Part shown: positions 1 through 64,000 of the stretch, in pieces
Layout of the letters: each line of letters opens with the position of its first letter
Position numbering within the stretch: the stretch's first letter is position 1
Assembly: GCA_965208675.1 (NCBI GenBank)
Contig: OZ242351.1
Location: 2,496,001 to 2,560,000 of the forward strand
Direction: 5' to 3'
Length of the DNA: 64,000 nucleotides
Source of the DNA: Candidatus Poribacteria bacterium
GTDB lineage: Bacteria; Poribacteria; WGA-4E; PCPOR2b
Translations under genes and position numbers: made by a program
Notes under the pieces: model-generated
What the model saw: only the letters and a program-made list of their open reading frames with translations
The model's database searches: none
Told to the model about the DNA's origin: nothing

Positions 1-421
1 TATTCAGGACGCAAGCCCGTCTTGACGCAACCTTGACCGCTTAAGATGATAGCATTGGTGAGAATTGATGTCAAGTACAAACTGCTGCTATCAGCGCCCT
101 TTCGAGCCCAATAGAATGGCGAGGCGGCTTCAACGCCGGGGCTTATGTTAAAACCGTAAACTCAGGTTTGATGGGGGACGTACAGTCATTTCAACAGCCC
201 GCTGAATCTATTCGCAGCCGAATTCGTGGGAAATTCTATATGGGTTGTAGAACGAAAACTCCCACGGCTTCGGTTGCGGCAATTCAAGTAGTACCTAGGA
301 ATGAATATTGGCGCGAAATGACACGCCTCCCTACAAAAATTGAGATTATGTAATAGGTTCTGTTGACATTTTGAGGCTACTGATTCGGCAAACGTTGTCA
401 CCATTGGATAATCTGATATAA

Positions 422-477
422 GTAGCGCAAACTGTTAGTTTGCGGGCTCGGATCGCAATCTAAACAGATTGTGTTAC
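422..477. repeat. Imperfect palindromic REP/MITE-like element downstream of clpB
   Basis: GTAGCGCAAACTGTTAGTTTGCG, a 9-nt spacer, then CGCAATCTAAACAGATTGTGTTAC: an imperfect ~23-bp inverted repeat. It may double as the clpB terminator. Confidence 0.5.
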
Positions 478-546
478 AAAAGATTCCTTTGTACTTGATA
501 AAGACTGCCGTTTAACCGTTCAATTCAACCTACGGGATGCCAAATG

Positions 547-3150
547 TCAACACGCCCTAGCTTCGCGGAAAACAAATTTCGCATCGCCGCCCTCATCGTC
601 AAAGTCGACTTCAACGGTGCTGCCTTCGCGGAACTCGCCTTCAAGTATCTCAACAGCCAACGGGTTCAAGATATCCCGCTGGATGGTACGGCGGAGCGGC
701 CGTGCGCCGTATACCTCATCATAACCGCGAACGGCGATCTCTTCTTTGGCAGTCTCCGAGAGATTCAAGTTGATATTTTTCTCAGCGAGGCGTGCGCTGA
801 GTTGATTCAATTCGAGCGAAACAATCCTTTTTATCTCTTTGACACCAAGCCGATTGAAAATAATCAAATCGTCAATACGGTTGAGGAATTCAGGGCGGAA
901 TTGCTGCTGCGTCGCTTCGGTGACTCGATGCCGCATTTCGTCAACGTCTAAGTTCCCCGCGCTAATCCACTGGCTGCCGACGTTCGATGTCATGATTACA
1001 ACCGTGTTTTTGAAATCGACAGTGCGTCCTTGTCCATCGGTCAGCCGTCCATCGTCAAGCAGTTGCAACAGCACATTGAACACATCCGCGTGCGCTTTCT
1101 CAATCTCGTCAAAAAGCACCACGCCGTATGGGTGGCGCCGGACAGCCTCCGTGAGCTGCCCGCCCTCATCATAGCCAACATAACCCGGCGGTGCGCCGAT
1201 AAGCCTTGACACCGTGTGTTTCTCCATGTATTCGCTCATATCAATCCGAACCATTGCGCTTTGGTCGTCAAACAGGAATTCCGCCAGCGCCTTTGCGAGG
1301 TGGGTTTTGCCAACCCCGGTCGGACCCATAAAGACAAAAGAACCGATGGGGCGGCTGGGGTCTTGCAACCCAACACGGGAGCGCCGGATCGCATTGGAGA
1401 CCGCCTCGACAGCCTCATCTTGCCCAATCACCTCTTCTTTGAGGCGTTCTTCCATGTGAATTAGCTTCTGAACTTCGCCCTCCATCATACGCGCGACGGG
1501 GATGCCCGTCCATCTAGCCACGATCTCAGCGATAGCTTCGCGATCGATTTTCTCTTTGAGCATCTGATTTGACTGCTGCAACGACTCCAAGCTCTCTTTG
1601 GCGTTCTGGAATTGCGTCTCAAGCTCGAAAAGTTCTCCATACCGAATCTGCGAGGCTCTGGTGAGGTTCCCGGTGCGTGTCGCCTGTTCCTCCTCAGTCT
1701 TCAGGGCTTCAATCTGCGCCATAATTTCTCGCATGCGGTCGATGGTTTCCTTTTCGTTCTGCCACCGCGCTTTAAGCTGATTGCGCTTCTCTTCCAGACC
1801 GGCAAGCTCCTCGGCGATTTTCGCCAACCGGTCTTTGGAGGTATCATCCTCCTCCTTCTCAAGCGCCTGCCGTTCAATCTCCAACTGAATGATGCGGCGT
1901 TCAACTTCGTCAATCTCCTCCGGGACGCTGTCAATCTCGATTCTTCGGCGCGACGCGGCTTCGTCGATTAGGTCGACAGCTTTATCCGGCAGGAACCTAT
2001 CCGAGATATACCGGTGCGAAAGCGCCGCTGCAGCCACAATCGCATTATCCTGAATCTGGACGCCGTGATGGGTCTCGTAACGCTCTTTCAAGCCGCGAAG
2101 AATGGCGATTGTGTTCTCGACAGACGGTTCTTCCACCATGACCGGCTGGAAACGCCGTTCTAATGCCGCGTCCTTTTCGACGTGCTTCCGATACTCATCC
2201 AGCGTGGTTGCCCCGATACACCGAAGCTCGCCGCGCGCCAGCGCGGGCTTGAGCATATTCGAGGCGTCAACGGCACCCTCCGCCGCGCCGGCGCCGACGA
2301 TTGTGTGCAGTTCGTCGATAAAGAGGATTATTTGTCCGTCAGACTGTTCAATATCTTTGAGCACCGCTTTGAGCCGGTCTTCAAATTCGCCACGGTATTT
2401 GGATCCCGCGATAAGCCCCCCGAGATCCAGCGCCACTAGTCGTTTATGTGCCAGATTTTCCGGGACATCGCTGTTGACGATGCGCTGTGCAAGCCCTTCA
2501 ACGATTGCCGTTTTTCCAACGCCCGGTTCACCGATTAACACCGGATTGTTCTTTCTACGGCGCGACAGCACTTGCATCAGGCGGCGGATTTCATCGTCCC
2601 GCCCGATGACCGGATCCAGCTTGCCCGCCATCGCCTCGTGCGTCAAATCCCGGCTAAACCGCGTCAGCGCTTGATATTTGTCTTCAGCGTTCGGATCGGT
2701 GACGCGCTGACCGCCGCGGATTTCCACCAACGCCTTGAGAATCTTGTCTTTAGTGACGCCGTGCGCACTGAGTATTTTCCCCGCGGCGCTCCGCTTTTCC
2801 TGCACGCAGCCAATGAGCAGGTGTTCCGTACTCAGGTATTCATCCTTTAGGTTCGCCGCCTCCTTCCACGCGGTATCAAAGACCGTTCTGAGTTCGGTTG
2901 AAAGGTGAAGTTCACTGCCGTTGCCGCGCACCTTGGGTGCGCTTTCAAACTCCTGATTCAGATCTGAACGTATGGCGTGCACATCCGCGCCGACTTTTTG
3001 TAGGATTGGCGTGACTACACCATCTGCCTGGTCTATCAGCGCGGCTAGTAGATGCCCTGCGCCAATCTCAGGGTTTTCTGCTTGACTTGCGCAGTCTTGA
3101 GCGGCTTGTACCGCTTCCTGCGCCTTTATGGTGAATTTATCATATCTCAT
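547..3150 (-). CDS. clpB: ATP-dependent chaperone ClpB
   Basis: Clp_N domain, two AAA+ modules ([16 protein letters not shown]), long coiled-coil middle domain and GYVGYDEGG pore loop. Start moved to ATG 3150 (MRYDKF), preceded by a GGAGAGGA RBS. Confidence 0.97.
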
Positions 3151-3196
3151 TTTTGTCCTCTCCTGTTGTGCGGTTAGGTTTTTGTTATTGTCATCT

Positions 3197-3212
3197 TGCA
3201 GGATGAATGCCA
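3197..3212 (-). promoter_or_regulatory. sigma54 (-24/-12) promoter of clpB
   Basis: The minus strand reads TGGCATTCATCCTGCA, with GG and GC at the exact TGGCAC-N5-TTGCW spacing, about 45 nt upstream of the clpB ATG. Confidence 0.6.
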
Positions 3213-3267
3213 ACGCGCTAGCGTGGGTAATTACGGCGTTTCATTGGTTGCAAACAACCGGCAATCG

Positions 3268-3319
3268 TGCCAGACTGACAAAATGGCATCTGTTATGTAC
3301 GTAAGTTGCCGAATTGGCA
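3268..3319. promoter_or_regulatory. Putative enhancer-binding-protein sites (TG(C/A)C-N5-G(G/A)CA-type palindromes)
   Basis: TGCCAGACTGACA (3268-3280), TGACAAAATGGCA (3276-3288) and TGCCGAATTGGCA (3307-3319), 55-105 bp upstream of the sigma54 box. Confidence 0.45.
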
Positions 3320-3455
3320 TTTGGCTAGGATGACGCCGAAGAAAGGCCCCAAGAAATTCCGAAGCACACATTTACAGAATTTTTCGAAGACAATAAAATT
3401 ACCGGTTTTATTTCGGCACGGCGTAATGACGTGCCAATTTATGTGCATGACCGTG

Positions 3456-4265
3456 TTAATACAACCTCCTAGACGGAGATTTCGGAAACTTAACTGGACG
3501 GAACTCTACACCTTTTAGCAAACCGAGTGCGGCTTTCAATCGCACCTGAGAATCTTTGTCCTCGAGCAGTTCTTCGACCACTTTGAAAGCCTTTGAAATT
3601 GCAGTGGATAATGCCTGAAGCTGTGATTCCTGAAGATACGTGCGTGCTTCTAGCAATTCTTCAGCGAACGAGGAATTCTGGCGCCATGAAATAATTGTGT
3701 ACCGCGAAACACCAATCATGTCACCCACCTCTTGATCTGTTTTCCCCGATAACATCAGCGGGATTGCAAGGGACTGTTTTTCGGTAATCTCACGCTTTTC
3801 AGCCTCGAATTCCTTCCGATTTTTCTCTGTTTTTGGGTCGGTTTCGCAGGCGGCATTTTGTGCAGATATGAAAATATCTCCGTCGTAAGGATTGTCATCC
3901 CCATCGTCGTCTTCATCCTCTTCGTGATTGGCATCTACGTCCAACCACTTTAGCAATATGCCGCTTTCAAGCTCAAGGCGCGTTTCGATATCCTCATAAC
4001 GATAACCTTGATGAACCAAGAAACCTGCACAAACTTCGGGCATATGGGATTCAAAGTTACCGCGAGTTACCGGATCGCCTTCTTCCGTCAGCGCTTCTAT
4101 GGTTCGAAAAAGTGCATCGTTTTGCCAAGTATCGAATTCGCATGAGTTGATTCCGAGCCCTTCAAGCGTAGCGTAGTGTGTGCTTCGCAGATATAGCAAT
4201 TGTTGTTCGGACAACTCAAGATTTACAGATGCAATGTCTTTTTTGCGGGGTGCCATATGGTGCAT
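3456..4265 (-). CDS. Hypothetical protein with C-terminal phage-type helix-turn-helix (phBC6A51-like)
   Basis: ITEKQSLAIPLMLSGKTDQEVGDMIGVSRYTIISWRQ followed by a helical ...VRLKAALGLL tail; acidic linker. Confidence 0.55.
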   Translation of the reverse strand: MHHMAPRKKDIASVNLELSEQQLLYLRSTHYATLEGLGINSCEFDTWQNDALFRTIEALTEEGDPVTRGNFESHMPEVCAGFLVHQGYRYEDIETRLELESGILLKWLDVDANHEEDEDDDGDDNPYDGDIFISAQNAACETDPKTEKNRKEFEAEKREITEKQSLAIPLMLSGKTDQEVGDMIGVSRYTIISWRQNSSFAEELLEARTYLQESQLQALSTAISKAFKVVEELLEDKDSQVRLKAALGLLKGVEFRPVKFPKSPSRRLY

Positions 4266-4336
4266 TCCTTTCTAAATTCAACAAAACTCAACAATTTTCA
4301 ACAGTTTTTTGTTTGATCCGGCTGCCACTGCTATCC

Positions 4337-4951
4337 TTATTTCGCGGCGGCATGTTCAAACATACGAATTAGATTGTCATCAAAAGGGGGGTTTAGCCTA
4401 TCGTTCGCCAGTAGTTTTACAACGCGATGAGCAGTTTTAAAAACATGCGGATCGACTTTTTTGTCCGGCATAGTTATGGCTTTAGTGTGGGCAGCCTTGA
4501 GCGCCAGAAAATTTTTCATGAGTCTACCGAAGACATTGACGGAATCCAGAAGCGCTTTTCCTTCATCAACAGGGTGTTTAAATGTTACGCGCGGCCAGTT
4601 TGAATCTTCGAGGCTTTCTCGGTGTTGCTGGACACCTTTGGACAATGAAAATGCGAGCATGCAAATGACCTGCGGAATGAGCCGGTTGTACGCTGTTCTG
4701 ACGATCGCGCCGTATTTCTGCTCGTCAAATTCGGGACGCATCCAATCGAGCATCTGGATTATGTTTGCAATCTCAACGCGGTCCTGATGCACGCAGATTG
4801 GGTCGTCTCGACGACGATGGCAATCGGGGTAACGATCGTAAAGTTCGTCAACAACGTTGTCGCGAGAAGCCGGCAACGCAAGATTCCACACAATGTCCTG
4901 TCTGAGCCCTATTGGCCGCAACTTGTTTTTCCACTCAATTCGTTTGTGCAT
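4337..4951 (-). CDS. Hypothetical protein
   Basis: 204-aa ORF co-oriented with the island genes; no recognisable motif. Confidence 0.55.
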   Translation of the reverse strand: MHKRIEWKNKLRPIGLRQDIVWNLALPASRDNVVDELYDRYPDCHRRRDDPICVHQDRVEIANIIQMLDWMRPEFDEQKYGAIVRTAYNRLIPQVICMLAFSLSKGVQQHRESLEDSNWPRVTFKHPVDEGKALLDSVNVFGRLMKNFLALKAAHTKAITMPDKKVDPHVFKTAHRVVKLLANDRLNPPFDDNLIRMFEHAAAK

Positions 4952-5039
4952 ATAAAAACACCAAGTTCAATTGTGCGAAGGTTAGGAGTCGGGGGTCGGG
5001 GGTTGTTTTGGGCAATCGAAAGCCCATGGACATTTTTTC

Positions 5040-5186
5040 TTGCTATCGAATGTCCATTGTGATAAAATAAAAAAAGGCGTTAATTCAAACACTTCGCCTA
5101 CCTAATCTCTGGTAGCTTGGTCGGCGTCAGAGATTGGTCTTGATTGTGATTATCATAAGGGGATAGTTGCTAGCTATCCCCTTTTT
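5040..5186 (+). ncRNA. Putative small antisense RNA unit 1 (promoter to terminator)
   Basis: TTGCTA-N17-TAAAAT with extended -10 TG (5040-5068). Internal hairpin CTAATCTCTG...CAGAGATTGG. Terminator GGGGATAGTTGCTAGCTATCCCC+TTTTT (5159-5186). No ORF in the track. Confidence 0.45.
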
Positions 5187-5196
5187 CATTTGTCAG

Positions 5197-5226
5197 ATTA
5201 TAACATCCGTTATAATTGTTTGTCAA
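5197..5226 (-). promoter_or_regulatory. sigma70 promoter facing unit 1 and gene 4337-4951
   Basis: Minus strand TTGACA-N18-TATAAT with extended -10 TG. Confidence 0.55.
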
Positions 5227-5582
5227 GCAGTTGAATTGATTAGAATTCGTCTAATAACTTTATTAAATTGAAAACTGTTTCCTCGCATTTTTCAGGCGGG
5301 GGTTTCTCATCATTATCCAACCCAAGTTCCTTAAGGCACGCCTCTACGCCAGTAGCATTGAAAGAGTCAATGTGATATTGGTTAGTTGCATCCACGCCAG
5401 TACCGCCACCAACCCCCCCATAGCTCGCTTACGCGCTCCAACTTCATTTCATCAATGGCGCTACAATCCATTGAGGACATAATGTTTCTGATTTTGCTCT
5501 TAATTTCTTTACGCAATAAGTAGATGTAGACTATTTGTGTTTTTGGTAGTTAAAATCGTAAAAGTATAGATGGGATAGAAAT

Positions 5583-5609
5583 AAAAAAGCCCCCGAATTA
5601 ACGAGGGCT
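5583..5609 (-). terminator. Rho-independent terminator after the SDH protease gene
   Basis: Minus strand AGCCCTCG...CGGGGGCT followed by TTTTT. Confidence 0.55.
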
Positions 5610-5628
5610 CAGATGCAAAAAAACAAAT

Positions 5629-6696
5629 CTACTCATCTATCAATTCATCAAACTCTCTATTAAGAAACGCCCTAAAGTTCTTAAGATTTGCAATTTCCGC
5701 AACAGCAGAAGTCGCTTCGTGTTTATGCCTAAAACTGTAGATTGTATGTCCAAGATGATTTTCTATAATCTTACCTAAACCCTCATTATCTAAAAACGTA
5801 TGTTCGCATGTATGGTGATATGAAAGCAAAGCACTTTTCATAAAATCATAATCATTGGTGCCGTCACCGGCAAGGTTAACAACATTGTCACCAAACCCAA
5901 TCTCATTTTTGCATTCATTCATTGATATATGTCTGTCATGAGATTTAAACTTACTATAATTGGACAATTCCCTAACAATCTCACTCGCCTTTTTTTCTCT
6001 ATCTATGCTTTTGAGGTCGCCAAACATTCCGCTTTCGCGATTAAGCCATTTTTTGGCAACCGAAGCAGACAGCTGATTCAAAACGTTGCACTCAGAAACT
6101 ATACCAACGCTATATTTTTGCAAAATGGGAAGCCAAACCAAATAGTTTGATTCGTTTATTGCAATATCTCTCTTAGCCTCTTTAAAATCTTCAAGTATTG
6201 ACCAAACTGGGGTGCTCCCTATATGAGGGTCAATCGGACCAAGGCTAGAATAAGTACCCATGTGTATTTTCTTTGCACCACACGCCATTATAGTACCCGC
6301 AGACAAAGCAACTTGCGGCACAAACACCTCAACGTCACCGTGATACAAATCAAGCAAAAAATCCATTATAGACTCGGCGGCTGCAATGTTTCCGCCTCCA
6401 GTATGCAGAATTAAATCAAGGCCTTTTTCATGAACAACGCCCTCTCTTGCTTTTCCTGTGGGCGAATCCTCGGGTTTACGCTTGCCAATCGACAAAGACA
6501 TGAAGGCGGTTTTATCTTTATCTTCAATACTTGTGCCTTCTCTATTGCTGCCATTATGCAACCAGCCAGAGGCATAAGAAATCACGTTTCTTCCACCTCG
6601 CAATTCATGAAATTTCTTAAGATATTTATGGCGCACTTGCTCATATCCATCACGTGCTTCTCTAATTTCGTCAGAAATTTCATTCCAGCTAGCCAT
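5629..6696 (-). CDS. SDH-family Clp-fold serine protease (S49/ClpP-like)
   Basis: LDLILHTGGG...VPQVALSAGTIMACGA...SSLGPIDP and SHDRHI motifs. Confidence 0.85.
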   Translation of the reverse strand: MASWNEISDEIREARDGYEQVRHKYLKKFHELRGGRNVISYASGWLHNGSNREGTSIEDKDKTAFMSLSIGKRKPEDSPTGKAREGVVHEKGLDLILHTGGGNIAAAESIMDFLLDLYHGDVEVFVPQVALSAGTIMACGAKKIHMGTYSSLGPIDPHIGSTPVWSILEDFKEAKRDIAINESNYLVWLPILQKYSVGIVSECNVLNQLSASVAKKWLNRESGMFGDLKSIDREKKASEIVRELSNYSKFKSHDRHISMNECKNEIGFGDNVVNLAGDGTNDYDFMKSALLSYHHTCEHTFLDNEGLGKIIENHLGHTIYSFRHKHEATSAVAEIANLKNFRAFLNREFDELIDE

Positions 6697-6811
6697 GAGT
6701 ACAATTCTTCCTGCGTTTTCTCGCCAGCGTTAATCTGATGCGGTTTCTTTCAACTCTTCAGCAGTGTCTGCGGACCTCTATCAATACCCCCAAAACGCTT
6801 CGCAATTACCT

Positions 6812-7009
6812 TTATACTTTTATACTTTGCTTAACCTCAGACACGTCATCAGTGTCAGAAATATAATCGTGGAACTTGCTCATCATTTCACGCAATGATT
6901 GAACTTTGCTCGCGACGCTACCCGTAACTCCATTTCTAATTTTTTCTGGCATTTCACCTTCTAGTAGCAAACTTACTAAGCTCTGATGGGAGGTCTTGAA
7001 TGGCATCAA
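6812..7009 (-). CDS. Small hypothetical protein
   Basis: 65-aa ORF co-oriented within the island. Confidence 0.3.
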   Translation of the reverse strand: MMPFKTSHQSLVSLLLEGEMPEKIRNGVTGSVASKVQSLREMMSKFHDYISDTDDVSEVKQSIKV

Positions 7010-7177
7010 TGAAATCCTGCTAAGTGAGAAAATCCTCCCGAGTCATCACTGTTTTGCCCTTTCTGCGTTTAAAGGCGCCACTTAGCCCATGTAGGATACC
7101 ATACATTATCGCCATTATACAAACAATTTCACCCACAAAAACAATTGTTTGTCAATTTAAAGATTAGAACTATACCA

Positions 7178-7391
7178 TTGACTTAACCAAAATTCCAATC
7201 TAAAATTAACACATCAGGAAAAAAGATGCCTTTATTTCTGAAAACCTAAATCGTATAAGTCGATAGTAGCAACTATCAGCTTCAAAAAGGCTGCTCTATA
7301 GACATTTTCTCCGAAATATAGCCAATTAATTGAGTGTTCATATCTGGTAAAATTCTCTTTACAGCCGAGAGCATGTGTTCTCGGCTTTTTT
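7178..7391 (+). ncRNA. Putative small antisense RNA unit 2
   Basis: TTGACT-N17-TAAAAT (7178-7206). Internal hairpin GATAGTAGCAACTATC. Terminator AGCCGAGAGCATGTGTTCTCGGCT+TTTTT (7363-7391). Confidence 0.45.
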
Positions 7392-7451
7392 ATTGCTCAT
7401 TCCACGGTGGTAAAGTGTATATCATTTTCAAAATAATACTCCATTCGATTT

Positions 7452-7718
7452 TCAAAATGGAACAACAGTGATTTTATCCGATAAGTCTATATCAGTCAAA
7501 CCACCAAGTTGCTCCACAACAGCTTTCCAAACCTCAGCTGCCTCATCATGTTTTGGCGTACTAAACAACTCAACCGGGGCATGTGGATAGTATACAATAA
7601 TTTTAGCTAGTTTGGATTGGTCTTTTGATGTTTCAATACGAAATTCAAGCTGATAAATCATATTCGGATTTAACACTTTTACCAAAGGCGGATTGTGAGA
7701 AAATACAATGCGAATCAC
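7452..7718 (-). CDS. Small hypothetical protein (phage-like)
   Basis: 88-aa ORF with GTG start and an AAGGAG RBS just upstream. Confidence 0.55.
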   Translation of the reverse strand: MIRIVFSHNPPLVKVLNPNMIYQLEFRIETSKDQSKLAKIIVYYPHAPVELFSTPKHDEAAEVWKAVVEQLGGLTDIDLSDKITVVPF

Positions 7719-7748
7719 TTAAATCTCCTTTCTAGTTAGCTTACGTTT

Positions 7749-8096
7749 TTATGTATGATAAAGGGGGTATACCCGAACATTAGGCATTTTTTTACCCATT
7801 ATCTTGCGCTCGCGGGATTTGTACACAAGAGACTTTTCTTTAGGAACTATAAATAGGGGAATATCGCCCAAGTCAAGCTCAAAGATTTTTCTGCACGTCT
7901 CCTCATCGTCTTTTACAACAATGGCATACTCCTCTGGTATGGAAATAACTGTGCCGTCGATAATTGGATGATTGCGGTCATACTCTACCCAATCAGTATC
8001 ATGAATCAACGACGCCGCAAATGTTGTGAAAATTCCACTTAGCTCGATCTCAACCTTTACTTCTTGCAACCCTTCTAAATCCTTAATGTGCGACAT
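7749..8096 (-). CDS. Hypothetical protein (phage-like)
   Basis: 115-aa ORF with GGAG RBS, in tandem with 7452-7718. Confidence 0.55.
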   Translation of the reverse strand: MSHIKDLEGLQEVKVEIELSGIFTTFAASLIHDTDWVEYDRNHPIIDGTVISIPEEYAIVVKDDEETCRKIFELDLGDIPLFIVPKEKSLVYKSRERKIMGKKMPNVRVYPLYHT

Positions 8097-8231
8097 CTTA
8101 AAACTCCATGCGTTTGCTCGCCAGCATTATTGTTTTGGCACAACGATTAGAGAGGTAAAAAGCCCCCTACTTAATTGCGTCTTATTTTCTGCCAATTGTA
8201 AAGTTATTCGCAGTAAGTGATTTATGTCACT

Positions 8232-8498
8232 CTACCCAACATACATACCAGACTCATCACAATCTAAGGTAGGGGGATAATCTCTACCTCTTGAATCATC
8301 TAATTCCGCCCAAAGATCATCGACTCTTTTCTGAAGTTTTTTGACTTCCGATTCAAGAATTTGGTTGCTATCAACAAGGTTTTTATTATCAAAATCTAAA
8401 CTCTTATTTTCAGCACGCAACACCTCGCACATGCTTCGCTCGCTTTTAATCGTTTCACAGAGAGACTCAATTAAAATATCTTGATATTCAGAGTTCAT
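8232..8498 (-). CDS. Small coiled-coil protein (phage-like)
   Basis: 88-aa ORF with AAAGGA RBS and heptad-rich sequence. Confidence 0.55.
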   Translation of the reverse strand: MNSEYQDILIESLCETIKSERSMCEVLRAENKSLDFDNKNLVDSNQILESEVKKLQKRVDDLWAELDDSRGRDYPPTLDCDESGMYVG

Positions 8499-8541
8499 TA
8501 TGCTAAAATGTCCTTTCTTGCAATTTAAACTTTAGTTTTAT

Positions 8542-8662
8542 TTGACACAGACGGCAATCTGTGTTATCCTAAAAAAACGGCGCAACAAGACTTACCATCT
8601 GTGCGTCATTTCGACTATAGATTTTGTTGCATTTAGGGGCAGCCTGACACTGCCCCTTTTTT
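8542..8662 (+). ncRNA. Putative small antisense RNA unit 3
   Basis: TTGACA-N17-TATCCT (8542-8570) overlapping the palindrome ACACAGA...TCTGTGT. GCAACAA...TTGTTGC pairing. Terminator AGGGGCAG-CCTGACA-CTGCCCCT+TTTTT (8635-8662). Confidence 0.45.
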
Positions 8663-8675
8663 GTTACGTTAATTT

Positions 8676-8704
8676 AGTTTAACATATTTGGTCTACAAAG
8701 TCAA
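8676..8704 (-). promoter_or_regulatory. sigma70 promoter facing unit 3 and gene 8232-8498
   Basis: Minus strand TTGACT-N17-TAAACT with extended -10 TG. Confidence 0.5.
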
Positions 8705-8893
8705 TCTTTTTTCATTCCTTAAAACGCATAAGTCCATAGGAGCACAATTCAGTTTCAAAAAGGACTGCTATGGGAATTATGGAATAATCGCAGGGAGTGT
8801 TAAAGCCAAAAACAACCGTATATTTTTTGAATTCACAACCGACGGCTTGGCGGTTGGCAAATTTTCCAATGTTCATTATTTATTGATTTCTTT

Positions 8894-9670
8894 TCAACAT
8901 ATACACTTCATTCGCTCTTCGGCAATTTTTACATAATTTTTATCCTTTTCAATCCCAATCCATCTTCGACCAAATTTATTCGCAACATAGGAAGTTGTAC
9001 CACTCCCCAAAAAAGGATCGAGAACAATGTCACCCTCATTTGAACTTGCGAGAATAATTCGCTTCAACATTTCTTCGGGTTTTTGTGTTGGGTGAAGTGC
9101 ACGCCCCCCTTCACCTCGCAAACGCTCCTTGCCCTGAACGAGAGGCAACCCCCAAAAATCACGCATTTGCTTCAAACTTCCGTCCTTTTGTTTGTCGGGG
9201 TTTATTTTCTTTATTTCTTCGTAATTGAATGTCCAACCACTTCCATTTACCGCCCAAACGACAAATTCCGTTGAATGTGTGAATACTCGCTTTGTCATGT
9301 TTGGCATTGCGTTTGTTTTGTGCCAAGTGATGATGTTGTTTATCTTGTAGGCAAGCTGCTTTAAGACGATCATCACTTCCGCTATGTTGTGGTAACTACA
9401 AGCAACATAGATTGCTCCCTTATCTTTCAAGATCGTATCGCATGCGCCAAGCCATTTTCTTGTGAATTGCAGATATTCTGGCGCAGACATCTTGTCCCAT
9501 TCCTCGTTTACCATGTACCAGTCCCCGCCAGTTTTGTTGCCTTTCCATTGCAGTCCATTGCGAGACAAATTATATGGAGGATCGGAAAAAATCAAGTCGA
9601 TGGATTTCTTATCAACTTTCTTGTTGAGTGTTTCGATACAATCTCCGTGGTAGATGACATTTGTTTTCAT
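8894..9670 (-). CDS. DNA methyltransferase, N6A/N4C beta class
   Basis: Motif IV DPPY near the N-terminus, HPTQKPE, and motif I VLDPFLGSGTT near the C-terminus. Confidence 0.93.
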   Translation of the reverse strand: MKTNVIYHGDCIETLNKKVDKKSIDLIFSDPPYNLSRNGLQWKGNKTGGDWYMVNEEWDKMSAPEYLQFTRKWLGACDTILKDKGAIYVACSYHNIAEVMIVLKQLAYKINNIITWHKTNAMPNMTKRVFTHSTEFVVWAVNGSGWTFNYEEIKKINPDKQKDGSLKQMRDFWGLPLVQGKERLRGEGGRALHPTQKPEEMLKRIILASSNEGDIVLDPFLGSGTTSYVANKFGRRWIGIEKDKNYVKIAEERMKCIC

Positions 9671-9674
9671 ATTG

Positions 9675-11498
9675 TTATGATTTGGTTACAAGAGTTTCTC
9701 CCCATGTTGAGATTGTTTCCGAGATACTTCTTATCCATTTTCCAGAATCACTGTATGAGGTTGAAGACTGAAGAATCTCGTCGTATAAACGAGAAATATC
9801 TGAATGTTTCAATAACTTTTTTTCGTTTTTCATTTGGAGCAATTTTTTTAGGATCGAAACAAATTGATCTATTGAGAGAGGAACAATCTTCTGTGGCTTG
9901 CCCTCATACTCATATTTGATTGCTGTCCAAAATGTATTGATTGTATCTCTGTGTAATCTTGGTGCAATAAATAGGCAATAAGAGGGTTTGTCGCCATTTT
10001 TATTCTCAAAATCCCGCAAATGCCTCATGACCGGCTGTCCCTCGTTATACCATTGATTACGACCTGTAAGAATTGTTACTTCACAAATTGCGTTGAAATC
10101 TTCGTAGAAACATTCAATATCGGGTGTATTTGCGGGAGCAGTAAAGGTTGGTTCGTTATCGTCTCCAACTGGATGATTTGGCTGGATTTTTAAAGCGGCA
10201 TTAAGTGCATGCAGTCCGAGCGCAGAATATTTTTCAAGTAAAATTGGACCATCCTCTACGTTGTAAATATTTTCGAGTGATTCGATGTATGACTCAATGT
10301 GCTCGATTGATTGAGATTTTTTTTGATTTTCTTCCTCTTGGAGTTGCCGTCTATATCTCCGAAGCTCCGCAAGATATTCCTTCAATTCGCTGTCCTGCAG
10401 TATTTCTATTGTCTTTAAAGTAGTAGTGTCTTTGTCTAGGTCTGCTTCATATTGATGTATTTCGTTAATGAGTTTTTTCGCAATTTCGGAATACTTTTCT
10501 TTTGTCTCCCACGGTAGCTGCGGTTGAGCAATATCTGAAATATATGAAAAATACTCTTTTTTTGATTCAAACTTCTGTGCTTTAGCATTATCGTAAGCTA
10601 ATAAGGAATTGATTTCGACTAATCGTCTTGGTTCGAGGTCAACATAAAAACCACCGCCGCGGATATGAATATATCGAGTTAGGCGGAAATAACGGATTGC
10701 GTTGTCTCCGTAATCGTGAAGGTTGTTTAGTAAGCGATCAATATCTTTTTTAATGCCAGTATGAAGAAAATCACCAGCAAATCTTGTTTTGTAGGCCTCC
10801 AAAATCTGTCTTTGTCTTTGTTTGGTTTTTCCGTTTAGCTCTTCCCTAAGTGATATGATTGATTCGGCATACCTTTCTATGTCGTTATAGTTAACGAGAG
10901 TAGGGGCAAAAAGAGAGAATTCCTTTTTGCTTATACCCTTTGGTGCATTACCAATAGACTTTTCTATCTGATTGACAGAGTTAATCAAATGAAGCGTTCC
11001 AATAAATGGCTTTATGTCATAGGTGCCATTATCGGGATAGTCTCGACTATCTGGGTTTGGTAGTTGCCATTTCAAGAAACTTTTGAAGTAGATTTCTCCG
11101 AAATCGAAGTCTTCGTTTAGAAAAAGTCTTCCTAGTTCTGTTATTCTTAACTTTCCATTTTCAATAAGGACAAACCCAAACTTTTTAAGTGGGTTTAACG
11201 ATTGCCTGCCGCGCATTGCAGGATCTTCATATGCTTTGGCGTTGAATATCTCTTGTGCCTGTTCAAATGAGATTTCTTGCGATGAATCATCAACCAGATC
11301 AATCATTGCTTGTGGTAATCCATTGTAAAACTGAGTTTTTCCATAACCATACACTCGGTTTTGGATCAAACGTATTTGATACTCCATCTGGCTTTCTGCG
11401 TCCCAATCTGAATTCTGAAGTTGCTTCACAACAAGCAAGAAATCTCTTAACCTTTCGGGATTCCTCAATGTTGTTGTAATTGACCAAGGTTTCTTCAT
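9675..11498 (-). CDS. AlwI-family type IIS restriction/nicking endonuclease
   Basis: N-terminal PWSITTTLRNPERL, DYGDNAIRYFRLT, catalytic PDIEC...EVT and EGQPVMRH motifs; lies between two MTases. Confidence 0.85.
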   Translation of the reverse strand: MKKPWSITTTLRNPERLRDFLLVVKQLQNSDWDAESQMEYQIRLIQNRVYGYGKTQFYNGLPQAMIDLVDDSSQEISFEQAQEIFNAKAYEDPAMRGRQSLNPLKKFGFVLIENGKLRITELGRLFLNEDFDFGEIYFKSFLKWQLPNPDSRDYPDNGTYDIKPFIGTLHLINSVNQIEKSIGNAPKGISKKEFSLFAPTLVNYNDIERYAESIISLREELNGKTKQRQRQILEAYKTRFAGDFLHTGIKKDIDRLLNNLHDYGDNAIRYFRLTRYIHIRGGGFYVDLEPRRLVEINSLLAYDNAKAQKFESKKEYFSYISDIAQPQLPWETKEKYSEIAKKLINEIHQYEADLDKDTTTLKTIEILQDSELKEYLAELRRYRRQLQEEENQKKSQSIEHIESYIESLENIYNVEDGPILLEKYSALGLHALNAALKIQPNHPVGDDNEPTFTAPANTPDIECFYEDFNAICEVTILTGRNQWYNEGQPVMRHLRDFENKNGDKPSYCLFIAPRLHRDTINTFWTAIKYEYEGKPQKIVPLSIDQFVSILKKLLQMKNEKKLLKHSDISRLYDEILQSSTSYSDSGKWIRSISETISTWGETLVTKS

Positions 11499-11500
11499 CG

Positions 11501-13321
11501 CTATTTTGTTGCTCTACAATAGAAAATGCGTTCCGTATTACCTTCGCCGTTGCTTTTGCCTGTGGTAAAGGCTTGATAGAACTTTTCAAAAATTTCGACC
11601 TCGCCCTTATTTCGTAAAATTCGCAAGATTTCGTCGTCGCTCATTCGTGCATTTGAACGCCCATCTTTTGAGTCTCCTGTATTGTTGTAGGAAAGAAGAA
11701 TGTGTTTGCAATCTGCATTCTTGATTAAATCTTCAAATGCACTTGTTGCGTTCTTAAGGCAATAATTGCTTTTGATATGCGAACGATCCATTTTTTTGCC
11801 GATACCAACAACTTCTGGCATTTCCCATTCTGCAAGATTTTCTAAAAGGTGATACGCATCTGAATATTGCCGTGAATTGTACGGCGGATCAATGTATAAG
11901 GCATCGGAAGAGATTTTTCTGATGAGCGCATTTGCGTCCTCTCGGTAAATCTCATTGTTGGTGTTGTTTGAATGATTAACATCTGGAATGAGTAGTTTTA
12001 TCGGCTGAAGCATATCCATTTTTTTTCGGAAAGCGTCATAGTGACCAACTGTATTTGCAACTCTGTCCACCGCATAGAGTAAAGAACAAATCAAAATGTT
12101 CTTATCACTCTCCCTTGTTGCAATCGTATCGATCTCTTCTCTAATTGCTCCTATTTTTCTTGCGTTTTCTTGTGTAAAATATGTGCCGCCGAAATGTTTT
12201 GAGAAATAATTGTCTTTGTCGTTCGGCAGATTATTAAGATGTTCAATTTTTTTTGAAACGATTGTTCGTAGATCTTTGTTCGTTCCCAAAAAAGCATGTA
12301 GGCAAGCATAATTTGCAAAGAGGAAATCATTGGAAATGACTTTTATATCAGGACTATTAAATCTCTCTCCAACAACTCCAGTGCCAGCAAAAATATCGCA
12401 AAGTGAATTTACGGATCCGCATTTGTCAGAAATTATATCCTCAATGAATCCAAGGAGTTTATATTTATTCCCCAAGTAACGTCGATTTTGTAACTGGAAG
12501 TAACCCGTTTTCGATTCTCGCGGTTGAAAAAGATGTTTATCAATTTTCTGAATATTGACTTGATAATTTGGCTTTTCAAATTCTAGCAAATCAAAAAGCG
12601 TTTTTTGTATTCCGTCCGCAACATAGTCAAGGCCATTGAGCTGATTCTTTAACTTTTCATTAAAGCTATAGTTCCCTTTTTCGGAAATGATCACGAAGTC
12701 AATCACCGGGATTCCCATTATTTCTCCGGCGTGAGCTATCCTTTCAACGATTTGAACATCCTTCTCGCTGGGTGATGTCTCACCGGACGGGTGATTGTGA
12801 ACGATAACCACGCTTGCAGCGTTTAATTCTGTTGCGGGATAGAAAATTTCCCTTGGATGTAGCAATGTCTTGTCTAAGAGTCCAACACTAACAATCTCTT
12901 TTTTCAACAAGACATTTCGTGCATTTAGATACAAACCAACTAAATGCTCTTTTTTCTTATCTCTCAAATCATAAGTTACAGAAACAACGTCTTGAGAATT
13001 TTTGATCACAACTTCGTTAGTTTGATCTTCGGTGTAAAATCTTTTTACCAAGGAAACTGCTGACGCGACTTGCAATGCTTTTGCTTCGCCAATACCAGCA
13101 ATCCCTTTTAAATCGTCCACCGTAACATTCAGAAAATCTTTTCCAAACTTTTTTATAATTTGTTGCGATAGCTGTTGGACATTTTTCCCCTTGATTCCAC
13201 TTCCTAGCAAAATCGCCAATAAATCGACTTTTGAAAGTGCGTCCGGACCTTTTTTCAGGAACCTTTCGCGAGGTCTGTCTATTCTTGGAATATCCTTAAT
13301 CTTTGCCATCACAGTTTCCAA
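11501..13321 (-). CDS. RadC (JAB/MPN)-DNA adenine methyltransferase (D12/FokI-like) fusion
   Basis: N-terminal RadC (RPRERFL..GPDALS, HhH GIGEAKA, JAMM HNHPSG.xSxxD) continues without a stop into RRYLGNKYKLL, DIFAGTGVVG and YIDPPYNSRQYSDAYHLLEN. Confidence 0.88.
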   Translation of the reverse strand: METVMAKIKDIPRIDRPRERFLKKGPDALSKVDLLAILLGSGIKGKNVQQLSQQIIKKFGKDFLNVTVDDLKGIAGIGEAKALQVASAVSLVKRFYTEDQTNEVVIKNSQDVVSVTYDLRDKKKEHLVGLYLNARNVLLKKEIVSVGLLDKTLLHPREIFYPATELNAASVVIVHNHPSGETSPSEKDVQIVERIAHAGEIMGIPVIDFVIISEKGNYSFNEKLKNQLNGLDYVADGIQKTLFDLLEFEKPNYQVNIQKIDKHLFQPRESKTGYFQLQNRRYLGNKYKLLGFIEDIISDKCGSVNSLCDIFAGTGVVGERFNSPDIKVISNDFLFANYACLHAFLGTNKDLRTIVSKKIEHLNNLPNDKDNYFSKHFGGTYFTQENARKIGAIREEIDTIATRESDKNILICSLLYAVDRVANTVGHYDAFRKKMDMLQPIKLLIPDVNHSNNTNNEIYREDANALIRKISSDALYIDPPYNSRQYSDAYHLLENLAEWEMPEVVGIGKKMDRSHIKSNYCLKNATSAFEDLIKNADCKHILLSYNNTGDSKDGRSNARMSDDEILRILRNKGEVEIFEKFYQAFTTGKSNGEGNTERIFYCRATK

Positions 13322-13764
13322 GTTTTATCTACGCTCACGTTGAACCTATTACTTACCCCCATCCTTTAGACAGCAACTAACGAGATTTAAGTAATAATGT
13401 CCGACTAATTCTGGTCAATTTTCAACACCTGAAGTTAGTGAAAATACACCTCGTAAGGTGTTCGGTATTCGAGCGATTGATGTGACCGCTCTCGGTTGAA
13501 ATGTTGAAATAATCCCTCAAGCGACGTTAAGGCAACCATACTCTTCGACAACACGTGTACGTATGTGCTGCTCTATCTGCCAATCATACCAAAAGGTACC
13601 TCTACTGTCAATTGCATTTTCGTTGCAAATTTATTTTTGAAAATGTTATAATCGGAGAAAATACGGACGTAATGCGTAATTTTATTAAATGATTCCCAAG
13701 GCGGCGTGCCGGGACTGCCGGCATCTTGAGCGAGTTTGGCGTGATTAGGATAGGAGCGGTACTT

Positions 13765-15342
13765 ATGAGAATTATACAAAGAGCGCGGGAATTCCGGATA
13801 ATCGCCTTGGCGATTATAACGCTGCTTGCATTTGGCGCCGTAGTTGAGGCGCGCATCTCCACGAGTACGAAGCACCTGGATGAATATATTAACACCACCT
13901 TGAAAGAAGAGGGGATTAAGCCGTCGAAGCGGTCAAAAGACGCCGAGTTTTTGAGGCGCGTGCATCTCGATCTGAACGGAAAGATTCCCAATGTTGACGA
14001 GGTAGTGAGGTTCCTCGACGATGGATCGAAGAACAAGCGCGAGAAAAAGATTGACGAGTTGCTCGGCAGCGAACCTTTTCTTGACAACTGGACACGGATT
14101 TGGGTGAACTGGTTGGTTGGGCGGGGCAATAGCGACCGCCGTTTTGAGTTGACGAACTGGGTTCGCGAGGCGCTGGCGCGCAATCTGACATACGACCGGT
14201 TTGTTGCCGCGTTAATCACGGCGGATGGGAAGATTACGGAGAACGGCGCCGGCGGTTTTTTGCTTCGATACGACCTATCGCCGATAGACTTGACCGCTCA
14301 GACGTCGCGGTTATTTCTTGGCTTGCCGATGCAGTGCGCGCAGTGCCACGACCATAAGAGCGAGGAGTGGCTGCAGGAAGATTTCTATAGCATCGCGGCG
14401 TTCTTTGCGAGTACGGAATATGAGCGAATCTACGAGAAGGACGAAAACGGCGAAGAAGAGGAGATTGATGTCGTTTTGAGGAATATTCCGCGCGGTTCCG
14501 TGTACATTCCGGACGCCGAACAAGAAACGCCGGCGCGCTTCTTGGATGGCGAACGCTACAAGGGTTCCCCTATGCTGCGCCGCCGTGCATTGAGCGAATG
14601 GATGACATCGAAAGAGAATCCGTACTTCAGCCGCGCACTCGTGAATCGGATTTGGGCGCATTTTATGGGCAAAGGGTTCGTGGAACCGCTCGACGGATTT
14701 GGAGAAGAGTACCCCCCGACGCATCCGGAGTTGCTCGATTGGTTGGCGGATGATTTTGCGGCGCACAATTACGACCTGCGGTATCTCATGCGAACGATAC
14801 TAAATTCGCAAGCGTACCAGCGAACATCCGCGGCGAATAAGCACAACGCAGACGACGAGACCCACTATTCGCACGCTTATGTCAAGCCGTTGAACGCAGA
14901 GCAGTTCTTCTATTCGATGATTGAAGCCACGGGTTTTGATCGGCTTCAGAAACGGCGGGACCGGGGGGCGCTCGAACACATGAAACGCCGGTACCTCGAA
15001 CGCTTCATATTCTTGCTAGCCAACGGCGAAATGGAGGAGCTTGAGGCGTTCAACGGCACCGTGCCGCAAGCGTTGATGATGATTAACGGACCGTTGGTGA
15101 ACGATAGCGGCGATCACAAAGCCCGCGGCAGTCTAATCAATGACATACTCAAACGGTGGCGCACCACAGCGGATCGGGTAGATCAAATTTATCTCAGGAC
15201 GCTTTCACGCCCGGCGACAGCTTCAGAACAATCCTATTTCAAACGTTACGAGGACACGAGCCTGTACCGCGACAAGGAATTACCGTATGAAGACCTCTAT
15301 TGGGCGTTGCTGAACTCGGCGGAGTTCTCGTTAAACCACTAG
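13765..15342 (+). CDS. DUF1549/DUF1553 (PSCyt2/PSD1) planctomycete-type protein
   Basis: FLRRVHLDLNG, CAQCHDH, NPYFSRALVNRIWAHFMGKG, HPELLDWLA, WALLNSAEF; signal peptide; AGGAG RBS before ATG 13765. Confidence 0.9.
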   Translation: MRIIQRAREFRIIALAIITLLAFGAVVEARISTSTKHLDEYINTTLKEEGIKPSKRSKDAEFLRRVHLDLNGKIPNVDEVVRFLDDGSKNKREKKIDELLGSEPFLDNWTRIWVNWLVGRGNSDRRFELTNWVREALARNLTYDRFVAALITADGKITENGAGGFLLRYDLSPIDLTAQTSRLFLGLPMQCAQCHDHKSEEWLQEDFYSIAAFFASTEYERIYEKDENGEEEEIDVVLRNIPRGSVYIPDAEQETPARFLDGERYKGSPMLRRRALSEWMTSKENPYFSRALVNRIWAHFMGKGFVEPLDGFGEEYPPTHPELLDWLADDFAAHNYDLRYLMRTILNSQAYQRTSAANKHNADDETHYSHAYVKPLNAEQFFYSMIEATGFDRLQKRRDRGALEHMKRRYLERFIFLLANGEMEELEAFNGTVPQALMMINGPLVNDSGDHKARGSLINDILKRWRTTADRVDQIYLRTLSRPATASEQSYFKRYEDTSLYRDKELPYEDLYWALLNSAEFSLNH

Positions 15343-15398
15343 TAGACTTACGGCGTTTGGAGCTGTAAGCCGTGAACTGTTGACGAAAGGAAGAGGAC

Positions 15399-16703
15399 AT
15401 GAACACACAGCTATGGTTTCCGGAAAATAAAAGCCCTGAACAATACGATAAAGATATGTCGCGGCGCAGTTTTCTCAAATTCGGCACGAGCAGTTTTTTG
15501 GGGCTGATAGCCATGCAGCATCTGCAACTGCCGGCACTTTCCGCGATCGATGCGCTGCCGTCGCAAGCGGAACACTGCATTGTTCTGTTCATGAACGGCG
15601 GTCCGAGTCAATTGGACACGTTTGATCCAAAAGCGGGTACGGCGAACGGTGGGCCTTTCAAGGCGATATCGACAAGTGCGAAAGGCATCGAGTTTTCTGA
15701 AAATTTGCCGCTGCTCGCCGAGCAAGCCCATCACCTCTCCATTATCCGATCGATGGTATCGGGCGAAGGGAATCATGAAAGGGCGCGATTCCTGCTGCAT
15801 ACCGGCTACGCGCCGACGGGATCCGTGCAGCACCCGACTCTGGGTTCAATCGCCTCCTACTATATGGATGACGACGATTTTGAATTGCCGAGTTGTGTGA
15901 ACATCAACTCGCCAACTTTTACGGGCGGATTTCTAGGTGCGGCGCACGATCCGTTCTTGGTCAGCAATCCGATGGAACCGCTTGAGGATCTCAAGTACCC
16001 GCCGCAAATGGACCGCCATAGATTTCGCCAACGTCTCCGTATGTTGAAGGATTTGGAGAAGGATTTCCTCAAGAAGCGAGACACACGCAGCACTGAAGCC
16101 CATCAAGCTATCTACAAAAAGGCGGATAAACTGATAAACTCGCCGCACGCAGAGGCGTTCAGCCTCAATGAAGAGCCGTTAGCGTTAAGAGAATCCTACG
16201 GAATGAACCAATTCGGGCAAGGCTGCCTGATGGCGCGCCGGTTGGTTGAGGCGGGCGTGAAGTTTGTTGAGGTTTCGCTTGACGGTTGGGATACCCACTC
16301 GAACAACTTTGAATCAGTGAAGAACCTACTTAGTGTAGTTGATCCGGCGTTCTCGGCGCTGGTGAAAGATCTTGCCGATCGAGAAATATTGGACAAGACG
16401 GTGGTGTTATGGCTCGGGGAGTTTGGACGGACTCCCAGGATTAACGAGAATGACGGGCGCGACCACTACCCGAACGGCTGGTCTGCGGTTCTCGCCGGCG
16501 GCGGTGTTCGAGGCGGACAGGCGGTCGGAGCGACGGATGCGGATGGGATAGAGGTTGTTGACCGCGCGGTTTCCGTGCCCGACCTATTTGCGTCGCTCTG
16601 CTTTGCGCTAGGGATAGACTATCACACCGAAAATTATTCTCGAATGGGTCGCCCGATTCGAGTCGTTGACAACGGTGCGGTGGTCAAAGAGTTATTTGCA
16701 TGA
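15399..16703 (+). CDS. DUF1501 protein
   Basis: Tat-like SRRSFLK, GGPSQLDTFDPK, WDTH and GEFGRTP..N...GRDH; the usual partner of DUF1553 proteins. Confidence 0.92.
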   Translation: MNTQLWFPENKSPEQYDKDMSRRSFLKFGTSSFLGLIAMQHLQLPALSAIDALPSQAEHCIVLFMNGGPSQLDTFDPKAGTANGGPFKAISTSAKGIEFSENLPLLAEQAHHLSIIRSMVSGEGNHERARFLLHTGYAPTGSVQHPTLGSIASYYMDDDDFELPSCVNINSPTFTGGFLGAAHDPFLVSNPMEPLEDLKYPPQMDRHRFRQRLRMLKDLEKDFLKKRDTRSTEAHQAIYKKADKLINSPHAEAFSLNEEPLALRESYGMNQFGQGCLMARRLVEAGVKFVEVSLDGWDTHSNNFESVKNLLSVVDPAFSALVKDLADREILDKTVVLWLGEFGRTPRINENDGRDHYPNGWSAVLAGGGVRGGQAVGATDADGIEVVDRAVSVPDLFASLCFALGIDYHTENYSRMGRPIRVVDNGAVVKELFA

Positions 16704-16849
16704 AGCGTAATACGGCGTTGAAAGTGCCTCGGGATACGTGTATCGGCAGCTTCGCATTTTTCGATATTTACCGTGTGCGCAACGAAGCTTGAGTCTACGT
16801 GATTTTGTGAAATTCTAAATCGCAGCGATTTGATACGGAGAGCACATCT

Positions 16850-17749
16850 ATGAAAGTCCTCGTGACTGGTTCAACGGGTCTCATCGGTTCGGCGTTGGTT
16901 AGCACCCTCACCGAGCAGGGACACGAGGTTAAGAAACTCGTCCGCACCGAGCCCGCGTCCGGAGAAGATGAGGTTCACTGGTCGCCTGAATCGAGAAACA
17001 TTGATAAGGGCGGGTTGGAAGGATTGGATGCGGTCGTGCATCTCGCCGGAGAAAACATTGCCAGCGGGAAATGGACGGCAGAGAAAAAAGCCAGAATACG
17101 CGACAGCCGTGTCGAAGGAACGCGTCTGCTATGCGAGACGATCGCCCAACTTGAACGGCCGCCCAAGGTAGCGGTTTGCTCGTCTGCTATCGGTTTTTAC
17201 GGCGACCGCGGCGGTGCGGCAGTCGACGAGGCAGCCTTTTCGGGATCGGGGTTTCTCCCCGATGTCTGCCAGGAATGGGAGGAAGCCACGGGATCGGCGG
17301 CGGAAGCAGGCATCCGAGTTGTAAACCTTCGGATTGGCGTTGTATTTAGTCTGGACGGCGGCGCATTGGCACGAATGCTTCCCCCATTCAAGATGGGTTC
17401 CGGAGGAAAATTGGGGAATGGGAAACAGTACATTAGTTGGATCGCGTTAGACGATGTCGTTGGTGCAATCAATCACGTTCTTACGCAAGACGGTTTGCAC
17501 GGTCCGGTAAATGCGGTATCCCCGCAGGCGGTCACCAATAGCGAACTTACAAAAACCTTGGGGCGCGTGCTGAACCGCCCTACCCTCTTTGGCATGCCCG
17601 CCTTTATGGTTCGTTCCGTCTTCGGCGAAATGGCGGACGAAATGCTGCTCGTAAGCACCCGCGTGGAGCCTGCCCGATTGTCTGAAACTGGCTACACATT
17701 CCAGTATCCCGAACTCGAAAGCGCGCTGCGGTACCTTTTGGGAAAATGA
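16850..17749 (+). CDS. TIGR01777/YfcH-family NAD-dependent epimerase
   Basis: VTGSTGLIG, HLAGENIA, SAIGFYG, GFLPDVCQEWE, DUF1731-like tail. Confidence 0.9.
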   Translation: MKVLVTGSTGLIGSALVSTLTEQGHEVKKLVRTEPASGEDEVHWSPESRNIDKGGLEGLDAVVHLAGENIASGKWTAEKKARIRDSRVEGTRLLCETIAQLERPPKVAVCSSAIGFYGDRGGAAVDEAAFSGSGFLPDVCQEWEEATGSAAEAGIRVVNLRIGVVFSLDGGALARMLPPFKMGSGGKLGNGKQYISWIALDDVVGAINHVLTQDGLHGPVNAVSPQAVTNSELTKTLGRVLNRPTLFGMPAFMVRSVFGEMADEMLLVSTRVEPARLSETGYTFQYPELESALRYLLGK

Positions 17750-18066
17750 ACAGTTCAGAAGAATCAATGCTACTACGCTGACACACGCTTACCCATTCGA
17801 CCTTTGCTTCGTCCAACGATTACCACGACGCAACAACACCTCTGATGTGTCCCACGAAATACCGTTTCGCCGATTGAGGCGAATATTCAATATCCTGCTC
17901 TCGTTACAATCTCGCCCCGCGCACCTTCCTTAACATTCGCGCCTAAATATCTGCATGACATCTTTCCCAATCATATCTATCCTTGCCCATAGACACCGCC
18001 AGAACCGAACCATAGGGTGATTTCAAAGGCATGAAAAAATAAATGCAGATTTATTAGCATTTTGTC

Positions 18067-18096
18067 TTGACATGCTGAATCAGGTAATGCTATAAT
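18067..18096 (+). promoter_or_regulatory. sigma70 promoter upstream of the TolB-like pair
   Basis: TTGACA-N18-TATAAT with extended -10 TG. Confidence 0.55.
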
Positions 18097-18318
18097 TCTC
18101 GCAGTGATGCTGTTTCTTTGCGTGAGTCAATCATCTACCTAACAGAACGGTAGTGTGCGAGAATCTACAGTAGGTGATTAGTTTGGGTGCCGTTCTTTAC
18201 TTTATCGAAACGGTTTGTGGTGCGCTGGTTAGGGTTCAAATAGGAAACAGGCCGATTACCTCTACATTGAACTTACACCATTCCTTTGATAGCATGAGGA
18301 GGTTCGACGATACTGACT

Positions 18319-20178
18319 ATGAGGAAATGCAACCAACCAGCTAAAACGTTCGATGCGAATCGTTACTTGTTAGCAAGAATCGAAGTGGGCACGCATTACG
18401 CTTTATTTTTTCTATTATTGCTACTGCATTTCAGTGTTATTTCCGCAAATTCTCAATGGCAGCGGGAGCAAATTGTGTTTGTGGCTCAAGAGGCGGATCT
18501 CCGACAAATACGCCTCACAAATGGTTTAGGCGGTCAAGTTAAAAAGCTTACATTGCAAGGACGCTGCGCCACGCCATCATTATCGTTTGATGGAAAACGG
18601 GTTGCATTTGCCTGGTTAGCCCATCGACGGCAAAACTATGAAATTTATTTAATGGATATTCAGTCAGGTGAGCAGCGTCGAGTGACATTTTCACAAAATA
18701 GAAATATTCATAGTCTTTACCCTTCTTGGGCGCCGGACGGAAGTCGGATTGTGTTCGCTTCAAATTTTGATGGTGATTACGACCTCTACACTGTGGATGA
18801 AAAAGGGAATAATCGCACCCCGCTGACGGATAGTGAGGGAGACGATGTGCAACCTGACTGGTCTCCGGACGGGCGTGAAATCGTGTTCGCTTCTGATCAA
18901 GCCCAGGGGTATTTTCAGATATACCGGATAGATGTCAGAACGGGACACCAACAGACTCTTGCCAATAACGATTTTCATGCCGCCTATCCGAGATGGTCGC
19001 CTGACGGCACTCAGGTAGCATACCATTCTGCAGTGGTTGATGTGGCGCTAACCGGCGGCTGGCAGATTTGGCAAGTCAGAACTGATGGAACGGACGTAAA
19101 ACACCTGATTGTAGAAGGTGAAAGTGGTAGCCCCGCCATTTCTCCCGACGGGAAGCAGATTGCATTTTCATCTTGGAGAGATGATAACTTGGACATTTAC
19201 ATCTTGGACAGGGATTCTCTGGAAACTCGCCGTCTTACTCGCGACCCGTCTCTCGATTCGAGTCCGGGTTGGTCACCGGACGGCAAACACTTAGTTTTTG
19301 TTTCCAAGAGAACGGGCAATCCAGACATTCATAAGATTAACGCAGATGGCGGTGGGATTGTGAATTTGACTCGGAGTGAAACGTCCGAATATAGTCCAGC
19401 TTGGTCTCCCGGAGGGGATAGGATTAGCTTCGCTCGAGTTGTAGATGGAAGGTGGGAGATTCATGTGATGGACAGCGGCGGAAACCGTCAAAGGCGGTTG
19501 GATAATAGTCCTGTTTTCAACGGATCTCCGTCATGGTCGCCGCAAGGGGATAAGATTGCCTTTGTGAATTCGCCCGAAGAGGATTCAAAAGTGAGACGCA
19601 TTTACATAATTGATCCGGAGGGGCAGAATAAGCGATTATTATATGAATCATTAAGCGTGAGAATAAGTAGACCCAGTTGGTCTCCGGATGGCAGAAAAAT
19701 GCTGTTTGTCAATTTAAGCAAATTGGACAATGGGATTTCAGAAATCCGCATACTTGATGTGATGACACGAAAGGTGGTCAACTCGATTCATTTGATAGAT
19801 GTATCGATTGACAATGCAGTTTGGTCGTCCGTTGGTAGGAATATTGTCTTTACAGCGCTTTCAGTAGACGTGCAGCGTATCCTCCAGTACGGTGTTTTCT
19901 TGGTGGACGCCGACGGCAATAATCAAGAGCCCCTTTTGCATACCTTCAGTCCTCAGGCGGTTGATTACGGCGAGGAACGTCTTTCGTGGTCGCCCGAAGG
20001 ACAAAGCCTCCTGTTTAGCCGCGGCACTGGACACCTCTACGTAACCGGGATAAACGGAGGAGGCGTCAGCCTTTTTCTCAGAAATGCGCATTCACCGGAT
20101 TGGAAACAGCCTGTATCCCGCGAGAGAGTAACAGCCGAGAACAAGCTGCATACGACTTGGGGCGAAGTCAAGAAGTAA
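18319..20178 (+). CDS. TolB-like PD40-repeat beta-propeller protein, copy 1
   Basis: Many P.WSPDG..I.F.S repeats, signal peptide and C-terminal KLHTTWGEVKK. Confidence 0.9.
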   Translation: MRKCNQPAKTFDANRYLLARIEVGTHYALFFLLLLLHFSVISANSQWQREQIVFVAQEADLRQIRLTNGLGGQVKKLTLQGRCATPSLSFDGKRVAFAWLAHRRQNYEIYLMDIQSGEQRRVTFSQNRNIHSLYPSWAPDGSRIVFASNFDGDYDLYTVDEKGNNRTPLTDSEGDDVQPDWSPDGREIVFASDQAQGYFQIYRIDVRTGHQQTLANNDFHAAYPRWSPDGTQVAYHSAVVDVALTGGWQIWQVRTDGTDVKHLIVEGESGSPAISPDGKQIAFSSWRDDNLDIYILDRDSLETRRLTRDPSLDSSPGWSPDGKHLVFVSKRTGNPDIHKINADGGGIVNLTRSETSEYSPAWSPGGDRISFARVVDGRWEIHVMDSGGNRQRRLDNSPVFNGSPSWSPQGDKIAFVNSPEEDSKVRRIYIIDPEGQNKRLLYESLSVRISRPSWSPDGRKMLFVNLSKLDNGISEIRILDVMTRKVVNSIHLIDVSIDNAVWSSVGRNIVFTALSVDVQRILQYGVFLVDADGNNQEPLLHTFSPQAVDYGEERLSWSPEGQSLLFSRGTGHLYVTGINGGGVSLFLRNAHSPDWKQPVSRERVTAENKLHTTWGEVKK

Positions 20179-20293
20179 ACCGTGCCCAGATCGAACCCGT
20201 GCAAATATCTTGACCGACTCCGATTGTAGCCTGAAATTCAACCATAGTAACCAACTTGCTCAGCGCTGTATTGCATGAGGAGGCTCGACGATA

Positions 20294-22075
20294 ATGACAA
20301 TGAGGAAATGCCATCAACCAGCTAAAACGTGCGATTCAAACCGTTACTTGTTAGCAAGAATTGAAGTGGACACGCGGTATATTTTATTTTTTCTATTATT
20401 ACTACTGATAAATTTCAGTGTTTTTTCCGCAAATGCCCAATGGCAGCGGGAGCAAATTGTGTTTGTGTCACAAGAGGCGGATCTCCGACAAATACGCCTC
20501 ACAAATGGTTTAGGCGGCCAGGTCAAAAAGCTTACATTGCAAGGACGCTGCGCCACGCCATCATTATCGTATGATGGAAAAAGGGTTGCATTTTCTTGGT
20601 CAGCCCATCGCCGGCAAAACTATGAAATTTTTTTGATGGACATTCAGTCAGGTCAGCAACGTAGAGTGACACTTTCACAAAATAGAAATATCCATAGTCT
20701 TTATCCTTCTTGGGCACCTGACGGAAGTAGGATTGTGTTCGCTTCAAATTTTGATGGTGATTACGACCTCTACACCGTCGATGAAAAAGGGAATAATCGC
20801 ACCCCGTTGACGGATAGTGAGGGAGACGATGTTCAACCTGACTGGTCTTCGGACGGGCGTGAAATCGTGTTTGCTTCCGATCAAGCCCAGGGTTTTTTTC
20901 AGATATACCGGGTAGATTTAAAAACAGGACACCAACAGACTCTTGCGAATAACGATTTTCATGCTGCCTACCCGAGATGGTCGCCTGATGGAACTCAGGT
21001 GGCATACCATTCTGCAGTGGTTGATGTGGCGCTAACCGGCGGCCGGCAGATTTGGCAAGTCAGAACTGATGGAACGGACGTGAAACGCCTGATTGTAGAA
21101 GGTGAAAGCAATAGCCCCGCCATTTCTCCCGACGGGAAGCAGATAGCATTTTCATCTAGGAGAGATGATAACTGGGACATTTACGTCTTCGATAGGGATT
21201 CCCTGCAAACTGTCCGCCTAACGCGTGACCCATCTATCGATTCGAGTCCGAGTTGGTCACCTGATGGCAGGCATATTGTTTTTAATTCCAAAAGAACGGG
21301 CAATCCTGACATTCATAAGATGGATGCCGAAGGCGGCGGGATTGTGAATTTGACTCGGAGTGAGACTTCCGAATATGGTGCAGTTTGGTCTCCCGGAGGG
21401 GATAAGATTAGTTTTGCGCGAGTTGTAGACGGAAGGTGGGAGATTCATGTAATGGACAGCGGCGGGAACCGCCAAATGCGGCTGGATAATGGTCCTGTTT
21501 ACAACGGCTATCCGTCATGGTCGCCGCAAGGAGATAAGATTGCCTTTGTGAATTCGCCCGAAGAGGATTCAAAGGTTGGGCGTATTTATACAATTGATCC
21601 GGATGGGCAGAATAAGCAATTATTATATGAAACATTAAGCGTGAGAATAAGTAGACCTAGTTGGTCTCCAAATGGCAGAAAAATGCTGTTTGTCAATCTA
21701 GACAAATTGGACTTAGGGATCACAGAAATCCGCATACTTGATGTAATGACAGGAAAGGTGGTCAACTCAATTCGTTTGAAGGACGTTCCGATTGACAACG
21801 CAGTTTGGGGACCTAATGGTAGGACCATTATCTTTTCAGCGCTTTCAACAGACGTGCGGCGTGTCCTCCGGTACGGTGTTTTCTTAGTGGACGCCGACGG
21901 CAATAATCAAGAACCGCTTTGGCATACTTTAATTGCCCACGACCTTTATTACGGAGGAGGCGTCAACCTATTTCTCAGAAATGCGCATTCGCCGGATTGG
22001 AAAACGCCTCGTATCTGGCAGAACGTAACCCCAAAAAACAAGCTGCAGACGACGTGGGGAGAGGTCAAAAACTAG
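20294..22075 (+). CDS. TolB-like PD40-repeat beta-propeller protein, copy 2 (29-codon in-frame deletion)
   Basis: Close tandem paralogue of 18319-20178, including the upstream GCATGAGGAGG; C-terminal KLQTTWGEVKN. Confidence 0.88.
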   Translation: MTMRKCHQPAKTCDSNRYLLARIEVDTRYILFFLLLLLINFSVFSANAQWQREQIVFVSQEADLRQIRLTNGLGGQVKKLTLQGRCATPSLSYDGKRVAFSWSAHRRQNYEIFLMDIQSGQQRRVTLSQNRNIHSLYPSWAPDGSRIVFASNFDGDYDLYTVDEKGNNRTPLTDSEGDDVQPDWSSDGREIVFASDQAQGFFQIYRVDLKTGHQQTLANNDFHAAYPRWSPDGTQVAYHSAVVDVALTGGRQIWQVRTDGTDVKRLIVEGESNSPAISPDGKQIAFSSRRDDNWDIYVFDRDSLQTVRLTRDPSIDSSPSWSPDGRHIVFNSKRTGNPDIHKMDAEGGGIVNLTRSETSEYGAVWSPGGDKISFARVVDGRWEIHVMDSGGNRQMRLDNGPVYNGYPSWSPQGDKIAFVNSPEEDSKVGRIYTIDPDGQNKQLLYETLSVRISRPSWSPNGRKMLFVNLDKLDLGITEIRILDVMTGKVVNSIRLKDVPIDNAVWGPNGRTIIFSALSTDVRRVLRYGVFLVDADGNNQEPLWHTLIAHDLYYGGGVNLFLRNAHSPDWKTPRIWQNVTPKNKLQTTWGEVKN

Positions 22076-22469
22076 TCCGTAGATTGACAGATACCCCACT
22101 TATACAGCCAGTTTTTCCTCTCTGAGCTGGCGGACTCCTAATTACCTACTTTGTACCGCGTCGGTTCTCATTGCTTTTTGTTTCAGATTGCCAATGCGAT
22201 CGCGTTTGATATACCGCTACAATTCCGATCGCTGTTCCTTCCGAAGATTACCCTAGAATAGTTTGCATCTCGCACTATCCCCCTGGAGTTCAACTTCGCT
22301 GATTGCGCAGATGTAAAATTAGTGCGTTCTCGGCACTCTCGCCTAAACACCAACATGTGAATATATCCATTCACAGAATTACTTACCCATAGTTTAGACG
22401 GTACGTCAGTCAAATTAACGAAATTGTAAAGGAATCTGCATAATAATGCAGGTATTTTAGCAATTTCAC

Positions 22470-22509
22470 TTGACATGCCGTATTAACGAATACTACAATT
22501 CTAGCATTA
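22470..22509 (+). promoter_or_regulatory. Promoter of the blaI-M56 locus with a BlaI-like operator
   Basis: TTGACA-N18-TACAAT overlapped by CTACAATTCTAG, one mismatch from the TACA-NN-TGTA BlaI/CopY box. Confidence 0.45.
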
Positions 22510-22554
22510 ATGATTATTGGATGTCGAATTCAATGTACCTTTAGGGAAGGAAAT

Positions 22555-22956
22555 ATGTCTATCAACAAACCACCTCGTGACCTAAGTCGCCGCGAACGAC
22601 AGATTATGAACATCGTCTACCGCAGAGGCCGGGCTTCGGTCGCAGAAGTATTGGATGAATTGGAAGTCTCTCCATCCTATTCAGCCGTCCGGGCGATGAT
22701 GCGAATTCTAGAAGAGAAGAGCCATCTTCGGCATGATAAAGAGGGAGCGCGATTCATCTACACGCCGGTTTACCCGCGTCAGGATGCCGGAGAATCGGCT
22801 CTTAAACAAGTGTTTCAGACTTTTTTCGATAATTCGGTTGAGAAAACCATCGCCGCACTGTTGAATGTCTCTGATACTGCATTGTCCGACGAGGAATCCA
22901 ATCGTTTGGCGGCACTCATCGAACAAACCAAGTCAGAACAAGACGAAAATCCATGA
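22555..22956 (+). CDS. BlaI/MecI/CopY family repressor
   Basis: LSRRERQIMNIVY...SYSAVRAMMRILEEK...FFDNS; directly upstream of an M56 peptidase. Confidence 0.92.
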   Translation: MSINKPPRDLSRRERQIMNIVYRRGRASVAEVLDELEVSPSYSAVRAMMRILEEKSHLRHDKEGARFIYTPVYPRQDAGESALKQVFQTFFDNSVEKTIAALLNVSDTALSDEESNRLAALIEQTKSEQDENP

Positions 22957-23017
22957 TGGTACTGTACGTTGATCGAATTAATTCCGCCGTAACATACCAT
23001 TACAAGGAGTAAACCCC

Positions 23018-24187
23018 ATGATGTCCCTAATTTCGCTCTTCGAGGTTTCCGAACATTCGAGTCGTTGGCTAGCGGTGTTTTTGGCGGCGTCCGTAAAGGG
23101 ATTTATTGTGCTTGCAATGGCTGCCGGGTTGAATCTTGTGTTGCGGCGCAGTTCTTCGGCGATCCGCCACCTGATATGGTTACTGGCAATTTCCAGTTGC
23201 CTCTGCCTACCCGTCATTTCTGTGATTTTGCCAAGCTGGCGGTTGCCAGTTGTCCCACAGATGCACACTTGGACCGACGCAACGCCCGGTTTGGAAAGGA
23301 ATCTGGACGATGCAAAATTTCCATCCGTAGATAGCCGGTCCGTCACGCCGGGCGCAGCGATTTCTCAAAACGATTCCAACCCCGAAACAGCAAGATTGCC
23401 TAGCACGGTTCGAGAAACATCCGAAAATTTCACACTGCAGAAGCCGGGATGGTGGACAATGCCAGCCCTTTGGACCTTTATCGGGATTGCTTGGTGCATC
23501 GGTATGTTGATTGTCCTCGTTCCACTGTTGACAGGGTTGGCAGGCATTTGGAAAATTGCACAGCGAAGTCAACGTGTAACCGATGGCCACTTGGCAGCGT
23601 TGATGCGTGAACTCCGGCAAAAAATCGGCTTGAAGCGCAGTGTTTCGCTCTTACGGAGCGAGGTGAAGATGCCGATGACTTGGGGCATCATTCGTCCCCA
23701 AGTGCTGATTCCCGCTGATGCGCAAAACTGGCCGATAAACCGTCAGCGCGCCGTGTTGCTGCACGAACTCGCACACGTCCAACGGTGGGATTGGGTAACG
23801 CAAACGCTTGCCCATATCTCCTGCGCCGTCTATTGGTTTAACCCATTGGTCTGGATGGCTGATCGACGCATGCGCCTAGAACGTGAGCGCGCCTGCGACG
23901 ACCATGTCTTGATCGGCGGCTTCCGCGCGGCAGACTATGCCGAGCACTTGCTAGAAATTGCCCGGGAAACGTTGCCGCGTGCATTTACTGCACGCGCTGC
24001 GGTAGCTATGGCGCAGCCCTCGTGGATTGAAAAGCGGCTGCGGGTCATTCTGGCGGCAGACCGCAATCGGCGGCCTGTGACGAGAGCCGCAGTTTCAGTC
24101 GGCGTATTGACCGTCGCCTGTCTCGTCCTTCCGCTCGGAATCATGCATATTGCCGAAGCACTTGACGACGAATATTTACTTCAATAG
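23018..24187 (+). CDS. M56 (BlaR1/MecR1-like) membrane metallopeptidase
   Basis: TM helices, HELAHVQR.D, YWFNPLVW, RERACDD. Ends at a TAG that is in frame with the next ORF. Confidence 0.9.
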   Translation: MMSLISLFEVSEHSSRWLAVFLAASVKGFIVLAMAAGLNLVLRRSSSAIRHLIWLLAISSCLCLPVISVILPSWRLPVVPQMHTWTDATPGLERNLDDAKFPSVDSRSVTPGAAISQNDSNPETARLPSTVRETSENFTLQKPGWWTMPALWTFIGIAWCIGMLIVLVPLLTGLAGIWKIAQRSQRVTDGHLAALMRELRQKIGLKRSVSLLRSEVKMPMTWGIIRPQVLIPADAQNWPINRQRAVLLHELAHVQRWDWVTQTLAHISCAVYWFNPLVWMADRRMRLERERACDDHVLIGGFRAADYAEHLLEIARETLPRAFTARAAVAMAQPSWIEKRLRVILAADRNRRPVTRAAVSVGVLTVACLVLPLGIMHIAEALDDEYLLQ

Positions 24188-24199
24188 ATTAGGGAAGCT

Positions 24200-26713
24200 A
24201 TGCTATGGAGGCCAAGCCGTTCTGAAAGTACGCCAACCGTTGCCGAAAGGGAGGCGATGATGGAACAACTCACGAAACGGCGCGAAAAAGGGTTTGAACT
24301 CAGCGAACGATTTCTGCGCACCTACCCCGAAAGCGATAAGCGCGATGAGGCATGGATGTATAAGATTCAAGGTCTATCGAGGCTCCGAAGGCAAGAGGAA
24401 GCCAAAACTGAAATCGAAATCTTCCTGAAAACTTTTCCCGAATCGAAATACGCCTTTGACATACGGTCATTCAAGATCGGTTATTTTGAACAGGAGGGGA
24501 AATACAAGGAGGCGATCGCCGAACTAGACACAATTGATGACTCGGCAGCTCTGCCGCAAGTGTATGAAGAGAAGGCAAGGCTTTACTCAATGATGAACGA
24601 ATGGGAGAAGGCTGCCGAAAACCGCCTCTTCGCCGCAGAATTAACATTGGGCATACCCGCGCCTGATTTCAACCTGAAGGACATCAATGGCGAAACCGTC
24701 TCACTCAAGGACTACCGCGGCAAGGTCGTCTTGCTGGACTTCTGGGCAACGTGGTGCGGACCGTGCATCGGGGAGCTTCCGAAGCTGAAAGCGCTTTATG
24801 AAAGGCACAAGGACAACCCCGATTTCGTACTAATCAGTATCAGTTCGGATGTCAATGACGAAACTGTGGCAAAGTTCGTCGCAAATAATGAAATGCCGTG
24901 GATTCACATTCGCGAGATCGAGGAGATACAAGAAAATTTCAATGTGAGAGGCATTCCACACTACACAGTGATTGACAAGAGTGGGATGGTACGCGAAAAC
25001 GACCTGCGCGGCGGCATCGAGATTAACGCGGTCGTTTCCTCACTGCTTGCCGAATCACCGGACGCACTGAATCAGACGAACAACGCCAAAATACACAAGT
25101 TGCGGGGGGACGTACACCTAAGACGCGGAAAAAAGGAGAATGCGATTGCGGAATATGAGCAAGCCTTTGGGATTCAATCGAATGATATTGAACTCATCAT
25201 GACGCTCATAAATCTGTACAGAGAGGACCAAAGCGAAAAAGCGTTAACACTTTACGACCGGGCTTTGGCGCAACTCGTTGAGGCAAACCAGTCCAAAACG
25301 GAAGCGGAATTCCGATTAGCCGATGCTGCCTTTGACCTTTCCGGATTCTATGGCGAACAAGGCGACGCCGAAAAATGCTGGCAGGCTTTTGAGATAGCAA
25401 TGGAAAATGACACGAGTGGACGGTTAGCGAAGCAGGCAAAGCGAATGCCGGGGGCGTTCTCCGCAATCAACGACAGATCAGCGTTCAAAGCGTTGACGGA
25501 AGCCGCTCCTGAGACGAAAGCTGATAGACGGCACGATGAGATGAATCGCAAGAGGTCCGCATTTCGTAATGAGCGAATGGAATCCCGGAAATCCTGTGTA
25601 CTTATCGAAGCTGACGGGGTTACATTCATGGGCGTAATACTAAATTCAACGGGGTTGCTACTTGTTCCCGACATTGTCGCCGATGCCACATCCATCCGGG
25701 CGAAAGTTACTGATTATTTTGCCGCGCAGGTTATCGCTAGAGATTCAAAGGCGAGACTAGCTGTTCTAAAAGTCGAAGGCGTGAAGTACCTGCGGCCTGT
25801 CGAGATGGGAACAGTTGATGATTTGAAGGAATACGCGCCGTTTGGCTACACAACCGCGGACGGCCGCCCGTGGAGAACGTACCCTACAATCGCGCAGATT
25901 ACCGCCCGCGATCAATGGCGACAAAGCCACGGTGCGCAAATTACCGTAAACGGCGGTGTAAGCGTCCACACGCTCGAAGTTGACGGGGCAGGAAACATCA
26001 CCTCCTTGCAAATCGGCGGGTTAGGCACATCGGCGCTGAGCGATGCGTATGTTGACTACGACGGCAGCTTGCTTGGGTTTTGTGTTGATGATGAGGTCGT
26101 CTACAAACCGCTAGCAAATAACTTTCCCGGCCCGAAACATAACGTCCTGACAATCGATCAGATTCAAGCCAGCCTCGCAAGGATGGGTGTGGCAAATCTG
26201 ATTGGAATCGAGCGGGTACCAATGCCCGACATACCGTTCTTTTACTTTGTGGAGGCAGAGCACTTTACTCGGCTTGACGGCGAAAAACGGTGGGACGTAT
26301 TCGTCAAGCGTAACGATGAATCCGCGTCAGGCGGAGAATATCTTGTTGCGCGGCACGGTGATAAGCAGTCAACGTGGCTGGTATACAAGGTTGACATTAC
26401 TGACGATGGCGACTACGCGATTTGGCTGCGAACACTCTCTCACGACGGAAAAAGCGACTCTTTCTTCGTGGCAACCGATGTTGAACCGAATCTTCTCGCC
26501 TGCGACGCCACAAATTACGGGCAGTGGGGGTGGGTGCCGGCGATAGACCGCAATTCGATTCGAATGGTCAGCGCACTATACCTCACCAAAGGAAAACACG
26601 AAATCCGCATCTACGTGCGCGAGGCGAGGACCCAGTTGGATGCTATCTATCTGACTAACAACCTCCGCTTGACCGCTAGCGAGGTCGATGAACAGTTCAA
26701 TGATTCAGAGTGA
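24200..26713 (+). CDS. TPR + TlpA-like redoxin + trypsin-like + carbohydrate-binding-like multidomain protein (probable C-terminal part of the M56 gene)
   Basis: APDFNLKD...DFWATWCGPC thioredoxin fold, TPR helices, C-terminal EAE...beta-sandwich; same frame as 23018-24187. Confidence 0.75.
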   Translation: MLWRPSRSESTPTVAEREAMMEQLTKRREKGFELSERFLRTYPESDKRDEAWMYKIQGLSRLRRQEEAKTEIEIFLKTFPESKYAFDIRSFKIGYFEQEGKYKEAIAELDTIDDSAALPQVYEEKARLYSMMNEWEKAAENRLFAAELTLGIPAPDFNLKDINGETVSLKDYRGKVVLLDFWATWCGPCIGELPKLKALYERHKDNPDFVLISISSDVNDETVAKFVANNEMPWIHIREIEEIQENFNVRGIPHYTVIDKSGMVRENDLRGGIEINAVVSSLLAESPDALNQTNNAKIHKLRGDVHLRRGKKENAIAEYEQAFGIQSNDIELIMTLINLYREDQSEKALTLYDRALAQLVEANQSKTEAEFRLADAAFDLSGFYGEQGDAEKCWQAFEIAMENDTSGRLAKQAKRMPGAFSAINDRSAFKALTEAAPETKADRRHDEMNRKRSAFRNERMESRKSCVLIEADGVTFMGVILNSTGLLLVPDIVADATSIRAKVTDYFAAQVIARDSKARLAVLKVEGVKYLRPVEMGTVDDLKEYAPFGYTTADGRPWRTYPTIAQITARDQWRQSHGAQITVNGGVSVHTLEVDGAGNITSLQIGGLGTSALSDAYVDYDGSLLGFCVDDEVVYKPLANNFPGPKHNVLTIDQIQASLARMGVANLIGIERVPMPDIPFFYFVEAEHFTRLDGEKRWDVFVKRNDESASGGEYLVARHGDKQSTWLVYKVDITDDGDYAIWLRTLSHDGKSDSFFVATDVEPNLLACDATNYGQWGWVPAIDRNSIRMVSALYLTKGKHEIRIYVREARTQLDAIYLTNNLRLTASEVDEQFNDSE

Positions 26714-26879
26714 ACTCAAGCAATTACTTAAAATTGCTCGTTGATAAGGTTAATCGTTTAACACCCGGTTTAAAATCCGACGCGATTTTTTTCGTAAGCA
26801 TAAAAAAGGCAGGGCGCATGTTTTTCTGCCCCCTGCCTGCTTTATCTTCCGCGCTCAGTTGCTTGTTGCGCCTGCGCAA

Positions 26880-27761
26880 CTACGCCATCCCAATAATCTC
26901 TCTCGCTTCATCAGGCGACGCGATTTCTCTGCCAATTTCACGCGCCATGCGGACGGCTTTCTCCACGAGATGTGCGTTCGATTTTGCATATGTACCGTCT
27001 TCCAAATAGGGGCAGTCTTCCATGCCGACACGGACATTCCCTCCGAGAATGATAGCCTGATTGACGATTTGCCAGTAGACCGGCGGATCCATGCAACTCA
27101 TGTTCCAATTCACCCGAGGCGGCAGATTGTTGACGAGGTACAGCATGGCTTCAGCCTTCGGCGGTGTCCACGAACCGCCGGGCCAACTGATGAACAGCGT
27201 CACCCAGAGCGGATCCGGCAGCAGCCCCTCATCTTCGCGCAGTTTTTGAATGTTCCAGAATGCGCCCGTATGGAACGCCTCAATCTCCAGCTTGACACTG
27301 TGCTCGTTTGCCAGCCGGGCGTACTCTTTGAGTTCCGAGACTGGGTGAACCGCATAAATTTCATTCGGGGGGTAGGCTGGATTAGGATGAAAATACTCGT
27401 CGTGCGAGTTAAATGCAATGGCGCTCATGTCAGCGTTGATTGTATCCCACAGCTCTACCTTGTGCTCCAAACGCATGCTGGCTAACCCAAGCTGAACAAT
27501 CGGGTTGCCGCCGCCAGCCCGCATTCCGTCCACAATCTCGACCCACCCTTCAATGATGGGCAGTTGCAGCTTTCTGCCATCCGGCTGAATCTCCGGGTCG
27601 GTGGTATATGATCCGTGTGTGTGAGCGATAGCGGCGCCGGCACTGATGGATCGCACATACTCCGCAGCAACGGCTTTGGTATCGCTCGGTTTTGGACCGT
27701 AGGGATTGCCGGGATACGAGAGATCCGAGTCGCAGGTGACAGTGATGATAAGTTTTTCCAA
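26880..27761 (-). CDS. BKACE (3-keto-5-aminohexanoate cleavage, DUF849) family enzyme
   Basis: KLIITV, AGAAIAHTH, GGNVRVGMED, ASPDEAREI. Confidence 0.9.
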   Translation of the reverse strand: MEKLIITVTCDSDLSYPGNPYGPKPSDTKAVAAEYVRSISAGAAIAHTHGSYTTDPEIQPDGRKLQLPIIEGWVEIVDGMRAGGGNPIVQLGLASMRLEHKVELWDTINADMSAIAFNSHDEYFHPNPAYPPNEIYAVHPVSELKEYARLANEHSVKLEIEAFHTGAFWNIQKLREDEGLLPDPLWVTLFISWPGGSWTPPKAEAMLYLVNNLPPRVNWNMSCMDPPVYWQIVNQAIILGGNVRVGMEDCPYLEDGTYAKSNAHLVEKAVRMAREIGREIASPDEAREIIGMA

Positions 27762-28107
27762 TTTGCTATTCCTTTCTGGTAATGAATATTTACAACGACT
27801 TCTTCTTTAGTTAAGCAGAATGAGGATGGCGCAAGTTCAATAAGAGTTGAGTATCAGACCGTGAGGAAGACAAATTGCACCATTCTCGTTTTCATTATAC
27901 CACATTCACGCCTAATCTTCCACATTGTGTACAGTAGCGCTTTAGTTTTCGGGCTAGCGGCGAACACGGCATCATCGCCTAAACCAACCTGCCGCTCAAT
28001 TTTGTTTGACTTTTCAAGGAATCGTGCTATACTTTGCGGCAAGATTAGCGTGGTCAAGGCTGTTTGTCGAAATCCTAAATGGAGCACTGATTATAGAGAG
28101 AAATACG

Positions 28108-28818
28108 ATGGAAATCAACGAGGTTAAAAACCGGTTGGCGGACGAAGGATACTGTATCTTGGAAAACCTGATATCGCCCGAAGAGGCTGAGCAGTTGGAT
28201 AGTCTAGTACGCCCAATGATGGATCCGATGGGAAACGACTACATCAGTCTGGAGGGTTCGCTCAATCATTTTCCGGAACTCGCGCAGCTATGCATTCATC
28301 CCTTAATTCTCGACATCGCCGAATCGGTACTTGGGGAAGGCTTTATAATCGCAAATAACGTCGCAATGAAATGGTGTAAGCCCGGAACTCCGCAACACGG
28401 ACTACACGCCGACTGGCCGACAAGCGGCGCCTTGCGCGCTGGACCTGGTTCTCCAATTCCGCCCTGGAACGGGCTTCAGGTCTTTTGGATGCTCACAGAC
28501 GGCACCCCGGAAAACGGCGCAACACGGATAGTGCCTTTCAGTCACCATACGCAGCGCGCACCGAGCCGAGAGAGTTATCCGCAGGAAATCCCGGTGACCG
28601 GCAAAAAAGGGTCGGCGTTTGTTTACCACAACGGACTCTGGCATCGGACTGGCGCAAACACGACCACCGACCAGCACCGCATGTTCGCAAACATATATTA
28701 CATGCCCATGTCGGTACACCGCCCGGCTGCGACGTGGCCCCTAGTCAAGCGTGAAATTTATGAAACCTTCCCGCCGCGCTTGCAGGAATTGTTGGTGCAC
28801 TCAGTCGAAGCAGTGTGA
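28108..28818 (+). CDS. Phytanoyl-CoA dioxygenase (PhyH) family 2OG/Fe(II) oxygenase
   Basis: HAD iron motif, ENGATRIVPFSH, LWHRTGAN...R. Confidence 0.9.
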   Translation: MEINEVKNRLADEGYCILENLISPEEAEQLDSLVRPMMDPMGNDYISLEGSLNHFPELAQLCIHPLILDIAESVLGEGFIIANNVAMKWCKPGTPQHGLHADWPTSGALRAGPGSPIPPWNGLQVFWMLTDGTPENGATRIVPFSHHTQRAPSRESYPQEIPVTGKKGSAFVYHNGLWHRTGANTTTDQHRMFANIYYMPMSVHRPAATWPLVKREIYETFPPRLQELLVHSVEAV

Positions 28819-29119
28819 CCCCCTAAGTAAGTCGGGGTGGTCTCCTACGACAATTGCGAAGCAACCGTGAAGCCCCGCATTTTGCCGTCTACAAAAACCT
28901 CTCCATTTTTAATACCATTCCAGACATTCCCCAATGGGAAACACACACCTTTCGTTTGTAAGATTGTCCGACTGTTCGAGTTTACACCGAACAAACTGAG
29001 GGACACAATCTTTAGGAGATTAGGGAAAAATTAGTTTTATTTCAATCCGTGTTTAACACGCGGTTTCGGTGAAATTAACAAAGCCGTGATTGTTGCCGCC
29101 TTGCAATGGAGCGATTCTC

Positions 29120-30088
29120 GTGGAATATGTAAATTTCGGGAAAGCCGGAGTGAAAGTCAGTCCATTGGCGCTCGGCCTCGGATTCAGGAGGCAATCCGAT
29201 CCAATCGCTGCCGAAAGGGTCGTTGAACATGCCATCAATTTAGGCATCAACTTCATTGACTGCGCGAACGTTTATAGCGTAGGAACCAATCAGGACGGCA
29301 TAGTCTACGCAGAAACTGTGCTGGGTAAAGCCCTTCGGGGAAAACGGGACGATGTCGTAATAACCACAAAGGCAGCCAGTTCAGTTGGGGCGGGACCGAA
29401 TGATGCGGGGTCGTCAAGGTACCATATCATGCGTGAGGTTGACCGGTCGCTCAAGCGTCTGAACACCGATCACATAGACGTCTACTTGGTTCACGTATTT
29501 GATGAATCGACGCGGCTTGAGGAAACCATTCGCGCATTGGACGATTTAGTTCGCGCCGGCAAGGTCCGCTACATCGGCTGCTGCAATTACGAGGACTCGT
29601 GGCGCATCTGCAAGGCGTTATGGATTGCGGATACAATCAATGCCACGCCGTATATGTGTATCCAGAATCAATATAGCCTGCTGAATCGCAGCCTTGAGCG
29701 CGAAATTTTCGGGCTAGTGCGTGAGGAGGAGTTGGGTGTTATGGTGTACAGTCCGTTGGGAGTAGGGCTTCTCAGCGGTGTAAATTCGCCAGAACCGTAT
29801 CCGCCTGAAGCGCTGTGGGCGAACCGCAATCCGCGATTGGAACACGGCAGGTCAATTCAAGAAGCAGTAAATTCCGTTATTTCCTCCGTAAAACAACTCG
29901 CCGGAGAGCTGGGCAAGACACCGGCGCAGTTGGGATTGGCATGGGTGCTCTCGCACCCGGAGATTACCGCCGCCATTATCGGCTGCGACACGATGGATCA
30001 GGTTACAGAGAATGTTGGCGCGCTTGGGTGGACGCTCGATGATTCAGTACGCGAAAAACTAGACGAGGTTTCGGCGCCGTTGACGTAA
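29120..30088 (+). CDS. Aldo/keto reductase
   Basis: GINFIDCANVY, SLKRLNTDHIDVY, GKVRYIG, YSPLG.G.LSG; GTG start with GGAG RBS. Confidence 0.92.
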   Translation: MEYVNFGKAGVKVSPLALGLGFRRQSDPIAAERVVEHAINLGINFIDCANVYSVGTNQDGIVYAETVLGKALRGKRDDVVITTKAASSVGAGPNDAGSSRYHIMREVDRSLKRLNTDHIDVYLVHVFDESTRLEETIRALDDLVRAGKVRYIGCCNYEDSWRICKALWIADTINATPYMCIQNQYSLLNRSLEREIFGLVREEELGVMVYSPLGVGLLSGVNSPEPYPPEALWANRNPRLEHGRSIQEAVNSVISSVKQLAGELGKTPAQLGLAWVLSHPEITAAIIGCDTMDQVTENVGALGWTLDDSVREKLDEVSAPLT

Positions 30089-30156
30089 GCCAAACGAATT
30101 CACTTCAGGGAATGCCAACCTGAACAGGAAGAAACTAAAAGCCTTTGGATAACGAG

Positions 30157-32463
30157 ATGGAAACAGAGAGAGAATTAATTCAAAAGCGGTTCATAGCGGT
30201 CAGTGGGATGAGCTGCGCTGCGTGTGTGGCGCGGGTCGAGAAAGCCCTGAATTCCGTTCCGGGCGTGTCGACCGCAAGCGTCAACTTCGGCACGGAACAA
30301 GCGGCGGTCCAGTATGACGAATCGGTTGTCGATTTTGAAACGCTCAAGACGGCAATTCGCGACGCGGGGTATACTGCGAAGGACGTTCCGCAAACGCGGG
30401 AGACGCGATTGGCTGCGAGAACACAAGCGCATGGGCGCGAGTTGTCTCAATTAAAATGGAAGATTTTCGCGGCTGCGCTCGTTTCTGCCATCGCCATGTC
30501 GTTAATGTTCTACCATCCAACCGCCCATGCCGCGGTGCGCCTGAAACTCGTCCTCCTCTTTGCTTTAACAACACCGATTCAGTTTTGGTGCGGCTGGCAG
30601 TTCCACAAAGGGGCTTATGCGGCGTTGCGGCATTTTTCGGCGGATATGAATGTGTTAATCAGCGTTGGCACTTTTGCCGCGTATATCTATAGCGCCGCCG
30701 TGTCAGCGGTATCTCTTTTTTCACCGCAGCCGAACCCGGCTAACTACTATGAAACAGCAGCCATGATAATCACCTTGATTCTCGTCGGTAAATTTATTGA
30801 AACTAGGGCAAAAGGGCGAACTTCAGAAGCCATCACCAAGCTAATCGGGCTTCAGCCAAAGAATGCGCACGTTCTACAGGACGGACGAGAAATTGAGACA
30901 GCCATTGAGAATGTTCAGATTGGAACTCGGGTTGTAATCCGTCCCGGTGAGAAGATTGCCGTTGATGGGGTTGTTTGCGAAGGCAAATCGAACATTAATG
31001 AGTCAATGTTGACAGGTGAAAGTATGTTAGTTCCCAAAACTGTTGGGGATGCTGTCATTGGCGGAACCATCAACGGGTCTGGGAATTTAATTTATGAGGC
31101 AACGAGGATTGGGGCTGACACCGTTTTGGCGCAGATTATCCGGCGCGTTGAAGAGGCGCAAAACTCCAAAGCTCCTGTGCAGCGGTTAGCGGATGTAATC
31201 GCCGGGATTTTTGTTCCGATCGTCATCGGGATTGCGGCGTTTACTTTTGTTATGTGGTTGGCCTTCGGCTCCGGTTTCACGATGGCGCTGCAGAATTTCA
31301 TCGCGGTCATGATTATTGCGTGCCCATGTTCGCTGGGGTTAGCCACGCCTACAGCAATTGTTGCCGGGATGGGGCGCGGCGCGGAGTTGGGCATCTTAAT
31401 CAAAAGCGGTGAAAGCCTTGAGATGGCGCACCGCATTTCTACGGTTGTGTTCGACAAAACTGGAACTTTGACACAGGGAACTCCAACGGTGACCGACATC
31501 ATTACGTTTGAAGATTACCCGGAATCAGAACTGTTGTCAATCGTTGCTATACTAGAGTCTAGATCGGAACACCCGCTAGCTGACGCGATCATTCGCGCCT
31601 GTAGCGATCGCGGGATACCGGTTCAACCGATTGGGGAAAACGGAGCGGTGGAGATACAACAGTTTGAAGCGGTTAGCGGTCATGGCGTTCGTGCAACTGT
31701 AGGAAATAACGACGTTTGTGTAGGCAGCCGCCGATTCATGGAGAAGAGCGGCATGGTGTTGCGCACGCACGATTTTGAGATTGAAGCGAAATTCTTCGAA
31801 GAAGGCAAAACCCAGATCTGGGTCGGTATTGACGGGCGAATTGTTGGACTCATGGCTATCGCGGACGCTTTAAAACCGACCTCCGAAAAAGCTGTGGACG
31901 CTTTGCACCAGTTCGGGCTTGAAACGGTTATGTTGACAGGCGACATTGAGACGGCTGCACGGGCGATCGCCCACCGCGCCGGCATTGTTCAATTTGTGGC
32001 GGAGGTTTTGCCGGAGGACAAAGCCGAACATGTGCAAGCGTTGCAAAAGGCGGGCAAGCGCGTTGCCATGGTCGGTGACGGCATCAATGACGCGCCCGCG
32101 CTAGCGCAAGCCGATATTGGAATTGCAATTAGCACCGGTACGGATGTCGCCATCGAAACCGCTGATATTACGTTGCTCAAAGAAGATTTGATGGGCGTAT
32201 CAACCGCGATTCAACTCAGCCGCAAAATCTTCCGCACGATCCAGTGGAATCTCTTCTGGGCGTTTTTCTACAATATACTTGGCATCCCAATCGCCGCCGG
32301 TGCCCTGTATCTGTTGGTTAAATCGTTGGACATTGGCAATCCGGAACAGTTCTTGCTCAATCCGATGATTGCCGCCGCGGCGATGGCGTTTAGTTCCGTG
32401 TTCGTGGTTACGAATTCACTTCGATTAAAGAAATGGGGGCATACGGTTTTAACGCGGGGCTAA
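30157..32463 (+). CDS. copA: Copper-exporting P1B-1 ATPase
   Basis: HMA GMSCAAC, TGES, CPC, DKTGT, SEHPLA, GDGIND, and YN / MAFSS Cu(I) signatures. Confidence 0.9.
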   Translation: METERELIQKRFIAVSGMSCAACVARVEKALNSVPGVSTASVNFGTEQAAVQYDESVVDFETLKTAIRDAGYTAKDVPQTRETRLAARTQAHGRELSQLKWKIFAAALVSAIAMSLMFYHPTAHAAVRLKLVLLFALTTPIQFWCGWQFHKGAYAALRHFSADMNVLISVGTFAAYIYSAAVSAVSLFSPQPNPANYYETAAMIITLILVGKFIETRAKGRTSEAITKLIGLQPKNAHVLQDGREIETAIENVQIGTRVVIRPGEKIAVDGVVCEGKSNINESMLTGESMLVPKTVGDAVIGGTINGSGNLIYEATRIGADTVLAQIIRRVEEAQNSKAPVQRLADVIAGIFVPIVIGIAAFTFVMWLAFGSGFTMALQNFIAVMIIACPCSLGLATPTAIVAGMGRGAELGILIKSGESLEMAHRISTVVFDKTGTLTQGTPTVTDIITFEDYPESELLSIVAILESRSEHPLADAIIRACSDRGIPVQPIGENGAVEIQQFEAVSGHGVRATVGNNDVCVGSRRFMEKSGMVLRTHDFEIEAKFFEEGKTQIWVGIDGRIVGLMAIADALKPTSEKAVDALHQFGLETVMLTGDIETAARAIAHRAGIVQFVAEVLPEDKAEHVQALQKAGKRVAMVGDGINDAPALAQADIGIAISTGTDVAIETADITLLKEDLMGVSTAIQLSRKIFRTIQWNLFWAFFYNILGIPIAAGALYLLVKSLDIGNPEQFLLNPMIAAAAMAFSSVFVVTNSLRLKKWGHTVLTRG

Positions 32464-32621
32464 GAAGTGATTCCGGAGTCTTCCAATCCCTCGGTCAATC
32501 AGAGAAACTAGATCGAGGTTGCCGAACTGATAAATATAATTCAAACCTAAAGTGGCAAGTGTATGCGGTTTGCGGCAGCATGTGTGGTTTAATTCCTCAC
32601 GTCTCTCCACATCTAGCGAGA

Positions 32622-32650
32622 TTGACAGGCGGTCTCAATCGTGATATAAT
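32622..32650 (+). promoter_or_regulatory. Consensus sigma70 promoter
   Basis: TTGACA-N17-TATAAT with extended -10 TG, upstream of 32736. Confidence 0.7.
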
Positions 32651-32735
32651 GCGTTTCATCAATGCACGAAAGTTCTTCGATTAACTCGCGGGAATTCATC
32701 CTCAGAAATTTGGAACATTGTAAGGAGACTAAGAA

Positions 32736-33737
32736 ATGGCAAGACCTGTAACACTGATTACTGGGCAGTGGGCAGATTTACCACTTGAGGATTTGGCGAA
32801 AAAAACCAGTCAATGGGGATATGACGGCTTAGAGCTGGGATGCTGGGGGGATCACTTTGACGTGCAAAAAGCACTTGAGGACGACAGCTATTGTCAGGGG
32901 CGGCACGATCTCCTAGCGCGCTACGGACTCAAGGTCTGGGCAATTAGTAATCATCTGGTCGGACAAGCGGTGTGCGACAATATTGATAGCCGTCACGAGG
33001 CGGTTCTTCCGCCCTACGTTTGGGGAGACGGGGATCCAGAAGGCGTTCGCCAGCGGGCGGCAGAAGAAATGAAAAACACTGCGCGTGCAGCCGCTAAACT
33101 CGGCGTGAGTGTCGTTAACGGGTTTACCGGCAGCAGCATTTGGCATCTGCTCTACTCTTTCCCGCCCAACAGGCCTGAGATGATTGACGGGGGGTTTCAG
33201 GACTTCGCTGACCGCTGGAATCCAATTTTCGACGTATTCGATGAAGTTGGCGTAAAGTTCGGCTTAGAAGTGCACCCAACCGAGATTGCTTTTGATATCG
33301 TTACTACGGAACGCGCCATGGATGCCGTCAACAGACGCGAGGCGTTCGGACTAAACTACGATCCGAGCCATCTTGGCTATCAGGGTGTTGATTACATAGA
33401 CTTCATAGACCGATTCGCAGACCGCATCTACCACGTGCACATGAAGGATGTCTGGTGGTCATCCACGCCGTGTCCCTCAGGCGTGTTTGGCGGACATCTT
33501 GACTTCGGTGACGCGAGGCGCTACTGGGATTTTCGGTCAATCGGACATGGTAAAATCGAATTCGGAGAAATTATTCGCGCACTTAATCGCATCGAGTATG
33601 ATGGACCTCTTTCAATTGAATGGGAAGACAGCGGAATGAATCGCGAGCGCGGTGCGGAAGAATCGTGCGCAAGAATCAAGGCTATCGATTTTGAACTTCC
33701 GGCGGCGGCATTCGATGCAGTGTTTGGAGAAGAGTAA
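32736..33737 (+). CDS. Sugar phosphate isomerase/epimerase (AP_endonuc_2 TIM barrel)
   Basis: [33 protein letters not shown]. Confidence 0.9.
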
Positions 33738-33812
33738 ATTCTTGGAATAAGGAGATATTTTACTTTTCAATGATCCGCGCCGCAACTGCAGCTCAAAGAA
33801 AGGAAATTAATC

Positions 33813-34817
33813 GTGTCCTCCAGGTATAGGGTTATAATAACCGATTACGGTTGGCCCTCTGTCGAGTTGGAGCGTCAAGTCCTCGCAGAAATCGGAGCGG
33901 AACTGATCGTTGCCGAGACCGGCGCGGAGGATGAGCTGGTCGCCCTTGCACCCGAGGCTGATGGTATTCTCACCAACTGGAAACCGACGACCGGTAACGT
34001 CATTCAAGCCGCCAGCGAATGCCAGGTGATTGGACGGATGGGTATCGGCGTTGATAACATTGATGTGGAGACCGCAACAGGGTTGGGCATCGTTGTAACA
34101 AACGTCCCGGATTTCTGCGTTGATGAGGTCTCCGATCACGCAATGGCGCTGTTATTGGCATGCGCTCGAAAGGTTGCGTTGTTGGATCGGGGTGTGAGAG
34201 ATGGTGAGTGGGACCGAGACGTGGGACCATCAATGCGCCGAATGCGCGGCCAAACATTAGGTATCATCGGGCTCGGAAAAATTGGCGCAACGATGCCGCC
34301 GAAAGCGAATGCCTTTGGACTAGAAGTCTTGGCATATACGCCGCGGTTGACGCCGCAGATAGCTCAAAAGTACGGCGTGGAGTGCACGAGCCTTCAAGAA
34401 TTGATTGCACGTTCAGATTTTATCACTATCCACGCACCGCTGACGCCCGAAACGGAAGGACTGATTGGAGAGAAGGAACTTCGCAAAATGAAGCCGACTG
34501 CGTATATCATCAACACGTCTCGGGGTGATATCATCGACTCAACTGCACTTCACAAAGCGTTGACTGAAGGATGGATTGCCGGCGCCGCTTTGGATGTACT
34601 TCCTCAGGAACCCCCCGCCGACGATTATCCCCTTCTCGGCTTGGACAACGTCGTTATCACCCCGCATGCCGCGTTCATGTCGGAGGAGTCCATCTATGAT
34701 CTAGAGATCAAAGCGGCGACAGCGGTCGCAAAGGTTTTAACCGGGCAGATGCCAGAATCGATCGTGAACCCGAAAGTCCTAGAAAACCCCGTGCTGCGAG
34801 CTAAACAACTGAGATGA
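33813..34817 (+). CDS. D-2-hydroxyacid dehydrogenase (CtBP-like)
   Basis: GIGVDNID, GIIGLGKIG, INTSRG, LDV..EP, TPHAA. Confidence 0.92.
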   Translation: MSSRYRVIITDYGWPSVELERQVLAEIGAELIVAETGAEDELVALAPEADGILTNWKPTTGNVIQAASECQVIGRMGIGVDNIDVETATGLGIVVTNVPDFCVDEVSDHAMALLLACARKVALLDRGVRDGEWDRDVGPSMRRMRGQTLGIIGLGKIGATMPPKANAFGLEVLAYTPRLTPQIAQKYGVECTSLQELIARSDFITIHAPLTPETEGLIGEKELRKMKPTAYIINTSRGDIIDSTALHKALTEGWIAGAALDVLPQEPPADDYPLLGLDNVVITPHAAFMSEESIYDLEIKAATAVAKVLTGQMPESIVNPKVLENPVLRAKQLR

Positions 34818-34848
34818 ACCTTGAATTCTTATTGTCAAGTGCCAAGCA

Positions 34849-36015
34849 TTGAGGAGGACTTTGAATCGGATACGGATTCTCTATGTTATCGATTCAATGG
34901 GAAGGGGCGGCGCTGAAACGCAGTTGCTCAGGACTTTGGCTCGGTTGAACCGTGATAATTTTGAAGCCTTTGTCGTATTGAGCCGGGAAGAGGGAAACTG
35001 GCTAAACCGCTTGGAAAAGCTCCCGATTGTCAAGAGAATTACCGTCCTGCGGAATGGGAGGAGGCGTTCTAAATCGGCTTTAATCGCAAGGGTCTTCAAA
35101 CTCGCGGCGATCGCGAAAGTAGTGCAGCCATCAATCATTCACAGTTGGCTATGGTATTCCAATTTCCTCTGCGGGCTTGCACGTCGGTTTGCCGTATTTT
35201 CTGACGTCCCATTCATTGTTTCACAGCGCGGCGACTATCATGCTAGATACGGGGGGTTGCGGCTCTGGTTGACGGAACGAATCATCTACCATCAAGCGGA
35301 CGTTATCCTGACCAATGCGGTTCGCCTCTGGGACAATCTTCGAACGCGTTATCCTGAAAAGCGAATCCTGGCAATTCTGAATATTATCCGTTCACCGAAT
35401 TCATCGTCTCTATCTGAAAGTAAACTTGGGAACGCGCATCGTCCTGATTTGCCAAAACAACACATCGTGAGCGTGGGCAGATTAGTCCCCGAAAAAGGCT
35501 ACCGGTACCTAATCCAAGCGTTAAATCTGCTCAGCACAAATTTCAATTGCCCAGACTTCACGGCGACAATCCTTGGCGAGGGCGAGTTAAAAGATGAATT
35601 AAGCCGTTTGGCTGATAGGCATCATCTGTCGGATCGTATTCACTTGCCCGGTTACTGTGAAGATATCTTTCCGATTTTATCTAGCGCCAATCTTTTAGTT
35701 CTGCCGTCGCTGCATGAAAGCGCGCCAAATGCACTCATTGAGGCAATGGAGATTGGGCTGCCCTGTGTCGCTTCTGACGTGGGGGGCGTATCCGACTTAA
35801 TCGAAGACGGAAAGAGCGGGTTGCTCGTGCCAGCTGCGGATTCCGAGGCGTTAGCACGGGCAATCTGCCGTGCGTTGACGGACGCGACGCTCGCCGACGC
35901 CATGGGCGAACAAGCACGGGCGAAGATTCACCGGCTGTTCGATAATGAAAAATCTATCCGGCAATTGGAAGCTGTATATCGAGAAGCTCTCAATCACCCC
36001 AGTCCGGTCAAATGA
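34849..36015 (+). CDS. GT4 family glycosyltransferase
   Basis: GGAE, VGRLVPEKG, E..PNALIEAM. Confidence 0.88.
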   Translation: MRRTLNRIRILYVIDSMGRGGAETQLLRTLARLNRDNFEAFVVLSREEGNWLNRLEKLPIVKRITVLRNGRRRSKSALIARVFKLAAIAKVVQPSIIHSWLWYSNFLCGLARRFAVFSDVPFIVSQRGDYHARYGGLRLWLTERIIYHQADVILTNAVRLWDNLRTRYPEKRILAILNIIRSPNSSSLSESKLGNAHRPDLPKQHIVSVGRLVPEKGYRYLIQALNLLSTNFNCPDFTATILGEGELKDELSRLADRHHLSDRIHLPGYCEDIFPILSSANLLVLPSLHESAPNALIEAMEIGLPCVASDVGGVSDLIEDGKSGLLVPAADSEALARAICRALTDATLADAMGEQARAKIHRLFDNEKSIRQLEAVYREALNHPSPVK

Positions 36016-37418
36016 ACCGTCCCAAACCTCGCTTCGCGTTCAAAAATCTCATCTCTCGCTTCCAAATCTCCGCGCCCCATCAATCTATCCTCAAAAACCT
36101 CCTAATTGTGACGCCGGTAAGCCTGATGAGCCGCGGCGGCACGCTGCTGATATACGCTGTTCTCGCTAATTGGTTCGGCGTAAATCCGGAGATGGACTTT
36201 CTCTATTACTATTGGGGGATTGGAGTCTTTCTTGTCCAAATCTTGAGTTCAGCTTCGGCGTATTCAATACTGATTCCATTGGTGGCGGAGGAACGCACAA
36301 AAAGTCAAGCCCATGCAAACGCGTGTCTGCGAGCAATCTTTTCGGTCTATCTCATCGGTATGCCCGGTATCTGCTGCGTGTTATTCACCATTTGCTATAT
36401 TGTTTCGAGCCTCTTCCTACCGCGCCCGGACATCCCCAATATCATCGCCATTGGCATAGTGTGCGGATTTGCAGTTTTCACAATCTCGGCTTCGATTCGG
36501 TGGCTGTTGAAAGGCGTCTTGGATGCGTATCAGCGTTTTAGTTTGCCGGCAATTGTTCAGGCGCTCGCTGTACCTGCCGTCATCGGGTTAACCTACGCCC
36601 TTAAGCCATCAATTGGTTTGAGTAGCATTGTCTTCGCGCTCATCATCAGCGAACTATTACAAACAATTGCGTTGTTCATTGTGTGCCGGTTCTCGCTCAA
36701 AATTAAGGGATTGTTTAGCCTTGTCCACGCGCAGCGCCACTGGCGGGCGTACTCGAAAACGAAACGGTTTGTGAAGCAGTTTTTTCTGATGATGGGCACT
36801 GCGATTTCCGCCGGCGCCAATCCTGTCGTCGATCGAGGGATGTCAAGCTCCTTAAGCGCGGGCTCCGTGTCCAAATTGGATTATTCCTTCAGACTTTGCA
36901 CGATTCCTGAAACCGTGGCAGGCGTTATCATGCCCGTATTGCTGTCTCACTGGTCGGCAATCTCCGCCGACGCCAACATTCAGTTCCTGCGGCAGAGTGT
37001 GTGGAAAGGCGTACTCGCGATTGTCGGCGTCATGGGACCGATAATCTACGGGTTTTACTTTTTCCGTGTCGCCATCGTAGATTTGCTTTACGGGCACGGC
37101 GCAATGTCTGAACCCGAACGGCTTCATGTTGCGTCCTTGCTCGGGATTTACCTGATTGGGACGCTGCCCCGCTTAATCAGTCGGCTGCTAATCCGCGCCC
37201 ACCTTTCCCTTCAAAACGTGACGTTCGTCTTCTCAGCGACGCTGGTCCGAACAGCCTTCAACCCAATTTTGAACCTCATTTTCATGAGGCGCTGGGGTTT
37301 GGAAGGCATTGCGCTGTCCACAACGCTGCTATCTTTTCCCTCAATGGTATACATCGGAGTGGCGTTCCTGATTGTCAGCCGCCGGCGAATGAATAGCATG
37401 AAGATAGATGAAGGGTGA
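36012..37418 (+). CDS. MurJ/MviN-like flippase (MOP superfamily)
   Basis: About 12 TM helices, VDRGMSSSLSAGSVSKLDYSFRL, GLEGIALST; overlaps the GT4 stop codon. Confidence 0.75.
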   Translation: MNRPKPRFAFKNLISRFQISAPHQSILKNLLIVTPVSLMSRGGTLLIYAVLANWFGVNPEMDFLYYYWGIGVFLVQILSSASAYSILIPLVAEERTKSQAHANACLRAIFSVYLIGMPGICCVLFTICYIVSSLFLPRPDIPNIIAIGIVCGFAVFTISASIRWLLKGVLDAYQRFSLPAIVQALAVPAVIGLTYALKPSIGLSSIVFALIISELLQTIALFIVCRFSLKIKGLFSLVHAQRHWRAYSKTKRFVKQFFLMMGTAISAGANPVVDRGMSSSLSAGSVSKLDYSFRLCTIPETVAGVIMPVLLSHWSAISADANIQFLRQSVWKGVLAIVGVMGPIIYGFYFFRVAIVDLLYGHGAMSEPERLHVASLLGIYLIGTLPRLISRLLIRAHLSLQNVTFVFSATLVRTAFNPILNLIFMRRWGLEGIALSTTLLSFPSMVYIGVAFLIVSRRRMNSMKIDEG

Positions 37419-37522
37419 GTTCATGCTGACACAGTGCAATCTATGTCGGTACTGCTTCAACCCATGAGTTTTAAACAATTTGGCCTGAAATTTAAAAGAT
37501 ATAATAATAACAAGGAGAAAAA

Positions 37523-38776
37523 ATGAATGTAGAAGCACTAAAAGGTAAAACTGTTGGCGCCGCGGTTTCCGGCGGGCTTGATAGCTGCACCATCACACGA
37601 TGGTTAGTCGATAACGGCGTCAATGTCGTATGCTTCACGGCTGACCTCGGACAACCTGACGAGGAGAATGTAGAGGAAATATGCGAGCGGATGTTGGCGT
37701 GCGGCGCCCAAGACGCAGTTATCGTTGATGCCAAAGATTCCCTAGCCATGGCGGGCATCAAGGTGATTCAATCTCAAGCTAAATATGAAGGCGGATACTG
37801 GAATACGACCGGCATCGCGCGGCATGTAACCGTCGAAGCGCTGCTTCCGGAGATGGAGAAGCGCGGCATTAACATCTTGAGTCACGGCTGCACGGGCCGC
37901 GGTAACGATCAGGTACGGTTTCAGCTCGCAGCCAATATGCTTAATCCCGAATTATCCGTATACGCCCCATGGCGGGATGCGATTTTTCTGGAGCGATTTG
38001 GCGGTAGAAAGGAGATGATCGATTATTGCAGCGAACACGGTCTGCCGATTCGGGCAACCCATGAAAAACCTTACTCGACTGACGCCAATCTGTTGGGCTT
38101 AACACACGAAGCCGGCAAATTGGAATCCCTCAAAACCCCCGCTAGATTTATCACACCCGGGATGGGCGTGCACCCAACGGATGCTCCTGATGAAGTTGAG
38201 TATTTCACCGCCGCATTTTCCAACGGGATCCCCGTTGAAGTCAATGGAAGTCGAGCCAGTCCGCTTAGTGCCCTTATTGAAGCCAATCGAATTGGCGGGC
38301 GTAACGGTGTTGGTATCGGCATCCACACGGTCGAAAACCGATTTGTTGGCATTAAGAGCCGAGGCGTTTACGAATCGCCTGGGATGGAACTGTTAGGCAA
38401 ATGTTACGAATACCTGCTTCAACTTATCTTGGATCGGCGGGCAACGCGCGTCTTCGAGCAGGTTTCCGCGGTGGTCGCTGAACAAATCTATCAGGGCTAT
38501 TGGTTCGACCCTGCGACCCAATCGCAGCTAGCGTCAATTGCCCCATTTACGCGCCTAGCGCAAGGGGTGGTTACCGTCGCGCTGTATAAAGGCTCTGTCG
38601 CCTTCCACGCCGCGGGCGAGGCGCCCCACTCGCTTTATTCCGAGGAAACTGCTTCAATGGAAGACGTTGGGAATTTCAACCACGCCGATTCCGAAGGGTA
38701 CGTATCGGTTTTGGGTGTCGGTGCGCGGGCGCTGGCTGCCGCGGGGCAGACGATGACGGAACGGTCACGCGACTGA
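37523..38776 (+). CDS. argG: Argininosuccinate synthase
   Basis: SGGLDS, HGCTGRGNDQVRF, YSTDANL, ENRFVGIKSRGVYESPG. Confidence 0.95.
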   Translation: MNVEALKGKTVGAAVSGGLDSCTITRWLVDNGVNVVCFTADLGQPDEENVEEICERMLACGAQDAVIVDAKDSLAMAGIKVIQSQAKYEGGYWNTTGIARHVTVEALLPEMEKRGINILSHGCTGRGNDQVRFQLAANMLNPELSVYAPWRDAIFLERFGGRKEMIDYCSEHGLPIRATHEKPYSTDANLLGLTHEAGKLESLKTPARFITPGMGVHPTDAPDEVEYFTAAFSNGIPVEVNGSRASPLSALIEANRIGGRNGVGIGIHTVENRFVGIKSRGVYESPGMELLGKCYEYLLQLILDRRATRVFEQVSAVVAEQIYQGYWFDPATQSQLASIAPFTRLAQGVVTVALYKGSVAFHAAGEAPHSLYSEETASMEDVGNFNHADSEGYVSVLGVGARALAAAGQTMTERSRD

Positions 38777-39291
38777 TCGGAACCGTAGGCGAAATTCGGC
38801 AATCGCCGGCAGGTAAAATGGATTTATAAACGAGTATAACAGCTTAGCCCAACTATGTTTCTATTACAGAATATAGTGCTTCACATATGCACTAAATGTA
38901 GTCCCAGTTTGGCTTTCCACCTATCCCCGCTATTGGACACCCAAATCGTTTAATCTCATTATTATGGTTCAGAGTTTATGCAGGTTTGGTAGTGTAAGCC
39001 TCAAACAGCGAAAAACGCCTGATGACCTAACTTGGCATTTTGTAAGCGACCAAATCACGTAAATGTCCCAAACGACCGGATTCTGCGTCAGATAAATCCT
39101 GCGCAATCATTGACTTTGGGACGTCAGGTTTTAGCCATTGTCTCGGCTGGGTGTCCACACACAATTTCAGACCTCAAAAATCTGCGGTTTTTCTTTGAAT
39201 GTAACCAGCAATGACTTCCTCAGAGTTGGGAGATTAACACATTCTTGCAAGACCGCAAGTCTAGTTTTCACTACCGGCTCGTTCTGTTGAT

Positions 39292-39329
39292 AGAAGAATC
39301 CGAATGCTTTCGCTTTGGGAGTATGTCAA
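39292..39329 (+). mobile_element. Possible degenerate IS200/IS605 right-end relic
   Basis: GAATCCGAATGCTTTCGCTTTGGGAGTATGTCAA resembles the GAATCC...GGGAG..TGTCAA ends of tnpB elements. No tnpA or tnpB is present. Confidence 0.3.
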
Positions 39330-39364
39330 TCCCGATCTGGCAAGACTCCGAAGGAGGTTAACTG

Positions 39365-40420
39365 ATGGCTAAAACGTATCGGGTTGGAATTATTGGCTGT
39401 GGCGGTATGGGAAGGATTCATTCAAGAGCTTATACCCAAAATCCAGCAACAGAGCTCGTTGCAGGAATGGACATCAACGAAGAATCGGCGAGACGAGTTG
39501 CCGAAGAATTCTCTATGCCAGCGGTTTACACCGACTATCACAAGATGTTAGAGAAAGAGAATCTAGACATTGTTAGCATTACGACCTGCCAAAGTGTGCG
39601 GCCTGTGATTACTGTTGCCGCGGCAAATGCAGGGGTTAAAGGCATTCTCGGCGAAAAACCGATGGCTGCTTCCTTGGGTGGTGCTGATGACATGCTTAAA
39701 GCGTGCGAAAAGAACGATGTCAAGCTCGCCATTGGACATCAAGGGCGTTTCAACCCAGCAAATACCGAGATTCGAAGACTTGTCAGAGACGGAGCCATCG
39801 GACAACCGACGCTGTTACTGAGAAAAAGCAAACACAACGCCGGACTGCTAAATATAGGTACACACCATATTGACGGGATGCGGTATCAGTTATCAGACCC
39901 TGAAACACTTTGGGTAATTGGACAAGTTTCGCGTACAACCGATAGGTGGGAACGCCGAAACCATTGTGAAGATTTGTGCATGGGATTGATTTGCTTTGAA
40001 GGCGGCACGCGGGGAGTGTATGAAAGCGATTTGCCTGAACCGGCATCCCAAGCGACCGGAATTTACGGGACCGAGGGCCAGATTAAAACTGGACAACACG
40101 AAACGGTCCTGCTTCTGAATAACAAAACCAGCGGCTGGAAACAGATTACGCCGCGAGCGGTGGGAACAGACCAATTTCAGGAGTTAATCGATTGGATGGA
40201 AGGAAAGGTGCCTGAACACCGTAGCAGCGGACGCCAGGCGCGTTATACCATGGAAATTATGATGGCAATTTACGAATCGCTGCGGGTTAAGAATTTGGTC
40301 AAAATGCCGCTCGAAACCAAGGAATCGCCCCTCGATTTAATGATTGAAGATGGCACACTACCAATACTGAAAAAAGGGCGCTATGATATTCGGCAGCCTT
40401 TTCCCGAACAAAATCGGTGA
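39365..40420 (+). CDS. Gfo/Idh/MocA oxidoreductase
   Basis: GIIGCGGMG, EKPMA, GTHHID. Confidence 0.92.
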   Translation: MAKTYRVGIIGCGGMGRIHSRAYTQNPATELVAGMDINEESARRVAEEFSMPAVYTDYHKMLEKENLDIVSITTCQSVRPVITVAAANAGVKGILGEKPMAASLGGADDMLKACEKNDVKLAIGHQGRFNPANTEIRRLVRDGAIGQPTLLLRKSKHNAGLLNIGTHHIDGMRYQLSDPETLWVIGQVSRTTDRWERRNHCEDLCMGLICFEGGTRGVYESDLPEPASQATGIYGTEGQIKTGQHETVLLLNNKTSGWKQITPRAVGTDQFQELIDWMEGKVPEHRSSGRQARYTMEIMMAIYESLRVKNLVKMPLETKESPLDLMIEDGTLPILKKGRYDIRQPFPEQNR

Positions 40421-40903
40421 AAAAGCAAGTTGAGATTCAATTGCAAGCAGATTCTGATGTGCGACACGGTCCATTGGCTGAAATACTAGCGCGGACTCGA
40501 AAGCGTCCATCGCCAACCTGGCACACCCGAATCCGACGCGCAGACTCCGGCGGCGTTGGCGAGTGATGCGCTGCCAGCCATGAAAACAGAGAGCCGTTTG
40601 GTTGCAGTTTCGGTTGCACGCACGCAGCGATGTCTGGGTTTTGTGGGGTAAGGACTAGTAAAATGAGTGAGGTTTGGAACAGGAGATTGGTCTGGCACGT
40701 ATGGTATCTTTGCGCTAGAGTCCCTAAGTCCGCTTCAGAGTCGCTTGATGCTCGAACTGCAGGTGGATTTATCGCTTAACTTGATTCCTATCGTTCTTTA
40801 AAAAAAAATAATAGCAACCCGATATTTTACACAAAACAGAGGTATATACTATTGATTGAAAACGGTCTCATGGTTTAGTTGGTAAAACCGTTGAATTCAG
40901 GAG

Positions 40904-43105
40904 ATGCATAGCATGCAAGCAGAATTGGACGATAAGGCACTTGTACAAAAAGCGAAACAAGGAGATTGCCGCGCTTTCGGGGAGTTGGTGCGATGTTACC
41001 AACATACTGTCATGCGAACCGCACGCTCGTTGACAAAAAACGAAGAAGCGGCGCAAGATGTCGCGCAAGAGGCGTTTGAAAGAGCATACAAGTATCTGGA
41101 TTGCTTCAAGCCAGAAAGGCCATTTGTCAACTGGCTGTTAACAATTACGAAAAATACCGCCAAGAGTTGGTTGGCACGGGAACACAAAGCGAACGGGAGA
41201 TTTGTGTCGTTGCAGGAGACGGGGGACGCCGTTTTAGATCAGCGGACATACGAGATCTACTCAGCTCAGACAATCCAACAACAGGTTCGAGAGGCGATTT
41301 CTGAACTTTCCCCCGCGAATCGAACGGTGGTTCACCTTTACTACATTTGCGGGTATTCCTATAAAGAGATAAGCCATCAGCTTGAGATTCCCACAAGCAC
41401 GGTTCGTAGTCGGCTTCAAGAATCCAGAAAGCAACTGAGAGAGGAGTTTGTTAGCATGGTGACTGCATTACGATTGCAAAAGACGTTGACTAAGAAGGAT
41501 GGTCTGATAGGCGATACAATCACCGCAATTTTTGAAGACAGCAAAGGAAATATGTGGTTCGGTACGACCAATGGGGTTAGCCGCTATGATGGCAAGGCCT
41601 TCCAGAATTTCACGCAGATCGATGGGTTAGCGTTGGATACCGTTGGCGCAATTCTTGAAGATAGCCGCGGTACGCTCTGGTTCGGCACGGGGCGGTGGAA
41701 CGTTGAGGGAAAGGGGGTCAGCCGCTATGACGGAAAGACCTTCCAAAATTTCACCACAGCGGACGGCCTAGCTGACAACACGGTAAAGGACATATTTGAG
41801 GATAAGGAGGGACACCTCTGGTTTGCGACACACGGCGGCGTGAGTCGTTACGATGGCCATAACTTTTACAACGTTAAGGACGGATTTGCACACAGCGCCG
41901 ATTGGAACTCTAACAACGGTGTTGATGCGATTGTGCAAGACGCTGATGGTAACCTCTGGTTTGGGGGCTACGGCGGCATCAGTTGTTACAATGGAGAGAT
42001 GTTTGAGTATCTCACAACCGATGATGGGCTGCAAAGCGGCTGGGTGACCGACCTTCTGTTCGATCAGCAGGGCAATCTCTGGATTACCCGCGCCGGCGGC
42101 GGAGGCTTGCTCGCATGCCTCGATATGAAGTTTAACCACCATATTGACCGTGGCAACCCAATATCAAAGGATATGCGGACTTCCATGGAAAAAAACGGCA
42201 TTGCCCTCTCACATAAGGCAAAGATCTGGTCGCAGGAAGAAGGCCGCAAAGGGCTAGTTCGGGATGGAAAGCTGTTCGATATTGAACCGAAATTCCAAAC
42301 GGAATTCGATAAAAATATCATTTCCGTCGAATTACGGGACGCTTTTGGAAGGAATGAATTTCCACTTTCTGATCCGGAGTTTCTTTTTCGCCTCGATCTG
42401 AAACGCCAGTGTGACTTAGACAGCAGTAATTCGTCATTCCCAAAAAACCTGCGGCAAGAGTTTGAAAAGAAACTCAAGCGCTCATTACTAAAGGATACGG
42501 AGATTTTAACCCAGGAGAGTGGTAGCCTATGGCTGATGACCGAGAGGGAAAACCATTCAAATGGGTGTTATGGCGGAGATACTTTCACCGTCAGAATAGA
42601 AAAGGAAAGGCTAAATGTCTACCGACAGAGCGTCTCCGTGCACCCAACGGCAGATGACCAATGGCGCATCAGTGACAACGGAGATCGAATCAACAATTGT
42701 CCCCGGCTCCGAGAATACTTTGTTGTCAAGGAACAGAATCGACTCGACGTATACCAAAATCAGTACGAGGTCATAAAAGGAAATAATCATCTATTAATCA
42801 TGGGGCGCGGCAGCGGGATTAGCCGGTACGATGGCAAAAACTTGGTGAATTTTCCGTCTCATGAGGGTATTCCGATGGATATAACCGAAAGCGTCACGCA
42901 GGACCGGAAAGGAAACCTTTGGTTTACAAGCCGTGACGGCGTCAGTGTCTATGACGGGAAAACTTTCCACAACTTTACGACAGGCGACGGCCTGCCGCAT
43001 AATAATGTGTCAGCGGTGCTTGAGGACAGACACGGCACGCTCTGGTTCGCCACGGACGGGGGTGTGGGTTTGGGCGTCTATGTGTCCGTCAACGACTCGA
43101 GATGA
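40904..43105 (+). CDS. ECF sigma factor fused to Reg_prop beta-propeller repeats with a nested-domain insert
   Basis: sigma2 (AQDVAQEAF, FVNWL) and sigma4 (SYKEIS..LEIPTSTVRSRL), then repeated I.ED..G.LWF.T..GVS.YDG blades. Confidence 0.88.
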   Translation: MHSMQAELDDKALVQKAKQGDCRAFGELVRCYQHTVMRTARSLTKNEEAAQDVAQEAFERAYKYLDCFKPERPFVNWLLTITKNTAKSWLAREHKANGRFVSLQETGDAVLDQRTYEIYSAQTIQQQVREAISELSPANRTVVHLYYICGYSYKEISHQLEIPTSTVRSRLQESRKQLREEFVSMVTALRLQKTLTKKDGLIGDTITAIFEDSKGNMWFGTTNGVSRYDGKAFQNFTQIDGLALDTVGAILEDSRGTLWFGTGRWNVEGKGVSRYDGKTFQNFTTADGLADNTVKDIFEDKEGHLWFATHGGVSRYDGHNFYNVKDGFAHSADWNSNNGVDAIVQDADGNLWFGGYGGISCYNGEMFEYLTTDDGLQSGWVTDLLFDQQGNLWITRAGGGGLLACLDMKFNHHIDRGNPISKDMRTSMEKNGIALSHKAKIWSQEEGRKGLVRDGKLFDIEPKFQTEFDKNIISVELRDAFGRNEFPLSDPEFLFRLDLKRQCDLDSSNSSFPKNLRQEFEKKLKRSLLKDTEILTQESGSLWLMTERENHSNGCYGGDTFTVRIEKERLNVYRQSVSVHPTADDQWRISDNGDRINNCPRLREYFVVKEQNRLDVYQNQYEVIKGNNHLLIMGRGSGISRYDGKNLVNFPSHEGIPMDITESVTQDRKGNLWFTSRDGVSVYDGKTFHNFTTGDGLPHNNVSAVLEDRHGTLWFATDGGVGLGVYVSVNDSR

Positions 43106-43231
43106 CTTTATACTACCAACACTAGGTTCTGTTGACATTTCAACGTAACCAGATAAGCGTGGAGACAAAACTCAGAAATCCAAGATAGCGGGCAGCGAGT
43201 TTCTCGAAACGAGAGAAGATACGACGGAATA

Positions 43232-43516
43232 GGGATTTTCCACCTGCTCAACGGGGACAAGAAACTTCCGACAGAAAAAGTGCCTGATGGCATCGATCCT
43301 GAAGCATGGAACAGTCAAGGAAGCGACGAACACCAGAAGGCACTTGACGCACTAACCACGGTCTGGGGTATATTGCCCGGTCAAACTGGACAAATTAAGT
43401 ACGATTTCAATCAGGGACAGCGTTTTAACCTGTGCGCTACTGGCGATCAATGGGGTGGTACAGAGACCATAAACGCTTTTCATGCTAAGATTTCTGTAAA
43501 AAGGAAATTGAAATGA
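43232..43516 (+). pseudogene. 3' relic of a SelN-like paralogue (accessory C-terminal domain only)
   Basis: GIFHLLNGD...WGILPGQTGQI.Y.F.QGQRF.L.ATG...INAFHAKISV matches the C-termini at 48232 and 49258. Its TGA overlaps the ATG at 43513. Confidence 0.7.
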
Positions 43517-44646
43517 GAACTTCACCAAACAAAATCAAGCTTAATCTCGACAGTAATGCAGAAGTTTCTGTTAAAGGCTTTATCGCTCCGATTGAATACA
43601 CGCAATACAACTTCCATGTTGATTGGGAGGCGTTGGCAAATCTACGGGTTGCTGAGCCAGAAAAGCAGCATTCTGCATCGGTTTTTCAATCTTTTCTGCC
43701 TCCAGAACCGGTTACGGTCGGTGAATGCTGGCAAATCGATGAAGCAGGCGCGCTGGAAATACTAAAACAACTTCACCCGAATCCGAGTTACGATAATGAT
43801 GGTGATTCTTATGGATTGTGGGCGTGTTTGCGCGCTTACAATGATGCGTTCGCTGAAATCGTGTTTCGCATCCATGCACAATTTGCTTTAAATGGCGGCT
43901 TGTTCACACCCTCGCAGTTTGCCGGGAGTCTAGTTGTCGACCGAATCGAAGATAGGGTTGCCCACTTCAAGATGCATGTACCCGAAGGCGTACTGAACTT
44001 CGATGTCTGCTGGGGCGAATATATCGACATCGGCTTTTGCCCGCAAATGGAACTGCATGCTGGGAGGCAAGACGTTGTATTCGGGGCTGAATTTGCTGAA
44101 GCCATCACCCAAGACGAAGCGGCGCACGTTCTAATACTGCGTTTCTACAAGTCCCAGCAAATTCATTGGGTATCGCTGGAAGAAGCGTTGAAAATGGCAC
44201 CGGTGCAACAGCAACCGATTCATGCCATTTCGATTGATGGGCCGCTGGCTGACGAGTCGTGCTGAGGGAGCGGCAAATGCCTGAGGGCAGGTGCTCTCTC
44301 ACACGACCGGGTCATCAAATTCTTGAACGAAAAATTCATCAACACTTGGGCAACAAATGCCGAATTAGGGCGTCATCGTAGCTTGCGAGACCCTATCGCT
44401 AAGAGACGCAAGCGCGAATCCAAGACGTTCGACACCTCCCACCCGTTGGCGCAAGCAATCTTGAAGGGCGGGGAGACAAGTTCACCGGTGGATTGTATGG
44501 TTATATCGCCCGACTTTGAACTGAAAGGGCAACTTCCGCTCAATGAATTCCTTGAGAACACCCGAAGTAAGGGCATTCGCCAAGAGGAGAGTTACCTAAC
44601 GTTTCTCGTGCAATCGTTAGAAGGGAAACAGCCGGGATTGGAGTAA
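43513..44646 (+). CDS. Selenoprotein N-like protein, copy 1 (Sec at TGA 44263-44265; 377 aa with read-through)
   Basis: ORFs 43513-44265 and 44323-44646 share a frame. Read-through gives GPLADESC-U-GSGKCLRAGALSHDRVIKFLNEKFINTW. Upstream FRIHAQF, FTPSQFAG and DIGFCPQMEL match SELENON. Confidence 0.88.
44266..44298 (+). promoter_or_regulatory. Putative bacterial SECIS hairpin (copy 1)
   Basis: Lower stem GGGAGC/GCUCUC, upper stem UGCC/GGCA, apical loop UGAG beginning after a 16-nt spacer from the UGA. Confidence 0.65.
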
Positions 44647-44695
44647 TTGCCAATACCGGCTTTGAGCGAACCTCGTGTGTGGTATAGGACAATTA

Positions 44696-44844
44696 CGGAC
44701 ACCCGCGACTGAACATCAGGATTACAACGTGCGCTAACGATTGGTATCCCAGCCGGCAACGCCAAGCGAGGAGGTTCTTTACGCTTGTACGATAGCGACA
44801 TCGGAATCGCCACAGGGAGCGGAGAACGTAGCTAAGACTCCTTT
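44696..44844 (+). pseudogene. Decayed C-terminal accessory domain of copy 1
   Basis: RTPATEHQDYNV and ALTIGIPAGNAKRGGSLRLYDSDIGIATGSGERS* align with RAPTPDCQDFTVV...TLAIDIRVGGAELRGSFYLYDTDVEIPTGRGERYY in 48767-49258. Confidence 0.65.
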
Positions 44845-45038
44845 ACACGCAGGTTTGCAGTACCGATTCAGTTGCATGAAGGGTAGTTACCAGGTAGGGA
44901 TTAGTAAGTCTAGATATGCCAATCCGGACCAGTCTTTCACCCTACACGTTTACACCCGCAATTGGAAAATTTTTTGGCTGAATAGTCAAATCAGATTTTG
45001 AGGAGTTCGGGTTTTGCCTTGCAATGCCCAAAATATAG

Positions 45039-46196
45039 ATGAAAACTTTCAAAAACAGAATCGCCGTCAATCTTGACGACACAGCAGAAGTGTCCGTGAA
45101 CGGTTTCATCGCGCCGGTTGAGTACTCTGCTGGAGATTTCCATAAGAGGTGGGACGCATTGGCGAATCTAAGGGGCGCTGAGCCAGAGATGCAGTATTCT
45201 GCGTCAGTATTTCGTGCGTTTCTCCCGTCGGGAGCGGTTTCGGTTGGTGAAGTCTGGCGTATTGAGGAAGCGGGGGCACTGGCGTTGTTGAGGCAACTTC
45301 ACCCTAATCCACATCTGGATTTGCACCATGATGCAGGAGACTCCTGTGGATTGTGGGCATGCCTGCGTGCATATAACAATGAACTTGCCCATGTTGTGTT
45401 CCGCATTCATGCAGAATTTGCGTTGACGGACGGCTGGTTCACACCCTCCCAATTTGCCGGGCATCTCGTTATCGATCGAAATGAAGACAAGATTGTGTTT
45501 TTCCAGATGCGCGTACCTGAAGGTATAATGAACTTCGATGCTAATTGGCAAACGACGGAAGAAGGATGGAGACCAGATACGATAATTACCGATACCGGCT
45601 TCTGCCCGCAAATGGAATTACGTGCCGGTATTGAACCCGGTGTGCAGAATCTTGAATTCATAGAAGCTATTACGGAAGAAGAAGCGGCGCACAAGCTGAT
45701 ACTGTGCTTTTACGAATCGGCGCAAATTCATTGGGTATCGCTGGAAGAAGCCTTGAAAACCGCAGCGGTGCAACAGAAGCCGATTCACGCCCTTTCCGTA
45801 GATGGGCCGCTGGCTGACGAGTCGTGCTGAGGCAGCGGCAAACTCCTGAGGGCAGTTGCTTTCTCACACGACCGGGTCATCAAATTCTTGAACGAGAATT
45901 TCATCAACACTTGGGCAACCAATGCCGAATTAGGGCGTAAACCGCAATTACGAGTTCCTATTGCCAAGAGACGCGAGCGCGAATCCAAGACCTTTGACAC
46001 AACGTCCCCCTTGGTACAAGCAATCATGAAGGGCTGGAAGAAAGATTCACCGGTGGATTGTTTGGTTATATCGCCCACCTTTGAACTGAAAGGGAAACTT
46101 CCACTCAATGAATTTACCAGCAACGCCTTGGATGGTGGGAGAACGGCGGCGGAAAACTACCGACTATTTCTAATGGAATCCTTAGAACCTGTTTGA
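45039..46196 (+). CDS. Selenoprotein N-like protein, copy 2 (Sec at TGA 45828-45830), cut after 46184 by a composite MITE insertion
   Basis: In-frame read-through GPLADESC-U-GSGKLLRAVAFSHDRVIKFLNENFINTW. The present stop codon lies inside the MITE end; the original 3' part is at 48767-49258. Confidence 0.87.
45831..45860 (+). promoter_or_regulatory. Putative bacterial SECIS hairpin (copy 2)
   Basis: Lower stem GGCAGC/GUUGCU, short CC/GG upper stem, UGAG loop at +17..+20. Confidence 0.55.
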
Positions 46197-46313
46197 AAAG
46201 TAACTGGCGGAGCCGTTGTTTGAATATTTGAGCGTCATAATCATCGGATTTTCAAGGCATTTACCCCAAAATGACATCGCCCGATGACGGATTTGGACTT
46301 TTCAAACAGGCTC
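46185..46313 (+). mobile_element. 129-bp MITE, left copy (IS5-family, IS1031-like ends)
   Basis: Terminal inverted repeats GAACCTGTTTGAAAAGT / ACTTTTCAAACAGGCTC; flanked by TTA and TAA; no transposase. Confidence 0.85.
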
Positions 46314-46693
46314 TAAAGCAATGCACGTATCTCTGAGAAATTTCTCGCTTAATCGCGTAATTTCCGTGAAAAGTGCATCCGAAACTGTGTTGCGGTAAAA
46401 GCTGCATAATAGTCTTCTCAACGGCATTTATACGGACAATACACGTTGCGCAAACATCCATGACAGCGAGAACAAAGATTACGCCGCCATCCATGCATTA
46501 ATCCCTCAATACATGGTTGCAGCGGTTTTTAAAATGTCGTATTATGCGTTAATGGTGACAAATGTCAACTGGTAATTGCTAACATCTACTATGGACAATG
46601 AAAATAGCAGGAAAATATCCGACGCGAGAGTTTCTGTGACCTGACGGTACCGCAAAAAGTTTGATGCAACCCACATTTCATTAGGAGAATTAA

Positions 46694-48232
46694 ATGAGAA
46701 TGGATTTAAATAACGTGCCTCAGTATTCGCGGAGCGTGCAGGTAGAAGCACACTGGGAACCGATTGCGGATTCTACATTTAATCTGCACAAAGAAATCCC
46801 AGAACACGCTGAGTTGTTCGATTTATCTCCAGACTACCCGTTCAAAAAATATGAGTCAGACGCTTTCAAAGCCTTCTTTCCCTCATCATCCGTAGCAGTG
46901 GGAGATGTATGGCAGCTTGATTCGGAGGGAGTTGTTCTGTTCCTTCGCCAATTCCACGCCGGAGCGACGACGAATCTACATCATGGCACGGAAGGTGCCT
47001 TTGCGTGCTTACGCGCCCTTTCGGCGGAATATGCGGAAATTACTTTCCGAATTCATGCGGATTTCGCGTTGTCGAGTATCGCTTATGAAGAATGGACGCG
47101 TGCGAACTCGATGAAAGAGGATGAAGGCAAAGCCCGATTTATTGCATCGCAATTCGCGGGAAAACTAGTCGTTAATCTGATGGATAGGACGGTTCAAGCG
47201 TTTTCACTAGCGTTGCCGCCCCGCAATAGCAACATTGACATCAACGCCTATGGTTGTGCCGATATGGTTTTTGTTCCGCGCATGCAACTCCTCGCCATCG
47301 GCGCCGATGACCATGGTGAAATTACGTGGGACGATTCCATCACTGAAGAAGAGGCGCGCAGGGCGATGGAGTTGAAATTCTATAAGTTCGCTGAGATCGA
47401 ATGGCGGCCGGTTGAAGAAGCGGTCGAACTTGCAAAAAAAACGCGCCGTCCGATCCATGCAATCCTTGTCTGGGGGGCACTGGACGACGAATCTTGCTGA
47501 GCGAACGGCAAACGATTGAGGGCGGGTCCGCTCTCCAATTCAGAAGTGATAAAGACGCTCAATGAGAAGTTTGTAAATACTTGGGTGTTCCTAAGAGAGT
47601 TGCCGGAACTAATACGCGGCGTTAGAGGGGAAGGTGCAAGCCGCGTCGCGGCAAAACTACAAAAACATTATTCCCATTCGGTTGATATATTGGCGCTGAC
47701 CTCAGAGGCAGAAGTGCTGGCGCATCATCCGGAGATGGCACTTCCCTACAGGAACAGGACACAAGCCTATTTAAGGCTGCTTAATCGTTCTCTAGAGGCT
47801 TTTGAAGCAAGGTATTTCTCAGAATTAGGAGCAAGGCCCATCAGTTTGGGGAAAAAACTCAAGGAGGTTTTGCATGTTTTTCGAGCATCCGAAACGCCGG
47901 ATTACACGATCGTTGACATTGACACAACCTCTTTTGAACACGACGGGATACTCTACATTGAGATACAGGTCGGTGGGGGCGAGGCGGCAGGGACGTTTGA
48001 ATTGTTCGATGGTGACACGGAACTTGTTACAGATGAATCTCCTGATGAAGCACTGGCTGGAGCGTGGAATGTCCCTCCCGGTGGAACAGGTCATATCATT
48101 CACAACTTCAAACGAGGGCAGCGTTTTAAGTTGAGGGCTAATGGGAGTAGGTCAAGCAAGGAGGGGTGCATCAACGCTTTTAGTGCGTATATTTCTGTCG
48201 TGCCGGAGTCTGAAGAATACGGGGAGTGGTGA
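46694..48232 (+). CDS. Selenoprotein N-like protein, copy 3 (Sec at TGA 47498-47500; 512 aa with read-through) with C-terminal accessory domain
   Basis: IHAILVWGALDDESC-U-ANGKRLRAGPLSNSEVIKTLNEKFVNTWVFLREL closely follows the animal SELENON core (LWGALDDQSC-U-GSGRTLR...LNESFISTW); AGGAG RBS. Confidence 0.9.
47499..47533 (+). promoter_or_regulatory. Putative bacterial SECIS hairpin (copy 3)
   Basis: Lower stem GAGCGAAC/GUCCGCUC (one mismatch), CG/CG upper stem, UGAG loop at +17..+20. Confidence 0.5.
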
Positions 48233-48239
48233 CGCTTAG

Positions 48240-48634
48240 CTAGACCTCAACACGGACAAAAGCGAGATACGCACCCGATACAAGAACAACGACAAACAGC
48301 GCTAACAACAGTAAATCTATCGCCGTGGCGTTGAAATCACGGCTGAGATTGAGTGTATCTTCAAACTTTGGATTCGACTCCGGACTGACGCGTTTCTGCG
48401 ACATTCCCTCGCCAACGCCTATGATATTAAGACTTTCCGGGTCAGCCCTATCCGTGTCAAGGACAAATTCGCGGAATTGGCGGGCGTAACCTTGGACATT
48501 TTCCAAGAATTGCAAATGGCGATTAAATCCGGTTGCCGCAAACGATTCCAGAAGGTGCTGGACAAGCACTACTGGGGAAACACGGGTTGTTGGGCGGTCG
48601 GTTAACGGAAATTTCACCGGCGGAATAGGTCTTA
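48240..48634 (-). pseudogene. 3' fragment of an ABC-transporter permease-like membrane protein, truncated by the MITE
   Basis: VSP...LLESFAATG..RH..FLEN and a terminal TM helix (LLLLALFVVVLVSGAYLAFVRVEV). The ORF's apparent N-terminus lies inside the MITE. Confidence 0.55.
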
Positions 48635-48763
48635 GAGCCTGTTTGAAAAGTCCAAATCCGTAATCGGGCGATGTCATTTTGGGGTAAATGCCTTGAAAAT
48701 CCGATGATTATGACGCTCAAATATTCAAACAACGGCTCCGCCAGTTACTTTTCAAACAGGTTC
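48635..48763 (-). mobile_element. 129-bp MITE, right copy (inverted)
   Basis: Reverse complement of 46185-46313 with one mismatch found by eye (CCGATGACGG vs CCGATTACGG); TTA on both sides. Confidence 0.85.
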
Positions 48764-48766
48764 TTA

Positions 48767-49258
48767 GAGGGGAAACGTCCCGGGTTGAGTCGAGATAATT
48801 CTTTCGGATATTTATTTGGCGAAGTAGATGATAGCGCCGTGGAACCGCTCTTAAGTGATTTAAACGTTGTCCTCAACAATGCGCAACCCTCGTTGGAAGT
48901 GTTGGATGTTTTTCGGGCTCCAACACCGGATTGTCAGGATTTCACTGTCGTAAAAATTGATGCCACGGCGTTTAAAACCGGTGGGACGCTAGCAATTGAT
49001 ATCCGAGTCGGCGGCGCCGAACTGAGAGGTTCTTTCTATTTATACGATACCGATGTTGAAATCCCTACAGGGCGCGGGGAGCGTTACTATCACTCGTTCG
49101 CCAATGCGACGGATATGCCTCCCAGGGGAGCAGCGCAAATCCAGTATCCTTTCTATCGACCTCAGGTGTTCAAGCTGGTAGTTGCCGCGGAGCCGGAAAA
49201 TGGGGACGGGAGTGTCAACGCCTTTCATGCGAGAATTTCTGTAGAGCAGGCAAATTGA
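48767..49258 (+). pseudogene. Displaced 3' part of SelN-like copy 2 (accessory domain)
   Basis: Joining 46184 to 48767 gives MESL-EGKRPGL, matching VQSL-EGKQPGL in copy 1; ends VNAFHARISV. Confidence 0.8.
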
Positions 49259-49892
49259 ACTTGCGAGACAGGTGGTTGAGTCATCCACCATTAAGTTACC
49301 TGATGTCGGGAAAAGTCTCCGGTTTTTGCGTGATTTTAGATACGGTGGAGATGAGCCACGGAGCGCGGATTTGGTACGTTTGCGGCGACCGTATTACACG
49401 CTTGATTGGTTTCTCTGAGGGCGGAGCAAGTGGATTCCCATTGCACCGTTCAACACCGGTAGCAGCGCATCGAAGAATGTCCACACCAGCGAACGGACAT
49501 CTGCGCTGACCGCGGTAAAATCTTTTGCAGCCTTGCTGATGCCGAACCAGTTCCAGAAAAAGAGTATGGCAGCGAACACGAACCCGTAGAACAGCGCGTT
49601 GGCTGCCGCAGGGCAGACGACGGCAGAAGGATCTCGAAATCGGTCAGAGGCGTAAGCGCACTTCCGCAATCGCCAATAGGAACCGAGTCTTTATTTACTA
49701 GTAAAGGGGATTGATTTAGCTGTTGCTTCTGTTACGACTTTATGGTTTCAGTATTGCACCAAATGTTGTGGTAGTTCGGCTTGCTACCCAATCGACTTCT
49801 TACCGGCATACGCAGCAGTTTAAATCAAAAACAGAGTATAGTCTGCAGCAGTCATTGGATGGGGCGAAGTAACTCCGTTTCTAAATGACCGA

Positions 49893-52246
49893 TCATTCTA
49901 CGCCGTTGAGTTCTGGCAGTTTATTCGCATCAATCGCCACACGGAAACCGGTAAAGGACTGGCGTACGTCGGACGGACTCAATCCATTTCTTACGATGCT
50001 GTAGACACGCGCATCCATGCAGCGTACGTCGTCCGTATAATCCCGCCATGAACTACCTCGCACGACTCTACCGCGCAAACCGTTGACGCCGATACCCCAG
50101 CCGTCAACCCATTCACGGACATTCCCAGCCATATCGAGGACGCCATAGGCACTCGCCCCTGCAGGCGCGCTGCCGACATTTCGTGTACCGAATTCCACCA
50201 TTTGGGTTTCAAACAACATACTGCCTCCCGGTTTCTGCTCAACAGTGTAGCCGCGAAACACTCCATATTTTCCCAATTCTGCTTCCACTTCTGCTTCAGT
50301 TCTCCTGCCACTTAGGGTTGCCTTCGGCAAATAATTGCCCCAAGGATACGTCCTTCCATCAGTTCCTCGCGCCGCTTTTTCCCATTCCAACTCCGTCGGA
50401 AGCCGAAAACCTGCCCGTTGGCAGAACGCTTTAGCGTCTGCATAGTTGACTCCAACGACCGGCTGACTTGGCGCGTTGTACAGTTCATTATCCCAAAAGA
50501 CAGGCGCGGGATACCCCTTTGCGTCGATAAACCGCTTGTATTGAACGTTTGTCAACTCGTATTTGGCGATGTAAAATTCTCCTGTGAGCCGTTTCTCGTT
50601 CAATTCTCCGTAGAGAAATTCCCCAGCGGGAACGTAGACTAATTCAATCCCTTTGTGCTGTGTCTCCCTAACTTTATGCGGTTTGAGGGCGCGATCATCA
50701 TATGGAATCTGTATCCCACGCTCGTAGTCTTCGATTGAATAACGGCGGTCATTTCGTCCATCATACACCCACGTATTCGACGGCAGATTCAGGCTACGAA
50801 CGTCGAACAGCTCCTTCGGTAGATTGGCATTAATCTGGAAGTCTTCAAACGTAATCCGGATTTCCTCAATAACGTCATCGGGTTGTTCGGAGAGTCGAAG
50901 CGTTTCAACAGCGGTGCGAGGAAACCAACTTCCATCGGCAAACTGGCGATAGGTTATATCTAAGGTAACAAAATTGTTACTATGGCGAGTCTCCAAGCGA
51001 CGAGGACGATAGCCTTGTTCAGGGTCAATCCAAAACCGGCGTTCGCTATGATCAGTGGTTTGGACAACGTAACACCAACTATCCCCAATCTTTTCGTGCC
51101 CGATTACGTCCGTGCCGTGATGCTTAATATACTCACCAATACGAACACGCCTGTTGCCGATATACAAGTTCATCCCCCACGTAAAGCGAATCCAACTGGC
51201 AAGCGATAAGGTATACTTAGGCTCATGATGATCCAAATTAACGCTCACGCCTTGGTTGGGCTCAAACAGAATGTCCTTTTCACCATCATAAATCTGCTGT
51301 TTGCTGATATGCGGTTCGCCTTGCCACTGTAAGATGTCGTCTTGCCGAAAACGATTCTTAGCGAACGCGAAAAAATATCGGTCTGGGGCAAGAAACTGAT
51401 TCTTGATAACCAAATAACCCATCCCATTTCTGATTTTCTCACCGTTTTTCCGAATCTCCGCGACAAGCTCACCAAGCGTCGGAAGTTCGTCAGCATCAAC
51501 TTGAAGCGGCGTCTTATCGTCCTGCGCAATGGCGCCACCAACCAAGTTGACATTCCGATAAGAATTCGGTTCTTGTGAGAATTGGTTGTCACCCGTACCG
51601 ATTCCCAAGCTGACCATACAGAGAATCGTCAACCCGGCAAGCGACATTGAAAGCGGGGCGCTCCAACTTGGCTTTGTCGAAGGTTGATGGGGTATTATCC
51701 CTTCCTGTTGGATGGATTTCAGCAAATCGAACGTGAAAGTCCCTTTGAGCCGGTGTTCAGGCTTTTTGCGCGCGCAGATGTACCGAAATACCGCCCTATC
51801 TCCTTGCACGTCAATCCGTGCATGTAATGCAGCGTCAAAACTTGTTGATCGCTCTCTGACAGCTCCGCAATTACACTCCGTACTGTGCGTTTCAGTTCAT
51901 CGTCCTGATAAGACTCCGCCGCCTTCTCTTCCAGCGCTTGGGGCCTTACCCTGTCAATCGGCACCTCATGTTTTGCGCTTCTCGACATGCGCCGCATCCT
52001 ATCGCGGCAACAGTTCACCGTAATAGTGTAAAGCCAGCCAGAGAAATTATAAGGTCGTCGAAACGCGCCCAAGTTTTGATAGGCTTTAAGAAAGACCTCC
52101 TGCGTTACGTCTTCGGCATCGGTGTGATTGCCAAGTTTGCGGCGGGCGATTCCGTATACGGCAGCTTTGTGGCGATCAACAAGAACACCGAAAGCGGTAT
52201 CGTCCCCCGCAAGGGATTCCCGGACAAGCATTTCATCTCGATTCAC
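49893..52246 (-). pseudogene. ECF sigma-TM-LolA-like-FGE-sulfatase (SUMF1) fusion gene broken by a frameshift/deletion near 51760-51790
   Basis: ECF sigma from GTG 52246 (GAGGAGG RBS; DAEDVTQEVF, LTCKEIG) loses its last helix. Another frame continues EHRLKGTFTFDLLKSI, then a TM helix, then RLPTELEWEKAARG, YGVLDMAGNVREW and TGFRV. Confidence 0.7.
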
Positions 52247-52724
52247 GTAAAGTCCTCCTCGCAATTCACGCGCTCTATCATATAAAACGCCAAAGAAGCG
52301 GCAATCCTCACACAAAAACTGCATCGGCGGAGCCTGTGCATAAAATATTACCATTTCTCCACAAGAATGTGACAATATTCTGTAAGGATAAATCATTGTG
52401 TCTGTTCAAGCAGTACACACGGGAAGGTGTCCCTAGAATGAACGCGTTATCTTCATACGAAAATGGTATAATGATTGTCTGATACGGGAGAACCTATTTT
52501 ACAGTTGTGGGTTTGTATCACACAAAACAATTACATGTCAGTACGGCGTTGACTATCCTGCACTAAAACTGGAATTGAGCAAACGTCAATATCGGGCGAT
52601 CGATAGAGAAGATGTCGCGCTCCTTGAGATAAGTGTTTCACATTGAGGTGCGCATAACGTTCAGTCGCACGGTACGCAATAGGCATACATTTTTTGGAAG
52701 GTTGATAAAAAGAGGAGATACGCT

Positions 52725-54584
52725 ATGGGTAAATCCGCTTGGCAACAGATTCATGACGGCGTCTTTATGTTTCAGGATAGTTGCTGCGTATACGCAGTGC
52801 AATGTCCTCGGGGGACAGTTCTAATCAATGCAGGAACGGGTCTAGCAGCGAACCATCTCGGCGAGGTCGTTAAAAATGGGCCGCTGACGGTTCTGCTCAC
52901 CCATCATTTTAGGGACCATTCGGATGGCTCAATTCGCCTGCATGCAGCCGGGGCAAAAACATTGGGGCCTTACTGGGACGCAGAATACTTCTTGGACCCC
53001 GAACAGCACTTCCGCGAACGGCAAATCTGGAATTCGTACGACAATCGCTGGGACCGGTTCTCGCCAGTTCGCCCAATACCGGTTACAGACTGGATGATGG
53101 ATTACGAAACGCGAAACATCGCGGGTTTAGCGTGGAAAGTTATTCCCACGCCGGGCGTCACGAATGGAGCGAGTAGCTACCTCGTCACGCTGAACGGACG
53201 GCGATTGGCTTTCGTTGGAGAAGTAATCTGCGGTCATGGACGAACAGCTCGATTGGCGCCGCTCCAATACAACTACAATGACATGAGCGGGGCAGTGAAC
53301 CTCTGGCATAGCTGCTCTCGCTTGCTTGATGCCAAGCCAGACATGCTGCTGCCCAGCCTCGGCGAACCCATTGATAACCCGACCGGTGCAATTGGCGCCT
53401 TCAAAAAGAATCTCAAACGCCTGGACGAGATTGTCCCCGGTTTTACGACTGCACTGAACGAACCTAGCGAAGACGACATCGAACGAATTCTGCCCCACCT
53501 TTACCGCTCCAAGTACGGATCGGCTCATACGCATTTCGTCATCAGCAAAAGCGGAAAAGTGATGTCGCTGGATTATGGATACAACACCGCGGCATATTTA
53601 GCGCCGGGCAAGCAGCACGTATCTAATCGGCGTCCATTTCTACACGGACTGAGTGGGCTAAATAAACATTTCGGCGCCGATCGAATCGATACAGTTCTGG
53701 TTACACATTTTCACGACGACCATGTGAACGGTATACCGCTGCTTCAACGGCTGTTTGGTACCACCGTCTGGGCTGGGAGACACTTTTCCGACATCCTTGA
53801 GCAGCCCAACCGTTATGATCGGCCCTGCCTCTGGCACGAACCGATTCAGGTCACCCGGCACCTACCCGACGCTGAGACGGTTTACTGGGAAGATGTGCCA
53901 ATCACCCTTTACCCGATGTCCGGTCACACACGTTTTGCGACGCTTGTTTGCATGGAGATTGACGGGAAGCGGGTTGCGCATACCGGAGACCAAATCTTCT
54001 TCGATACGGAAGGTAAGGATTTTGAATCCGGAGCTAAGTTGTTTACCAACCACGTTTACAAAAACGGCCTTGATATCGGTTGCTACAAGCAAACACTGGA
54101 AGACCTTCGACGCTTTCAACCGGATTTGATATTGACCGGACATACAATGCCCTACCAAACCAGCGACGAATGGTACGAGGTGCTCGACCGCGGCGCCAAT
54201 GCGTTCGACGAAATCCACCAGTCCCTGATGATATTAGGAGATGGCGATGTCCATTTTGGCGCCGAGTCTCAGGGCGGGACGCTCAAGCCCTACCGTCTGC
54301 ACCTTCCGACCGGTGTAAGGGCAGAGTTTCAGGGATGGGTCCTTAACCCCTTTCCGTCAGCGTGTAAAGCGACGGCTAGATTGATCGGCGCCGCGGGCTG
54401 GGAAAGCGAATCCATTGAAATTGAGCTAAGCCCTCGCGAGCGGAAAGAGATCCAAATCTCTATTACAGCTCCGGCCGGCACATGCTGCAGACGTCAACCC
54501 ATCGGTTTGGACATAACGGTTGATGGACGCGCCTTCGGTCAGGTGGCTGAAGCGCTGCTCACCATTGGACATGCCAGATTTTAG
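52725..54584 (+). CDS. Tandem two-domain MBL-fold metallo-hydrolase
   Basis: THHFRDH and THFHDDH motifs, with SGHT and TGD in the second domain. Confidence 0.85.
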   Translation: MGKSAWQQIHDGVFMFQDSCCVYAVQCPRGTVLINAGTGLAANHLGEVVKNGPLTVLLTHHFRDHSDGSIRLHAAGAKTLGPYWDAEYFLDPEQHFRERQIWNSYDNRWDRFSPVRPIPVTDWMMDYETRNIAGLAWKVIPTPGVTNGASSYLVTLNGRRLAFVGEVICGHGRTARLAPLQYNYNDMSGAVNLWHSCSRLLDAKPDMLLPSLGEPIDNPTGAIGAFKKNLKRLDEIVPGFTTALNEPSEDDIERILPHLYRSKYGSAHTHFVISKSGKVMSLDYGYNTAAYLAPGKQHVSNRRPFLHGLSGLNKHFGADRIDTVLVTHFHDDHVNGIPLLQRLFGTTVWAGRHFSDILEQPNRYDRPCLWHEPIQVTRHLPDAETVYWEDVPITLYPMSGHTRFATLVCMEIDGKRVAHTGDQIFFDTEGKDFESGAKLFTNHVYKNGLDIGCYKQTLEDLRRFQPDLILTGHTMPYQTSDEWYEVLDRGANAFDEIHQSLMILGDGDVHFGAESQGGTLKPYRLHLPTGVRAEFQGWVLNPFPSACKATARLIGAAGWESESIEIELSPRERKEIQISITAPAGTCCRRQPIGLDITVDGRAFGQVAEALLTIGHARF

Positions 54585-54626
54585 AGATAACTCCCACTAA
54601 CCACAATAAATACGAGGCACACAGAA

Positions 54627-55703
54627 ATGAAAATTAAAAAGGGCAACATCACCAGCCGTATCGAACTCTCGCCGGGTGAGGATGTAGGCATCCATCCGAT
54701 TCACACCCTGAATTTTACCAATGTAGACGCCCTAAATATTCAGGACACCTCCGGATTCCCTTGGCTGCGCTTTTTCAAGGGTTATCAGCACTCTGAGCAT
54801 GACCCTTACTGGCATGAAGCCTATTTCGTTTCTAACGGGGGCTTTACGTTCTTGCTTAATCTGATGAACACGCGGGATGATAAGGAGGTGGGCATCCGGC
54901 TGTGGAAAGGCGACCATCCCAACCAGTGGTGCATCTTGATTCCGAGCCAGCCGGGGTACAAATTTGCCATCATTCGGGACGCGCTGATTGACGCTTTCGT
55001 CCTTGATGAGGACGGTAGGCTCATTATTGGAAGGCTTCCTCCAAACGACTACGGGCCGCCTGAAGGTAGATTTCACGTCAAAGGGATGATTGATGAAATA
55101 CAGGCTATCGTGGAGGCTGCCGCCTCGCAATCCGACGATATATTCGAGGTAACAAGCAACGGTAGAAAAAGTAAACACTTCGTCGTAAGTGCGGAAGGCA
55201 ACGTTGGCGTTGGGACGGGTACGCCTCGCGCTAAGCTGGACATCAGCGGAACAGCGCACCATACAGGTTTGGCGCAAGAATTTCTCTGCAACGGCGACCT
55301 AGAACCAGGGGAAATCGCGGTGATCGACACAAACGACAGGTTGAAGGTAAAGCGGTCCGAGAAAGCTTATGAGACCGCCATAGCCGGCGTCGTCTCAAGA
55401 AGTCCGGCAATAAGGATTAGTCCACAGCATAATGAGCGGACGGCACCTTTAACCCTGTTTGGAAGTGTTCCGGTCAAGGTGACCGATGAGAACGGCCCAA
55501 TTGAAGTAGGCGATGCGTTAACCTCCAGTTCAATACCAGGCTGCGCCATGAAATTCCGGTTGTTAGAAGCGCAAAGCGGAATGGGCAGCGGCGAAATCAT
55601 CGAACTCATCAATGAGAATGAACGGCGACGGAACGCAATTTTGGGCAAAGCGTTGGAACCTTTTACACAAGGCACCGGCGAAATAATGGCATTGGTATCG
55701 TAA
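54627..55703 (+). CDS. Hypothetical protein with a tail-fibre/intramolecular-chaperone-like C-terminus
   Basis: GNVGVGTGTPRAKLDISG, then AGVVS..P, G.VPVKVTDENGPIEVGDALTSSSIPG.AMK...ILGKALE. Confidence 0.55.
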   Translation: MKIKKGNITSRIELSPGEDVGIHPIHTLNFTNVDALNIQDTSGFPWLRFFKGYQHSEHDPYWHEAYFVSNGGFTFLLNLMNTRDDKEVGIRLWKGDHPNQWCILIPSQPGYKFAIIRDALIDAFVLDEDGRLIIGRLPPNDYGPPEGRFHVKGMIDEIQAIVEAAASQSDDIFEVTSNGRKSKHFVVSAEGNVGVGTGTPRAKLDISGTAHHTGLAQEFLCNGDLEPGEIAVIDTNDRLKVKRSEKAYETAIAGVVSRSPAIRISPQHNERTAPLTLFGSVPVKVTDENGPIEVGDALTSSSIPGCAMKFRLLEAQSGMGSGEIIELINENERRRNAILGKALEPFTQGTGEIMALVS

Positions 55704-55834
55704 GCGACCTCCCTCTAACCCAGCGAAGTTACATCCATGTAATGATTGTTTCTGCATTATGTGAGAAATACCAAGTTTCCTTGTTCATTTTTGTTTCAAC
55801 AATTTTCAAGGGTAACGCTGACTCCCTAAAGAGA

Positions 55835-55863
55835 TTGACAAAACCTTAGCGGCGATTTACAAT
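55835..55863 (+). promoter_or_regulatory. sigma70 promoter
   Basis: TTGACA-N17-TACAAT upstream of the 56028-59529 cluster. Confidence 0.55.
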
Positions 55864-56027
55864 ATGGTGTCGTTTCGATTTACAACCTAGCACATCTGAA
55901 TAATTTCAGTTACGGTTCATGTTTCAAAATTTACGTCTTTTCATTTTCACTAGCCAAAGATTAGAAGCCGCATGCAAATTCCTTTGCTAGTGCTCGTTCA
56001 GACATTCTACTTAGAAGGAAATGTACC

Positions 56028-56423
56028 TTGAGAATTGAATTTAAAATGCCATTCAAGATTTTGGCTCTTTTTATGGCATCAATAATGTTCAGTATGCCTT
56101 TTGTCACCCTTGCCCAACGGAATGTACAAGCAGAAGCAACAGCCGCTGCGAAACGAGATGCCCAAAATGATATAAATTCTACCCTATGGTGTTTGGGAGG
56201 CTGTTTAGGCGGTGTAATCGCGATCGTTATTGCCTATGCTGTTGAGCCAACTCCTCCGGCCACAAGATTAATAGGTAAATCACCAGAATATGTCGCTTTT
56301 TACACTGATGCCTATACTGAAACAGCCAAAAAGCGTCAGGCTAACAGTGCTCTAAATGGCTGTCTTGCCAACGCCTGTGCATCCATAGCATTAATTGTGG
56401 TTGCCGCAGCAGTTGATGATTAG
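56028..56423 (+). CDS. Small membrane protein
   Basis: Signal peptide plus two Cys/Gly-rich hydrophobic segments; GKSPEYVAFYTDAY. Confidence 0.6.
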   Translation: MRIEFKMPFKILALFMASIMFSMPFVTLAQRNVQAEATAAAKRDAQNDINSTLWCLGGCLGGVIAIVIAYAVEPTPPATRLIGKSPEYVAFYTDAYTETAKKRQANSALNGCLANACASIALIVVAAAVDD

Positions 56424-56467
56424 TCTTACCAATGGCTTACTCCAAGGAGCTTGGTGGCGGGTGATTA

Positions 56468-57211
56468 TTGACTCGTGCTGTCACAATACAGATGCCCAAA
56501 TCATCCAAACGTACAGTTGCATTTTTACTCATATCCATTTTTTGCACTTCGCTCCACGCCGATCAGTTAAAATGCCTCTCCTTGGATTTTGCACGCGAAT
56601 TAATCGAAAATGAAATAACGGAGCACACAACCGGCACCCTGCACTACGATGCCAAAACAACACGTGTTGTCGTTGAGGTTACGGAACCACTCAAGCAGAT
56701 AATGATTGTGAAGGACAACGTCCTAGAAATCTATTACCCTGTAGAGCAGCAGGCGTTTCGATTTATCTCTCCGGGACGAGTTCCGCTCCCGTTTGTGGAG
56801 TCCATAATCCAGTCGACACAAACAGAATTTGGGTTATCAACCATTGGGTATTCTCTTGACAAACACGTGATAGTGGATGACATGCTCTATACCTATTGGT
56901 CACCGCCTGAAAAAGCACGAGATAAAATCGGCGCTGTCATTCTCGGGATGCGCGATGAACGACTCCTTTCTACCGAAGTCAAAAACCCAAAAGGGGTTAC
57001 AATTGCAAAATCCCAATATCAAGATCACAGCAAAGTCGGAATTAACTTTATACCAATGACGGTTACTTCCAAGACGTATGGGGCAAATTCTGAAGTTTTA
57101 CAACATGAGCGAATAGTCTATAACAACCCACAAGTGAACGCGGAGAGGCGGAACCCGATATTAAATTTCATAATTCCGGAATCCGTACCAGTAAAGGTCG
57201 TTAAATGGTAA
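56468..57211 (+). CDS. LolA-like exported beta-sheet protein
   Basis: Signal peptide, G.L.YD....V.EVTEPLKQIMIV...IYYP, C-terminal F.IPE.V.V. Confidence 0.5.
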   Translation: MTRAVTIQMPKSSKRTVAFLLISIFCTSLHADQLKCLSLDFARELIENEITEHTTGTLHYDAKTTRVVVEVTEPLKQIMIVKDNVLEIYYPVEQQAFRFISPGRVPLPFVESIIQSTQTEFGLSTIGYSLDKHVIVDDMLYTYWSPPEKARDKIGAVILGMRDERLLSTEVKNPKGVTIAKSQYQDHSKVGINFIPMTVTSKTYGANSEVLQHERIVYNNPQVNAERRNPILNFIIPESVPVKVVKW

Positions 57212-57687
57212 CTTACCCCAGATTATCCAGATTTGTCGGGCGGGGTTCCTGTGTCTCAGCGCGAGCCTTACTTATAGTTCTCCTCATTGCATTCTGTTTG
57301 TCATTCGTTTTCCTCGTTTTTCCCACGCCTGCAGATGAAGCCGCCGACCTAGCATTCATCCGTAAAGCCAACCCTATCACAACTCCCAAACCGCAGGAGG
57401 CTGTCGGTTTTAATCTTCAGGAGACCTCGGAACTGAAGCTCGCCGCGGCTGGTCTGATTCGTTTGTATCAAAAATTTATCTCTAGCCAAGACGGTCCGGC
57501 GTGCAATTTCGTACCGAGCTGTTCACGTTTCGGCATGGGATGTATTCAGGAATACGGTATGCTGCGGGGACTATTGCTTACCAGTGACCGGTTGCTCCGA
57601 TGCAATGGTTCGGTATCGAGGCATTACTACAAAGATGATGCCACGGCTAAATACCTCGATCCGGTTTCAGATTATGCCGCGTGGTAA
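57205..57687 (+). CDS. YidD-family membrane protein insertion efficiency factor-like protein
   Basis: IRLYQKFISSQDGPACNFVPSCS...GLLLTSDRLLRCN...DPV; extra N-terminal hydrophobic segment. Confidence 0.8.
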   Translation: MVTYPRLSRFVGRGSCVSARALLIVLLIAFCLSFVFLVFPTPADEAADLAFIRKANPITTPKPQEAVGFNLQETSELKLAAAGLIRLYQKFISSQDGPACNFVPSCSRFGMGCIQEYGMLRGLLLTSDRLLRCNGSVSRHYYKDDATAKYLDPVSDYAAW

Positions 57688-57760
57688 TAGTTGTTTTGGC
57701 AAGACTCAAGTTTACATTCCTACTGGTCAACAGAAAGGGGCATGGTTTCGTTTCCATTGT

Positions 57761-58636
57761 ATGCGTCTACGGCGATTCACGCTCATTGTCCTCCTTTGCA
57801 CCACGCCCCTATCGGTTGCAACCGCTGAGAAGCACCGCGACTATTACAGCCCTAAGAATGTCCGTAAATTCGCCGATTTTTTATACGAGCAGGGCGACTA
57901 CCTTCGCGCCGCGAGTGAATTTCAACGCTATCTGTTTTATCAGCCTAGAGAAAGCGACAAAATATATTATCAAATTGGACTATGTTACCGTCTTGGCGGC
58001 AAATCTGAAAAAGCAATTAGGACATTTTCGACGTTTCTACACACATTTCCCGACAGCCAGTTGGTTAATAGTGCACGCTTTCAAATCGGCGTCGCCTATT
58101 TCCTCACGGAACAGTTTCAGCAATCTGTAAACTATCTGGATGCAGCACTGCCGCACATTACTGATTTACCGTCTCGTGCAGTATCGCTAGAACTAATCGG
58201 GCTCTCTTACCTGATGCAAAAGCGGTGGTTTGAAGCCAACAAAATATTCATTGGGTTGCAGGAATCGGATGTGGCAGAGGTCAGGGAGAGGGCAACACTG
58301 TACCACAATTACGCAATGCGGGGAACGCAATTGCCTAACCGCAGTCCGCTTTTGGCAGGAATTCTCTCAACGATTTTACCCGGCGCTGGTCGGCTCTATA
58401 CAGGACGCATCGGCGATACGCTGACCTCACTGTTTACTGTCGGCTTAACGGGCTGGCAAGCTTACGACGGTTTCAGAGAGAACGGGCTTTCTTCAGCAAA
58501 AGGCTGGGGGTTTGGTGCGCTCAGCGGAATCTTTTATGTCGGAAATATCTACGGCTCCGTAATATCGGCGCATGTTTACAACCGACACGCGGCGGACGAA
58601 TTCTTGGGGTCGTTATCCATAAAATTGTTGTATTGA
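57761..58636 (+). CDS. TPR (BamD-like) protein with C-terminal TM2-like membrane domain
   Basis: TPR helices, then SPLLAGILSTILPGAGRLY.G. The start is uncertain; the ORF is open from 57584. Confidence 0.7.
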   Translation: MRLRRFTLIVLLCTTPLSVATAEKHRDYYSPKNVRKFADFLYEQGDYLRAASEFQRYLFYQPRESDKIYYQIGLCYRLGGKSEKAIRTFSTFLHTFPDSQLVNSARFQIGVAYFLTEQFQQSVNYLDAALPHITDLPSRAVSLELIGLSYLMQKRWFEANKIFIGLQESDVAEVRERATLYHNYAMRGTQLPNRSPLLAGILSTILPGAGRLYTGRIGDTLTSLFTVGLTGWQAYDGFRENGLSSAKGWGFGALSGIFYVGNIYGSVISAHVYNRHAADEFLGSLSIKLLY

Positions 58637-58677
58637 GTTTTCCTTGACTCGTTGTTAGCTAATCAGTTGGAGTTGCA

Positions 58678-59529
58678 ATGAATTCGAGGCGCGTTGTATT
58701 TTCCCTTCTTGCCGCGGCGCTTTCACTTTTCTGTGGCCCCACAGCAACCGGGGAAGATACTCCGCTTTCTCTGGGATCCCATTTTTTTAAATTGGGCAAT
58801 TTTGATGCCGCTATAACTGAATACAAGCGTTTCATTTTCTTTCATCCGGATGATCCTCGTACGGCGGAAACATTCCGCAACATCGGCATCGCTAATCGAG
58901 AACAGGGTCATTGGGGTGAAGCCGTCGCTGCGATGCATGCGGCAGTACAACACGCTTCGAATCCGGAAGAAAAATCGAAATACCAACTGGAACTCGCCGT
59001 GATATTCATCGCTGCGAAGGACTACGATCTTGGACGGCTTGAGCTGATAAAGGCGAGGATGCGGAACCCATCCGCGCCGGTTCACCAACGCGCGCTTTTT
59101 TTAGAAGCCATTGCCTTAATTTACCAGTTTCGATGGACGGAGGCGGGTGAGGTGTTGCGGAACTATACCACGGATGAAAAGCTTGATACGCTTCTTGAGA
59201 ACGCGGTCAACTTGCCGCAGAAATCCCCTGGGTTAGCCAAAGTTTTATCGGCAATCCTACCCGGAGCGGGGCAAGTCTACGCAGGAAATTGGCGAAGCTG
59301 GTTAAACGCTCTCACCCTGAACGGTGTCCTCGGTTATCTCACAGTCGATGCAGTGCTAGACCGGCATTACATGGATGCGGCTTTGTGGGGAGGGGCTGTT
59401 TTCTCGCGTTATTACCGAGGCAATATCTTCCGCGCCGAAGAAGCGGTGAAGCAGTTCAATACCCAGCAGTCCCGCCGAGCATCCGAAGCACTCTTACAGC
59501 GACTGCAAGACATTGCTGACATTCGTTAA
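58678..59529 (+). CDS. TPR protein with C-terminal TM2-like domain
   Basis: AITEYKRFIFF TPR; KSPGLAKVLSAILPGAGQVY.G; paralogous to the preceding gene. Confidence 0.7.
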   Translation: MNSRRVVFSLLAAALSLFCGPTATGEDTPLSLGSHFFKLGNFDAAITEYKRFIFFHPDDPRTAETFRNIGIANREQGHWGEAVAAMHAAVQHASNPEEKSKYQLELAVIFIAAKDYDLGRLELIKARMRNPSAPVHQRALFLEAIALIYQFRWTEAGEVLRNYTTDEKLDTLLENAVNLPQKSPGLAKVLSAILPGAGQVYAGNWRSWLNALTLNGVLGYLTVDAVLDRHYMDAALWGGAVFSRYYRGNIFRAEEAVKQFNTQQSRRASEALLQRLQDIADIR

Positions 59530-59656
59530 AAAGTGCTATGCTACAGTTCCGAAAATTTCTGTGGGGCGTAAACGACAGATAGGATTGCAAAGATAAAAAT
59601 TACAAATCCTCAAGTATTTGTAGAATTAAGTTGAATACCCATAAGGAGGCTTCAAG

Positions 59657-60691
59657 ATGTTTCATCCAAAACGATTCTGTAGTTGCATGTTTGGCGTAGT
59701 TATACTCATTTATTCTGCTCTCCACGCATCCGCACAGACTAACGTCTCTTCACCTACCACTGCTGTTTGCTTAATCGGAGATAATCCGGGCATCGATGAT
59801 TCTGACGCACAGACTGCAGCGATGTTGGTGTGCGATGAGTTGCGCAAGCAGGGCATATCGGTCAGCGATCCTGTTTTCGAGGCGCCTGCTTCTGGAAATG
59901 TCTACCGCATTGTGTTACGGCGTCTAGGTGGGAAGGTTATTGTGCGCTTGAGTCAGGAAAGTCCTATCGGAACCGTTATCGCCGAACGGCAGATGACCTT
60001 AGCAAATATCGAAGAGATGATTCCCGCGGCGCCGCGGTTGGTTGATGCGCTCGTCCACCGCAAGCCAATTGATGCGACGGTTGACATGGAGAGTGTTGTT
60101 GAGCAGGAAGCGCGTGAACTTCGAAAGATATCCGGTGAGTCGCTTTGGAATTTCGGAGTTATCGGAATTTCTATCCCGGGCACAGATATAGTTGGTGATG
60201 CCGGATTCCAGTGCGGCTGGTATCACGAAACACCGTCCTTCGCCGCAGGTACTGACCTTCAGATTAGCGGAAACGGCCAAGACGAGAACAACGACGGTTT
60301 TCTCTTCTTCACTTGGTCGGTCGGCGGACGTTATTTCCTCGCCAAACAGAACATTTCACCCTATGTGGGCGGCGGGATCGCATTTGTCGCAGCCAGCTAC
60401 GATCCGCGAGAACCAATGACAGAACGAAAGGAAATTCCTAGACAACCACAGTTCAATGACGAGTGGTGGGAGGACGATTACTATTTCGAAGACGATTCCT
60501 ACTATTCAGAATCGGAAGAAGATACTGGCTTGGGAGTCTATGGTGTCGTCGGAATAGAAATGCTGCGACTCACGCAGAGCCGCCTAAACCTTGAATTGCG
60601 GGTGGATAGACCGTTCTTTTCGTTGCCAAACCAAGACATGATGCCGATAACGATTGGTGCTACCTTTTCTTGGAATTTAAATTTTTTTTAG
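59657..60691 (+). CDS. Exported protein with probable outer-membrane beta-barrel C-terminus
   Basis: Signal peptide, GGRYFL...SPYVGGG, alternating strands and terminal Phe. Confidence 0.6.
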   Translation: MFHPKRFCSCMFGVVILIYSALHASAQTNVSSPTTAVCLIGDNPGIDDSDAQTAAMLVCDELRKQGISVSDPVFEAPASGNVYRIVLRRLGGKVIVRLSQESPIGTVIAERQMTLANIEEMIPAAPRLVDALVHRKPIDATVDMESVVEQEARELRKISGESLWNFGVIGISIPGTDIVGDAGFQCGWYHETPSFAAGTDLQISGNGQDENNDGFLFFTWSVGGRYFLAKQNISPYVGGGIAFVAASYDPREPMTERKEIPRQPQFNDEWWEDDYYFEDDSYYSESEEDTGLGVYGVVGIEMLRLTQSRLNLELRVDRPFFSLPNQDMMPITIGATFSWNLNFF

Positions 60692-61582
60692 AGCCTAGGA
60701 AAATCTCGACAATATTCTCGTGAAGATATTTCTTCCGTTTGGTGAAAATAATGGCAAGGTCAGTTCCCTTTCCATTGTATTTGCTGCTAGATTCTCTAAA
60801 TTGGCAAAAATAATAATGGTTGTTGCCATTGGACATCTGGTATAAGGCTCGAAAAATGTATATGGTTCATACTTAACCCTTTCATTGGTTTAGAATTAAA
60901 TTTCCCAATGAAGTAAACGCATACATCAGCAGGTAGCGTGACTTTTTCTCTTTCATTGAGGCTTTAATGCGCGTTCGATTCCATGGTAATATCGGTTACA
61001 ATTTAATCATTGCAATCGGTTAACATATCTTACGGCGCCCAACAATGGCAACCGCTCCTCCCTCAACGTGTTTACACATTTGTATCTATTTGAGACACAT
61101 TTGTTTACAACCCGTGAATCCTAGATTTGGTGCAGGCTATCCCGACCTTCTGCGTCTGTTTTATCGAATTCTTGTAAACAAAAGTGTATTCCCCTTCCAT
61201 ACCACCTAAACATTTCCTCCCCATACTCAAAAAATTCTGAACTGCCCGCAGCCTTTGACACTTCAGATTATCCGCGTCCAAACCAAACCAATATTTAATG
61301 GCATTTATAGCATGTGGTGCATAAATTGCCTCATCCCATTTACCGCAAACAATCTACCGTACTAAACTAATCAGTACTGCAGGAGGATTTGGCTGTACGA
61401 CTGTCTTATAATTCAGTCGAGCCGAATCTAAAAACCGATGGTAATTACTGGCGTGTTACGAAGTATGCAGGGCATTTCTCTTGACACCAAGGGCGGGATT
61501 TGGCAAAATTCGCCACATGTATGTTTCGATAAACCTGAATTATCTATAACTAAATAATAGCGGCTTAAGAGGTGCGGTTACT

Positions 61583-64000
61583 ATGAAATTTGCGATAGTT
61601 TTCTTTACCATGTTTTTCCTGCTGTTCAGTTTGATTGCAGCGATTCCCGATGCGATGAGCCAAGACGCAGCACCGGGGTCACCGGTTGTTTTATACGGAA
61701 CCAATGAAGATGCGAATACAAGCGTACCTGCGCCGCCAATGCAGACACCGCCCCCACATGCTCGTCGGTTCAGAACAGTAAATCCACAGTTTATCGTAAC
61801 CTATCACGGTTTTACGGACGAAGCGCGGGCGGCATTTCAATATGCGGTTGATATCTGGGCTTCGCTAATCCGGTCACCTGTGACCATCCATGTAGACGCA
61901 ACGTTTGAAGACCGCGGCGGATGGGAAGATGGATCTATCAATTTGGGCGGTGCAAGACCCGGAAACTGGTGGAACTTCGCCGGAGAGCGGCTGTGGGTTG
62001 CTTTTGCTCTCGCTGATAAGATTGCCGGTAGAAATCTGAGGAGCGGTGAAGCAGACATCATTGTGAGATTCAACAGCAACGACGAGGTAGGTTGGTATTT
62101 TGGCACTGATACCAACACACCATCTGGCAAGTACGATTTTGTTAGTGTTGTGCTTCATGAAATTGGTCACGGTCTTGGTATTTCTAGCACGAGTAGAATG
62201 ATTGAAACCGGTTTTTTTAGTGTTGAAGGTGCGCTCAGAAGCGGTCCATCCCACGCAAGATTCCCCGAGGTTTACGACGAATTTGTAGTCAACGGCGCCG
62301 GTACGGCGATTACGGAATTTTCTGACCCATCTACCGCGCTGCGAGAACAGTTCACCGGTAACAGCCTCTTCTGGAATGGGTCAAATGGGAAACTTGCATA
62401 CAATGGAGCCCGTCCAAAACTATTCGCGCCGACGTGGTGGATTCAAGGGTCGAGCTTCGTCCATTTGGATGAGGAGACGTTTCAGTCGGGCGATCCGAAC
62501 TCCTTAATGACGCCGTATTTTGATAGGGCAGAAGCGATTCACAGCCCCGGCTCCATTGCACTCGGCATGCTCGATGATATCGGGTGGACAATCAACAAAG
62601 CGCCCGTGTTTGCTGAAGACCGTACTACTCGTTCCGTGGCAGAGAATATGGCTGCCGACGTAGATATCGGTAACGCAGTAACCGCTACGGATGCCAACGA
62701 TGCCGATACAGATGATAACACCGTCGACACCTTGATATACGCCTTGAGCGGTACTGATGCGTCATCGTTTGACATTGAACCCTTCACCGGACAGTTGAAG
62801 ACGCGAGCCGCGCTCGATTTCGAATCCAAGTCCGCTTACACGGTAACAGTTATTGTCTCCGATGGAAGCCTTACGGACTCCACTACTGTCGATATCAATG
62901 TCACTGACATAGACGAAACCTCCGCGAACAATGCGCCAGTGTTTTCCGAAGGTAACACCGGCATGCGTACAGTCGCAGAGAACACTGGTGCCGGTGAAAA
63001 TATCGGAAGTGAAGTGAAAGCCACGGATGCCGATAACGATACCCTAACCTACACCTTGGGCGGCGTGGATGCATCTTCGTTTGAAATTGACAGTACATCC
63101 GGTCAGTTGAAGACAAAGGCATCGCTCGACTATGAAACCAAAATATCGTTCACGGTAACGGTGAGTGTCTCCGATAATACTGACACAGCCTCCATTACGG
63201 TCACTATCGGCGTCAGTAACGTAAACGAAGCCGCACCGGTGTTCTCCGATGGCGCCGCCGCCATCCGCTCTGTGGAAGAGAATACAGGAGTAGGTGAAGA
63301 CATTGGCAGCGAAGTGTCTGCTACAGATGCGGACAACGACCCTTTAACGTATACGCTCAGCGGGAATGACGCCTCTTCATTTGACATTGACCGCACATCA
63401 GGCCAGTTGAAGACCAGAGATGCACTCGACTACGAAACAAAAGCTGTCTACACGGTAACGGTTACGGTTTCAGACGGAAGTCTTGAAGCTCGAACTACGG
63501 TCAATATCAACGTCACCAATGTAGACGACGACATTGTCATGGCAGATTGTCAGGAAGGGGATGTTCTTTCACCAGGAGAAAGTTGTACTTACCCCGACAC
63601 CGATACCGAGTTTTCTGTGCTTGATAACGGTCAAGCGAGCTTGGACGACCCGGATTTTCCCTCGTGGTTCAACCAAATATCCGTCGGCGGTTCGTTAAAT
63701 GTAACCGCAACAGTCAATGGTGTACCCTATCATTTGGTTGCCACAGAACTCACCGGCGGCTCATGGAGAATTGATGAACTTGGAGAAATCGTCGTACCGA
63801 CAGTAGACCCTGCCAACCTGAGCCTTGCCGCTTCACCGTCGTTGACAGAAGCGACGCTAAATGGGGGTATAGTGACGCTGACGCTTAGCGGCAGTGCTTT
63901 CTCGCGATTTAGTTTCGGTGATGTAACGGTGTCAGGTATTGCCGGCGTATCAGCTTCCGATGTGGATCGCGTGAGCGATACAGAGGTGAGCGTTCAACTC
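61583..64000 (+). CDS. Secreted zinc metalloprotease-cadherin repeat surface protein (3' end beyond window)
   Basis: Absent from the ORF track, consistent with running off the window end. Signal peptide MKFAIVFF..., HEIGHGLG at ~62156, and three cadherin repeats (APVF...ATDA..D..L.Y.L.G.DASSF.I...GQLKT...LD(Y/F)E.K) at ~62594-63530. Frame checked at several points up to the end. Confidence 0.85.
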   Translation, partial: MKFAIVFFTMFFLLFSLIAAIPDAMSQDAAPGSPVVLYGTNEDANTSVPAPPMQTPPPHARRFRTVNPQFIVTYHGFTDEARAAFQYAVDIWASLIRSPVTIHVDATFEDRGGWEDGSINLGGARPGNWWNFAGERLWVAFALADKIAGRNLRSGEADIIVRFNSNDEVGWYFGTDTNTPSGKYDFVSVVLHEIGHGLGISSTSRMIETGFFSVEGALRSGPSHARFPEVYDEFVVNGAGTAITEFSDPSTALREQFTGNSLFWNGSNGKLAYNGARPKLFAPTWWIQGSSFVHLDEETFQSGDPNSLMTPYFDRAEAIHSPGSIALGMLDDIGWTINKAPVFAEDRTTRSVAENMAADVDIGNAVTATDANDADTDDNTVDTLIYALSGTDASSFDIEPFTGQLKTRAALDFESKSAYTVTVIVSDGSLTDSTTVDINVTDIDETSANNAPVFSEGNTGMRTVAENTGAGENIGSEVKATDADNDTLTYTLGGVDASSFEIDSTSGQLKTKASLDYETKISFTVTVSVSDNTDTASITVTIGVSNVNEAAPVFSDGAAAIRSVEENTGVGEDIGSEVSATDADNDPLTYTLSGNDASSFDIDRTSGQLKTRDALDYETKAVYTVTVTVSDGSLEARTTVNINVTNVDDDIVMADCQEGDVLSPGESCTYPDTDTEFSVLDNGQASLDDPDFPSWFNQISVGGSLNVTATVNGVPYHLVATELTGGSWRIDELGEIVVPTVDPANLSLAASPSLTEATLNGGIVTLTLSGSAFSRFSFGDVTVSGIAGVSASDVDRVSDTEVSVQL

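Follow-up and report, generated by a model that had tools for sequence, protein, structure and literature searches.

Selenoprotein N and related systems

Human selenoprotein N (SELENON) is a muscle-disease protein, and in animals the protein is an ER calcium sensor tied to redox activity and to redox regulation of SERCA2. Its bacterial relatives are masked, because annotation splits their genes at UGA. Bacterial decoding of UGA as selenocysteine (Sec) is exemplified by fdhF of Escherichia coli, in which the UGA is followed by a close stem-loop with a G in the apical loop, and is decoded through selA, selB, selC and selD; bacterial SECIS elements in general are stem-loops situated 16-37 nt 3' of the UGA, again with a G in the apical loop.

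Here we describe a locus with three SELENON-like genes (copies 1-3) in a 64,000-nt stretch of DNA (the window) from a sponge-associated bacterium of Candidatus Poribacteria. In common with animal SELENON, their products have homologous N-terminal and thioredoxin-like domains, a Ser-Cys-Sec core specified by a UGA codon, and the sequence blocks FRIHAEF, (T/S)P(A/S)QF.G, P.MEL and LN..F..TW. Identity to the animal proteins is, however, only 28-29%, the bacterial copies are without TM anchor and EF-hand, some of them add a C-terminal beta-sandwich, and the active site is SCUG in copies 1 and 2 and SCUA in copy 3. Whereas animals use a SECIS in the 3'-UTR, Sec decoding here would use SelB and a hairpin within the ORF. 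This layout is that of fdhF, although the protein family differs and the hairpin is short (6-7 bp, with a tetraloop) and unusually constant across phyla. The best structural matches to the C-terminal half of a model of copy 1 are DsbH, ERp18-19 (TXNDC12), AGR2-AGR3 and DsbD-gamma, which are 10-18% identical to it and have CxxC in place of the adjacent Cys-Sec, and which differ from the window proteins in that the latter fuse a large N-terminal domain. Lastly, the locus includes elements resembling IS5-family IS and MITEs, sharing terminal inverted repeats with a 0.89-kb IS and having TTA on both sides, but in this locus the MITE is present as two inverted copies, with 2.3 kb of cargo between them that includes a selenoprotein gene.

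Three genes with an in-frame UGA

The genes and their in-frame stop codons, as defined by translation with TGA as U and, for the domains, by AF2 (copies 1 and 3) and Foldseek (copy 1), are as follows.

43513..44646, + strand: copy 1, SELENON-like selenoprotein gene, 377 aa; N-terminal and thioredoxin-like domains, without C-terminal domain
44263..44265, + strand: in-frame TGA of copy 1, putative Sec U251 in SC-U-GSGKC
45039..46196, + strand: copy 2, SELENON-like gene, 385 aa, ending after the thioredoxin-like domain
45828..45830, + strand: in-frame TGA of copy 2, putative Sec U264 in SC-U-GSGKL
46694..48232, + strand: copy 3, SELENON-like gene, 512 aa; N-terminal, thioredoxin-like and C-terminal beta-sandwich domains; cargo of an insert
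47498..47500, + strand: in-frame TGA of copy 3, putative Sec U269 in SC-U-ANGKR

In an ORF listing, all three frames end ...DESC-TGA, at 43513-44265 (250 aa), 45039-45830 (263 aa) and 46694-47500 (268 aa), so routine annotation cuts each gene in two. The original prediction, that each frame continues past the TGA into a conserved segment, was borne out: each extended protein contains one U only, and VIKxLNE(K/N)F(I/V)NTW is present 3' of the Sec site in every copy. The active sites are also as it described them (DESC-U-GSGKCLRAG, DESC-U-GSGKLLRAV and DDESC-U-ANGKRLRAG in copies 1, 2 and 3). The earliest start codon past each TGA is a TTG, at 44323, 45888 and 47516, and therefore the conserved 19, 19 and 5 codons immediately past the TGAs do not lie in separately initiated ORFs. 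Identity is about 65% between copies 1 and 2 and about 35% between copy 3 and either of them, and orthologues of copy 3 found in a phylum-wide search (60-81% identical) have one TGA each. The genes have no introns, and their neighbours are bacterial ECF sigma and FGE-sulfatase genes. No signal peptide was found in copies 1-3, though many relatives carry one.

A phmmer search with copy 2 against a library of 1.84 billion representative proteins (clusters at 50% identity) gave 389 matches at E<=1e-3, of which 259 had E<=1e-10 and 47 E<=1e-30. Three were animal proteins (P0252, from a wombat, P0239, from a mollusc, and P0229; E 1e-18 to 1e-20), and the closest relatives of P0252 carry the name 'Selenoprotein N' in UniRef and NCBI. 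The proposed homology across the U position held up in BLASTP: copy 3 aligned with P0252 over 248 columns (E 3e-31, 29% identity), across the Sec site and as far as LNEKF(V/I)(N/S)TW, and copy 2 over 242 columns (E 1e-26, 28% identity). The Sec position of copies 1-3 aligns with the animal ...DDQSC site, at which animal SELENON database entries omit U or stop. To judge from these alignments, copies 1-3 are true homologues of animal selenoprotein N. The family had been thought otherwise mainly animal, which was wrong: most of the 389 clusters are bacterial-looking, and members occur in 131 of the 176 Poribacteria genomes, in Planctomycetota, and in soil and marine metagenomes. NCBIfam holds no model for this SELENON-like bacterial family.

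The UGA codon is highly conserved. All 46 homologous genome loci (15 from Planctomycetota, 29 from Poribacteria and two from 'uncultured bacterium') have the TGA with at least 94 open codons beyond it, and TGA is present at all 65 recognised sites in metagenome loci; in view of this constancy, the continuation of the frame past TGA is not a matter of chance. In the phylum-wide search, all but three of the 150 matches listed have one in-frame TGA. The suggested TGA/TGC alternation also came to light, in the form of relatives with Cys at the aligned position (SC-C-GSGK in P0111, P0113, P0122 and P0131; AC-C-ATGK in P0132). Other relatives have TGG (L036, P0108) or GGA (P0006) there, and so some copies may not function as selenoproteins.

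The machinery for Sec insertion, which the original prediction would have the genome contain, is all present on the same 4.89-Mb contig that includes the window (a one-contig genome, 96.4% complete with 1.14% contamination): selA (526.9 bits), selB, an adjoining tRNA-Sec gene (anticodon tca, 2131405-2131498), and selD (375.8 bits), which is of the Sec type and itself carries an in-frame TGA. Neither selA nor selB has internal stops, and UGA otherwise serves as a stop in this genome, ending 404 of the 1217 stop-to-stop frames that are 400 codons or longer.

A putative SECIS hairpin

Past each UGA there is a candidate for the signal that would direct such decoding (energies are for 25-nt pieces).

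44283..44298, + strand: putative bacterial SECIS of copy 1, GAGGGC / loop AGGU / GCUCUC, -8.6 kcal/mol
45848..45863, + strand: putative bacterial SECIS of copy 2, GAGGGC / loop AGUU / GCUUUC, -6.1 kcal/mol
47518..47535, + strand: putative bacterial SECIS of copy 3, GAGGGCG / loop GGUC / CGCUCUC, -10.6 kcal/mol

The family hairpin is of 18 nt, 21-38 nt past the UGA, its stem beginning 21 nt from the U (consensus GAGRGCR, loop GGUC, YGCUCUC). In copies 1 and 2 the stem is of 6 bp and in a shifted register, the hairpin of copy 1 matching that of the family in position, and in distance and apical-loop G all three are as bacterial SECIS elements are in general. Across 141 distinct sequences, pairing was found in 93.8% of 987 cells, compared with 38-74% when the partner was slid. 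Five of the seven pairs showed changes on both sides, amounting to 60 cells, the majority with G-C replaced by A-U at the closing pair, but most pair changes have been inherited by whole clades, so that a cell stands for a sequence and not for an independent event. None of 500 shuffles of the 141 sequences came up to the real data in pairing, in double-change cells or in covariation score, and a set of 86 sequences gave the same picture. Third codon positions have a mean entropy of 0.67 bits within the hairpin (six sites) compared with 1.40 bits outside it (10 sites); the Gly codon of the loop is GGT in 78 of 78 Gly-coding rows (of 86), while a nearby Gly uses all four codons, and Arg is encoded by AGA or AGG in 82 of the 86 rows, GC-rich Planctomycetota included. 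Part of this conservation is protein constraint, since the hairpin overlaps the codons of the conserved peptide LRAGPLS. Full 70-nt folds of copies 1, 2 and 3 were not unusually stable (z = -1.84, +1.02 and -1.39), and Rfam gave no match within 43000-50000, although it may hold no bacterial SECIS model able to match. In two Planctomycetota sequences (L060 and L061) this hairpin is missing and another is present.

Predicted fold and domain architecture

AF2 models had pLDDT 93.4 and pTM 0.90 for copy 1, and 89.8 and 0.79 for copy 3; in that of copy 1, the halves on either side of U pack as one protein. DSSP assigned to this model a strand (236-241), then U251, a helix (252-259) and further strands (276-281, 326-331 and 337-342), and in the models the Cys-Sec pair follows strand 1, at the N-terminal end of helix 1, which is the active-site position of thioredoxin-like proteins. 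The best PDB matches of copy 1 in Foldseek, all in the C-terminal half, were a DsbH-domain protein (7tkv), DsbH (2ju5), ERp19 (1sen), AGR3 (3ph9), AGR2 (9i3u) and DsbD-gamma (1uc7). Most had prob 1.0 and TMt of about 0.5-0.58 over 124-147 columns; DsbD-gamma was weaker (prob 0.85, TMt 0.42), and the TMt of 0.14 for 7tkv reflects a target chain of 642 residues. Thus the thioredoxin-like fold that had been proposed, with its beta-alpha-beta-alpha-beta-beta-alpha core, is borne out at the level of prediction, with Cys-Sec at its predicted active-site position, although Pfam thioredoxin models gave no match at E<=1. The large beta-rich N-terminal domain had no confident PDB match in Foldseek. A C-terminal beta-sandwich is present in copy 3 and in an intact paralogue of copy 2.

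The copies had been said to lack the animal N-terminal TM anchor, and the alignment agrees: neither this nor the EF-hand was found in copies 1-3, which begin at the shared core, and nothing in them corresponds to the first 150-200 residues of P0252. Anchor and EF-hand are features of the animal branch, outside the shared SELENON core.

Decoding of the UGA and rival explanations

We consider it very probable that copies 1-3 are bacterial members of the SELENON family in which the in-frame UGA is decoded as Sec. SelB carrying Sec-tRNA(Sec) would bind the mRNA hairpin, leading to the insertion of Sec right after the conserved Cys, and the product would be an N-terminal beta-rich domain joined to a thioredoxin-like domain. 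As the Cys-Sec pair would occupy the place in which thioredoxin-fold enzymes have CxxC, the protein is expected to cycle between selenol/thiol and selenenylsulfide forms, as a thiol-selenol oxidoreductase. The analysis itself shows the homology, the constancy of the codon, the Sec machinery, the Cys variants, a hairpin that is conserved and covaries, a predicted fold and the junctions of the insert; what we infer comprises Sec insertion, redox chemistry, substrate and cell compartment, together with the arrival of the insert discussed below.

If the TGAs were true stops, the genes would be pseudogenes, or gene pairs for an N-terminal-domain protein and a small thioredoxin-like protein. This is how gene callers annotate them, as the original prediction foresaw: 82 of the representative matches kept for the tree stop exactly at the Cys before TGA, and fragments such as P0136 and P0141 begin at an internal Met past it. 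Among the sequencing runs listed as containing the locus, moreover, none was of RNA. But the stretch from the TGA to the conserved peptide beyond it contains no start codon, both the reading frame and the codon itself are preserved across phyla, the Cys versions are full-length and each a single ORF, animal SELENON is a single chain across this point, and the two halves of the copy 1 model pack together, so we regard true stops as very improbable. Equally little credit is due to the idea that UGA is read here by other means than Sec (for example by near-cognate decoding as Trp, Cys or Gly, or through a recoded genetic code), which might be suggested by the natural TGG and GGA variants: against it stand the use of UGA as a stop elsewhere in the genome, the uninterrupted selA and selB, the dedicated tRNA-Sec and full Sec pathway, the alignment of the site with the Sec of animal SELENON and the Cys of relatives, and the conserved hairpin at SECIS distance.

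Least probable of all, to the point of being hardly conceivable, is that the genes are DNA of an animal sponge host that was binned wrongly or reached the bacterial assembly by recent transfer. The sequence does occur in sponge metagenomes, and sponges have SelN (according to the Amphimedon column of a table in PMC3473315); moreover, the AU test did not reject a grouping of animals with the copy-3 clade (p 0.31). However, the best tree joins the animals to a different bacterial clade, not to the Poribacteria copies (SH-aLRT 97), and identity to animal proteins is low. The window lies within one long contig of low contamination, the genes are intron-less and have bacterial neighbours, the hairpin is within the ORF, as in bacteria, and homologues are widespread in the phylum. 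The trees thus do not support gene exchange between the sponge symbiont and animals, yet such exchange may be compatible with them.

Returning to the Sec-decoded bacterial family, it is conceivable, though we put this forward tentatively and would not favour it over its negation, that SELENON is fundamentally a large bacterial family of Cys-Sec oxidoreductases, for the most part exported and equipped with a conserved SECIS hairpin of its own, and that the animal protein came from a bacterial 'DDQSC-U-PSGT' clade, which consists of soil and marine metagenome sequences, and not the bacterial proteins from an animal one. If so, the bacterial members, natural Cys forms and fusions with ECF sigma factors among them, would be tractable models for the substrate chemistry and structure of SELENON, and bacterial members may also serve as redox sensors wired to transcription.

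History of the locus

Further features of the locus bear on how the copies came together.

46181..46316, strand not assigned: left arm of a 136-nt inverted repeat, MITE-like, 99% complementary to 48632-48767
48632..48767, strand not assigned: right arm, MITE-like element in opposite orientation (inverted-repeat alignment)
48240..48677, - strand: 145-aa ORF within the insert, starting in the right repeat arm; a probable gene fragment (ORF listing)
48671..49258, + strand: orphan ORF; residues 32-195 are copy 2's severed linker and C-terminal domain, 1-31 the repeat arm (tblastn, blastn)
43160..43513, + strand: remnant, C-terminal beta-sandwich domain of a further, lost copy (BLASTP, tblastn)

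The locus had been read as a tandem array, and this stands for copies 1 and 2, which are diverged tandem duplicates, but not for copy 3, which belongs to another subfamily and lies inside an insert that splits copy 2. A 2.58-kb copy-3 segment with inverted, IS5-derived 136-nt ends has split copy 2 at a TTA in its linker. The 136-nt element has terminal inverted repeats of its own (about 20 nt) and is related to IS5-family IS; the 0.89-kb IS, which shares these ends and encodes a DDE_Tnp_1/DUF4096 transposase, sits in another paralogue. The insert thus has inverted, near-identical end elements, with TTA at both outer ends (TTA also flanks four of the other element copies inspected), and an uninterrupted target paralogue (C1:3422138-3423844), to which both outer flanks align contiguously in blastn. 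Residues 1-383 of copy 2 are 92% identical to the intact 546-aa paralogue (G000 C1:3422180-3423814), and residues 32-195 of the orphan ORF are 90% identical to it, directly after its copy-2-like part, while residues 1-31 match the minus strand of 46185-46277 at 100% (both by tblastn). The final codons and stop of copy 2 are supplied by the repeat arm, and copy 2, its C-terminal domain lost, may be decaying. The junctions suggest that the MITE-bounded segment moved en bloc. Contigs skipping exactly 2582 nt were found in three of four runs, but with 90% likeness they may derive from a paralogue that is 91-93% identical. Sister genomes have the copy-3 orthologue alone, in another context. In Pfam, the 145-aa ORF of the insert matched DUF3526 weakly and in part (E 1.2e-6, residues 33-72).

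There had also been thought to be four or more paralogues originally. The ORF at 48671-49258 exists but is copy 2's own C-terminal domain; a further copy is nevertheless indicated by the remnant at 43160-43513, which is 34% identical to residues 448-521 of P0108 (BLASTP, E 1e-16) and is also matched in tblastn by residues 430-502 of P0003. The ORF listed within this remnant (43280-43516) overlaps the ATG of copy 1.

Three SELENON-like genes with an in-frame UGA

The three window genes are very probably genuine selenoprotein genes of the SELENON family, known for its human myopathy gene, and have been concealed by annotation:

43513-44265 up to the TGA, read on to 44646; + strand; copy 1, 377 aa, U251, one U
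45039-45830 up to the TGA, read on to 46196; + strand; copy 2, 385 aa, U264, one U
46694-47500 up to the TGA, read on to 48232; + strand; copy 3, 512 aa, U269, one U

The original prediction of three ORFs ending in DESC-TGA, with the same frame continuing beyond, is borne out, and each extended frame contains a single U. The residues after the U are GSGKCLRAG in copy 1, GSGKLLRAV in copy 2 and ANGKRLRAG in copy 3, followed by VIKxLNE(K/N)F(I/V)NTW. As the earliest start codons 3' of the TGAs are TTG codons farther downstream (44323, 45888 and 47516, respectively), the peptide right behind each TGA is not the product of an independently started ORF.

Evidence that the UGA specifies selenocysteine

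The window lies within a single 4.89-Mb contig rated 96.4% complete, and the Sec machinery sought as a check on the prediction (selA, selB, selD and tRNA-Sec) is all present on that contig (C1 of genome G000):

C1:2131405-2134655; - strand; selA, selB and tRNA-Sec in one cluster, tRNA-Sec directly adjoining selB
C1:4649539-4650462; selD, itself a selenoprotein gene with an in-frame TGA (VKCAG-U-ASKLDPGDL)

UGA is otherwise an ordinary stop in this genome, closing 404 of the 1217 stop-to-stop frames that are 400 codons or longer. Sec/Cys alternation at the site, also proposed as a check, was seen in five full-length relatives among the phmmer protein representatives, with SC-C-GSGK in P0111, P0113, P0122 and P0131 and AC-C-ATGK in P0132; judged from sequence, Cys at the U position is a classic Sec/Cys signature. 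Few proteins (16, all metagenomic) make up the Cys clade, and a DNA locus scan with the Cys pattern DESCCGSG confirmed none of its 62 pattern matches.

Within the phylum, matches at E<=1e-10 were found in 131 of 176 genomes, comprising 110/112 of family f4, 10/11 of f2, 10/28 of f1 and none from the other eight families; one in-frame TGA was present in all but 3 of the 150 matches listed in this search (as read from its table). A scan of titled genomes (one per species, pattern LFG[TAS]LDDES) yielded 46 confirmed loci, 15 from Planctomycetota (Pirellulaceae, Fimbriiglobus and others), 29 from Candidatus Poribacteria and two from 'uncultured bacterium', and in all 46 the next codon was TGA, followed by at least 94 open codons. 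Among 80 metagenome loci, TGA occupied all 65 sites recognised by pattern, no site being recognised in 17 loci. TAA or TAG at the Sec codon, which would have spoken against the prediction, was thus found neither at the 46 genome loci nor at the 65 recognised metagenome sites. In the genomic locus L036 (G025:C1:2214800-2216200) and the proteins P0108 and P0006, the Sec codon is replaced by TGG (Trp) or GGA (Gly) in otherwise intact frames, and a close relative of L036, L045, retains TGA; these might reflect gene inactivation, errors in sequencing or variants with no redox role.

A conserved hairpin behind the UGA

A short hairpin follows the UGA in each gene:

44283-44298; + strand; copy 1 hairpin, 6-bp form, loop AGGU
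45848-45863; + strand; copy 2 hairpin, 6-bp form, loop AGUU
47518-47535; + strand; copy 3 hairpin, GAGGGCG, loop GGUC, CGCUCUC, beginning 21 nt from the U of UGA

We read this hairpin as a putative family-specific bacterial SECIS. Across 86 distinct sequences, 93.9% of hairpin cells pair, versus 36-73% in slid controls, and four of the seven pairs change on both sides. With metagenome loci added (141 distinct sequences), 93.8% of 987 cells pair, versus 38-74% when slid, and five of the seven pairs show two-sided changes (60 cells, a count inflated, like the other covariation counts, by the inclusion of related sequences); none of 500 shuffles of this larger set came up to the real data in pairing, in double-change cells or in covariation score. 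The clear switches are from C-G to U-A at one pair (loci L038, L053 and L057) and from G-C to A-U at the closing pair throughout a clade of metagenome sequences reading DDQSC before the Sec site (GCG GGT CCG to GCA GGT CTG). The hairpin sits within codons of a conserved peptide, and third-position entropy averages 0.67 bits at the six positions inside it versus 1.40 bits at ten outside. In the loop, every one of the 78 rows (of 86) that code for Gly uses GGT, while Gly five codons upstream is written with all four codons. For the hairpin Arg, 82 of 86 rows have AGA or AGG, GC-rich Planctomycetota included; two planctomycetal outliers with CGT (L060 and L061) have a different hairpin at a similar distance. 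Folds of 70 nt are unexceptional, with z-scores of -1.84 (copy 1), +1.02 (copy 2) and -1.39 (copy 3). Being near-invariant, the hairpin provides a ready pattern for locating further SELENON-like members.

Relationship to animal SELENON

A phmmer comparison of copy 2 with 1.84 billion representatives gave 389 matches at E<=1e-3, of which 259 reached E<=1e-10 and 47 reached E<=1e-30. Most of them stop with the Cys ahead of U (query residue 263), since gene callers truncate the proteins at that point, just as had been predicted of standard callers; nearly all database entries of the family are truncated at the UGA. Three animal proteins are among the matches (E 1e-18 to 1e-20), including a wombat protein (UniRef) and a protein of the mollusc Nucella (NCBI), and the nearest relatives of the wombat protein (66-67% identical) are named 'Selenoprotein N' by UniRef/NCBI in many vertebrates. 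In pairwise BLASTP, copy 3 is 29% identical to the wombat protein over 248 columns (E 3e-31) and copy 2 is 28% identical over 242 columns (E 1e-26). The copy 3 alignment starts in the FRIHA(D/E)F block, passes the Sec site and reaches LNEKF(V/I)(N/S)TW, so that the similarity does cross the U position, as anticipated. Animal SELENON differs in possessing an N-terminal anchor and an EF-hand that have no counterpart in the window proteins; these begin at the common core, in agreement with the predicted absence of the animal TM anchor. The four window proteins matched no Pfam family at E<=1, no NCBIfam model above cut-off and nothing in a PDB sequence search, and Rfam had no match in window 43000-50000; these blanks say only that no curated model covers the SELENON-like family. 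With entries cut at the UGA and no Pfam or NCBIfam model, the selenoproteomes of Poribacteria and Planctomycetota are under-counted.

Two trees were built, one with FastTree (118 rows, including 82 of the 149 listed representatives P0107-P0255, kept if at least 230 aa long and ending in the pre-Sec motif, and eight full-length forms) and one with IQ-TREE (quick LG+G4, 50 rows; 16 of 20 chosen metagenome loci passed the length filter). In both, one group unites the six animal rows with bacterial-looking sequences reading ...DDQSC-U-PSGTDLRAGLLS, and the other holds all Poribacteria and Planctomycetota sequences, reading ...DDESC-U-, the split having a support of 100 (FastTree) and an SH-aLRT of 97 (IQ-TREE). 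The DDQSC clade looks bacterial, to judge from its contig GC (0.52-0.71), many lipoprotein- or signal-type N-termini and the same in-ORF hairpin. Exchange between the sponge symbiont and animals receives no positive support from either tree or from AU tests, in which animals with all Poribacteria gave p 0.032, while neither animals with the copy-3 clade (p 0.31) nor all Poribacteria as one clade (p 0.07) was rejected; the tests are weak. The groupings compared were chosen with the tree already in view, and the branch leading to animals has a length of about 1.0, which is long. The notion of an otherwise mainly animal family does not survive the matches in 131 of 176 genomes of the phylum, in Planctomycetota and in metagenomes. 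So broad a bacterial family argues that SELENON was not an animal invention, and that the idea of its being an animal or eukaryote invention needs revising.

The SELENON family and the Sec decoding system are already known kinds; what is new is how large and widespread the bacterial branch is, along with its conserved SECIS (as we read it), its domain architectures and its mobile context. As the original prediction noted, a Poribacteria SelN homologue has reportedly been mentioned before; the mention is said to come from a SelN research group. We found no report of bacterial SELENON in the open literature that was searched, including the contexts of Poribacteria and of sponges with horizontal gene transfer; the single paper that brings up Poribacteria alongside selenocysteine deals with hydrogenases. 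The accessible text of two reviews of prokaryotic selenoproteomes (PMC13188914, PMC9312934) mentions neither SELENON nor Poribacteria, and that of the BSepDB paper (PMC13326102) does not mention SELENON, Poribacteria or Planctomycetes; supplementary family tables of such works could list a bacterial SelN. Neither 'bacteri' nor 'homolog' occurs in the accessible part of PMC7474598. According to the available sections of two further papers, SELENON is among the algal selenoprotein families (PMC7539508), and SelN occurs in sponge and other invertebrates (PMC3473315). The bacterial branch offers many simple, intron-less and anchor-free proteins, some naturally with Cys, that are tractable for structural work and enzymology. 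The value of these genes is twofold: they supply a tractable bacterial model for a protein involved in human disease, and they fill in a selenoprotein family that had been missing from bacteria.

Predicted structure

AlphaFold2 models made from 45-48 aligned homologues had a pLDDT of 93.4 and a pTM of 0.90 for copy 1, and 89.8 and 0.79 for copy 3. The N-terminal domain of about 215 residues (1-215 of copies 1-3; e.g. 43513-44157) is beta-rich and conserved with animal SELENON. It had no confident PDB match in a Foldseek search with copy 1 (non-thioredoxin matches had probabilities of at most 0.14), and may, to judge from the model, represent a fold still unsolved. In the second domain, strands and helices follow a thioredoxin-type order, and the models put the Cys-Sec pair where its first helix begins, in a thioredoxin-type active site. 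The PDB entries closest to this domain are a DsbH-domain protein, DsbH, ERp19, AGR2 and AGR3 (most with probability 1.0, TMt about 0.5-0.58), the resemblance to DsbD-gamma being weaker (probability 0.85, TMt 0.42). Adjacent Cys-Sec pairs occur in other selenoenzymes, and by analogy the pair would run a selenenylsulfide redox cycle. Copy 3 has in addition a C-terminal domain (residues 387-504), modelled as a beta-sandwich and resembling pre-peptidase C-terminal, collagen-binding and GOLD domains (TMt 0.59-0.70). The search with the whole copy 3 model gave local matches only, no PDB chain being alike as a whole fold; the matches with TMt of about 0.5-0.7 were to beta-sandwich domains and apparently concern this C-terminal domain, while long, poorly superposed alignments to pesticidal and binary-toxin chains (rmsd >20) were not read as relationships.

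The locus and its putatively mobile insert

The genome has five SELENON-like loci, the three window copies and two elsewhere. Identity is about 65% between copies 1 and 2 and about 35% between either of them and copy 3, which belongs to a different clade. The features bearing on the history of the array are:

C1:3422180-3423814; intact copy-2-type gene, 546 aa
C1:903737-906159; copy-3-type gene interrupted by a 0.89-kb IS
C1:904905-905795 (about 6905-7796 of locus L104); the 0.89-kb IS, splitting that gene between residues about 393 and 390
46181-46316 and 48632-48767; arms of a 136-nt inverted repeat, 99% complementary
48671-49258; ORF, severed C-terminal domain of copy 2, with 31 N-terminal residues from the repeat arm
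43160-43513; C-terminal-domain remnant directly upstream of copy 1, E 1e-16 to P0108

The intact paralogue matches window 44997-46187 along 3422138-3423328 and window 48763-49285 along 3423322-3423844. Both flanks thus align to one paralogue, and the 2.58 kb between them, which includes copy 3, splits copy 2 within the linker that precedes its C-terminal domain. Each repeat arm is a MITE-like element with terminal repeats of about 20 nt and at least seven further copies in the genome (74-83% identical). TTA abuts the insert at each outer end and likewise flanks four other inspected copies on either side. The IS at C1:904905-905795, whose terminal repeats are shared with the 136-nt element, encodes a DDE_Tnp_1/DUF4096 (IS4/IS5-type) transposase. 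Two congeneric genomes carry a copy-3 orthologue (81% and 71-72% identical) on its own; neither the repeat nor any neighbour from the window lies within about 9 kb of it. Most simply read, copy 3 would have been inserted en bloc with an IS-derived repeat on either side, a selenoprotein gene being the cargo. As to the suggestion that there were originally four or more paralogues, the remnant at 43160-43513 points to a further, lost copy, and ORF 48671-49258 belongs to copy 2.

An independent study's contig covers window 46714-47561 with one differing letter, and metagenome contigs break around the repeated region behind each TGA. Contigs in runs X1, X6 and X7 skip 2582 nt (46180 to 48763; 46187 to 48770), but at 90% likeness they may represent the 3.42-Mb paralogue and were not counted as an empty site. 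Comparable arrays recur elsewhere, given that a copy-1-type gene lies directly upstream of a copy-3-type gene in at least four Poribacteria loci (L019, L022, L024 and L028, family f4) and that three Sec sites, spaced about 1.5 kb apart, share a strand of a 349-kb metagenome contig (L175).

Neighbouring genes and fusions

Two metagenome proteins, P0111 (668 aa) and P0216 (576 aa), join an ECF sigma factor (Sigma70_r2 and r4) through a hydrophobic segment to a SELENON-like domain. In the window, an ECF-sigma/Reg_prop fusion gene (40904-43105) lies about 400 bp upstream of copy 1, and another ECF sigma gene (51719-52396) 2.5 kb beyond the array; such fusions and neighbours may hint at a connection to redox sensing. 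Immediately past the downstream end of the array, 49893-51809 (- strand) codes for a protein of 638 aa whose C-terminal domain is of the FGE-sulfatase (SUMF1-like) type.
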